From an uncultured Flavobacteriaceae bacterium (GTDB taxonomy: Bacteria; Bacteroidota; Bacteroidia; Flavobacteriales; Flavobacteriaceae), in assembly GCA_963975495.1 (NCBI GenBank), contig CAXBID010000001.1, forward strand, positions 1 through 40,800: a DNA stretch of 40,800 nt, given 5' to 3'. The position numbers were made by a program, and so were the translations under genes. This document shows positions 1-40,800 of the stretch, piece by piece. Each line of letters starts with the position of its first letter. Within the stretch, counting starts at the first letter, position 1. Under the pieces are notes generated by a model. The model searched no databases and was not told the origin of the DNA. It saw only the letters and a list, made by a program, of their open reading frames with translations.

Positions 1-353
1 GTACTCTAAAAAACAAAGTACAGTTAATTGGCAACGTAGGAAACGAGCCAGAAATTACGAACCTAGACAGCGGAAAAAAAGTCGCTAAATTTTCAATCGC
101 TACCAATGAGTTTTATAAAAACTCGAAAGGAGAGAAAGAACAGGACACCCAATGGCACAATGTCGTGGCTTGGGGAAAGATTGCCGAAATCATAGAAAAA
201 TACGTAGGCAAAGGAAAAGAAGTTGCCTTAGAGGGCAAATTGACATCACGCTCCTATGAAACCAAAGAAGGGGAAAAAAGATATGTTACTGAAGTGGTAG
301 CCAATGAAATCCTGCTTTTGGGCATAAAAGGCGATGATAACGCTAGTGAATAA
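1..353 (+). CDS. ssb: Single-stranded DNA-binding protein, 5'-truncated by the window edge
   Basis: The frame is open from base 3: TLKNKVQLIGNVGNEPEITNLDSGKKVAKFSIATNEFYKNSKGEKEQDTQWHNVVAWGKIAEIIEKYVGKGKEVALEGKLTSRSYE. This is the classic OB-fold SSB pattern. Confidence 0.85.
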   Translation, partial: TLKNKVQLIGNVGNEPEITNLDSGKKVAKFSIATNEFYKNSKGEKEQDTQWHNVVAWGKIAEIIEKYVGKGKEVALEGKLTSRSYETKEGEKRYVTEVVANEILLLGIKGDDNASE

Positions 354-361
354 CTAAAAAT

Positions 362-400
362 AAAAGAGGACGTTCCTCACGAAAGACGCGTCCTCTTTTT
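362..400 (+). terminator. Rho-independent terminator after ssb
   Basis: aaaagaggacg (362-372) is the perfect reverse complement of cgtcctctttt (389-399), and a T-run follows. Confidence 0.7.
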
Positions 401-429
401 CATTATTAACTTCTAAATAGAAAATCACA

Positions 430-810
430 ATGAAGACACAAGTTAACAAAATAAAAGCGGAACTGCAATATTTTATAGGTTCAGAATCCTTTTATAAAAT
501 TCCTTTAATAGGAACTAGATTTACAGATGGGATAAAATATTTGGCAGATGCTGCCGAGTGTTTTTGGTTAGTAACTGATGCTTCAGTTATAGCAAAAAGT
601 TTAATGAGCAAAAGTTATTTTATAACAGTCGATTTTAAACGACTTTCTGAAACGGAACGTGAAGAAAGTCAATGCGAAGCGTTAATAAATTATAGTGATG
701 GAAATGGCAATATCTACGAAACACATAGATACGATGTAACGGATTTTCCATTGGATGAATTGCGGTTGTTTTTTGTAAATGATACGTTGATGCTTCCGAG
801 TGAATATTGA
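430..810 (+). CDS. Conserved hypothetical ICE protein (126 aa)
   Basis: Long ORF directly after ssb with non-low-complexity composition. I cannot name a family with confidence. Confidence 0.5.
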   Translation: MKTQVNKIKAELQYFIGSESFYKIPLIGTRFTDGIKYLADAAECFWLVTDASVIAKSLMSKSYFITVDFKRLSETEREESQCEALINYSDGNGNIYETHRYDVTDFPLDELRLFFVNDTLMLPSEY

Positions 811-1018
811 TTTTTGTATTATGGTATATCTCAATTATACGAACCTCGATAACGAAACCCAAGAAAGATTGGTTTCGGTTTCTAAAAAAGATGTTGAACA
901 GAAATTTGGAAATGATTTGAAACGATACGCAAAAGAGCATCATTTAGAATATGATACGCTTTTGGAAGAAGAAGCCATAAGAAACCTCTATGCTTACGAG
1001 TATGTTTTTAATATTTAA
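800..1018 (+). CDS. Small hypothetical protein (start uncertain; an internal Met lies at about 821)
   Basis: ORF overlaps the previous stop by 11 nt and is same-strand. No recognisable motif. Confidence 0.3.
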   Translation: MNIDFCIMVYLNYTNLDNETQERLVSVSKKDVEQKFGNDLKRYAKEHHLEYDTLLEEEAIRNLYAYEYVFNI

Positions 1019-1434
1019 CCTTTTAACCTCAGGACCTTTAATTTTTTTAAAGGTCTTTTTTATTCAACCCCGGAATGATATCTGACGTTCAAAAACTTGA
1101 TTTCACCAATAATCATAAAATTTGCTTTCAAAACGAACCAATTGGGAACAATCGGGGTTTTCGTTTTCCATAATTAACTTTTAACTTTAAAAGAGCCGTA
1201 ATGCAAAGAAAAGCAACTGATATTTTAATCAGGTTGTTTGAAAATTTTGGTCCCTGCGGGACAAAATATGGAGAAGCAAGAGGGTAACACGCGATGCGAC
1301 GTTACATATTTTGATTTTTAGTGCTATCCCTTGATATAAGAGGGATTGAAGGGGTTTAGTTCAAGGGTGTTTTAACGGCTTTTTACTAAAAAACCGTCGC
1401 AGCCCAGTAAAATCAACAAATTTTTTACTAAAAA

Positions 1435-1983
1435 ATGGACAAAGGGTATGAAAAAGAAAAATTTGAGACCATCAAGATCAAAACTTCGGTGGCCAAACGC
1501 TTTAGGGTTTATTGCAGAACCATTTCTAAATCGCAGTCCATGACCTTGCACCATATGGTAGGCTTTTTTGAAATGAACGGCATATCCCCAGAAGACCATT
1601 TAGGGGATACCATTTCGTCCTTGAAAGGACAGATCATCAAACGGTCCAATGCCGTCATTGCCATTATCAAGAACATTGAAAAGATACACCACAAACCGAC
1701 CACGGCCATCTTGCAGTCCCTCTTTGAGGAAACCGCGTCCATTGAAAAGGAAGCAGCTGAAGTTTTTGATTTTGGAACACCGACGCTCATTACAGAAAAT
1801 GAGGAACTGACCTATTATAAAAACGCTTATTTCAAGACCCAGGAAACCCATAACCAAATGAAACGGGAGACCAGGGAACTGCTCAAAAAGGTCAAATATG
1901 TAAAGAACAATTTTGGCATCGGGCATTATAGATGGAACATCACCAAGGAAGCCCTCGAAGGCTTTAAACAAAAACTAGACTGA
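1435..1983 (+). CDS. BfmA/BtgA-type mobilisation (relaxosome accessory) protein
   Basis: N-terminus FETIKIKTSVAKRFRVYCRTISKSQSMTLHHMVGFFE matches my memory of the BtgA/MobA family. It sits 3 nt upstream of the relaxase-like gene. Confidence 0.6.
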   Translation: MDKGYEKEKFETIKIKTSVAKRFRVYCRTISKSQSMTLHHMVGFFEMNGISPEDHLGDTISSLKGQIIKRSNAVIAIIKNIEKIHHKPTTAILQSLFEETASIEKEAAEVFDFGTPTLITENEELTYYKNAYFKTQETHNQMKRETRELLKKVKYVKNNFGIGHYRWNITKEALEGFKQKLD

Positions 1984-1985
1984 TT

Positions 1986-3020
1986 ATGTACATGACCATA
2001 ACACCACAAAAACTGGGCGATAGCTATGCAGCATCCGTTGCTGATTTTGTAGCCTATTTGGAAAAGGAAAACGAAGGCAAAACCATGGAGGACATAGAAC
2101 CCTTTTTTAACCAACATGGGGACCACATTTACAATAAGGAAGTCATCGATGAGATTGACCACAATACAGCAAAGCTCAAAAAAAATGAACCCAGATTCTA
2201 TTCCATCACCCTCAATCCAAGCCAGTATGAATTGAAACAGTTACAAAACCATTCGGTGGCTTTAAAGCAATACACTAGGGAAGTCATGAAAACCTATGCG
2301 GCATCCTTTAACCGGGAGATCAATGGTAGACCCGTCACAGTCGATGATATAAAATACTTTGCCAAAATTGAGCACGAACGCTGCTACAAGGGAAAGGACA
2401 AGGTCATTCAGGAAAATGCCCCATACCACAAAAAGATAGTGTCCCTGAAAAATGAGATACAGCAAATTAAAAGTGGAAGACAGACAGGGAATATTTCAGA
2501 GAAGCAACTACAGATCAAACAATTGGAAAAAGAAGCGCCCCATAAAATAAATGGGCAGATGATCACGCAGGGCATGGCAAAAGAAGGTTCCCAATCGCAT
2601 ATCCATATCATCGTCAGTAGAAAGGACCAATCCAATCGCTATAGCCTATCTCCAGGGAGTAAATACAAAGCATCGGAAGTAGAACTGAACGGTAAAATCG
2701 TTAAACGAGGATTTGATAGGAATGGTTTCTATAAAAATGCAGAAACCACCTTTGATACCTTATTTGAATACAAGCGCAACTATGTAGAAACCTATCAAGC
2801 AAGAAAGACCTTTGTAAAACAGCCACAACACTACTATGCTACCATAATGGGGCTGCCAACCAATGAAAAGGTTATGGCTTTTAAAATGCTAGGTAAAGCA
2901 GGACTTAATACACCGCTTATGAACATTCCGACCAATAAGGTGCAGCTTGTACTTAAGGCGATCAAACAATTAAAACGTGGCGTGGGCAAAGCCATAGAAT
3001 CAGGTTCGATTGGTATATGA
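1986..3020 (+). CDS. BtgB/MobB-type mobilisation protein, probable relaxase
   Basis: N-terminus MYMTITPQKLGDSYAASVADFVAYLEKENEGK and the histidine motif SHIHIIVSRKD. Its stop shares a 4-nt ATGA overlap with the coupling-protein gene start. Confidence 0.65.
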   Translation: MYMTITPQKLGDSYAASVADFVAYLEKENEGKTMEDIEPFFNQHGDHIYNKEVIDEIDHNTAKLKKNEPRFYSITLNPSQYELKQLQNHSVALKQYTREVMKTYAASFNREINGRPVTVDDIKYFAKIEHERCYKGKDKVIQENAPYHKKIVSLKNEIQQIKSGRQTGNISEKQLQIKQLEKEAPHKINGQMITQGMAKEGSQSHIHIIVSRKDQSNRYSLSPGSKYKASEVELNGKIVKRGFDRNGFYKNAETTFDTLFEYKRNYVETYQARKTFVKQPQHYYATIMGLPTNEKVMAFKMLGKAGLNTPLMNIPTNKVQLVLKAIKQLKRGVGKAIESGSIGI

Positions 3021-4459
3021 TGATGGCTGTGCAACATATGGGCATGTATGTGTTTTTAGCTATGCTCTTGATCGGGATGCTTTTGTATGTGCTATTTGAT
3101 AAAGACCAAAAAGCAATCCACAAAAAGTATCGGGTACATTTTAAATTAAAGTCGGGTAGGTTAAAAATAGATAATATAAAACGAGGTGTGTCCATTATTG
3201 GGTCTGCCGGTAGTGGTAAAACGGAATCTGTGGTTTACAATCTATTGCAGCATTTCAGTAAACATCATTTCTGTGGCATCATCCATGACTATAAGGATTT
3301 TGAACTCACCGAAATAGCCTATCCATTGTTTAGCAAAAATTTGGGTATAAAATTCTATACCATATCATTTGATACCATTTATTTTAAGGTAAATCCCATA
3401 GCACCCAGATACCTGCCCAATGAAGAAAGCGTCAATGAACTATCACGGGTACTCATTGAAAATCTACTGGAACATGGCGAATCCATGAATGCCACCACAC
3501 GGTTTTTTAACGATGCTGTAGAAGGGCTTTTGTCAGGGCTTATCTGGAAGCTAAAAACCGATTATCCCAAGTTTTGCACATTGCCACATCTTATAGCGGT
3601 ATTTCAAAGTATGAATACTTTAAAGCTGGTGGCTTTTTTAAGTTCCAATCTGACTTCGAAAAGTATGGCGAGTGCCTTTATAAACGGCATAGAATCCGAA
3701 AAGCAAACGGCAGGGGTGAAAAGTACCTTGGCCAACGCCTTTAAGAAAATAAGCTCCCAAAAACTATTTATGGTCTTGTCTGATGACGAAGTGCCACTTA
3801 ATATTAATAACGCAGACAATCCCTCAGTCATTTCCATAGTAAATAACCCTAAATACGAATCGGCTTATGCGCCTATCATTGCTACCATCATGCACACAGT
3901 CATCAAACAAATGAGTGTCAGAAACCAGCAAAGTGCTTTTGTTATGATGGAAGAAGCACCAACCATAAAACTGTTGAATATGCACCGCATTCCGGCAACA
4001 CTCAGAAGCTATGATATTGCCACCGTTTATGTGATGCAGGACAAAATACAGAACGATATGCTTTACGGCGACAAGGCCAGTAAGGCCATATTAAGCAACC
4101 TGTCATATCAGTTTTTTGGAAAGGTAAACGACCCCGATACTGCCAAGTATTATGAGCAGTTTTTTGAACTAATAAAGATTCCAACGAAAAGCGTCAGTCG
4201 AAGTAGTGGACTTACTTTGGAAAGCCGAATTACAAAGGGAGAAAAAGAGGTTTCCAAAAGGCGCGCAGGTATATTCTTTAGATTAAAGGAAGGGGAATTT
4301 ATTGCTTTTGCTGATGGGAAGGATCGCAAGGTGCAGTTCAAGTTACAGAAGATAGAAAAGCAAATTCCCGAATTCAAAATGGCTTATTCAGAGAGAGAGT
4401 TAAGTTTAAACTTTATGAAAGTTTATAGAGAGGTTGAGACACTTATTAAAGGAGATTAG
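3017..4459 (+). CDS. Type IV coupling protein (TraG/TraD/MobC family ATPase)
   Basis: N-terminal TM segment, Walker A GSAGSGKTES, and a conserved block FVMMEEAPTIKL. Its position after the relaxase is typical. Confidence 0.8.
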   Translation: MMMAVQHMGMYVFLAMLLIGMLLYVLFDKDQKAIHKKYRVHFKLKSGRLKIDNIKRGVSIIGSAGSGKTESVVYNLLQHFSKHHFCGIIHDYKDFELTEIAYPLFSKNLGIKFYTISFDTIYFKVNPIAPRYLPNEESVNELSRVLIENLLEHGESMNATTRFFNDAVEGLLSGLIWKLKTDYPKFCTLPHLIAVFQSMNTLKLVAFLSSNLTSKSMASAFINGIESEKQTAGVKSTLANAFKKISSQKLFMVLSDDEVPLNINNADNPSVISIVNNPKYESAYAPIIATIMHTVIKQMSVRNQQSAFVMMEEAPTIKLLNMHRIPATLRSYDIATVYVMQDKIQNDMLYGDKASKAILSNLSYQFFGKVNDPDTAKYYEQFFELIKIPTKSVSRSSGLTLESRITKGEKEVSKRRAGIFFRLKEGEFIAFADGKDRKVQFKLQKIEKQIPEFKMAYSERELSLNFMKVYREVETLIKGD

Positions 4460-4490
4460 ATTTAATATCATTAAATAATTAGACACAGAA

Positions 4491-5138
4491 CTAAAGCTTA
4501 TAAGTATTTATGATTTCAACAATATCCTCTTTAATAAATTCCCAGTGTTTACCTAAATAGCAAATAGGTTCGAAATCATTATCAGCTAGTGTGAAATCAA
4601 TAAAGTTTTTTAGTATTAATTTGGGATCATGTGCATAAGGATAACGCTGTTCGTGTAACTGTAGCATTTTTTCAATGCCATATGAATTAAAGAGCTCATG
4701 TAAATCCCAAAAATCTTTTTTTCTACCACCACGTTGAATCACATCCAACTTCATCGCAATTATTTCTTCTATTGTGGCCATTCTTATATTATCTTCTATA
4801 AAAGCAGGATGAATATAGTCATCGGTATAAAAAACATCCAATTTCAAAATGTTTTCTTTAGAATGACCTATAAAATAAGATTTTCCTAAGCCAGGATCTA
4901 TGTTTTTTAGGTGGTCAATATATGCGAAATTTTTATTCAAGTAATCATCAATCTCGTTGAAATTAATAGTACCATAAGGCGCATCACTAAACAAATCAAT
5001 ATCAATAGATTCTCTATGTCCCAGCCTTAAGCTTAAAGCTGTGCCTCCAACTAATCTAAACGGTTTAAATATTTCAGCGTTTATTAGTTTTATTAAACTT
5101 TCTCGAAGCAAATCGTTTACTGTATTGTAATATAACAT
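4491..5138 (-). CDS. AbiEii/AbiGii-family nucleotidyltransferase toxin (215 aa)
   Basis: Motif LVGGTALSLRLGHRESIDIDLF is typical of the type IV TA NTase toxin family. Confidence 0.75.
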   Translation of the reverse strand: MLYYNTVNDLLRESLIKLINAEIFKPFRLVGGTALSLRLGHRESIDIDLFSDAPYGTINFNEIDDYLNKNFAYIDHLKNIDPGLGKSYFIGHSKENILKLDVFYTDDYIHPAFIEDNIRMATIEEIIAMKLDVIQRGGRKKDFWDLHELFNSYGIEKMLQLHEQRYPYAHDPKLILKNFIDFTLADNDFEPICYLGKHWEFIKEDIVEIINTYKL

Positions 5139-5153
5139 GCCGTTATTCTATAA

Positions 5154-5639
5154 TTATATATGTGAAACGGTATATGGTTTACGAGTTGCAGACTGTAAGG
5201 TATTATCAACTTTTTTAGCACCATAAAAGCGACGTATCTCCTTTTTCTCTTCCTCATTACCACGTTCAAAAACGCGTTTAATAACCGCTTTATACAGTTT
5301 GTTCCAATCAATTTTAGAGATGTCGGTGTCCCAAAACAACGATTTTCTTAAAATAGTTAGGTCTGGGGTTCTTAAATGTTGTGATTTTTTTTCTTTATCG
5401 ATGTCGTAATACGTTTGTAAAAGCGCTAGTGTGCCCTCTTCCATATCTAATTTATGCTCAATCTTTAAAGCCATGGCAGTATTAAGATTTCTTTTGCCTT
5501 TAGTAATGGCATTAAGCGTTTGAGGATGTTCGTTTATAGATAATGCAAAAGGACGTTGACGAATCATTCGTTTCTTAAACTCACGTTCCAAAATAAAACC
5601 TGGATGAATGCCTTTGTATTTTTCTATAAACCTATTCAT
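5154..5639 (-). CDS. XRE/HigA-like HTH protein with C-terminal extension, probable antitoxin partner of 4491-5138
   Basis: IHPGFILEREF...LSINEHPQTLNAITKGKRNLNTAMALKIEHKL is a HigA-type HTH. It ends 15 nt upstream of the AbiEii-like gene. Confidence 0.65.
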   Translation of the reverse strand: MNRFIEKYKGIHPGFILEREFKKRMIRQRPFALSINEHPQTLNAITKGKRNLNTAMALKIEHKLDMEEGTLALLQTYYDIDKEKKSQHLRTPDLTILRKSLFWDTDISKIDWNKLYKAVIKRVFERGNEEEKKEIRRFYGAKKVDNTLQSATRKPYTVSHI

Positions 5640-5765
5640 AGTACAAATATAAACATTTTTGTTTACATTTTAAAAGATTAAATTAACAGATTTTTTTTAT
5701 GAGCGTTGGAAAGTAGTGGGAATAGGAAATCAGAACTTGTTTTTAATTTTTTTTAAATTTTCTAT

Positions 5766-5951
5766 TTATTCTTCCCAAATTACTGAAATAATTGTTTGAT
5801 ACTGCTTTGTTGGGATACAATATTCAAAAAAATCCGTATCATCTTCATCATCCTTTAACTCGAACCAGATTGATTTATCTATAGTTTGGGCTTTATCATT
5901 ACCAGTGTAAATATGGTTCGCTTTCTTTTGTATTTCGCCCGGTTTAATCAT
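5766..5951 (-). CDS. Short acidic hypothetical ORF (61 aa)
   Basis: ORF only. It lies in a stretch with fragmented frames downstream of the abiEi-like gene. Confidence 0.2.
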   Translation of the reverse strand: MIKPGEIQKKANHIYTGNDKAQTIDKSIWFELKDDEDDTDFFEYCIPTKQYQTIISVIWEE

Positions 5952-6042
5952 GTGAACATGGCTGATTTAATGGTTTCTATATCTAAATTCTGTTGAATGC
6001 TCCAACGACTATTTCTTTTACCTGTTTTGGGTAATTCAGTAT

Positions 6043-6768
6043 CTAAGACACATAAGAAACGGTCTTGATTTTTTGTAATTCTTGGATGATTTCTGTTTCT
6101 ATTTCAAAAAGTTCTAAAATATACCCCAGTCTTTTTACTACGGCCTGAGAATCAAATTTTATGGTGTATTCTAAAAGCTTATTATAATCTAATTTTTCCT
6201 TTGTGCTGTATATGGCTCTTGCCACCTCTACAATGCCTCCCGCATAATCCGGTTTGAAAAGGCAGTCTATTATGGTCTTTTCAATATCGGAACAGCTTAC
6301 TTTATTGAAATTATCAATCCATGTTTTCTTTTCCCCAAAAAAGTGACTTTCGTTATGGTAGATAAATTGAAAGGTGATGTCTTTAATCTTTATCTCTGAA
6401 GGCCTGATTTGTTTGGCGACCACAATTTGTTCTTTTAATGAAGGTTGTGTTATGAGATTGTGAATTTGTAAAGCCGAGTAATAACCAATGTAATGTTTAG
6501 CCTCTTTAACTAAATATTTTACCAGTAAATGCCAATCAGGCATAAAGGTTTCTGGATTTTCTTCATAAGGAATAATATAGTAAACACCATCTTTTATTCG
6601 CATTAGCAAACCTCTGGAAGTCATATCGCTAAGTAATCGCCTAACGGTATTTTCCTTAGAGTTAGGCAAGACTTTTAAAGCATCTTTATATTCAAAACAA
6701 ACCTTATTCCTGCTATTAAAGTAGGAAAGGATTTCATTAGATTGTGTTGAAGTGTTTTTATGTTTCAT
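6043..6768 (-). CDS. AbiEi-family (type IV TA antitoxin / wHTH regulator)-like protein
   Basis: Taken from Met MKHKNTSTQSN (the longer ORF extends to 6879). Contains the wHTH-like VRRLLSDMTSRGLLMRIKDGVYYIIP and a C-terminal AbiEi-like domain. No intact toxin gene lies directly downstream. Confidence 0.6.
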   Translation of the reverse strand: MKHKNTSTQSNEILSYFNSRNKVCFEYKDALKVLPNSKENTVRRLLSDMTSRGLLMRIKDGVYYIIPYEENPETFMPDWHLLVKYLVKEAKHYIGYYSALQIHNLITQPSLKEQIVVAKQIRPSEIKIKDITFQFIYHNESHFFGEKKTWIDNFNKVSCSDIEKTIIDCLFKPDYAGGIVEVARAIYSTKEKLDYNKLLEYTIKFDSQAVVKRLGYILELFEIETEIIQELQKIKTVSYVS

Positions 6769-7085
6769 AGTCGATATGAGAGAATTAAACTCACTAAAAT
6801 GATACAAAATATAACAATAGATTTTTTGGTTATTTATTAAAATTATTATATGTATGCAATATGTGAGATTTAAATTCACAATAGTGATATAAAACGTAAT
6901 TATTTATTATGCAGTTTAAAAAACATGCCCAGACAACACATGTGGTTTATCAGGAACTTGTAATGTGCAGAAATCTTTGATTTTGCTTGTTTGCTTTTAG
7001 CAAATTATTTGTAGTGATTGAATACAATGGTGAGTATAACAAAATCAAAAAAATATTTTGTGCTATATGAATTCAACTTCTATTC

Positions 7086-7319
7086 TTAATACTCAATCAG
7101 TTTAAAAAATTCTGATAATTTTAGGCCTCTAGCTTCGCAGATTTTGTTTAATGTTTCAACAGGTATTCTATAACCTTTCTTGCTTTTTATCTTTCGAACA
7201 GTACTTTCATCAATATTGTGTTTAATGGCAAAGGAATTTTGAGATTTTCCTTCCTTAAGCCACGGGAATAACCATTCCTTTGTAATGTAGCTGCATATTT
7301 TAACATTAATGCTTGTCAT
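7086..7319 (-). CDS. Small HTH transcriptional regulator
   Basis: SQNSFAIKHNIDESTVRKIKSKKGYRIPVETLNKICEARGLKLSEFFKLIE. It is a paralogue of 7492-7779. Confidence 0.55.
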   Translation of the reverse strand: MTSINVKICSYITKEWLFPWLKEGKSQNSFAIKHNIDESTVRKIKSKKGYRIPVETLNKICEARGLKLSEFFKLIEY

Positions 7320-7491
7320 AATAACAAAGAAAAAGGATGAGAAATAAAGTTCAAAGCCTCAGAAGCTTTAAAGAAGGTACTCTTTTAAATCACTATGTCA
7401 TTAAGTAGCTAATTAAAAGTGATGTTTAATCAGTATCAATAATAAAATCAAATTATTCCTTAGGATGGATTTTAAGGCCTTACTCTATAAA

Positions 7492-7779
7492 TTATTTCAA
7501 AATAAAAGAATCATTTAATTTGTCTCCATATTTACTTTCAACAAGTCTAAAGAAGTCGGATAAACTGATTCCCCTGTTAAAACAAATAATGGATAACGTG
7601 TATAGCGGTAAGTTGTATCCGTTTTTCTCAATAATTTTTTCAATGGTGTTTTTGTGAACACCATATAATTTACCGTATTCTCTCATGGATTTCCCATCAA
7701 TAAGCCACTCCTCACTTATGTACTTGCATACATATTTACTTGTAAGATATATTTTGTGTGTGCTCTTGTCTTTAGGCAT
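7492..7779 (-). CDS. Small HTH transcriptional regulator (paralogue of 7086-7319)
   Basis: SMREYGKLYGVHKNTIEKIIEKNGYNLPLYTLSIICFNRGISLSDFFRLVE. Start placed at internal Met MPKDKSTH; the ORF extends to 7830. Confidence 0.55.
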   Translation of the reverse strand: MPKDKSTHKIYLTSKYVCKYISEEWLIDGKSMREYGKLYGVHKNTIEKIIEKNGYNLPLYTLSIICFNRGISLSDFFRLVESKYGDKLNDSFILK

Positions 7780-7919
7780 AAAACAAAGGAAGCCATAAGC
7801 AAATCGAATTATGGTCACGATAGTGACCAATACAAATATTTATTATATATTTGTAACTGATTACATATATTTGCGATTCTTCGTATAAACAATATTTGAA
7901 GCTATCGCTTAGAGTCTCT

Positions 7920-8023
7920 GAATAGAAAACTGGTAATTTTTGCACAAGAGATGATAAGTAGAATGGCTCACGACCCGGGCGTGGGCTCTCTTATCAGTGC
8001 AAGGTATACCAGTACCCCTATTC
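7920..8023. other. Long imperfect hairpin: candidate structured RNA or leader upstream of the ECF sigma gene
   Basis: Nested complementary pairs: gaatag 7920-7925 / ctattc 8018-8023; actggta 7929-7935 / taccagt 8007-8013; gcac 7942-7945 / gtgc 7997-8000; aagag 7946-7950 / ctctt 7988-7992; ggctcacg 7965-7972 / cgtgggct 7980-7987. Locally G+C-rich. Confidence 0.35.
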
Positions 8024-8188
8024 GGATAAGTTGAGTACTACGCCCTATTGTTTTCTGGGCGCTCGAAAATTTTGGGCTGTTTCACCTGATGTTGGTAAGC
8101 TTACGCCAACAAACTATAACAGTATAGCTTGGTGCTCATGGTTTATTTAGGGAAAATCCAAACCTTTTCCCTTAAAATACTATGGAAT

Positions 8189-8731
8189 ATGTCCAAGGAT
8201 AAATTACATCCTATGAGTATAGAAGGGTATAGGTCGCTTTTTGATACCCTGTACCCACCTTTGTGTTTGTTTGCGAGCAAATATTTAGGGGATATGGACC
8301 TCTCTAAGGATGTTGTTCAAGAGGTATTTATTAAAATTTGGGAAAAGAACCCCAAGTTTAAAAGTCATAATGCCATTAAGGGGTATTTCTATAATGCCGT
8401 AAAAAACCGTTGTCTGGACTATTTGAAAAGCAAACATGTTAAGTTATTAGGCCATGCTACTCCAGAACATTTAGCACAAATACAGAATGAAGATTATTTT
8501 CTTTCCCAAATAACCACCATAGAAACCTACAATCAACTCCATAAGGCCATTGAATCCCTGCCGGAGAAAATGGGCAAGGTCATACAGCTCACCCTTAACA
8601 ACTATAGCACAAAAGATATTGCCGAAGAGTTATCTGTGACTGCCAGTACCGTAAGGACACAAAAGGTTGCTGCAATACAAAAGCTAAAGAGAGCGTTTGG
8701 GGATTTATATCTGCTTATCACCTTTTTTTAA
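8189..8731 (+). CDS. ECF-type RNA polymerase sigma-70 family factor
   Basis: Sigma region 2 (DVVQEVFIKIWEKNPKF ... YFYNAVKNRCLDYLKSK) and region 4 HTH (YSTKDIAEELSVTASTVRTQKVAAIQKLK). Start set at ATG 8189; the ORF is open from TTG 8129. Confidence 0.85.
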   Translation: MSKDKLHPMSIEGYRSLFDTLYPPLCLFASKYLGDMDLSKDVVQEVFIKIWEKNPKFKSHNAIKGYFYNAVKNRCLDYLKSKHVKLLGHATPEHLAQIQNEDYFLSQITTIETYNQLHKAIESLPEKMGKVIQLTLNNYSTKDIAEELSVTASTVRTQKVAAIQKLKRAFGDLYLLITFF

Positions 8732-8786
8732 ATTCTTAATAGACACGATTTCATTTATATCGTCTTAGTGATATAAAAAAACGACC

Positions 8787-9941
8787 ATGAAGAGTTATGA
8801 TAACATTTTTGAGTTATCCAAAAAAATATCCAAAGCCCTGTCAAAAGGAGAAAAACCTGTAGACCTGCAAAAGTTTAAACTGTTTAGTGATAAAACTAAA
8901 GAGCGTATATTCAAAGAATTATCAAAAGAAACTATAGACGCTGAAATAGCAAAGCTTAAGAAGGTTGATGTAGAAAAAGGTTGGGAGAACATGTTACCCA
9001 AATTAAAACCCCAGAAAAAGTTAAGCATATCATCTTTTTATAAAGTGGCCGCCGTTGTGTTTTTGTTTATTTCTATTGCCTATGTAACATTTTATAATAC
9101 CAGACAAACAGAACACCTGAAATCCGTAGGATCTCAAATTATTGCAGGAACCGACAAGGCTATTTTGACACTAGAGGACGGTTCTAAAGTTGCACTTCAA
9201 AAAGATGTTCCTTTTGAAAATGAGTTAGTCAAGAGCAACGGTGAACAGTTAGAATATCAAAATGTCCAGAATCACTCTTATACGGCTTTTAATTATTTGG
9301 CTGTTCCAAGAGGAGGTAAGTATCAATTGGTCTTATCGGACGGTACAAAAGTTTGGTTAAATGCAGATACTAAACTCAAATACCCGGCGGTCTTTAAAAA
9401 GGGAGAAACCCGTAAGGTTGAACTAATGTATGGGGAAGCTTATTTTGATGTGTCTCCTAGTACAAAGCACCAAGGCGTAGGGTTTAATGTCATTTGCAAA
9501 GGACAAGAAGTAGAGGTGGTCGGTACGGAATTCAATATAAAGGCCTATAGTGACGAGCATCACATATATACAACCTTGGTAGAAGGGAAAGTTGGTTTGA
9601 CTCTTGAAAATGGTGAAAAGGAATTCCTGAACCCTAGTGAGCAAACCGTTTTAAATCTACAGACAAAATATCTAACAAAGTCTAAAGTTGATGTGGACTA
9701 TGATGTCGCATGGGTTAGGGGCTATTTTAATTTTAAGGACAAACCATTAAATGACATAATGAAAGTGCTTTCAAGATGGTATGATGTAGAAATATTTTTT
9801 GAATCACCCGAGCTTGAAAAAGTTAAATTCAGTGGCCTGCTAAACAGGAAGCAGAACATTGGAGATATATTAAAAGGAATTCAAAATACAAAATTTATAA
9901 ATGCCTATGGGATAAAAAACAAGACAATTACCATCAAATAA
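8787..9941 (+). CDS. FecR-family anti-sigma factor / signal transducer
   Basis: One central TM segment (VAAVVFLFISIAYVTFY) and the FecR core LSDGTKVWLNADTKLKYP ... VEVVGTEFNIKAY. Confidence 0.85.
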   Translation: MKSYDNIFELSKKISKALSKGEKPVDLQKFKLFSDKTKERIFKELSKETIDAEIAKLKKVDVEKGWENMLPKLKPQKKLSISSFYKVAAVVFLFISIAYVTFYNTRQTEHLKSVGSQIIAGTDKAILTLEDGSKVALQKDVPFENELVKSNGEQLEYQNVQNHSYTAFNYLAVPRGGKYQLVLSDGTKVWLNADTKLKYPAVFKKGETRKVELMYGEAYFDVSPSTKHQGVGFNVICKGQEVEVVGTEFNIKAYSDEHHIYTTLVEGKVGLTLENGEKEFLNPSEQTVLNLQTKYLTKSKVDVDYDVAWVRGYFNFKDKPLNDIMKVLSRWYDVEIFFESPELEKVKFSGLLNRKQNIGDILKGIQNTKFINAYGIKNKTITIK

Positions 9942-10033
9942 AAAGAAAGGGAACAAAGCTGCTACCTCGACAGTATAAAGCTAAATCCCCTTATATCATT
10001 AACTGGTTTTTAAACCAACTAATAAACAAATTT

Positions 10034-13000
10034 ATGAAAATAAAATTAACTAATGCTTTTTCCCTTCATTGGAAAAGGATTTCAAACTTTATTGTGAAAA
10101 CTTTACTATTCTTATGCTGCACAACTGTTTTTAGTCTTAATTCAGATGCCCTGTTTTCGCAGAATGCGAAAGTGGCTATTGATTCAGACAAGACCGTGAC
10201 TATTTTTGAGGTACTGGAATTGATTGGAAATCAAACGGAATGTACATTTGTCTACCAAGCCGATATTTTTCATGATGTACCTAAGATTCAACTTAAAAAA
10301 GGTGTTGTCAAGGTTATAAAACTATTGGCACAATGCCTCCCTGAAGAGGACTTTAATATTGTGACAACTAAAGATAAATACATTACAATTAGCCGAAAAA
10401 AGCCAAAAGTCACAGAACAGGGTAGCATTAAAATTAAAGGAAAAATAATGGATAAGAATGGCATGCCCATAGCCGGTGTAAGCATCCAAATCAAGAACAC
10501 CAATAAGGGCAGTGTATCTAACTTTGATGGTAGCTATACCATTGTGGTACAACCAACCGATGTTTTGGTTTTTTCTTCCCTAGGCTATGAAATGCAAGAA
10601 ATTGTTGTCGGTAATCAAACAATCATTGACGTAACACTTAAAGAAGATGTCACCGACTTAGATGCGGTGACCATTAATGCGGGTTATTATTCCGTAAAGG
10701 AAAAGGAGCTCACCGGAAATATCTCCAGAATAACAGCCAAAGATATAGGACAACAACCTGTAACCAATCCTTTGGCCGCCATGCAAGGTCGTATGCCTGG
10801 AGTGTTCATACAACAGGATTCAGGAATTCCGGGCACGGGCTTTCAGGTGCGTATTCGTGGACGAAATAGTATATCGAGTGGTAATGAGCCTTTGTATATC
10901 ATAGATGGTGTCCCATTCTTTTCAGAAAGTTTGGCCACCTCCAGTCGCAGTGTTATAGCCAATGCTAGTCCGTTGAGCCATATAAATCCATCAGATATTT
11001 CCAGCATAGAAGTGCTTAAAGATGCCGATGCTACCGCCATTTATGGATCACGGGGTGCTAACGGTGTGATTTTAATTACCACTAAAAAAGGAAGTATCGG
11101 TAAAACCACTGTTGATATACAAGTGCAGAATGGGATTGGTAGAGTTGCAAATCGCATAGATTTGCTTAACACCGATCAGTACTTGGAAATGCGCCAAGAA
11201 GCTTTTGCTAATGATGGTGTGCAACCAAATGTGTCGAATGCACCAGATTTATTATTATGGGATGGAACACGAAATGTCGATTGGCAGGATGAATTTTTTG
11301 GTAAAACTTCCTATAACAACAATGTACAACTTTCCATTTCAGGTGGGCAGGAACAAACACAGTTTTCAATTCGAGGTGGGTACTATACCGAAACATCGGT
11401 GTTTCCGGGAGATTTCAACTATAAAAAGTATACCCTAAATTCCAATATCCACCACGCATCCGAAGATAATCGATTCAAAGTGAGCTTCTCCAGTATGATT
11501 GCAAAGGAAGCCAACCAGTTACCAAGGACCGATTTGGTACCTGAGGCATTGTTATTGCCACCGAATACTCCAGAGTTGGTCAATGCAGATGGAAGTCTTT
11601 TGTTTTATGGGGGTATTACAAATCCGTATGCTTATGCCTATCAAAATATATCGGCCGATACAAAGAGTTTTAACGGTAATTTGATGTTGAGTTACCAAGT
11701 GGTGACGAATTTAACGGCCAAAGTAAGTTTCGGCTATAACACTATGGATCGAAAGGATTTACAGTTAACACCGGCAAAATCCATCAATCCCATTTCAACG
11801 ACCCAACCCGCATCAGAGCAGGGTAACGCCACCCGAGATAGCTGGATCATAGAACCACAACTGGAATACAGGAAACAACTCAATAAAAGCACTTTTGAAG
11901 TCCTTTTGGGAACAACGGTTCAACAAACTCAAAAAGAAACCACAATCATTCAAGCCTCAGGTTTTAGTAACGATGCCCTGTTGGAGAATTTAGCAGGTGC
12001 CCCTCAAGTGAGTATCAGTCAATATGACTATGCGGAATATAAATATAATGCCTTTTTTGGAAGGCTCAATTATAGTTATGATGACAAATACTTTATCAAT
12101 TTAACGGGTAGAAGGGATGGAAGCAGTCGGTTTGGTTCCGGTAATCAATTTGCCAATTTTGCCGCTTTAGGTATCGCTTGGCTATGGTCATCAGAACCTT
12201 TTGTACAACAAGCATTTCCATTTTTAAGTCATGGAAAATTAAGAGGTAGTTATGGCACTACAGGTAATGACCAGATTGGTGATTACCAATTTCTGGATAC
12301 GTATTCAGCAACGTCTTTTCCTTTCCAAGGAGCAGCAGGTCTGTATCCAACACGCCTGTTCAATCCGAATTTTGCATGGGAAAAGAACCGTAAGCTGGAA
12401 GCTTCTTTAGAGTTTGGTTTTTTCAAGGATAGAATATTTGCTAGTGCTACTTATTATAACAACCGTTCTGATAATCAACTTATAGGATTGCCATTGCCTA
12501 CAAGTACGGGGTTCAGTAGTATCAATGCTAATTTAGGAGCCTTGGTTGAGAATAAGGGATGGGAATTAGAATTAAGTGTAACACCCGTTAAGAGCCTTCA
12601 TGTGAATTGGGTATCTTCATTTAACATTAGTTTACCTAAAAATACACTTTTGGATTATCCAGATATAGAATCCTCTGTATTTGCCAATCGCTATGAAATA
12701 GGAAGTTCTTTATTTATTCAGCGTAAGCTACATTTTTTAGGCGTAAATACTGAAACTGGGTTGTTGGAATTTGAAGATGTTAATGGTGACGATGCGGTTA
12801 CTATACCCGATGATTATAAGTCAGTTTATGAATTGACCCAACAATATTATGGTGGTTTTCAAAACCATGTAACCTATAAAAACTGGGAATTAGATATTTT
12901 TTTCCAATTTGTAAAACAAGAAGGGATAAGGTATACCCATTTTTCTCCACCAGGTTTTATGAAAAACCAACCTCTTTATGTCATGAATCGTTGGCAATCA

Positions 13001-13300
13001 GAAAGCGATATTACTAATGTGCAACGATTTACACAATCCGGTGAGGCAAGGGCGGTTTATCAAAATGCACAGAACAACTCTGATTACATTTATGGTGATA
13101 CATCATTTATACGATTGAAAAACATTGCATTGTCTTATGACATTCCAATAAAGGAGTCTCCTTTTAAAAAAGCCAGAGTGTATTTACAAGGGCAAAACCT
13201 TTTGACTATTACCAATTATAAAGGACTTGATACGGAAACATCAGTAGTGGGATTGCCACCTTTACAACGCTTCGTACTGGGACTACAATTCACTTTTTAA
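10034..13300 (+). CDS. SusC/RagA-family TonB-dependent outer-membrane transporter with N-terminal signalling extension
   Basis: 1088 aa. The N-terminal extension before the carboxypeptidase-regulatory-like domain (IKGKIMDKNGMPIAGVSIQIKNTNKGSVSNFDGSYTI) is followed by the TonB-box/plug region. The C-terminus ends in F. Confidence 0.9.
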   Translation: MKIKLTNAFSLHWKRISNFIVKTLLFLCCTTVFSLNSDALFSQNAKVAIDSDKTVTIFEVLELIGNQTECTFVYQADIFHDVPKIQLKKGVVKVIKLLAQCLPEEDFNIVTTKDKYITISRKKPKVTEQGSIKIKGKIMDKNGMPIAGVSIQIKNTNKGSVSNFDGSYTIVVQPTDVLVFSSLGYEMQEIVVGNQTIIDVTLKEDVTDLDAVTINAGYYSVKEKELTGNISRITAKDIGQQPVTNPLAAMQGRMPGVFIQQDSGIPGTGFQVRIRGRNSISSGNEPLYIIDGVPFFSESLATSSRSVIANASPLSHINPSDISSIEVLKDADATAIYGSRGANGVILITTKKGSIGKTTVDIQVQNGIGRVANRIDLLNTDQYLEMRQEAFANDGVQPNVSNAPDLLLWDGTRNVDWQDEFFGKTSYNNNVQLSISGGQEQTQFSIRGGYYTETSVFPGDFNYKKYTLNSNIHHASEDNRFKVSFSSMIAKEANQLPRTDLVPEALLLPPNTPELVNADGSLLFYGGITNPYAYAYQNISADTKSFNGNLMLSYQVVTNLTAKVSFGYNTMDRKDLQLTPAKSINPISTTQPASEQGNATRDSWIIEPQLEYRKQLNKSTFEVLLGTTVQQTQKETTIIQASGFSNDALLENLAGAPQVSISQYDYAEYKYNAFFGRLNYSYDDKYFINLTGRRDGSSRFGSGNQFANFAALGIAWLWSSEPFVQQAFPFLSHGKLRGSYGTTGNDQIGDYQFLDTYSATSFPFQGAAGLYPTRLFNPNFAWEKNRKLEASLEFGFFKDRIFASATYYNNRSDNQLIGLPLPTSTGFSSINANLGALVENKGWELELSVTPVKSLHVNWVSSFNISLPKNTLLDYPDIESSVFANRYEIGSSLFIQRKLHFLGVNTETGLLEFEDVNGDDAVTIPDDYKSVYELTQQYYGGFQNHVTYKNWELDIFFQFVKQEGIRYTHFSPPGFMKNQPLYVMNRWQSESDITNVQRFTQSGEARAVYQNAQNNSDYIYGDTSFIRLKNIALSYDIPIKESPFKKARVYLQGQNLLTITNYKGLDTETSVVGLPPLQRFVLGLQFTF

Positions 13301-13316
13301 TTTTAAACTAATTATC

Positions 13317-14735
13317 ATGATAAGTATAAATAATAAACAAAAGTCACTTATAAAATGTTTAAGAATATATAGAATTCAAATCATGGGGCTCATTGTTTGT
13401 ATAGCAATAGCTTCATGCGAATCCTATTTAGAAGTAGAACCTCCAAAAAATGAACTGGTTTCCGAATCCGTCTTTGAAACTGATGCATCAGCCGAATCCG
13501 TAGTAACAGGGATTTATAGCCGAATGATCTACTCATTGGGACTTTATAGTGGTCACAACTCAAGTATTGCAGTATTGTCCGGATTGTATTCCGATGAATT
13601 GGATTATTACGCAGGTAGTAATGCTTTCTATGAAAACACACTCACCCCAGATGACACTTCCATAAGTGTGCGATGGTGGCGGGAGCCCTATTCCTATATC
13701 TATACCTGCAATGTGGTGTTAGAAAATTTAGAGAATAACACGCGACTTTCAGAAAATATTAAAGTACAATTAGAAGGAGAAGTACGTTTTATAAGGGCCT
13801 TTTGTTATTTTTATTTGGTGAATGCCTTTGGGGAAGTGCCCTTGCATTTAACTTCAGATTACGGTACTAATGCCTTACGAGGGCGAAGTTCAGTTGATGC
13901 CATTTATAATCAAATCATCAGTGATTTAAAAAAATCAAGGGAATTATTACCTAATGACTACAGTGTTTCCAATAATGAACGTGTAAGACCAAACAGCCAT
14001 GTAGCTTCCGCTTTATTGTCTCGGGTGTATTTATATACCAAGGAATGGTCATTGGCGGAGCAGTATGCCACCGAGGTAATGGCAAACACCAATACATACG
14101 CTTTGGAGCCGGATTTGGATAAAGCCTTTTTGAAAGGAAGCAGTGAGGCTATCTGGCAGTTATATCCCGTATACCCGGGATTGAATACCATGGATGGATT
14201 TTCATATATAGTGACAACAACCCCACCTCGCGTTATCGCATTAACCTCGAGTTTGGTCGGGGTTTTTGCCCCTGAAGACTTGAGGAGACAACATTGGGTT
14301 AAGAGCATCACCAATGGGACACAAACTTGGTATTATCCCTATAAATATAAGGTTCGGAATTCGACCGTTTTAACCGAATATTCCATTGTACTACGATTAT
14401 CAGAACAGATTCTGATACGAGCCGAGGCAAGAGCGCAATTGGATAAACTAGGATTGGCAAGCAATGATGTCAACACCATAAGAAATAGGGCAGGGCTAAA
14501 TGACCTGTCTGATAGTTTAAGCAAGGAAGACCTATTGGAGGCCATTTATAAGGAAAGGCAATGTGAACTCTTTACGGAATGGGGACATAGATGGTTTGAT
14601 TTGAAACGAACAGATAGAGCCAATCAAGTCCTAGGAACTTCTAAAGTCAATTGGGATGCCATGGATATCTTATTTCCCATTCCCAATGACGAGCTATTGC
14701 GCAACCCTAATATGTCACAAAATACAGGTTATTAA
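13317..14735 (+). CDS. SusD/RagB-family nutrient-binding outer-membrane lipoprotein
   Basis: Lipobox IAIASC, the position directly after the SusC-like gene, and the C-terminal pattern RQCELFTEWGHRWFDLKRT ... FPIPNDELLRNPNMSQNTGY. Alternative start at 13383. Confidence 0.85.
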   Translation: MISINNKQKSLIKCLRIYRIQIMGLIVCIAIASCESYLEVEPPKNELVSESVFETDASAESVVTGIYSRMIYSLGLYSGHNSSIAVLSGLYSDELDYYAGSNAFYENTLTPDDTSISVRWWREPYSYIYTCNVVLENLENNTRLSENIKVQLEGEVRFIRAFCYFYLVNAFGEVPLHLTSDYGTNALRGRSSVDAIYNQIISDLKKSRELLPNDYSVSNNERVRPNSHVASALLSRVYLYTKEWSLAEQYATEVMANTNTYALEPDLDKAFLKGSSEAIWQLYPVYPGLNTMDGFSYIVTTTPPRVIALTSSLVGVFAPEDLRRQHWVKSITNGTQTWYYPYKYKVRNSTVLTEYSIVLRLSEQILIRAEARAQLDKLGLASNDVNTIRNRAGLNDLSDSLSKEDLLEAIYKERQCELFTEWGHRWFDLKRTDRANQVLGTSKVNWDAMDILFPIPNDELLRNPNMSQNTGY

Positions 14736-14741
14736 AATAAA

Positions 14742-16304
14742 ATGAGAAATAAAATGAAATATATAGTCATAGGTAGCCTAATGATGTTGGGAACACTTCA
14801 ACTTGGTGGATGTAAAAAAATAGAAAGTAAAAAAATACATGAGCCAATAGAATCAGAAGCCATAGTTATTACAGGTGAAGTCATTCCAGGAACGGGTACT
14901 AAGGATACGGTGACGATACAATTTGGTAGTGTTATACCCTTCAATAGGAAATATAAAGTACAACAAGAGTCATTAAAATTGGACCGCAACCATAAGTTCA
15001 GTTTTAAGGCAACCCCAGAGCATCCCGTGGAACGTTTTTCCTTGGCATGTGGTCGTAATTATCCCGATACAAAGAACTTGAAATTCAATGATGGTCTGAG
15101 GGAATATTTTATGAGTCCAGGCGATAGCATACATATCACCATCGATCATAGTAAAGCGGAAACACAGGTTAGGTTTTCAGGAAAAGGATCTGCAAAATGC
15201 CAAGTGCGTTGGGAGTCGGATCAAATGATTCGGGGAGATCAGCAAACCAAAACAGTGCAAGCTTATCGACGTATTTTTAAGAACTATGGGAAAGGTATAA
15301 AACGAAAACAACAAGAATTGTATTTTTCAGATTCCTTAATAATTCAGCAATTAAGACTCATAGAGCCGTATAAAAAAGATATGAAGGCCTTAGAAATGGA
15401 CGTACTTAAAGCAGATATCATTGGAGCCACAAAATCAAGATTCTTTTCGATGGACAATACCCTAAGACCCGAAACCATGACAACATCGGAAAGTGACGTT
15501 TATAAGCTGTTGATTGAAGAAGCATGTGCTTCGGAACTTACCGAACAAGCCATGGCCTTAAGTCCCTTTTATGTTGATTTTTTAAACCGTATGGCTATCG
15601 CAGAGTTGGTCGTTGACAACCCTGGGGATTCCATGTACCATTTTTCAAAAATTTACTTAAAACACTTTGGACTACTCTGTTCATTGTTAAGAGAACGCTA
15701 CACAGGCTTGTTGCGAGAAAAATTATTAATTTATAATTTACAAAATATGAAAGTTCAGGATACTTACGGTCTGGAAGAGTGTCTTCAAACAAGTTATGAT
15801 TTAATTCAGAACACCGACTTAAAAGCAATCATAGAAATGATGTATGGACGAAAAATGAGAGGAGCAACGGCTTATAATTTTTCATTACCGGATGTCCACG
15901 GCAATATGGTAAACCTCGAGGACTTTAAAGGAAAGGTTGTATATCTCGACATCTGGTTTACGGGTTGTGGCGGCTGTTTACATTTGGCCGAAGAGGTGGA
16001 TAAAGAGGTATATCCGAAGTTTAAGAATAACCCCGATGTGGTTTTTTTAACCGTTTGTATGGATAAGCAAAAGGAAACATGGCTTAAAAGTGTTGCCACA
16101 GAAAAGTATTGTTTAAAGGAGTATGTGAATCTATATTCAGAAGGTTTAGGGAAAGAGCATCCATTTTTGCAATATTATCAAGTCCAAGGCGGGCCAACAA
16201 CGATGCTTATTGATAGACAAGGACGTATATATTCCGCCGCGCCTCCAAAGCATGATGCCAGTGCGGAGCTTGTGGCGTTAATAGAAGAAGCTTTGGATAA
16301 TTAG
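14742..16304 (+). CDS. Lipoprotein with C-terminal TlpA/thioredoxin-fold domain
   Basis: Signal peptide plus lipobox LQLGGC. C-terminal FSLPDVHGNMVNLEDFKGKVVYLDIWFTGCGGC carries a CxxC motif. The N-terminal ~380 aa are of unknown fold. Confidence 0.7.
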   Translation: MRNKMKYIVIGSLMMLGTLQLGGCKKIESKKIHEPIESEAIVITGEVIPGTGTKDTVTIQFGSVIPFNRKYKVQQESLKLDRNHKFSFKATPEHPVERFSLACGRNYPDTKNLKFNDGLREYFMSPGDSIHITIDHSKAETQVRFSGKGSAKCQVRWESDQMIRGDQQTKTVQAYRRIFKNYGKGIKRKQQELYFSDSLIIQQLRLIEPYKKDMKALEMDVLKADIIGATKSRFFSMDNTLRPETMTTSESDVYKLLIEEACASELTEQAMALSPFYVDFLNRMAIAELVVDNPGDSMYHFSKIYLKHFGLLCSLLRERYTGLLREKLLIYNLQNMKVQDTYGLEECLQTSYDLIQNTDLKAIIEMMYGRKMRGATAYNFSLPDVHGNMVNLEDFKGKVVYLDIWFTGCGGCLHLAEEVDKEVYPKFKNNPDVVFLTVCMDKQKETWLKSVATEKYCLKEYVNLYSEGLGKEHPFLQYYQVQGGPTTMLIDRQGRIYSAAPPKHDASAELVALIEEALDN

Positions 16305-17362
16305 TTCAGTTTAGGAAGCGTCAGGTAGAACATACCTAGATGGTTAGCATACTGTGCTACTAAAATTTGATCTTGAACAATAAAAGTTTGGATCGATTCG
16401 CCTTTAAGTTTTGGTAAATAAAAGCTATATCGGTAGGTGAAGTCTTGAAGGGCATATACATCGATGACATTATATTCAGAAAAGGTATCTTCATTCTCGT
16501 TTTTGGCTTTAAGATTGGAATATATGTAAAGGATATTATCGTAAACGGCGGCCGATTTATTGACCATTAAAGGGGGAGCGGAAAATGTGTAGTGCATTTG
16601 CGCTCCTTTTTTATAATGGCCTACTTGAATTTGCACTTTGGAAATCGTATCGATCGTATTGGCTCTTTTTAATAAGTTTAATTCCGTATCCATAGTGAGG
16701 TATTCATTTCTATAATGATATAAATATATCACCTTATTACTTATTGGATCCGTAAGGATCTTGCCAAGGGTACAGAATACCCCATCGAGTTGTTTGGTCA
16801 ATAGACTTGGCTTAGGGATGATTTTTGAAAAGGTATCCAGTTTTTGTAGATTAAGGATATTCTGTTGCTTGATAGAATCATAGCTTATAGATATAAAGGC
16901 TTGGGGACTTATTAGGTAACCTTGTATGAACCCTAAGCTGTCCATGGGAATGGACCTGAAATAATTAGCATTTAGTTTACTATGAAACATTTTGGGAGTC
17001 AGGCCTTCATAAAGATAAATCCCTGAGGAATCTATTTTTATATTAGCAGCACTCCAAGCAAACTTTTCGGATTTTGGGAGCTTAAGATTATAGAATGACT
17101 TATTTAAGCTTTTTAGATCTACGGTCATGTAATTTGTGAAGTTCCCCTTTTGACATAAATAGACCTTTTTAGATGATTGTCCAACTAATTGATAGCCTTT
17201 AGGGAATTCTAAGGTAGACCATTTTGAATAGGGATGTGGAGGAAACACCCGAATAAATGGATTTTTCAAGTGAATGTAACGCGAAGAGTTTCTATTTAGA
17301 AAAAAAATAATTAGAAAACAGGTTATGAAAAGACCTCCAATTAAAATAAACTTTTGTTTCAT
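16301..17362 (-). CDS. Membrane-anchored hypothetical protein (possibly beta-propeller-like)
   Basis: N-terminal TM helix ILIGGLFITCFLIIFFL, then 330 aa that look beta-rich (aromatic-rich repeats). Family assignment is only a guess. Confidence 0.45.
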   Translation of the reverse strand: MKQKFILIGGLFITCFLIIFFLNRNSSRYIHLKNPFIRVFPPHPYSKWSTLEFPKGYQLVGQSSKKVYLCQKGNFTNYMTVDLKSLNKSFYNLKLPKSEKFAWSAANIKIDSSGIYLYEGLTPKMFHSKLNANYFRSIPMDSLGFIQGYLISPQAFISISYDSIKQQNILNLQKLDTFSKIIPKPSLLTKQLDGVFCTLGKILTDPISNKVIYLYHYRNEYLTMDTELNLLKRANTIDTISKVQIQVGHYKKGAQMHYTFSAPPLMVNKSAAVYDNILYIYSNLKAKNENEDTFSEYNVIDVYALQDFTYRYSFYLPKLKGESIQTFIVQDQILVAQYANHLGMFYLTLPKLN

Positions 17363-17409
17363 AATAAATATAAATTAAAGAAACTGGGAATAAATCCCAG
17401 TTTCATTAT

Positions 17410-17658
17410 TTACAATGGTTTGTATGCCAGTATAGGTTGCTGACATTCAGTGCCCTCTGTTTCTTGGTAAACCGTGTACTCACAGGCATCTCCAAGATTA
17501 AATGGATCACAGATGTTCTCTACCTGACATTCATTGGATGTTGTTTGGCGGTAATAATCCACCAGCGTCTCACTTGAAGACGCATTTTTACTGGCAAAGG
17601 CAGCCACTATAGCAAATAGAAAGGCAACGCTTGCAAACATGATTTTTAATTTTTTCAT
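17410..17658 (-). CDS. Small secreted four-cysteine protein (82 aa)
   Basis: Signal peptide MKKLKIMFASVAFLFAIVAAFA. The mature part has Cys in NEC, NIC, DAC and TEC. It lies next to the MauE/DoxX-like gene. Confidence 0.5.
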   Translation of the reverse strand: MKKLKIMFASVAFLFAIVAAFASKNASSSETLVDYYRQTTSNECQVENICDPFNLGDACEYTVYQETEGTECQQPILAYKPL

Positions 17659-17736
17659 GATATTAAATATTAAAGTTATTCCTACTCTGTTAAAGGTTTT
17701 CGGTTCCCCTTGTTCAACTGTACAATTGAAATTTTT

Positions 17737-18183
17737 TTATGTGTTTTGTATTAATGATGCATTTGTTTTTGGTGGTGTTATTAGAATGCCAATCATGGCA
17801 AGACCTAAAAAAATGACATTGAAGATCAAATGTTCCTGCCACCCCATGTTTTCCAAAATCCCTCCACATGAGCAGGGCACATAATCACTAAATTTAAGTA
17901 TAGCAATAATGTACAAAGTAAAAAGACTCATGAGACCTAAGGCACCATAGAGTGCCACTAACCGGTATTTAGGAATCGCTAGTAACAGCGCTGTGATCAG
18001 CTCTATTATGGGTACCACCCAAGCAACCCATCCGGCAAAAGCAGTTAACAAGGGCGATTGACCAAGTTGAATTTTAAATGTATTAAAATCCAATATTTTA
18101 CTGATGGCAGCATAGGAAAACAAAAAGATGAACAGGAAACAAATGATCTCTATGAAGAGTATATAGTATGGGCGCACTGACAT
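17737..18183 (-). CDS. MauE/DoxX-like integral membrane protein
   Basis: Four predicted TM helices and a CSCGG motif near the C-terminal helix (DYVPCSCGGILENMGW), as I recall for MauE/DoxX redox-associated membrane proteins. Confidence 0.55.
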   Translation of the reverse strand: MSVRPYYILFIEIICFLFIFLFSYAAISKILDFNTFKIQLGQSPLLTAFAGWVAWVVPIIELITALLLAIPKYRLVALYGALGLMSLFTLYIIAILKFSDYVPCSCGGILENMGWQEHLIFNVIFLGLAMIGILITPPKTNASLIQNT

Positions 18184-18340
18184 ATGAAGTATGATATTAA
18201 GTTACGCCGGATGTTGTTTCAGGTTATAAAATTACTTGATATGTTATAGTTAATGGTTGACCATTTGAATACATTTTTTATACAAAACGTCTACTTTTTA
18301 GAATTTGGAATGCCTTATTTTTGTAGGTTACGGTCTTATT

Positions 18341-19006
18341 TTAAATAAATCCTTTTTCACGGGCCTTCTCCAGCAAGGCTAAAGTCTCGCCACCTTCCAC
18401 ATTAAAAATGTCCTTGAGATGTTGTTTGCGTTTGGCGATAGTAGCACGTGATAAAGCCAAGATATCAGCAATTTCATTGAGGTTGGCACCCCTGGATAAA
18501 TAATATAATAGTTTTCTGTCGGTTTTATCGAGTATAAAATCATTACTGATGAATTGACGCATGGATTGTATGACGGTCTTGCTGTAATAAGGCGGATTAT
18601 TGAGGATACGCCAAATAGCAAGCTCCAGTTCCTTAGGGGTCAGATCATTTTTAATAAGGAAACCATCAGGGTTGACCTGTTCAATGATGCTATGGATACG
18701 GTAGTTGTCATTAAAGGTGGTGATGATAACAATTTTGGTAGCTTCGTTTTGGGAACGGATGTGTGCCCCCAGATCTTCACCGGAGTAAAGACCTTCCTGT
18801 TCCAAGGTCGGCATTTGTACATCCAAGAATACCAAGTCGTATTGTTTCCTTTCCAAGGTATTTAAAGCCGAAAGAAAGCTATGCGCAATATCAATCTGAA
18901 ATACAATGTCATTGTCCTTTTGGAAAGCTAAAAACGCGTTTTCATAGGCATTGGTAATTAAGGGATGGTCGTCCACCAGTAAAATGGCGCATTGTTTTTT
19001 AGTCAT
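18341..19006 (-). CDS. Response regulator, NarL/FixJ (LuxR HTH) type
   Basis: Receiver motifs LLVDDHPLI and DLVFLDVQMP. C-terminal LuxR HTH LSRGANLNEIADILALSRATIAKRKQHL. Confidence 0.85.
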   Translation of the reverse strand: MTKKQCAILLVDDHPLITNAYENAFLAFQKDNDIVFQIDIAHSFLSALNTLERKQYDLVFLDVQMPTLEQEGLYSGEDLGAHIRSQNEATKIVIITTFNDNYRIHSIIEQVNPDGFLIKNDLTPKELELAIWRILNNPPYYSKTVIQSMRQFISNDFILDKTDRKLLYYLSRGANLNEIADILALSRATIAKRKQHLKDIFNVEGGETLALLEKAREKGFI

Positions 19007-21057
19007 GATCTTTCGGGGGTTATAGGTATGCGAATGGAAATTTTAGTGCCCTTACCTGGAGTTGACTTTAAGATATAGGTGCCATTCATTTTTTTAACTC
19101 TGGAAAGCATATTTTTAAGTCCAATACCCTTAGGTCGTCTGTTGCGAGTACCCAAGCCATCATCCATCATTTCAAGGTTTAATACATTTTCATACCATAA
19201 AAATTGCAAAGTAAAACAAGACGCCTGGGCATGCTTTATACAGTTTTGCAACGCTTCCTCTATAATGTGATATAGGTTTACCTTAATTAGGTTGTCTATC
19301 CGTTCCCATGGTATATTGCCATCATGTCTTAACTTGTATTCAAATTTTACGATGTTACTCCGTTTACGAACCAAGCTTTCTACGATAAAAATAAAGTCGA
19401 TTGGAAGTTCAATCATTTTGTTCTTCAGTTCATGTGATAGTTCCCTGATTTTCTTTTCGATGCGCTGTAGTTCCTTGAGATAGGATAGGTGTTTTTCAAC
19501 CTCCATTTCTTGTCCATTTAAATCAAGATAGGCCCATCCCATCCTGAGTGCAAATAGATCGCTCAGGATGCTATCATGTAAATCTTCAGAAATACGGATT
19601 CGCTCTTGGTTCCTCCCTTGTTGCAATTGCTCCTGTTGTTGCAGTGTCAACCGGTAGATTTGTTCATTGGCCCGTTGCTGATTGGTTTCCAGTTGCAATA
19701 GTTTATTTTGTGATTTTTGTCGGTATATCAGGTAAGTCAAAAAAATGAACAGAAAAGAAACCAGCCCACCTATAGATGTCCAGGTGACCTTAGTGGATAA
19801 TTGTTTGTTTTTGGCAATGTACTGATCCGTTTCATATTGGATCCGGGTAAACTTGTTCCTTGTATTTCGTTCTTGGGACTGAACCTTCTTATTGATAATT
19901 ATGTACTGTTCCAGGTACTTGTCCTTGTACTTGGAATCCAATTTAGAGAGTAGTTCCAAGGATTGAAGAATGTCTCTGTTGTTTTTGATGTTTTTGGATA
20001 ATAGGTAGGATTTTTTGGCATGGTCCAATGCCATAGCGGTATCTCGTTGCTTGGCATAGTAGGCTGCTAAATGTGCCCTGCTCACAATCACACCTGAAAT
20101 ATTGTGCATGCTATCCCTGATATGCAGTGCCTCAAAAAATTCCCTTGGCAGACCTGTAGTGTCATTATTTAGGAATTTGCTAAAGGCTCTATTGTCTATC
20201 AGGCGCGCATAAAGGAAAGGGTCAATAGCTCTTAAGTCCATGATTTTTAGGGCTTTTTCAAAATAGGCAATAGCAGTTTTTTGGTTTCCCTGTTTCTGGT
20301 AAATCAATCCCATATTGTTGTAACTATCCTGTAGAAAAAGGGATTTGTGTTCCAGCTCATCCAAATATTCCAAAGCCATTTGATGATAGGAAATGGATTT
20401 TTCATAGTCTTCGAGTTCTTCATAAACGACGCCTAAAAGGTTGTAGCATTGGTAAAGCTGTTTGTATTTGTTAAGTGGTCTGAAAATTTCAATTGCTTGG
20501 AACAAATACACTTCCGCACCCGTGTAATCCCTAAACCTGCTGAGAATAAAGGCCATGTTGTACAACATTCTGGCAGCATAAAAGAGGTTGTTGGTTTTAT
20601 AGAAAAGTTTATGTGCCTTTTGGTAATGAAAATAGGAACTGTCGTAGCTTAGCTGTCTCAGGTGGTAAGCCCCGTAATTCCAATGCATATCAGCAATCTT
20701 TTGGGTATCCTGCAATTGAATAGCCATGGTATACGCTTTATGTCCTGACCTGATAAAAAGGGCAGAATCATGGCTCTTATAAGCTTGGTATGCAATAGTG
20801 CTTAGATGTTCAAGAGCTATGGAATCTTTCTCAGTGTCACTGATTGATTGGTAAGCTTTTTGGAGCAATCTACGCTTTTGGAAATTCGTTAGGTTATTTG
20901 TTTTTACCCTTTGAAGAAGCATAGCAATACTGTCTCCTTTATCTATATCATGTTGCTTGGGTTTGGTTCGATTCGTGCATTGCACAAAGAGTCCCATCAA
21001 AAGCAGTATGCAGAAAAGGAGTGAAGAAGGATAATATTTAGGACCACAGAACTTCAC
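19003..21057 (-). CDS. TPR-repeat sensor histidine kinase (HisKA_3 / NarX-like)
   Basis: N-terminal signal/TM segment, a long TPR-like region, a TM segment (WTSIGGLVSFLFIFLTYLIY), H-box RISEDLHDSILSDL and the ATPase G-box GIGLKNMLSRV. It shares a 4-nt overlap with the regulator gene. Confidence 0.85.
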   Translation of the reverse strand: MKFCGPKYYPSSLLFCILLLMGLFVQCTNRTKPKQHDIDKGDSIAMLLQRVKTNNLTNFQKRRLLQKAYQSISDTEKDSIALEHLSTIAYQAYKSHDSALFIRSGHKAYTMAIQLQDTQKIADMHWNYGAYHLRQLSYDSSYFHYQKAHKLFYKTNNLFYAARMLYNMAFILSRFRDYTGAEVYLFQAIEIFRPLNKYKQLYQCYNLLGVVYEELEDYEKSISYHQMALEYLDELEHKSLFLQDSYNNMGLIYQKQGNQKTAIAYFEKALKIMDLRAIDPFLYARLIDNRAFSKFLNNDTTGLPREFFEALHIRDSMHNISGVIVSRAHLAAYYAKQRDTAMALDHAKKSYLLSKNIKNNRDILQSLELLSKLDSKYKDKYLEQYIIINKKVQSQERNTRNKFTRIQYETDQYIAKNKQLSTKVTWTSIGGLVSFLFIFLTYLIYRQKSQNKLLQLETNQQRANEQIYRLTLQQQEQLQQGRNQERIRISEDLHDSILSDLFALRMGWAYLDLNGQEMEVEKHLSYLKELQRIEKKIRELSHELKNKMIELPIDFIFIVESLVRKRSNIVKFEYKLRHDGNIPWERIDNLIKVNLYHIIEEALQNCIKHAQASCFTLQFLWYENVLNLEMMDDGLGTRNRRPKGIGLKNMLSRVKKMNGTYILKSTPGKGTKISIRIPITPERS

Positions 21058-21150
21058 TGTAAATTAGGGAGACCATAAATATAAGAAAAACCTTTAACAA
21101 AAATGTTAAAGGCTTGATTAAAAATTAGATAAGTATGTCAAAACTAAGAT

Positions 21151-21312
21151 TTAATCATCTTTGTCATTATCGGGTCGCACACTGGAATCATCACCTGTAG
21201 CCACTACTTCGGCAGGCGTTGTATTTTTATGGTTGTTTTCAGTGGGCGTACAGGATATAAAGCAGCTCAAGAACAAGGTTGATAACAGGATATTGTTTAC
21301 GGATATTCTCAT
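21151..21312 (-). CDS. Small lipoprotein ORF (53 aa), below the ORF-track length cutoff
   Basis: My translation of the minus strand gives MRISVNNILLSTLFLSCFISCTPTENNHKNTTPAEVVATGDDSSVRPDNDKDD, a signal peptide with a lipobox. It lies directly upstream of the kinase gene on the same strand. Confidence 0.3.
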   Translation of the reverse strand: MRISVNNILLSTLFLSCFISCTPTENNHKNTTPAEVVATGDDSSVRPDNDKDD

Positions 21313-21539
21313 GATATTAGTGGTTTTAATTACACAAATGTTTTAGCGCCAGTTGAGTTACTGGCAAGTCATTTTATTGTGCACAATGGAAATCTTGACC
21401 CAAGGGCCAAGTTAAAAGCAGCTTTCTTCAACTAATTTAAAAGTCTTAATAGAGATGGATGTAAAATAAAACATGGCTTTAGTGAGTAAGCTGTTTCTGT
21501 GAGGGTGTGCCCTGTTTTTATGAGGCATGGTAAAGTAGG

Positions 21540-22250
21540 TTAGAACGTAATCCTGGTAAGTGATGTGAAAATTATATTTATATTTTCATGGTATTTTTTA
21601 GAGAAAGGAATGACGTTTTTAAAATGGTTTAGGCTACAAATTCCTTTGCCAAAATCGATTCGATTCACGAAGCAGGTGTTGATGATATAGCTTTTATGGA
21701 TCCTCTTGAAATGTTTGGGTAATTTATCTTCAAAGGTTTTTAATGTTTTAAATGACGTGATGATGTCGCCGTTAAACATGTGAAAATCCGTGGTATTATT
21801 GTCGGCTTTTAAAATGATGATTTCTTGGGTATTCAGAAAGTGGTAGTCTTTGTACGATTTAAGACAGATCAATTGGCTATCGGTAACGGGCTTCTTTTGA
21901 TATCGGGATATACTTTTGTTGACTTCAAGGGAAGAAATAGGTGTCAACAGGTAATAATGGAATTTATGTTTGATGGTTTGGTATGCAAGATCTGTATTGG
22001 CGGATAGCGCAATAAATGCCGGAAGGGGAATTTTATAAAGATGTAGCTCAAGGGAAAATCTTAAGGCGTCGCCAATAACGCCATCGACATTTATAAAAAC
22101 CAAATCAGGTTGATACGCTATAATCAGTTCAAGAGCCTTATTACGGCATATTGTATTTCCTAATGGTTCAAATAGTCCTGTTTTATGCAGGAGATGATCA
22201 ATTAAGTCAATGGATTCTGCATTGGAGTCTAAAATCAAATAACGTTTCAA
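21540..22250 (-). CDS. LytTR-family DNA-binding regulator with degenerate receiver domain
   Basis: C-terminal LytTR signature FKRIHKSYIIN. The N-terminal receiver-like fold has DLVFIN where DLVxxD is expected and LLTP where LxKP is expected. Confidence 0.7.
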   Translation of the reverse strand: MKRYLILDSNAESIDLIDHLLHKTGLFEPLGNTICRNKALELIIAYQPDLVFINVDGVIGDALRFSLELHLYKIPLPAFIALSANTDLAYQTIKHKFHYYLLTPISSLEVNKSISRYQKKPVTDSQLICLKSYKDYHFLNTQEIIILKADNNTTDFHMFNGDIITSFKTLKTFEDKLPKHFKRIHKSYIINTCFVNRIDFGKGICSLNHFKNVIPFSKKYHENINIIFTSLTRITF

Positions 22251-22405
22251 AGTTGCTAATTGTGTCTCTAAAATTATTTAGATTTCAATAAGACCAAGTA
22301 GATAATATGAATAAAAATAATATACAAAGCATCTACCCATAGATAGGGTGTTTCAGCTATTTTGTAATCAGGTAAGCAATCTTTTTAATAAAATTTCATC
22401 CGGCA

Positions 22406-23251
22406 ATGAACAACTATGAAAACTATTTAAATGACCTGAACCAGGACTTGGACTGTCTTGAATTGGAGCCATTGGATACTCTTACTAAATTTGTACAGGG
22501 CATTAAAATAACCACTGCAGTAATTAAGAAGCTTAGGGATTGTGCAGTCTCTAAGGGATTTGAGGGAAAAGATGAGGAGATTCATTTTTTTAAATATCTT
22601 AAACCTCAAATATTCAGTAATCTTATTTATTATCGGAAGCTTTTTGCTATAGAAAGCAAAAGGCCCAGAAGCACCAACGAAGCTCAAAGACAGTATTTTG
22701 TGTTGCAGATTGATAAGTTGCAGGAATATTTTAATACCAATCAAGAGTTTTACCATTATTACCGCAGTGGGGCTACGTTCTTGGATGAGCACTATTTTTT
22801 GCGTAAAAATGCAGATGTTTCCCTCAATCTAGATGCGATTTGTTTTTTAACGGATCTGCAGTTTTCCACGAGCCACGATAGTTCAGTGGCCATGATTATG
22901 GCCCATAACAAGTTGATTTTGCATTTGAAAAGGGAAATGCTAAGACTTGATGATACCCCTTTGAAGATTACAGAATCCCATAGGAAAAGAGCACCGTCAA
23001 AACTTTTTTGGACCGCTAATAAAGTGGATCTGATTGAGTTGATCTATGCATTGTATACTTCTGGCGCCATAAATAGAGGTGCCGCCAATATAAATGAAAT
23101 AGCAGACTCTTTTGAAACACTATTGGGAACGGACTTAGGGGACTTTTATCGAACCTATTCGGAGATCCGCTCTAGAAAGATACACAGAACTAAGTTTATG
23201 GAAAAATTAAAGGAATCCCTTGATCAACATATGCTGAGTTTGGATCGTTGA
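22406..23251 (+). CDS. rteC: RteC-family regulator
   Basis: Blocks EEIHFFKYLKPQIFSNLIYY, FYHYYRSGATFLDEHYFLR and LIELIYALYTSGAINRG...RTKFMEKL match the RteC family as I remember it from CTnDOT-like elements. Confidence 0.7.
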   Translation: MNNYENYLNDLNQDLDCLELEPLDTLTKFVQGIKITTAVIKKLRDCAVSKGFEGKDEEIHFFKYLKPQIFSNLIYYRKLFAIESKRPRSTNEAQRQYFVLQIDKLQEYFNTNQEFYHYYRSGATFLDEHYFLRKNADVSLNLDAICFLTDLQFSTSHDSSVAMIMAHNKLILHLKREMLRLDDTPLKITESHRKRAPSKLFWTANKVDLIELIYALYTSGAINRGAANINEIADSFETLLGTDLGDFYRTYSEIRSRKIHRTKFMEKLKESLDQHMLSLDR

Positions 23252-23253
23252 AA

Positions 23254-23276
23254 ACACCCAACTTGGGTGTTTTTTT
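23254..23276 (+). terminator. Rho-independent terminator after rteC
   Basis: acaccca (23254-23260) pairs with tgggtgt (23264-23270), followed by a T6 run. Confidence 0.65.
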
Positions 23277-23505
23277 AATGGGTTGTTTTTATGCTATTTC
23301 GGATGGTTTTAAATGATTGGTAATAACAAAATCCTGTAAATACACTTAAATAATATGTAGAAAAAAATTACCCAAGTTGAGTGGACCTTGTGAATAAAGA
23401 ATTAATAAACCTTACAGCTTTGCCATACGAAAGTCAAATCGAGGCAAAGTCGTCATTTAAAGAATGAAACCCTTGACGGCTTTGTTTTTTTAAACAAGAA
23501 AAATT

Positions 23506-23784
23506 ATGGCAGCAACAATCATTACCACCGAAGATCTTTGGGAATTCAAAATGGAATTACTCGATGATATTAAAAAATTACTCAACAAAGAAACTGGTCA
23601 ACTATCCAAGAAATGGCTAAAATCTCCCGAAGTCAGGGAGCTGTTGGGCATCTCTCCTGGAACATTACAAAACCTAAGAATCAACGGCACATTGCCATAC
23701 ACCAAAATGGGAGGCGTTTTGTATTATGATTATCAGGAAATTATGAAAATTTTGGAAGGCAATAAAATCCATAATAAATTCTGA
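23506..23784 (+). CDS. Excisionase/MerR-like HTH DNA-binding protein
   Basis: KWLKSPEVRELLGISPGTLQNLRINGTLPYTKMGGVLYYDYQEI is a motif typical of small HTH proteins in Bacteroidota conjugative transposons. Confidence 0.7.
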   Translation: MAATIITTEDLWEFKMELLDDIKKLLNKETGQLSKKWLKSPEVRELLGISPGTLQNLRINGTLPYTKMGGVLYYDYQEIMKILEGNKIHNKF

Positions 23785-23791
23785 ATCCATT

Positions 23792-24322
23792 TTGGAATCC
23801 ATGAATTACATCAAGCATCTTAACGGAGTTTTGGAAAAATTTTCAAAAGATAACCGCTTAAACCCAACGCACATAAGTCTATACATGGCATTGTTCCAAA
23901 TTTGGAACAATTACCATTTCAAATCAGGTTTTTACATCAATCGTGCTGAAGTGATGGATCTATCAAAATTAGGGTCAAAGACCACTTACCATCGATGCAT
24001 CAAGGAACTGAGCGATTGGAGCTATCTGTTGTATAACCCGTCCCATAATCCGTTTCGAGGAAGTAAAATAAAGATGTTCATTTTTGGGACAACCGATGAA
24101 CTACCTCTAGACCTCTCCCGTACCAATATCGGGACAACCAATGGACAAGCGCTGGTATCTAAAGATAAACATATCAAAACAGGAATAAACAATACAAACT
24201 TATCAAAACAAAAAATTAATAATAAAAAAGTTTTTGAAAAAGGAAGCAAACAAAACACAACTGTTCCATATCAGGACAACTTAAGGACAAGTTCAGATAA
24301 AAATTACAACGAGCCTTTATGA
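23792..24322 (+). CDS. Hypothetical winged-helix-like protein, possible replication/helper factor (TTG start in track; ATG at 23801)
   Basis: ORF with RLNPTHISLYMALFQIWN...TTYHRCIKELSDWSYL. Its stop overlaps the downstream ATPase gene by 4 nt. Confidence 0.45.
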   Translation: MESMNYIKHLNGVLEKFSKDNRLNPTHISLYMALFQIWNNYHFKSGFYINRAEVMDLSKLGSKTTYHRCIKELSDWSYLLYNPSHNPFRGSKIKMFIFGTTDELPLDLSRTNIGTTNGQALVSKDKHIKTGINNTNLSKQKINNKKVFEKGSKQNTTVPYQDNLRTSSDKNYNEPL

Positions 24323-24981
24323 ATACCACGAATCCACATATCATCATAGAAGGCCCAAATGAGTATAAGTTAGGAGAACTTAAGTGCAATGAAATCGTTT
24401 ATGATTTTAATGAAATTCTTAGGTATCTAAATGCCAAAGGGAAGTTGCTTTTTGGAACTGATTTTAAAACAGTCATTGACGATAGGGACGTCCTGTTTAA
24501 GCTATGTAATTATTTCATCAAGGACGAAGCTAACTGTAAAAAGTTGGACATAGACATTCATAAGGGCATTCTTTTAATCGGTCCTGTTGGCTGCGGTAAA
24601 ACAAGTTTGATGAAACTGCTCAGGCATATTGTACCACATCAAAAAGCTTATAAAATAATACCTTCCAGAAATATTGTGTTTGGCTTTAATCATGTGGGGT
24701 ATAAGACCATCGAAGATTATGGCAGCACCAATTACTTTTGTTTTGATGATTTAGGTGTCGAACCCATTGGAAGGCACTATGGAAAAGATTGTAATGTGAT
24801 GGGTGAAATCCTGTTGTCACGTTATGAATTGTTTTTAGATCATAAGGTTAAAACGCATGCGACATCCAATCTAAACGCACAGGAATTGGAGGAGCGCTAT
24901 GGGAATCGAGTGCGTTCTCGAATGCGTCAACTATTCAATTTAATAGCTTTTGAACCTAATGCTGTCGATAAAAGAAAATAA
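24319..24981 (+). CDS. DnaC/IstB-like P-loop ATPase
   Basis: Walker A GPVGCGKTS and Walker B FCFDDLG. Confidence 0.7.
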   Translation: MNTTNPHIIIEGPNEYKLGELKCNEIVYDFNEILRYLNAKGKLLFGTDFKTVIDDRDVLFKLCNYFIKDEANCKKLDIDIHKGILLIGPVGCGKTSLMKLLRHIVPHQKAYKIIPSRNIVFGFNHVGYKTIEDYGSTNYFCFDDLGVEPIGRHYGKDCNVMGEILLSRYELFLDHKVKTHATSNLNAQELEERYGNRVRSRMRQLFNLIAFEPNAVDKRK

Positions 24982-24993
24982 TTATGCTAAAAA

Positions 24994-25039
24994 TAATTAA
25001 ACTTTGGCAAATATTATGTAATTTGCCAAAGTTTAATTA
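24994..25039. promoter_or_regulatory. Perfect 19-bp inverted repeat (8-bp spacer): terminator and/or operator upstream of the abiEi-like gene
   Basis: taattaaactttggcaaat (24994-25012) is the exact reverse complement of atttgccaaagtttaatta (25021-25039). It ends 14 nt before the 25053 start. Confidence 0.55.
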
Positions 25040-25052
25040 ATAATTTAGTGCA

Positions 25053-25784
25053 TTGATTGATACTATAAAAGATAAAATACAATCTTATTTTAATGAACAA
25101 TCAACCATTTCAAAAGATAAGTTGGTAGAATGTATTGTGTTTGATTTTCCTGAACTAAAAAAAAGTACTATAAACGTGTATTTATCGCGCTTAAAAAAGG
25201 AAGGGCTTATCAAAAATCCATCAAGAGGCATATATGCTCTTAAAGAGAAAAAAGCATACAGTCCAATTATAGATAGTAATTTAAAACGTTTGTTCAATAA
25301 AGTTAAAAAAGACTACCCTTTTGTAGGTTTTTGTATTTGGGATACCAAGTGGTTAAACGAATTTATGAGGCATCAACCATTTAAATTCTATACGGTTATA
25401 GAATTGGATAAAGATGTTACAGAATCGGTATTTTATGCATTAAAAGAACAAGGAAAGCAAGTTTATATAGAGCCTGATGCAGAAACTTTCAATTTGTATA
25501 TTAGCAATAGTGAAGATGTCATCATTTTAAAACATTTAATATCTGAAGCGCCACTTCAAGAAATTGACAAAATAACCTTGCCAACGCTGGAGAAGTTATT
25601 GGTAGATATGACTATTGATACTAAAGTATATGCAGCACAACAAGGCGAAATAGAATTTATTTATGCGAATGCATTTGAAAAGTATGAAGTAAATAAAAAT
25701 AAAATGAAGCGTTATGCATATAGACGCAATAGAGAAAACGAAATTGAAAATTTAACTAATTTAATTTTGGCAAAAATTGAATAA
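25053..25784 (+). CDS. AbiEi-like wHTH antitoxin/regulator
   Basis: N-terminal wHTH-like STINVYLSRLKKEGLIKNPSRGIYAL. It sits immediately upstream of an AbiEii-family gene, the typical bicistronic arrangement. Confidence 0.55.
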   Translation: MIDTIKDKIQSYFNEQSTISKDKLVECIVFDFPELKKSTINVYLSRLKKEGLIKNPSRGIYALKEKKAYSPIIDSNLKRLFNKVKKDYPFVGFCIWDTKWLNEFMRHQPFKFYTVIELDKDVTESVFYALKEQGKQVYIEPDAETFNLYISNSEDVIILKHLISEAPLQEIDKITLPTLEKLLVDMTIDTKVYAAQQGEIEFIYANAFEKYEVNKNKMKRYAYRRNRENEIENLTNLILAKIE

Positions 25785-25794
25785 TTTGCCAAAA
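25765..25794. repeat. Second TTTGGCAAA/TTTGCCAAA inverted repeat, spanning the abiEi-like stop codon
   Basis: ttttggcaaa (25765-25774) is the reverse complement of tttgccaaaa (25785-25794). The 20-mer 25784-25803 matches 25021-25040 at 18 of 20 positions. Confidence 0.5.
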
Positions 25795-25805
25795 CTTAAT
25801 TAACT

Positions 25806-26864
25806 ATGATAGAATCAACGACATACCATCCAGATTGGATTTATGAAGTCAAAAGAAATTTAGGGAAAAAGAAATTTGATCCTAAATTAATTGAGAAGGT
25901 TATATATGCATTGGTTTTTTTAGAGCAATTAAAATTAAACGGATTAGAATTTATTTTTAAAGGAGGTACAGCATTATTATTAGCAACCAAACAACCAAAA
26001 CGGTTTTCAATTGATATAGATATTATCACAGAGCAAACACAAAGTGACATAGAAACTATTCTAGAAAAAATAAGTAAAGACAGTGTGTTTACACATTGGG
26101 AAGATGACAACAATAGAAAGTATACGCCAGATGCACCAATGGGGCATTTTAAAATGTACTATACAAGCCATGTAGATGGAAGTGTTGAGCCAATACTGTT
26201 AGATGTATTATATACGCCAAATCCATATCCGGAACTCATGGAAATTCCAATAGCACACGATTGGATTCAAATAACGGGGGAAATTACGACGGTACAAATG
26301 CCAACCTTTGATGCCATATTAGGAGATAAGCTAACGGCTTTTGCACCAAGAACAACAGGAATACTTTATAGCAAAAACAGACCCGTAGAAATAATAAAGC
26401 AGTTGTTCGATGTGGCTTTTTTAATGGATAATATCACAAATTTAAAAGTAGTCCAAAATAGTTACAACAAAGTAGTTGCAGAAGAAACTAAGTTCAGAAA
26501 GTTAGATGTGTCTGTCATTCAAGTATTAGAAGACTCTCAAGAAGCTTGTTATGTATTGTCTATTAGAGATGTCAAATCAGAAGAGTTTAAACATTTTCAA
26601 TTAGGGATTAGCAATTTTACAAATTTCACAATTACAAAATTTAATATTGAGGAGGCTATTGCAGCAGCATCAAAAGCAGCTTATTTAGCAGAGATTTTAA
26701 AAAGTGAAACATTACCGAAGTTAGAGAAATTTATTAGTGCACAACAGATTAAAGATTGGTCAATTGAAAATCAACAGTTCAATAAATTGAATAAGCTAAA
26801 GAAAAGTAATCCAGAAGCATTTTTCTATTGGTATAAAACTTTAGAATTGGTAGGTAATGTTTAA
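25806..26864 (+). CDS. AbiEii/AbiGii-family nucleotidyltransferase toxin (352 aa)
   Basis: Motif FKGGTALLLATKQPKRFSIDIDII. Confidence 0.8.
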   Translation: MIESTTYHPDWIYEVKRNLGKKKFDPKLIEKVIYALVFLEQLKLNGLEFIFKGGTALLLATKQPKRFSIDIDIITEQTQSDIETILEKISKDSVFTHWEDDNNRKYTPDAPMGHFKMYYTSHVDGSVEPILLDVLYTPNPYPELMEIPIAHDWIQITGEITTVQMPTFDAILGDKLTAFAPRTTGILYSKNRPVEIIKQLFDVAFLMDNITNLKVVQNSYNKVVAEETKFRKLDVSVIQVLEDSQEACYVLSIRDVKSEEFKHFQLGISNFTNFTITKFNIEEAIAAASKAAYLAEILKSETLPKLEKFISAQQIKDWSIENQQFNKLNKLKKSNPEAFFYWYKTLELVGNV

Positions 26865-26914
26865 ATAATCAAACGCAATAATAAGTTTCTATTAAATGGC
26901 TTAAACTATAAAAA

Positions 26915-26961
26915 GATTGTTATTTCAATCATAATTAGTGTATTTGTATGAAATAACAATC
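26915..26961. repeat. 13-bp perfect inverted repeat at the abiEii / hipA-remnant junction
   Basis: gattgttatttca (26915-26927) is the reverse complement of tgaaataacaatc (26949-26961), with a 21-nt spacer. Confidence 0.5.
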
Positions 26962-27306
26962 ATTTAAATGATTGGATAAGAAAAGTAAATACTATTTCCA
27001 ATACAGATGACCATTTACGAAATCATGGTTTTATTCTAACAAGTCTCGGGTGGGTATTGTCTCCAGCTTACGATTTAAATCCCTCGATAGACAAAGATGT
27101 TCTAGCGCTCAATATCGATACAGATAACAATGCACTGGATTAATTTAGCAAAAAGTGTGGGAGTGTTTTTTCGTTTAACAGAAGAGCAAATAGATAGTAT
27201 AATAAACGAAGTTAAAGCAGTTGTTTCTACTTGGGAAAATGAAGCTGACAAAATCGGGATTGCCAAAAGAGAACAAAGTATTATGGCTAAAGCGTTTAAT
27301 GTATAA
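26952..27306 (+). pseudogene. hipA: HipA-family kinase toxin, C-terminal remnant with one frameshift
   Basis: The frame open from 26952 reads ...NTDDHLRNHGFILTSLGWVLSPAYDLNPSIDKDVLALNIDTDNNALD and stops at 27141-27143. It continues in the next frame from 27145 as LAKSVGVFFRLTEEQIDSIINEVKAVVSTWENEADKIGIAKREQSIMAKAFNV, stopping at 27304-27306. No N-terminal ~300 aa and no start codon. Confidence 0.6.
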
Positions 27307-27679
27307 CAGAAAAAGACGTTTATTATTATAGGAAACAGAGCTATTTAATTTGATGGTTTTTATGGAAGAAGATTAGATTAGAGAAAATACACATTTGTAC
27401 TATAATCTTCCATTTGGAGTTTATCCCGAGCGAAGCCGAAGGGTAACTTGAGCTTTGGTTAAAACCGAAAGTTGTATTACAGTTTCATTACGATTTTAAT
27501 GGAACACTTTTTATGAGACGACGTAGGAGGGAAGTATAAAGTGTGTGAAATAGCTAGTATTGTTAATTTGTTTGTTGATAAGTTCGCCCAAAACACTAAT
27601 TATTAAATTATTAACTAATTAACTTTGTAGATACGGTTTTCCCATCTTATAGATTTTCCTCTCATTTATTAAGATTTAG

Positions 27680-27704
27680 ACAATGTCAAAAAAATAGACA
27701 TTGT
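27680..27704. promoter_or_regulatory. 8-bp inverted repeat about 45 bp upstream of the NTase start (candidate operator)
   Basis: acaatgtc (27680-27687) is the reverse complement of gacattgt (27697-27704). tagaca also occurs as a direct repeat at 27677 and 27695. Confidence 0.3.
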
Positions 27705-27745
27705 AAATAGCCGACTTTAATTATTAATATAAAAACATTAGAAAT

Positions 27746-28750
27746 ATGTCTACAAATAAAAACGAATATCTTCAAAAAGTACTTGATACTCATGATATAA
27801 ATAAAGTAGAAAGTCTAGATAAATTTATAGCAAAGAAAAATGCTGTAAAGAATGCTCTAAATGAAAAGTTTACTGAAACTAAAGCCTCTAATGCAATTGA
27901 TTCAGGCTCTTATGCTAAAAATACTGCGATAAACACAAAGTTTGATATAGATTGTTGTATACCTTTTAAGAAGAAAGAGAAAGAAGAAGATAAAGGATAT
28001 AGTAGTCTAAAAGATATGTTTGATGATGTATATAAATATTTAAGAAACGAATATACAGAAGATGACGATGATATAACAAAAGAAGATGTTAGGAAACAAA
28101 AAGTGTCTATTGGTATGAAGTTTAATATTGATGGTAAAGAATTTGATATGGATGTTGTTCCAGGTCGTGAAAGACCTAATAATAATGATTATAACAGTAA
28201 TAATACCGACTTAAGTTTACATATTCATCCTTCTAATCGCTCAAAGAAAGAAGAAGATGAGAATAGAACTCGAATTAAAACAAATATTAAAAAGCATGTT
28301 GATTTATTAAGTGGTTCAGAAAGAACACACGAACGTAAAGTAGCTAAACTGATTAAAGTTTGGAAAACAGAAAGAAAAAACCAAAATGGAGGTAAATTAA
28401 TTAAATCATTTATGATGGAATTATATACCAAAGAGGCTTTTGATGTAGCAGATGAAATACCAAGCGGTTTATGGGAAAAAGTGAAAATGGTAATGAACCA
28501 TATAATAGATAATATAACAGAAAATAATTTAGTTGACCCAATAAATTCAAACAATATAGTTTCAGATTCAATGAGTGATACAGCTAAATCTGATACTAAA
28601 CGAGATATGAAAAAGACTATTAAGGATGTAGATGAGGATTCGGATAAAATAAAGGAATATTTCCCTATAAATGATGAATATGATGATGAGGACGAAGATG
28701 ATTCAAAAGCTTCAACAGCATCGGTTTTAAGCACAAGTAAGTTTGGATAA
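27746..28750 (+). CDS. cGAS/DncV-like (CD-NTase/SMODS-type) nucleotidyltransferase with acidic C-terminal tail ending in Gly
   Basis: Pol-beta NTase catalytic set: G54-S55 (27905-27910) in DSGSYAKNTAI, D67-x-D69 (27944-27952) in FDIDCCIPF, and a third Asp D136 (28151-28153) in FDMDVVPG. A helical segment KLIKVWK follows. The tail is EYDDEDEDDSKASTASVLSTSKFG-stop. Confidence 0.7.
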   Translation: MSTNKNEYLQKVLDTHDINKVESLDKFIAKKNAVKNALNEKFTETKASNAIDSGSYAKNTAINTKFDIDCCIPFKKKEKEEDKGYSSLKDMFDDVYKYLRNEYTEDDDDITKEDVRKQKVSIGMKFNIDGKEFDMDVVPGRERPNNNDYNSNNTDLSLHIHPSNRSKKEEDENRTRIKTNIKKHVDLLSGSERTHERKVAKLIKVWKTERKNQNGGKLIKSFMMELYTKEAFDVADEIPSGLWEKVKMVMNHIIDNITENNLVDPINSNNIVSDSMSDTAKSDTKRDMKKTIKDVDEDSDKIKEYFPINDEYDDEDEDDSKASTASVLSTSKFG

Positions 28751-30890
28751 AGATCAAGACAAGAAAATAATAAAAAGAATTAATGGACTAATTAAGAAAG
28801 ATAAGGATGTAACAATTATTGAAGAAATTGAAAAAAAAGAAAATTACTTTTCAGGAAAAGTTGAAGTAAATTATAAAAATGAACAACTTTTTTTTGATTT
28901 GGAAATTCCACATCATTATCCATTAACACATCCTAATTCGGACAACATTTCTATAATTTTTAGAAATGAAGAATACATTGGTTTAAATCATATTAATCTA
29001 GATGGTTCGGTGTGTTTTCATCCAGATAAAGATGATGATTTTGATAGAAAACTATTGTATGAACTAAAATGCCTCAAACAATGGATTAGGGATTATTATA
29101 TTTTTAATAAGGAGGATGCTAATTATGCTTATTTAATACATACTACAGAAAGTGGTAGAATTGATAAGCTTTACTTCACTAGCATTCACAATAATTTTAA
29201 AAAGCACTCTTTTGGATTATTTAACTATTCTATATTTTCTGATGAGAGATATGGAGATTCAAAATTACCAATCAAAAAACTATTTAGGTTAGGATTTGAT
29301 AATGACAAAACAGATAACTGGTCGAAAACTTTTAAAGAAGAATTAAATAGAAAGACTTGTAAGAAAGGGTTGTATTATTTTATTGAAGAAGAGCCAATAA
29401 AAAAAATACTAAAAGGCAGAAAAGGTATTGAGACATGGAATGAACTCGAAGAGTTCCTTTCCGATGAATTTATAGAGTATTTATATAAGGGATTAAAAGG
29501 AAAATTTAGTAAAGGGTTTTATAATGAAAACTATCTGTTTCTAATAATCGGATATAAAATACCTAATAATGAAACCTATGAAGAGCATTGGGATTTAATT
29601 AGATTATCTAAAAAAAATATTCCAATTGAATACAGAAGAATTCCTAAACAAGAACAAGATAGTTCTGGAAAGAGTTTTCTGCATATACTAAAAAAGAATA
29701 AAATCAATTGGAGGACAACAGAAAACATAGATTATAAACGGTTTTTTGGAAGAGGAAAACTAGATGATAAAATCACAAATTCTAGTATTTTAATTATTGG
29801 TTGTGGAGCTTTAGGAAGTTCTTTAGCTGAAACACTAGTTAGGGGCGGAGCAAGAAATATAATTCTTGAAGATTTCGACACAATCAAGGGAGGGAATTTA
29901 TGTCGTGCAAATTATGACCTAAATGATATGATTTTCCCAAAAACTGTTTGCTTATCTAAAAGACTAAAATCAATTTCTCCATTTGTAAATTTAATTACAA
30001 TAGGAGCCAAACTAAATAATGTTGATTTAGATAAAATAAAAACTGTTTTCAATGATAATGTTGACCTGATTTTTGATTGCTCAACTGACCCAGAAGTGAC
30101 TTATATTTTAGATAAAATTAATTTTAAAGGAGATACATTTAGTTTAGCAATTACCAACAATGCTAAATCTTTTGTTTCTATAACTGGATTAGACTTGTCA
30201 AAAAAAGCCAAAATTATATTTAATTATGTAGAAAATGAGCCTCCAAAATTTATTGAAGGTACAGGCTGTGGTTATCCAACTTTTGAAGCAAATTATAATG
30301 ACATAATCACTTTACTAAATACTGGATTAAAAGTGATAAATGATAATTTTTCTAAAAATAAAAAGAACCAAACTTTTATTATTAAACCCGATTTTGAAGA
30401 CGAGTTAATAATTGATATCGAAGAATATGAATATTATAAATGTGATTATAATAATAGTGCAATCCACATATCTAAAAGTATTTTAAGGGAAATAGAAGAA
30501 ATTACGAGTTTCCATTATCCAAAGGAGTTTGGAGGTGTTTTTATTGGTTTTAAATCAGAATTAGGTTTTATTATTACTGATGTTTTAGTGCCAGATAAAT
30601 ATGTAAATGCAAGAGCTATTTTTATAAGACATCCTGGAACTTTAAATGAAAGGTTAGAAGAAATACATAAATTAACTAATGGTAAAATTCAATATTTAGG
30701 TGAATGGCATTCACATCCAGATGGACCAACTTCTCCTAGTAATACAGATAAAAATGCTATGAAAGAAATAGCACTGAACAAAAAAATTAATATTGATAAA
30801 CCTTTACTAATGATTGCAGAAGTAGGGCAATTGCCTTTTGGTAAAGATTTATATATATATGACAATAAAGAATTAAGAAAATATGAGTGA
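28743..30890 (+). CDS. Triple-fusion E2-like / E1-like (ThiF) / JAB deubiquitinase-like protein (Cap2+Cap3-like in one polypeptide)
   Basis: E2: H63-P-N65 and Cys91 in DGSVCFHP (29013-29015). E1: Rossmann G353-C-G-A-L-G358 (29799-29816), then EDFDTIKGGNLCRANY and DCSTD. JAB: EWH656SH658PDGPTSPS666NTD669 is an exact HxHx7Sx2D motif (30708-30749), with upstream Glu in PKEFGG. The ORF opens at 28731; TTG 28743 is the only plausible start. Confidence 0.85.
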   Translation: MDKDQDKKIIKRINGLIKKDKDVTIIEEIEKKENYFSGKVEVNYKNEQLFFDLEIPHHYPLTHPNSDNISIIFRNEEYIGLNHINLDGSVCFHPDKDDDFDRKLLYELKCLKQWIRDYYIFNKEDANYAYLIHTTESGRIDKLYFTSIHNNFKKHSFGLFNYSIFSDERYGDSKLPIKKLFRLGFDNDKTDNWSKTFKEELNRKTCKKGLYYFIEEEPIKKILKGRKGIETWNELEEFLSDEFIEYLYKGLKGKFSKGFYNENYLFLIIGYKIPNNETYEEHWDLIRLSKKNIPIEYRRIPKQEQDSSGKSFLHILKKNKINWRTTENIDYKRFFGRGKLDDKITNSSILIIGCGALGSSLAETLVRGGARNIILEDFDTIKGGNLCRANYDLNDMIFPKTVCLSKRLKSISPFVNLITIGAKLNNVDLDKIKTVFNDNVDLIFDCSTDPEVTYILDKINFKGDTFSLAITNNAKSFVSITGLDLSKKAKIIFNYVENEPPKFIEGTGCGYPTFEANYNDIITLLNTGLKVINDNFSKNKKNQTFIIKPDFEDELIIDIEEYEYYKCDYNNSAIHISKSILREIEEITSFHYPKEFGGVFIGFKSELGFIITDVLVPDKYVNARAIFIRHPGTLNERLEEIHKLTNGKIQYLGEWHSHPDGPTSPSNTDKNAMKEIALNKKINIDKPLLMIAEVGQLPFGKDLYIYDNKELRKYE

Positions 30891-31714
30891 TAAAATCAAT
30901 TTAAGAAAACTATTTGGAGGCTTACAAAACCAAATGATAGCTCAATTAAATACTAATAGAGAATTTATTGAACACCCAGATTCTAAAGGGGATTCTTTAG
31001 AAAATACATGGATTGAATGGTTAAGAACCTATTTACCAAATAGATATTGTGTTGATAAAGCAATTGTTATTGATTCAAAAGGACAATTGAGTCATCAAAT
31101 CGACTTGGTTATTTATGACCAAACTTATACACCTTTTGTATTTAAACAAAATGGAATTTTTTATATACCAGCAGAAGGAGTATATGCTGTTTTTGAAGTG
31201 AAACCAGACCTTGATAAAGGTAATATTATTTATGCAGGTGATAAAATTGAAAGTGTTCGAAAACTATTTAGAACATCTACAAAAATAATAGATAGAGGTA
31301 AACCATATAATGCTAGACCTTTAACTAATTCTTGGTGGTGTTCTAACTATAGAAACTAAAATAAAAGATGAAACAATCGAGGGGCACCTCAAAAGTTTAA
31401 AAGGGCTAAAATCAATTGATATTGGTTGTGCGGTAAAGAATAAAAGTTTTTATGTAGATTATAATAAAGATGATAGCATTTTTGACATCGATAGAGATGT
31501 AATTTTATCTTTCAAAGAGCATAATGATTTAATTCTTAAATTTTACAATGAGCGAAATGTGAAAAATATTGAGTTTAGTAAGAAGAATAATTCTTTAGTA
31601 ACGTTCTTTTTACAATTGACAAGGTATTTACAACAAAGTATTGGAACTGTTGCGGCTATTGATTTGTCAGAATATGCGAAAGCTGTTAACTTTGAAATAG
31701 ATGAGGAAATATAA
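30883..31714 (+). pseudogene. PD-(D/E)xK-type nuclease-like effector, split by a +1 frame change near 31321-31333
   Basis: Part 1 (30883-31359) carries SHQIDLVIYD ... VYAVFEVKPDL (D...ExK) and an N-terminal KGDSLENTWIEWLRTYLPNRY block that I recall from the DUF6602-type family. Part 2 is the adjacent frame, open 31325-31711 for 129 codons with no stop and no Met, ending at stop 31712-31714. Confidence 0.65.
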
Positions 31715-31724
31715 ATATCTTTAA

Positions 31725-32105
31725 ATGGAAGAAATAAATTTAAAAATGATTCAAGATTTATTTGAATCTGGTTCTCTTGAATTGATAGCAACACAACCAG
31801 GAGTTTGTCTGCCAATGTTGCAGAGAATATACAAGAAAATGAAGGTTGGAATAGAATTTGCTGATATTAGAGTAAATGACTCAAGAATAGTTGATGGCCA
31901 TCATAGATATATTTGTTCCAAACTTTTAAATATAGATATAGGAATCAATAATAATTATCCAATACCATCTACAGCTGAAAGTCATAAGTGGGAAGTTTTA
32001 GTCATTGACGAATTTGATTTCGAGACAGAAGAAGAAATTAAAAACCATAATTTGAGAGATGCTGAAATAAATGATGTAGATTTTGATTTTTTAAACAGTT
32101 TATAA
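31725..32105 (+). CDS. Small ParB/sulfiredoxin-fold (DGHHR motif) protein
   Basis: RIVDGHHRYICSK (D57-R61, nt 31893-31907) matches the ParB N-terminal/Srx catalytic-loop motif. The gene starts 10 nt after the nuclease stop. Confidence 0.5.
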   Translation: MEEINLKMIQDLFESGSLELIATQPGVCLPMLQRIYKKMKVGIEFADIRVNDSRIVDGHHRYICSKLLNIDIGINNNYPIPSTAESHKWEVLVIDEFDFETEEEIKNHNLRDAEINDVDFDFLNSL

Positions 32106-32126
32106 AATAATGTATATATTTGTAAT

Positions 32127-32597
32127 ATGTTAATATTGTTAGACATAGACGGAGTAATGGTTCCTGCAAACAATTGGAAACGACCAGAATTTGAAAGTGA
32201 TGGATTTCCGAGGTTCAGTAGAAAAGCCACAGATAGCCTTCAGAAAATTATTTCTGAAACAGGTGCAGAAATTCTATTGACTACTTCTCATAAGTCTAAT
32301 TACTATGTTGGTGAATGGAGAAATATTTTTTCGAGTAGAGGTGTTTTAAATGCTAAAATTAGAAAACTAAATAAAAATTCTAATTATCTTACTAGAATGG
32401 AAGAGGTAATGAAATGGGTTGCAAAAAACAATGAAAAGGAATTCGTTATAATTGACGATGATAAGACTTTAAATAGTTTGCCACCTAGAATAAAATCACG
32501 ACTTGTGCAACCTAGTGCAACGGTTGGTTTAAATGAAGAGCTAGCTGATTCTGCCATTAGAATATTAAAATCTTCTAATAAAGAACTAGTTATTTAA
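32127..32597 (+). CDS. HAD-superfamily phosphatase-like protein
   Basis: Motif I LLDIDGVMV (DxD at 32142-32150), motif II LLTTSHK, and a late acidic motif FVIIDDD. Confidence 0.6.
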   Translation: MLILLDIDGVMVPANNWKRPEFESDGFPRFSRKATDSLQKIISETGAEILLTTSHKSNYYVGEWRNIFSSRGVLNAKIRKLNKNSNYLTRMEEVMKWVAKNNEKEFVIIDDDKTLNSLPPRIKSRLVQPSATVGLNEELADSAIRILKSSNKELVI

Positions 32598-32618
32598 ACG
32601 GAAAATACTATTGATTTC

Positions 32619-32646
32619 AAAACCCTTTCAATTGAGAGGGTTTTTT
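32619..32646 (+). terminator. Rho-independent terminator closing the 27746-32597 operon
   Basis: aaaaccctttc / gagagggtttt form a stem around the loop aatt, followed by a T-run. Confidence 0.7.
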
Positions 32647-32711
32647 CTTTAGTAAACACTTATCCTTATGTATAACAAAATCAATTCAAAACTTAATTAT
32701 AAGATTATTAT

Positions 32712-33374
32712 TTAGTCGTAAATCCCAAACATAAGAGCCAAAGCCATGGCTCTAATATTTGAAGGTTTTAAAAAATAATCAGCTTCATCTTTATTGGTCA
32801 CAAACCCCAATTCAACAAGAATAGTTGGACAAAAACCAGTCATTTCGCGTAAGACTTGAAAATCAGCAAACTTCACACCTCGTTTGTCAAACCCTAATTT
32901 ACTGTAGCTTTCATTTATAACCGATAATCCCAAAGCAATAGATTCTTTAATATGCAATTTTTCAGAATTATGCACATAAACTTCAATACCTTTAGAATTG
33001 TATGGAGATGCATTACAATGCAAGGACACAAGCACATCCGCGGTTAAAGCTTTAGCCAATCGATCTCTATCAGAAAGCGAAATAAACGTATCGCAATATC
33101 TGGTCAAATAAATATCCAGTTTATCATCTAAAATAGTTTTGTTTAGCCTAATAATTTCCTTGGCAACATTTAAAACCACATCCTTTTCCTGGATCCCATT
33201 TATGCCAATGGCACCAGAATCTTTTCCACCATGCCCCACATCAATAACAATTCTTTTTCGTGCATCCAAATTTTGACCAAAAAGCAAGCACATTTTTAGC
33301 ATCACTAGAAGAAATACGACGTTTTTGAGCTTCATTTTCAAATTGGTTTTCATAATTGAGCGTCCTTTTAGCAT
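32712..33374 (-). CDS. N-acetylmuramoyl-L-alanine amidase (Amidase_3 type)
   Basis: IVIDVGHGGKDSGAIG ... LVSLHCNAS ... ILVELGFVTN. Signal peptide present; the start is probably an internal Met at 33353. Confidence 0.85.
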   Translation of the reverse strand: MLKGRSIMKTNLKMKLKNVVFLLVMLKMCLLFGQNLDARKRIVIDVGHGGKDSGAIGINGIQEKDVVLNVAKEIIRLNKTILDDKLDIYLTRYCDTFISLSDRDRLAKALTADVLVSLHCNASPYNSKGIEVYVHNSEKLHIKESIALGLSVINESYSKLGFDKRGVKFADFQVLREMTGFCPTILVELGFVTNKDEADYFLKPSNIRAMALALMFGIYD

Positions 33375-33530
33375 CCAAAATCATAAGATTTAATGCCTTT
33401 TAGTTGCAATTAAAAACAATCTAAATCAAACAATATTATTTACATAAAATACTGAAAATCAGTTGTTTGAAAACAAATATATTGTAATTTTCATAAATCA
33501 AAACCATTAAAAACTTAAATTTTAATTCTT

Positions 33531-33818
33531 ATGAAAAAATCAATTTATTTAACCTTGCTATTGGGCTTTATTTCAACTTCCATTTTTGCACAGATTGGAG
33601 GCATTGAAGATTCTGTAAATGATGTTTCCGACACTATTAGAACCATTTTTCCAATCATTTTGGGCGTTATTTTCTTGGTAGGTTTCCTATTCAATGCCGG
33701 TCATTTCTTTGGAGAGAATGCCGATTTAAAAAAGGGCATCACCCGCGTATTGGTATTCGTACTTATTGCTGGTGCCGTGGTAGGCATCTTTACTTATTTA
33801 ATTGGAATTGTAGTATAA
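33531..33818 (+). CDS. TraE-like small membrane protein (VirB2/pilin-like position)
   Basis: Signal peptide plus two TM helices, 95 aa. It is the first gene of the tra operon, as in CTnDOT-type elements. Confidence 0.55.
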   Translation: MKKSIYLTLLLGFISTSIFAQIGGIEDSVNDVSDTIRTIFPIILGVIFLVGFLFNAGHFFGENADLKKGITRVLVFVLIAGAVVGIFTYLIGIVV

Positions 33819-33854
33819 GTTACTAAGCAACATTTTGCAATAAAAAACACATCT

Positions 33855-34139
33855 ATGAAAACCTTTAAAATCTATAAAAACATCAGAAAGCGCGCGATGA
33901 TCATGGGTCTTCCCATTTCATTGTTCGCACTGATGATGACAGCCGTAATAGGATCCCTGTTATTTATCATCTTTTCCTTTAGTTTTTCGGTCATTATTAT
34001 GGTGTTTCTATTCAACGGCATATTGTATGTCGCATTGACCCACATTACAAAGACCCCATCCCTATTGCATTTTAAAAAAGTGTTTCCACAAACCATTAGT
34101 AATAAAAAACAAAACCACTTGTATTATGAAGGCTATTAA
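33855..34139 (+). CDS. TraF-like small membrane protein (VirB3-like position)
   Basis: 94 aa with two TM helices. It overlaps the traG start by 14 nt. Confidence 0.55.
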   Translation: MKTFKIYKNIRKRAMIMGLPISLFALMMTAVIGSLLFIIFSFSFSVIIMVFLFNGILYVALTHITKTPSLLHFKKVFPQTISNKKQNHLYYEGY

Positions 34140-36531
34140 CCTTGCTGCATACCATCCCATATTGGACATCCAAGATCATATCTTGTTTGCAAATAATGGT
34201 AATGTGGTTTTATGTTATAAAGTAGAGTTGCCAGAAGTATACTCACTGTCTGAATCGGACTTTGAAGACATACACGGGGCTTGGTTTCAAGGGTTTAAAT
34301 CCCTGCCAACAAGTACCATTATCCATAAACAGGATATTTACGAAAAGAAAGATTATGATGCCACTCAGTTGCCCAATGATAGCTTTTTAGAAAAGGCTAC
34401 TCATGATTATTTTAAAGGAAGGGAATACATGCAACATAGTTGCTATTTGTATTTTATCATTCCCTATAACAAAACTCTGAATGCCACCAAATTCACCAAC
34501 CCTTTTCGAAGTATAGACAAAGGGATTCACAAACAAATGGATCATAACGTGCAGGAGTTTGTTACCTCTGTAAGCGATGCAGTATCCTTTATCAATAACA
34601 GCCGAAAGTTGTCATTGACACCATTGAATCAAACCGACATACTAACTATTACAGCAGCTTACTTCAATGGATTCAATGAAGGTTTTGACACCGATATTCA
34701 ACTTAAGAAATCCGATATTGAAATAGGGGAAAACCATTTTGATGTATTGGCGGTCAATAGTGAACTCTGTTTTGGGGATGTCGTACAGAGTAGCAAAACC
34801 AATGATAAGTTTACTTCAGACGATTTTGTGTTCCATCAAGGGTTTATCGATGGCTTGGGATTGAACCTCAATGAAAACCATATCATCAACCAGATTATCT
34901 ATTTGGATGATAAGCATAAATGGCGAAAACTGCTGGAGAAGAAAATGGAGGAACTTAACAAAAGTTCCAATTTCGGTACGCAGAATAAAGTGGTCTTAAA
35001 GAAAATCGAGGACATTGTAGATCAGATTAATGCGGATGATTCCTCACGGATTATACGAGGGCATCTGAACATCATTTTTTGGTCTCAAGAAGCCCAAGAG
35101 CTCAAACACATAGCATCAAAGATTAAAGCCGAGTTTAAGGAACTCGATATTATACCCTATTATCCCAGAGGAGAAGAACGGAAGCAATATTTCCTGAATA
35201 GCTTTTGTTGTTTTGCTTCCAACTTCTCCAATGCGGATTTGTATGTCACCGATTTAAAGCACGCTCTGTGTTTATGCATCAATAACACCAATTACCGATC
35301 CGATGCTAAGGGCATCATTTTTAATGATAGACAGCATAATATTCCCGTACTTAAAGATGTTTGGGATGAGCAAAAGAAGCGCATCAAGGCTAGGAACTTT
35401 GCCATTTTTGCTCCCACAGGAGAAGGAAAATCCTTTTTGGCCAATAACATCTTACGGCAGTATTTTGAAAGCGGTGTTCGTTTGGTCATCATTGATTTGG
35501 GTGGGTCCTATTCCAAATTTGCTAAGCTGTATCCAAAAGACCATATTATTTTGAAATATGAGCAGGGAAAAAACCTGGGCATCAATCCCTTTTACATTTC
35601 CACGGATGCTGACTTGACACCAGAACGGTTGGAAGATCTCACCATGTTTCTATTGGAGCTTTTGGCTTCAGGTAAAGTGACCACCAAAGCGGAACAGGTG
35701 GCCATGAAAAAAGTATTGTTACAATATTATGCACAAACTCGGGAAGCACATTCACTAGCAACATTATATCAATTTGTGGATGGTGAAAAGGAGACGCTGA
35801 TAAAGAAGTTGAACATTCAAGAAGAACATTTCAGTGTTTATAATTTTCTGCATATTCTATCGGAGTATGTGGGTGACGGCCTTTATAGCTTTCTATTCAA
35901 TATCAGTGAAGACCAAACCTATAAAATTGAGGACAAGCGATTGATAGTCTTTGAACTCGATGAAGTCAAGGACAACAAGGAAATCCTATCGGTGATGTTG
36001 AAGCTTATTAAATCGGCCATCCAACGTACCATTTGGCGAAACAAAGCCGAAAGAGGCATCATTTTGTTTGATGAGTTTGCCAAACAATTGAAGTTTGATA
36101 ATGTCCTGGAAAGTGTCGAATTCTATTATCAGGCCATTAGGAAACAAAATGGGGCGATAGGTATTATTCTACAATCCATAAATCAATTACCCAATAATTC
36201 TACATCCGCCAGTATTTTGGAAAACACGCAGATTATTTATAGTCTCCGTAATGAAAAGGGCTATGAAGAATTAAAAAACAGATTGAGTTTGTCCAGCCAT
36301 GATCTGAACCAACTGAAATCCATCAGGAATAATTTGACAGGCTCTAGGAAGTACACCGAAATGTTTATCAAAATAGGGAAGGAGAGCAACATCTTTAGAT
36401 TGGAAGTACCCAAAGAAGTCTATGCAGCTTACCTGACCGATGGTAGTGAATCAGAGACCATCATGAAACTCTTTGATGAACATCAAGATATGGAAAAAGC
36501 CATCAACATATTTATTAAGCAGCAGCCATAG
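34126..36531 (+). CDS. traG: TraG-family conjugative transposon ATPase (VirB4 homologue)
   Basis: 801 aa. Walker A FAPTGEGKSF, Walker B-like IILFDEFAK, and the characteristic N-terminus HPILDIQDHILFANNGNVVLCYKVELPE. Confidence 0.9.
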   Translation: MKAINLAAYHPILDIQDHILFANNGNVVLCYKVELPEVYSLSESDFEDIHGAWFQGFKSLPTSTIIHKQDIYEKKDYDATQLPNDSFLEKATHDYFKGREYMQHSCYLYFIIPYNKTLNATKFTNPFRSIDKGIHKQMDHNVQEFVTSVSDAVSFINNSRKLSLTPLNQTDILTITAAYFNGFNEGFDTDIQLKKSDIEIGENHFDVLAVNSELCFGDVVQSSKTNDKFTSDDFVFHQGFIDGLGLNLNENHIINQIIYLDDKHKWRKLLEKKMEELNKSSNFGTQNKVVLKKIEDIVDQINADDSSRIIRGHLNIIFWSQEAQELKHIASKIKAEFKELDIIPYYPRGEERKQYFLNSFCCFASNFSNADLYVTDLKHALCLCINNTNYRSDAKGIIFNDRQHNIPVLKDVWDEQKKRIKARNFAIFAPTGEGKSFLANNILRQYFESGVRLVIIDLGGSYSKFAKLYPKDHIILKYEQGKNLGINPFYISTDADLTPERLEDLTMFLLELLASGKVTTKAEQVAMKKVLLQYYAQTREAHSLATLYQFVDGEKETLIKKLNIQEEHFSVYNFLHILSEYVGDGLYSFLFNISEDQTYKIEDKRLIVFELDEVKDNKEILSVMLKLIKSAIQRTIWRNKAERGIILFDEFAKQLKFDNVLESVEFYYQAIRKQNGAIGIILQSINQLPNNSTSASILENTQIIYSLRNEKGYEELKNRLSLSSHDLNQLKSIRNNLTGSRKYTEMFIKIGKESNIFRLEVPKEVYAAYLTDGSESETIMKLFDEHQDMEKAINIFIKQQP

Positions 36532-36567
36532 GCTGTTTTTACTATTAACACCTTAAACTCTAAAAAA

Positions 36568-37149
36568 ATGAAACGCAGAATTATCCCCATCACATTGATA
36601 CTAACCATCATCATGTTATTGCCTGCACGTGCTAAGTGCCAGGGGATGCCGGTTTATGATAATACCAACTTTATAAGTTTGGCTAAGTCACTTGTAGAAT
36701 CGGCAAAACAAACGTCGCAGCTTTTAAAGTCTGTTGAGTTTTTAAAACAACAAAAAGAAAACCTTGAAAAGGTAAACAATGTTATCAAACAACTCAAAGC
36801 CGTCAAGGAATTGACCAAGAACAACCAGAAACTCTTTAATATGGTCCAAAACGATTTAAGGGACATTCTAAACTCTCCATATATCAAGTCTGAAGAAGTC
36901 GATCGCATTTCAGAATCATTCAATAGCATTATAGAACAATCTCTGGATGACCTTGATTTTATAGGCCAGATTTTGTCAAGCGATACCATGAAAATGACCG
37001 ACGCTGAGCGAGCCATGTTTTTAAAGGAAAAAGAACAGCAATCCAAGGAAATGGTTGCAGAAATAGAACAAAAAACCAGACTGTATAAAGAGATTATCTC
37101 TTTTAGAACCATGCAAGATAAAATCAATAATAGAGAAACCAATTATTAG
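36568..37149 (+). CDS. Secreted coiled-coil T4SS protein (TraI/TrbJ/VirB5-like position)
   Basis: Signal peptide, then PVYDNTNFISLAKSLVESAKQTSQLLKS, resembling the TrbJ/VirB5-type N-terminus. It lies between traG and traJ. Confidence 0.5.
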   Translation: MKRRIIPITLILTIIMLLPARAKCQGMPVYDNTNFISLAKSLVESAKQTSQLLKSVEFLKQQKENLEKVNNVIKQLKAVKELTKNNQKLFNMVQNDLRDILNSPYIKSEEVDRISESFNSIIEQSLDDLDFIGQILSSDTMKMTDAERAMFLKEKEQQSKEMVAEIEQKTRLYKEIISFRTMQDKINNRETNY

Positions 37150-37151
37150 AC

Positions 37152-38000
37152 ATGGCGGGTATTTTTTTAGGCATAGGTTTGGAATATGTGGACGCTGTTT
37201 TTACCACGATCAAGAACAGTGATTTTTCACAGTACACGATTACAGGTATGAAAACCTTGGCGATTTTGTTCTTTTTGATCAATATCCTAAAAAAATATAA
37301 TGAAGGCATTGCCAATAATGATGGCTATACCTGGGGATTGACCCCTACGGAACTTGCTAAGAATTTTGCCGTGGTCATTCTGGTAATTTTCTCAACACAG
37401 GTATTGGCTGTCTTTGACGGAATTTTGGTGGCCATAGAGACCCAATACAGAGACACGGCTCCAGCACTCCTTCCATTGCAAATGCAAGATGTCGATTTGG
37501 AAAAGGATGTGAGTGCTTTGGAAGCCGCCAGTAAAGCCATGTCTTTGCTTTATGAAGCACTGGTGACGCCCTTGTTCGGATTGAAGGTCATTGCCTTTAT
37601 CATAGGTCTGTTTCTATGGTTGTTGGATCTGTTCATTTATCCATTGTTTCTGGCAGAGCGTTATTTTTTATTAGGGATTATGCAGGCTTTTTTTCCATTG
37701 GTTATTAGTCTAGCTGTTTTTGAAAAGTTCAGAGGTTTAGCTTACAACTTTTTTAAACTGTATGCAGGTGTCTATATGTTAGTGCCCGCTTTTTTTCTAG
37801 TGAATGTCTTTGTCAATAATCTATATACAGAAGTGAACACTAATTTTTGGTCAACGCTCTTTGGAACGGACTGGGGCAGTCAATTCTTTGCACCCGTAAT
37901 TCAATTGGGATCCATAGGATTTGTCGTATTGCTAAAATTCAAACTATATAGACGAGCCACCTCTTTTACAATCAAACTTTTCACAGGTGGTGGTGCCTAA
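37152..38000 (+). CDS. traJ: TraJ conjugative transposon membrane protein (VirB6-like)
   Basis: Polytopic membrane protein of 282 aa. Position and size fit TraJ. Confidence 0.7.
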   Translation: MAGIFLGIGLEYVDAVFTTIKNSDFSQYTITGMKTLAILFFLINILKKYNEGIANNDGYTWGLTPTELAKNFAVVILVIFSTQVLAVFDGILVAIETQYRDTAPALLPLQMQDVDLEKDVSALEAASKAMSLLYEALVTPLFGLKVIAFIIGLFLWLLDLFIYPLFLAERYFLLGIMQAFFPLVISLAVFEKFRGLAYNFFKLYAGVYMLVPAFFLVNVFVNNLYTEVNTNFWSTLFGTDWGSQFFAPVIQLGSIGFVVLLKFKLYRRATSFTIKLFTGGGA

Positions 38001-38051
38001 GGCGCATTTAAGATGAATCAATAATTAAAAAAACAAAAAACACAAACCCAA

Positions 38052-38669
38052 ATGGAAACAAAAACACCTTATAGAAACATCTATACCATCTTAAAACTGA
38101 ACCGTTTTATTGTTTTAGCGGTTGTTATTGGAGCAACCATCATCAGTGTTATATCCGTGGTATTGGTCATAAAGCTGCATAAAGAAACCGTCAACAATGC
38201 TTTTGTGGTGAATGCTGATGGCAGTATCATTCCTTTAAAAATGGTCAATCAACAGGAAAATCTGGAAGTAGAAGCGTTGGAACATTTGGAACTGTTCCAT
38301 ACCTATTTTTATGATATACATGCTTCAAATTATGAAAAAAACCTAGAAAAGTCCTTATGGTTGGGCAACAGTTCAGTGGATGCTTTATATAGACAGAAAA
38401 AAGCAGATGGTGTTTATAATCGTTTACTCCAGTACTCATTGGTCCAAAAGGTATTGTCGGTCGAATCCAAATTGAACCTACAAAAAGAGCCCTATACATT
38501 TGAGACCCTAACGGTATTTGAGGTGAACCGAGGAACTATAACGGACACCTATGAACTGGTCACTACGGGAAATCTGATCCATGTGGATAGAAACTTTCCG
38601 AAGAATACCCATGGACTGTTGATTACCAATTTTTTTGAAAACAGCCTACGAAAAATAGAAATCCCATAA
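38052..38669 (+). CDS. traK: TraK conjugative transposon protein
   Basis: 205 aa with a single N-terminal TM helix. Position and size are typical of TraK. Confidence 0.7.
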   Translation: METKTPYRNIYTILKLNRFIVLAVVIGATIISVISVVLVIKLHKETVNNAFVVNADGSIIPLKMVNQQENLEVEALEHLELFHTYFYDIHASNYEKNLEKSLWLGNSSVDALYRQKKADGVYNRLLQYSLVQKVLSVESKLNLQKEPYTFETLTVFEVNRGTITDTYELVTTGNLIHVDRNFPKNTHGLLITNFFENSLRKIEIP

Positions 38670-38691
38670 ACACATTTAAAAACCAGAAAAA

Positions 38692-39618
38692 ATGAAACTA
38701 GAGAAAAACAAAATCTTGATTATTGGCGTAATTATTTGCGTCATCCTATTTATTGGGGTTTATGCCTCGATATTATTGGGAGACGATGAAGCACCTACCT
38801 TAGACAGCAATCAGATTCCTGTGCCAAGGTTAGAAGATGGCCAAAAGGAATATGAGTCGAAATTGGATGCGCTCAATGATCTAAAGGAAGTCAAGCAGAC
38901 CAATGCGCCCAGTATCTATGATGAACGGTTGTTGGATTCCATGGGCGTTTATGACCCAGATTTATTGGATAAGGAAAAGATGCGGATGGTGGATAGTATT
39001 TATAGTCAAGGACGTATCAATTATTCTGAAAACGCATATAGAAATGAACCCCCTAAAGTTCCATTTAAGGTTATCGAGCCAAAAACAGATTCCGTAAGAT
39101 TCGAATTAGTGCCCACTATTACAACAAAGGAAATAGGATTGGAACACCAGCTTTTTTTTGCATCAGACCCTAAGGAAAATATGCAAAAACCATTGAATAC
39201 AGATTTCTTCATTCCGGTAGTTGTAGATGGCACCCAAACCGTCAAAACCCATTATAGATTAAGAATGCGTGTAATGAAGGATGCCATCCTAAATAATGTA
39301 AGGATTCCAAGAAACACCCTTATATATGGATTTGTGAGTTTTCAACCCAATCGAACTATCATTGAAATTGAAAACATCAACCATCAATCCGTTAAGCTAA
39401 ACGCTTTTGATCTTCAGGATGGAAGCGAGGGTATTTATGTGGAGAATAGTTTTCGTGCAGATGCCACCCGTGAGGTGGTGGATGATGTGATTCAGGATAT
39501 AAATATAGCAGGCGTGCCACAAATTGGAGGCGTTAAGAAAATATTCCAACGCAACAACAGAAATATAAAGGTGACAGTATTGAACAATTATCAATTAGTC
39601 CTAAAACCTAAACAATAA
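38692..39618 (+). CDS. traM: TraM conjugative transposon protein (VirB10-like)
   Basis: N-terminal TM helix, a Pro/acidic linker and a C-terminal beta domain. It lies between traK and traN. No traL ORF is seen. Confidence 0.65.
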   Translation: MKLEKNKILIIGVIICVILFIGVYASILLGDDEAPTLDSNQIPVPRLEDGQKEYESKLDALNDLKEVKQTNAPSIYDERLLDSMGVYDPDLLDKEKMRMVDSIYSQGRINYSENAYRNEPPKVPFKVIEPKTDSVRFELVPTITTKEIGLEHQLFFASDPKENMQKPLNTDFFIPVVVDGTQTVKTHYRLRMRVMKDAILNNVRIPRNTLIYGFVSFQPNRTIIEIENINHQSVKLNAFDLQDGSEGIYVENSFRADATREVVDDVIQDINIAGVPQIGGVKKIFQRNNRNIKVTVLNNYQLVLKPKQ

Positions 39619-39650
39619 ATCGAAAAAAGAAATTTATAAAAACTTAAATT

Positions 39651-40448
39651 ATGAAAACAATTATCACATTTATAATGCTTGTTTGTTCCATATCAATATA
39701 TGCACAGCAATCTTCAGTAGACACCATTTTTGCAAATGATAAAATGAATGTGTCACTGTTTTTTCCAAATCAAATTCGTCAAGGAATTACAGGTACCGAA
39801 AATTTTGTACTCACATACAATAGGGAAAAGGAACAATATTTTGGATTGTTACAGGCAAAGCCTGGAGAAGAAAGCAATTTATTGATCATTACAAATGATG
39901 GCCAGGTGTACTCCTATATCCTAAAATACTCAGAGCATCTATCCAAGCTGAATTATTTCATACAGGAAGAAGAAAGTATAGGCAATGAAAAACCTAAGAT
40001 TATCGACTCGCTAATCGTTAAGGACACATTGATGGATATAAATGACAAAACGATTTATTATAAGAAATTTTCTGAATATCTATTGAAATCTAAACTTTGC
40101 CCTATTGGAACAAAAAGAAATAAAGGTATGGTTTTAAGATTATTGAAAGTAGCTTATAACAAAGATGACGTGTATTTAGTCATAGAAATTAGGAACCATT
40201 CAGGAATAGATTTTGAAATTGATTACTTGAATGTCTCAAGAGTGCAGGGTAATAAAAAGCGCAAGGCTTCTTACCAAAGTTTAGAGCAAGAGGTCATTTA
40301 TAAACACGACATGCCAAAAACTGTCGGAAACAATAATGCCAAGCGATTGGTTTATGTACTTCCTAAATTTGTTTTAGGTGAGAATGAGAGATTGCAAATA
40401 GAGTTAAGGGAGTTAAAAGGGAGTAGAAAACTGGTTCTTAGGTATTGA
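39651..40448 (+). CDS. traN: TraN conjugative transposon protein (VirB9-like)
   Basis: Signal peptide, 265 aa. It is the last tra gene before the terminator, and its position fits the TraN family. Confidence 0.7.
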   Translation: MKTIITFIMLVCSISIYAQQSSVDTIFANDKMNVSLFFPNQIRQGITGTENFVLTYNREKEQYFGLLQAKPGEESNLLIITNDGQVYSYILKYSEHLSKLNYFIQEEESIGNEKPKIIDSLIVKDTLMDINDKTIYYKKFSEYLLKSKLCPIGTKRNKGMVLRLLKVAYNKDDVYLVIEIRNHSGIDFEIDYLNVSRVQGNKKRKASYQSLEQEVIYKHDMPKTVGNNNAKRLVYVLPKFVLGENERLQIELRELKGSRKLVLRY

Positions 40449-40472
40449 AAATTTCAGATTAAAATTTATTTG

Positions 40473-40499
40473 AGCGTCTTATAAAGACGCTTTTTTTTT
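40473..40499 (+). terminator. Rho-independent terminator after traN
   Basis: agcgtctt (40473-40480) pairs with aagacgct (40484-40491), followed by a T9 run. Confidence 0.75.
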
Positions 40500-40745
40500 A
40501 ACATGATTTGATAATGATTAATACCTGTTTTTAAATAGAATATTGAAGCTTATAATATTTTGAAATCGAAGTGTAGTTGCAAAAAAAAGTAATTTTATTT
40601 TGTTGATTTTGAATGCATTTATTATATCTTTATAAAGGATTGAAACTCAATTTGCGACAATCTAATTCAATCATAAAGGTAGCTATATAGACACCTTGAT
40701 ATCTTTCATGTTTCTAAACAATTGAAATTCTGATACTTACACGAT

Positions 40746-40770
40746 GGGTTTGAATCCAGTCGAGGTCACA
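40746..40770 (+). other. tRNA 3'-end-like fragment (T-loop plus acceptor 3' strand), candidate att core
   Basis: gggtttgaatccagtcgaggtcaca contains a GGTTyGAATCC-like T-arm. No matching 5' acceptor strand or D-arm lies upstream. A hairpin follows: agctttcaa / ttgaaagct, 40780-40800. Confidence 0.3.
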
Positions 40771-40800
40771 AATAAAAAAGCTTTCAATTTCTTGAAAGCT

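Follow-up and report, generated by a model that had tools for sequence, protein, structure and literature searches.

The region between positions 27,392 and 32,644 very probably holds two cassettes and not one five-gene system: a known type II CBASS operon with a NucC effector and an independent gene pair behind it (Table 1). Judged from their sequences, the first three genes are a catalogued kind of anti-phage system, type II CBASS with NucC as effector, and the last two are a separate, always-paired cassette that is not a required CBASS component. Within the window (the whole 40.8-kb stretch of DNA analysed), both are low-GC cargo, together with AbiE, of a CTnDOT-like ICE of a marine Flavobacteriaceae bacterium. 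GC content is 27-30% in the region versus 35-40% in the flanks, and RteC, TraG, TraM, DUF4138 and a T4 coupling protein around it confirm the ICE context. A sequence-only reading of this DNA had proposed immunity by an NTase and ubiquitin-like conjugation carried on an ICE, which is borne out by the Pfam and PADLOC matches and the flanking ICE genes; the five open reading frames, junctions, catalytic motifs and terminator that it described are all real.

Table 1. Features of the two cassettes (window coordinates)
Feature	Position	Strand	Size and basis
Unit P, dispersed conserved intergenic element	27392..27560	+	~180 nt; blastn; 190-350 nt upstream of CD-NTase start
Gene 1, CD-NTase, CBASS oligonucleotide cyclase	27746..28750	+	334 aa; Pfam SMODS, PADLOC Cyclase
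Gene 2, Cap2-Cap3 fusion (E2, E1 adenylation, JAB/JAMM isopeptidase)	28743..30890	+	715 aa; PADLOC, Pfam
Gene 3, nucC, cA3-activated PD-(D/E)xK endonuclease effector, frameshifted	30883..31714	+	open reading frame 30883-31359, 158 aa; DUF6602, PADLOC, 6P7O
Bacteroidota promoter consensus match, TTTG-N20-TAACTTTG	31663..31694	+	within nucC 3' end, 31 nt upstream of gene 4
Gene 4, small stand-alone ParB/Srx-like protein, first gene of the pair	31725..32105	+	126 aa; homologues, AF2 model, BFVD
Gene 5, HAD_SAK_2 phosphatase (HAD superfamily), second gene of the pair	32127..32597	+	156 aa; Pfam
Terminator-like hairpin	32619-32644	+	11 pairs (4 GC), then T-rich tail; ends transcription unit

The type II CBASS operon

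All three core proteins match PADLOC CBASS profiles over essentially their full length, and a motif check finds their catalytic residues complete. Residues 4-309 of the CD-NTase match the Cyclase profile PDLC00803 (E 4.9e-67), and the Pfam SMODS score of 31.5 bits exceeds the cutoff of 26.5. The protein displays the motifs GS 54-55, D67xD69 and D134xD136 and a C-terminal ...SKFG that is kept among relatives. This C-terminal tail is acidic and probably flexible, and Gly334 at its end is the predicted conjugation site; a C-terminal glycine on the CD-NTase is a hallmark of operons with Cap2/Cap3 (PMC10097602). The nearest PDB entry is CdnC of E. coli MS115-1 (6p80), a weak match (E 1e-4). The CBASS lineage found here is a divergent one, because matches to the NCBIfam CBASS cyclase and Cap3 models score far under the curated cutoffs.

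The presence of E2, E1 and JAB domains in a single chain, noted previously from the letters, is confirmed by motifs and by a full-length match of residues 7-715 to the PADLOC E1-E2 profile PDLC00827 (711 positions, JAB region included; E 1.3e-250). The unfused Cap2 profile PDLC00852 matches residues 9-562 (E 6.4e-128), the JAB profile PDLC00890 matches residues 565-715 (E 4.2e-32), and Pfam detects ThiF (E 1.6e-19) and Prok-JAB (E 6.6e-12). The E2 region, for which Pfam UQ_con gives E 0.097, is recognised via Cap2 profiles only. Motifs consist of HPN 63-65 and Cys91 in the E2 region, the E1 loop GCGALG (GxGxxG) at 353-358, and a JAMM motif, E585..H656-S-H658-x7-S666-x2-D669. C509 is the predicted E1 catalytic cysteine, as it aligns with the C548A position of E. 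cloacae Cap2 (7TO3). Fusion proteins of ~705-719 aa with ThiF and Prok-JAB form at least 70 clusters, chiefly in Bacteroidota; experimental characterisation of this fused lineage was not found in the literature searched.

Gene 3 matches Pfam DUF6602 (E 1.1e-32) and the PADLOC Effector profile 'Endonuclease (NucC)' PDLC00745 (E 6e-68), and an intact homologue matches NucC in the PDB (6P7O) with E 1.3e-43. The effector had been thought to be without a nucleotide sensor; as a NucC it needs no SAVED or STING domain, since cA3 is sensed in an allosteric pocket of the NucC trimer itself (PMC10419184). In the window copy, an A-run at 31327-31328 has lost 2 nt, which breaks the gene, as alignments to four related loci (L001-L004) and six public contigs show. 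The broken frame encodes 148 true residues followed by 10 aberrant ones, and the remainder lies in the +1 frame from ~31325 to 31714.

The CD-NTase, Cap2-3 and NucC cassette is found in seven lineages at 45-91% protein identity. Six related loci (L001-L004, L056 and L057) share the gene order and the overlapping junctions of genes 1-3. Genes 4-5 lie behind NucC in only one of the six (L002) and are absent 3' of it in the other five (L001, L003, L004, L056 and L057). Upstream of the operon is unit P. Its 26 blastn copies are spread over 17 loci and always point the same way as the genes that follow; L001, L002 and L003 too have copies ahead of the CD-NTase gene. No Rfam family was matched, and RNA structure predictions for unit P find weak support. 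The element may serve the CBASS operon as promoter/operator or mark a cassette boundary.

A mechanism can be proposed from what is known of NucC and of type II CBASS (PMC10419184, PMC10097602). The Cap2 part would adenylate the C-terminal Gly334 of the CD-NTase, as in the characterised family, and the CD-NTase would then be handed via thioesters on E1 C509 and E2 C91 to target lysines. Conjugation would prime cyclase activity, and the JAB domain, tethered in cis, would strip the conjugates. Upon phage infection the CD-NTase would produce a cyclic oligonucleotide. With NucC as effector this is most likely 3'3'3'-cAAA, and the weak CdnC match is the other pointer to this product. NucC trimers would take up the nucleotide, pair to hexamers and shred double-stranded DNA, with death of the infected cell. 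Given the 2-nt deletion and truncation at residue 158, the window copy would therefore signal without killing.

The ParB/Srx-like and HAD pair

The gene 4 protein carries an invariant R-x-V-D-G-H-H-R motif and has 29 close homologues and 283 family representatives, nearly all ~125 aa. Whereas profile searches gave solid matches for the SMODS, ThiF, Prok-JAB, DUF6602 and HAD_SAK_2 domains, the ParB/Srx assignment made earlier for gene 4 found no match in Pfam, NCBIfam or PADLOC. The AF2 model (pLDDT 94) has no significant match in the PDB, and in BFVD it matches phage ParB-like/ParB-Srx proteins with prob 1.0, E ~0.01-0.03 and TM ~0.4. 'ParB/Srx-like' is thus a weakly supported label, taken from structures that match in part and from the name of a UniRef entry. 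Gene 5 matches Pfam HAD_SAK_2 over profile positions 1-137 of 139 (E 1.2e-25). Its DIDGV, TTSHK and IIDDD motifs are intact, and across 40 homologues the HAD catalytic motifs show conservation of 95% or more.

The two genes are always linked, in ~40 loci, and CBASS is missing from most of these. Wherever the sequence of a locus extends far enough, the HAD gene is directly 3' of the ParB-like gene. Other loci as well have a hairpin homologous to that at 32619-32644 after the HAD gene. The pair has landed right behind nucC, and read-through or an internal promoter probably accounts for its transcription. The consensus match in the nucC 3' end is a possible internal promoter; only its position is suggestive, as such matches number two in the whole window versus 1.69 expected by chance, and other loci do not conserve it. 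The junctions of the five genes are -8, -8, +10 and +21 nt when the repaired NucC end is used; the +10/+21 nt spacing and the lone terminator agree with a transcript shared by CBASS and genes 4-5. As to biochemical role, one guess is that the pair might carry out NTP-dependent processing of nucleotides or nucleic-acid ends.

Alternative readings of the locus

The five genes had been read as one undescribed NTase/ubiquitin-like system with a sensor-less nuclease, a reading that appealed to their close spacing, their common terminator and a triple fusion unlike the textbook separate Cap2 and Cap3 genes. It is now extremely improbable and is refuted by profile matches and comparative loci. The core proteins match existing profiles (PDLC00803, PDLC00827 and PDLC00745), the fusion has a full-length CBASS profile of its own, NCBIfam already lists a 'cap2_3' fusion for another system, and the effector is a bona fide NucC with its own cA3 pocket (PMC10419184). 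Homologous cassettes are thus already catalogued, and the five genes do not stay together as a unit: the three-gene cassette recurs without genes 4-5, and the pair recurs without CBASS. A weaker form of linkage, in which the pair is a modular accessory of CBASS/Pycsar immunity that might tune nucleotide pools, clear signal breakdown products or limit self-toxicity, would have the five genes here act together. The pair is found co-oriented and immediately 3' of type II CBASS-NucC (window, L002), of type I CBASS with CapV and a cyclase (L029), of Pycsar PycTM, PycC and PDC-S16 (L010/L011) and of capH/capP regulators (L014, L026 and L028). These amount to ~6 of 27 distinct loci, far above the random-neighbour expectation, with gaps of 1-31 nt in four cases, and Chp is a precedent for a HAD phosphatase as a nucleotide-depleting immune effector (PMC12715507). 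However, ~21 of the 27 have no CBASS, Pycsar or capH/capP gene immediately upstream, and five of the six related Cap2-3/NucC cassettes do without the pair. In addition, neither protein matches a PADLOC model, the pair was not found on viral contigs, and the shared neighbourhoods are rich in other defence candidates and in dispersed intergenic repeats, which suggest cassette hot spots more than a link in function. An accessory role is accordingly rather doubtful.

The frameshift raises another question, whether the locus in the source organism is a decaying, non-functional CBASS whose effector was inactivated, e.g. to escape autoimmunity, with the signalling and conjugation genes persisting. 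The deletion cuts NucC after residue 148, and the C-terminal half that is lost is presumably necessary for assembly and activation. On the other hand, all six public contigs that span the site have an intact A4 run and a 277-aa nucC; they are otherwise 100% identical and represent four or more samples and assemblies. The deletion is private to the window among the sequences compared, no truncated product was on record in a database look-up, and further mutations have not accumulated; an assembly or consensus error could also explain why 2 nt are missing from a homopolymer. Decay is therefore possible but on the unlikely side.

Comparison with known systems

Type II CBASS, known for example from V. 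cholerae, E. cloacae and B. cereus WPySW2, consists of a CD-NTase, Cap2 E1-E2, Cap3 JAB and an effector. Shared with the present locus are a SMODS CD-NTase with a C-terminal glycine, a Cap2-type E2/E1 with both catalytic cysteines, the adenylation loop, a JAMM isopeptidase, overlapping operon genes and an abortive-infection effector activated by a cyclic oligonucleotide. The locus differs in that Cap3 is fused to the Cap2 C-terminus, giving three genes instead of four, in having NucC instead of CapV, Cap4 or Cap5, and in its very divergent proteins (Cap2, 7TO3, E 4e-11 over the E1 region). The 6A-MBL cap2_3 protein (NCBIfam NF058523) is likewise a single chain with E1 and JAB and matches fusion residues 342-689 (E 3e-42), but at 145 bits, far under the equivalog cutoff of 320 bits. 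The match omits the N-terminal E2 region, and the metallo-beta-lactamase partner is absent here.

NucC of the E. coli MS115-1 type III CBASS and of type III CRISPR-associated systems is homologous over ~200 residues (E 1e-43) and of equal size class, and its PD-(D/E)xK residues are kept here (IDLVIYD...FEVK). The partners here are Cap2/Cap3 versus HORMA/TRIP13, the C-terminal region is ~35 residues longer (277 aa versus 241 aa), and the window copy is frameshifted. Gene 5 resembles the HAD_SAK_2 domains of 'Swiss Army Knife' RNA repair in having a full-length domain with intact catalytic motifs, and the Chp CARF-HAD effectors illustrate that HAD phosphatases can serve nucleotide-based immunity (PMC12715507). 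Unlike either, it is a stand-alone protein without a ligase, kinase, CARF or transmembrane domain, and it is always paired with the small ParB/Srx-like protein.

The CBASS cassette and its proteins

Homology identifies genes 1-3 of the locus as a type II CBASS in which Cap2 and Cap3 are fused and NucC is the effector. Existing profile libraries of defence systems already cover this CBASS, and an unrelated two-gene cassette stands behind it. The sequence-only reading had taken all five genes for a divergent or undescribed form of NTase/ubiquitin-like-conjugation immunity carried on an ICE. The claim of an undescribed variant is not borne out, as PADLOC CBASS profiles match all three core proteins. 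Its description of the DNA stands. The five ORFs are found at the positions claimed, with junctions of -8, -8, +10 and +21 nt once gene 3 is repaired, and a terminator-like hairpin is located at 32619-32644. The ICE setting is also confirmed; the ICE is CTnDOT-like, with RteC on one side of the locus and the TraG/TraM/DUF4138 transfer genes on the other. The region has a GC content of 27-30%, typical of low-GC cargo, versus a background of 35-40%.

Positions of the genes, cassettes and unit P copies (unit P, a dispersed, conserved intergenic element of ~180 nt, listed here together with related modular repeats; L-numbers, comparison loci; pair, genes 4-5)
Feature	Locus	Position	Strand
Gene 1, CD-NTase	window	27746-28750	+
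Gene 2, Cap2-Cap3 fusion	window	28743-30890	+
Gene 3, nucC	window	30883-31359, onward in +1 frame to 31714	+
Gene 4, ParB/Srx-like	window	31725-32105	+
Gene 5, HAD_SAK_2	window	32127-32597	+
Three-gene cassette	L001 (Seonamhaeicola)		
Three-gene cassette	L002 (Flavobacteriaceae MAG)		
Three-gene cassette	L003 (Ancylomarina)		
Three-gene cassette	L004 (Algibacter)		
Three-gene cassette	L056 (Flavobacterium sp. AG291)		
Three-gene cassette	L057 (JGI metagenome contig)		
Pair behind type II CBASS-NucC	window, L002		
Pair behind type I CBASS (patatin-like CapV + cyclase)	L029	5208-8866	
Pair behind Pycsar (PycTM + PycC + PDC-S16/DUF2188 gene)	L010/L011	L010 4890-7870	
Pair behind capH/capP-like regulators (divergent PycTM too)	L014	91-2564	
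Pair behind capH/capP-like regulators	L026	2924-4692	
Pair behind capH/capP-like regulators	L028		
Unit P	window	27392-27560	
Unit P	L001	8640-8815	
Unit P	L002	8643-8804	
Unit P	L003	136-306	
Unit P	L004	5597-5779 and 4727-4894	
Unit P	L024	6956-7122 and 8385-8564	
Unit P, several copies	L029		

The enzymatic identities and catalytic residues of the three core proteins are assigned by homology. Gene 1 scores 31.5 bits against the Pfam SMODS profile (cutoff 26.5), and the PADLOC Cyclase profile PDLC00803 covers residues 4-309 (E 4.9e-67). [quoted passage not shown] E. coli MS115-1 CdnC is the sole PDB sequence match at E ≤ 0.01, and OAS2 and CdnE appear as weaker matches in a PDB profile search. 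A single-sequence AlphaFold model of the protein (pLDDT 41) was unusable. A C-terminal Gly or Ala, the residue conjugated by Cap2, marks the CD-NTases of Cap2/Cap3 operons (PMC10097602). The window protein ends in ...STSKFG, and the ...SKFG ending is kept in L003 and L004. The orthologous CD-NTases of L001 and L002 (8995-10002) carry one extra residue past the conjugation Gly (...SKFGY). By analogy with ubiquitin precursors, this Tyr would need trimming, possibly by the fused JAB domain.

The 715-amino-acid gene 2 product displays all the motifs previously reported, namely HPN at 63-65, Cys91, the GxGxxG sequence GCGALG at 353-358 and an exact HxHx7Sx2D JAMM motif (H656-x-H658-x7-S666-x2-D669). 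Together with C509, which aligns opposite the C548A position of the crystallised E. cloacae Cap2 construct (7TO3, the best PDB match), Cys91 and the GxGxxG loop give the protein the E2 and E1 domains and catalytic cysteines of Cap2. Cap3 is present as a fused JAB domain, with no separate gene. Pfam detects ThiF (1.6e-19) and Prok-JAB (6.6e-12), and the E2 region has only a marginal UQ_con match (E 0.097) that falls under threshold. The unfused Cap2 profile PDLC00852 matches residues 9-562 (E 6.4e-128) and Cap3/JAB profiles match residues 565-715 (PADLOC JAB PDLC00890, E 4.2e-32). The PADLOC CBASS 'E1-E2' profile PDLC00827 aligns residues 7-715 with profile positions 3-708 of 711 (E 1.3e-250); it spans the whole protein including the JAB domain, which means that a CBASS family with the triple fusion had been catalogued before.

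Gene 3 belongs to Pfam DUF6602 and matches the PADLOC profile 'Effector: Endonuclease (NucC)' (E 6e-68). An intact orthologue aligns with E. coli NucC (PDB 6P7O; E 1.3e-43) and retains the catalytic D...E-x-K of a PD-(D/E)xK nuclease. The operon thus includes a NucC homologue as the cyclic-oligonucleotide-responsive effector of a type II CBASS. The earlier view of an effector lacking a sensor is resolved by the known behaviour of NucC, whose trimer has an allosteric pocket for cAAA and which hexamerisation switches on (PMC10419184).

In the window, the loss of 2 nt from an A4 run (31326-31328) truncates the nucC ORF at residue 158. Compared with L001-L004, the window is two bases short in the A-run at 31327, where ACTAAAATT is replaced by ACTAATT. 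Six public contigs from Tara, other ENA and Logan assemblies (L017-L022) show 100% identity with the window across stretches of up to 12.4 kb except for the 2-nt gap, and all six encode an intact NucC of 277 amino acids. Programmed frameshifting was considered and is ruled out by the in-frame gene of these contigs. Because they are intact and no record of the truncated product exists, sequence comparison indicates that the lesion is private to the window copy or an artefact, and that in its natural form the element carries a complete CBASS.

By analogy with characterised homologues, the Cap2 domains would adenylate Gly334 and then conjugate the CD-NTase via C509 and C91, and the JAB domain, tethered in cis, would undo this conjugation. 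Upon infection the CD-NTase is predicted to make a cyclic trinucleotide, most likely cAAA, a product to which the effector type and the weak CdnC similarity point, these two being its grounds. NucC would then assemble into active hexamers and degrade DNA, and the infection would be aborted.

An AbiEi (DUF6577)/AbiEii pair, of the toxin-antitoxin abortive-infection type, is found directly upstream of the CBASS (entries at window 25053-26864 and 26985-27306), followed by a truncated HipA_C remnant (E 3e-12), a fragment of a pseudogene. These genes and the CBASS make up a small defence island within the ICE cargo. Elsewhere in the window, and unrelated to the CBASS locus, an Rfam DUF805b RNA motif (17679-17712, minus strand; 44.1 bits, above the gathering score) is located upstream of a MauE-family gene.

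The three-gene cassette in other lineages

A scan of genomes plus two look-ups of gene context revealed the same gene order, with overlapping junctions, in six other lineages. Sizes are similar throughout (CD-NTase ~330-338, fusion ~708-716 and NucC ~268-278 amino acids), and the identity of the fusion protein to that of the window falls to 45%. A protein search with the fusion shows at least 70 clusters (90% identity) of 699-719-amino-acid ThiF + Prok-JAB proteins, mostly from Bacteroidota; under ~40% identity the matches are ordinary unfused Cap2 proteins of ~550 amino acids. The fused Cap2-Cap3 architecture is an established, Bacteroidota-centred clade.

What follows nucC differs between loci. 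In L001 a ChaC-like gamma-glutamylcyclotransferase gene shares 4 nt with nucC and is accompanied by an AbiV-like HEPN (12956-14524), and L004 has two ORFs without a family (10565-11571). L003 carries a second, divergent CD-NTase-like protein (6131-7204; 28% identical), with a Gly-rich hydrophobic segment at the N-terminus and without the C-terminal tail. No co-oriented gene follows nucC in L056 and L057.

The ParB-like/HAD pair and dispersed repeats

Genes 4 and 5 form a cassette separate from the CBASS and are not CBASS components. The proposal that all five genes constitute one system fails on their distribution: the pair follows NucC in one of the six related CBASS loci (L002), and CBASS is absent from most other pair loci examined. 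The two genes themselves are tightly linked. A HAD_SAK_2 gene is located ~10-25 nt behind the gene-4 homologue in every context examined, which comprised 10 looked-up contexts and 33 metagenomic loci with identities down to 30%.

Gene 5 matches Pfam HAD_SAK_2 at 90.9 bits (cutoff 27.5) over profile positions 1-137 of 139. Motifs I-IV are kept, and DIDGV, TTSH and IDDD reach a conservation of at least 95% among 40 homologues; as judged from these residues it encodes a bona fide HAD phosphatase. A PDB profile search with it returned nothing significant. L021, a metagenomic contig that represents this element at low coverage, lacks 145 nt inside the HAD gene at about position 1050 (window 32332-32476); the gap reflects variation within the population or is an artefact of assembly.

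Searches with the gene 4 protein gave 29 close homologues and a family of 283 representatives, which with few exceptions are ~125 amino acids long and stand alone. The DGHHR motif is invariant. The protein has no match in Pfam, and Foldseek and profile searches of the PDB gave nothing significant. A confident AF2 model (pLDDT 94) finds as fold relatives only phage ParB-like/ParB-Srx proteins, and these partially (probability 1.0, E 0.01-0.03, TM ~0.4, 55-73 columns). The ParB/Srx label, which comes from the DGHHR motif and UniRef naming, is plausible, not proven. A phage anti-defence origin was considered; the absence of relatives from the viral contigs searched argues against it. In conflict systems, the typical activity of ParB/Srx domains is that of an NTPase, a non-specific DNase or both (PMC5512222), and HAD phosphatases can serve as nucleotide-depleting immune effectors (PMC12715507). 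These precedents offer leads by analogy, not tests, and the literature searched holds no description of HAD_SAK_2 or ParB as a CBASS accessory.

The pair starts 10 nt past the nucC stop and has no repeat of its own in the window; therefore it is probably expressed through read-through or from a promoter inside nucC. A match to the Bacteroidota promoter consensus, one of two in the window, is present within nucC at 31663-31694, a position that is suggestive only. A comparison across loci did not consistently find such a promoter conserved ahead of the ParB-like gene.

At several loci the pair is situated directly downstream of, and co-oriented with, cyclic-nucleotide systems of four kinds. Of the 27 distinct loci whose upstream sequence could be used, roughly 6 show such adjacency, far above chance. 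One interpretation is that the pair is an undescribed module tied functionally to cyclic-nucleotide immunity, either as an accessory or regulator behind CBASS I, CBASS II, Pycsar and capH/capP, or as a separate small defence system directed at nucleotides that occupies the same cassette hot spots; we consider this unlikely. A competing interpretation, which the repeats suggest, is that they mark hot spots where defence and accessory cassettes pile up side by side. In its favour, the 'non-coding' stretches around the cassettes are made up of intergenic repeats that are dispersed and modular.

Unit P is present in 26 copies in 17 loci, always co-oriented with the downstream genes. Copies precede the CD-NTase gene in the window and in L001-L003, and some ParB-like genes as well. 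Neither unit P nor the related repeats match an Rfam family, and RNA covariation is slight; these repeats may represent a promoter/operator or a cassette-boundary (MITE-like) element. In other loci, the conserved stretch after the HAD gene likewise consists of dispersed modular repeats. It was considered as a structured non-coding RNA and rejected, with nothing in Rfam and an RNAalifold energy of -7.55 kcal/mol with two covarying pairs.

Annotation and comparison with known systems

The sole thread worth following here is that the pair recurs beside cyclic-nucleotide defence operons, along with the organisation into cassettes bounded by repeats. The pair and the dispersed repeats hint at cassette-style defence cargo in marine Flavobacteriaceae, which could be mined systematically. 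The compact CBASS cassette would make a convenient minimal model for the balance of CD-NTase conjugation versus deconjugation.

The record is corrected in that the annotation of the locus should read type II CBASS, with Cap2 fused to Cap3 and NucC as the effector, and should not claim a new system. In the literature searched, no explicit description or experimental characterisation of a Cap2-Cap3 fusion was found. The NCBIfam Cap3 equivalog scores 48 bits on gene 2 against a cutoff of 200, and the NCBI label for the fused proteins is solely 'ThiF family adenylyltransferase'. The three-gene, single-chain writer-plus-eraser architecture represents a widespread Bacteroidota lineage; the NCBIfam fusion name 'cap2_3' exists already, for the 6A-MBL system.
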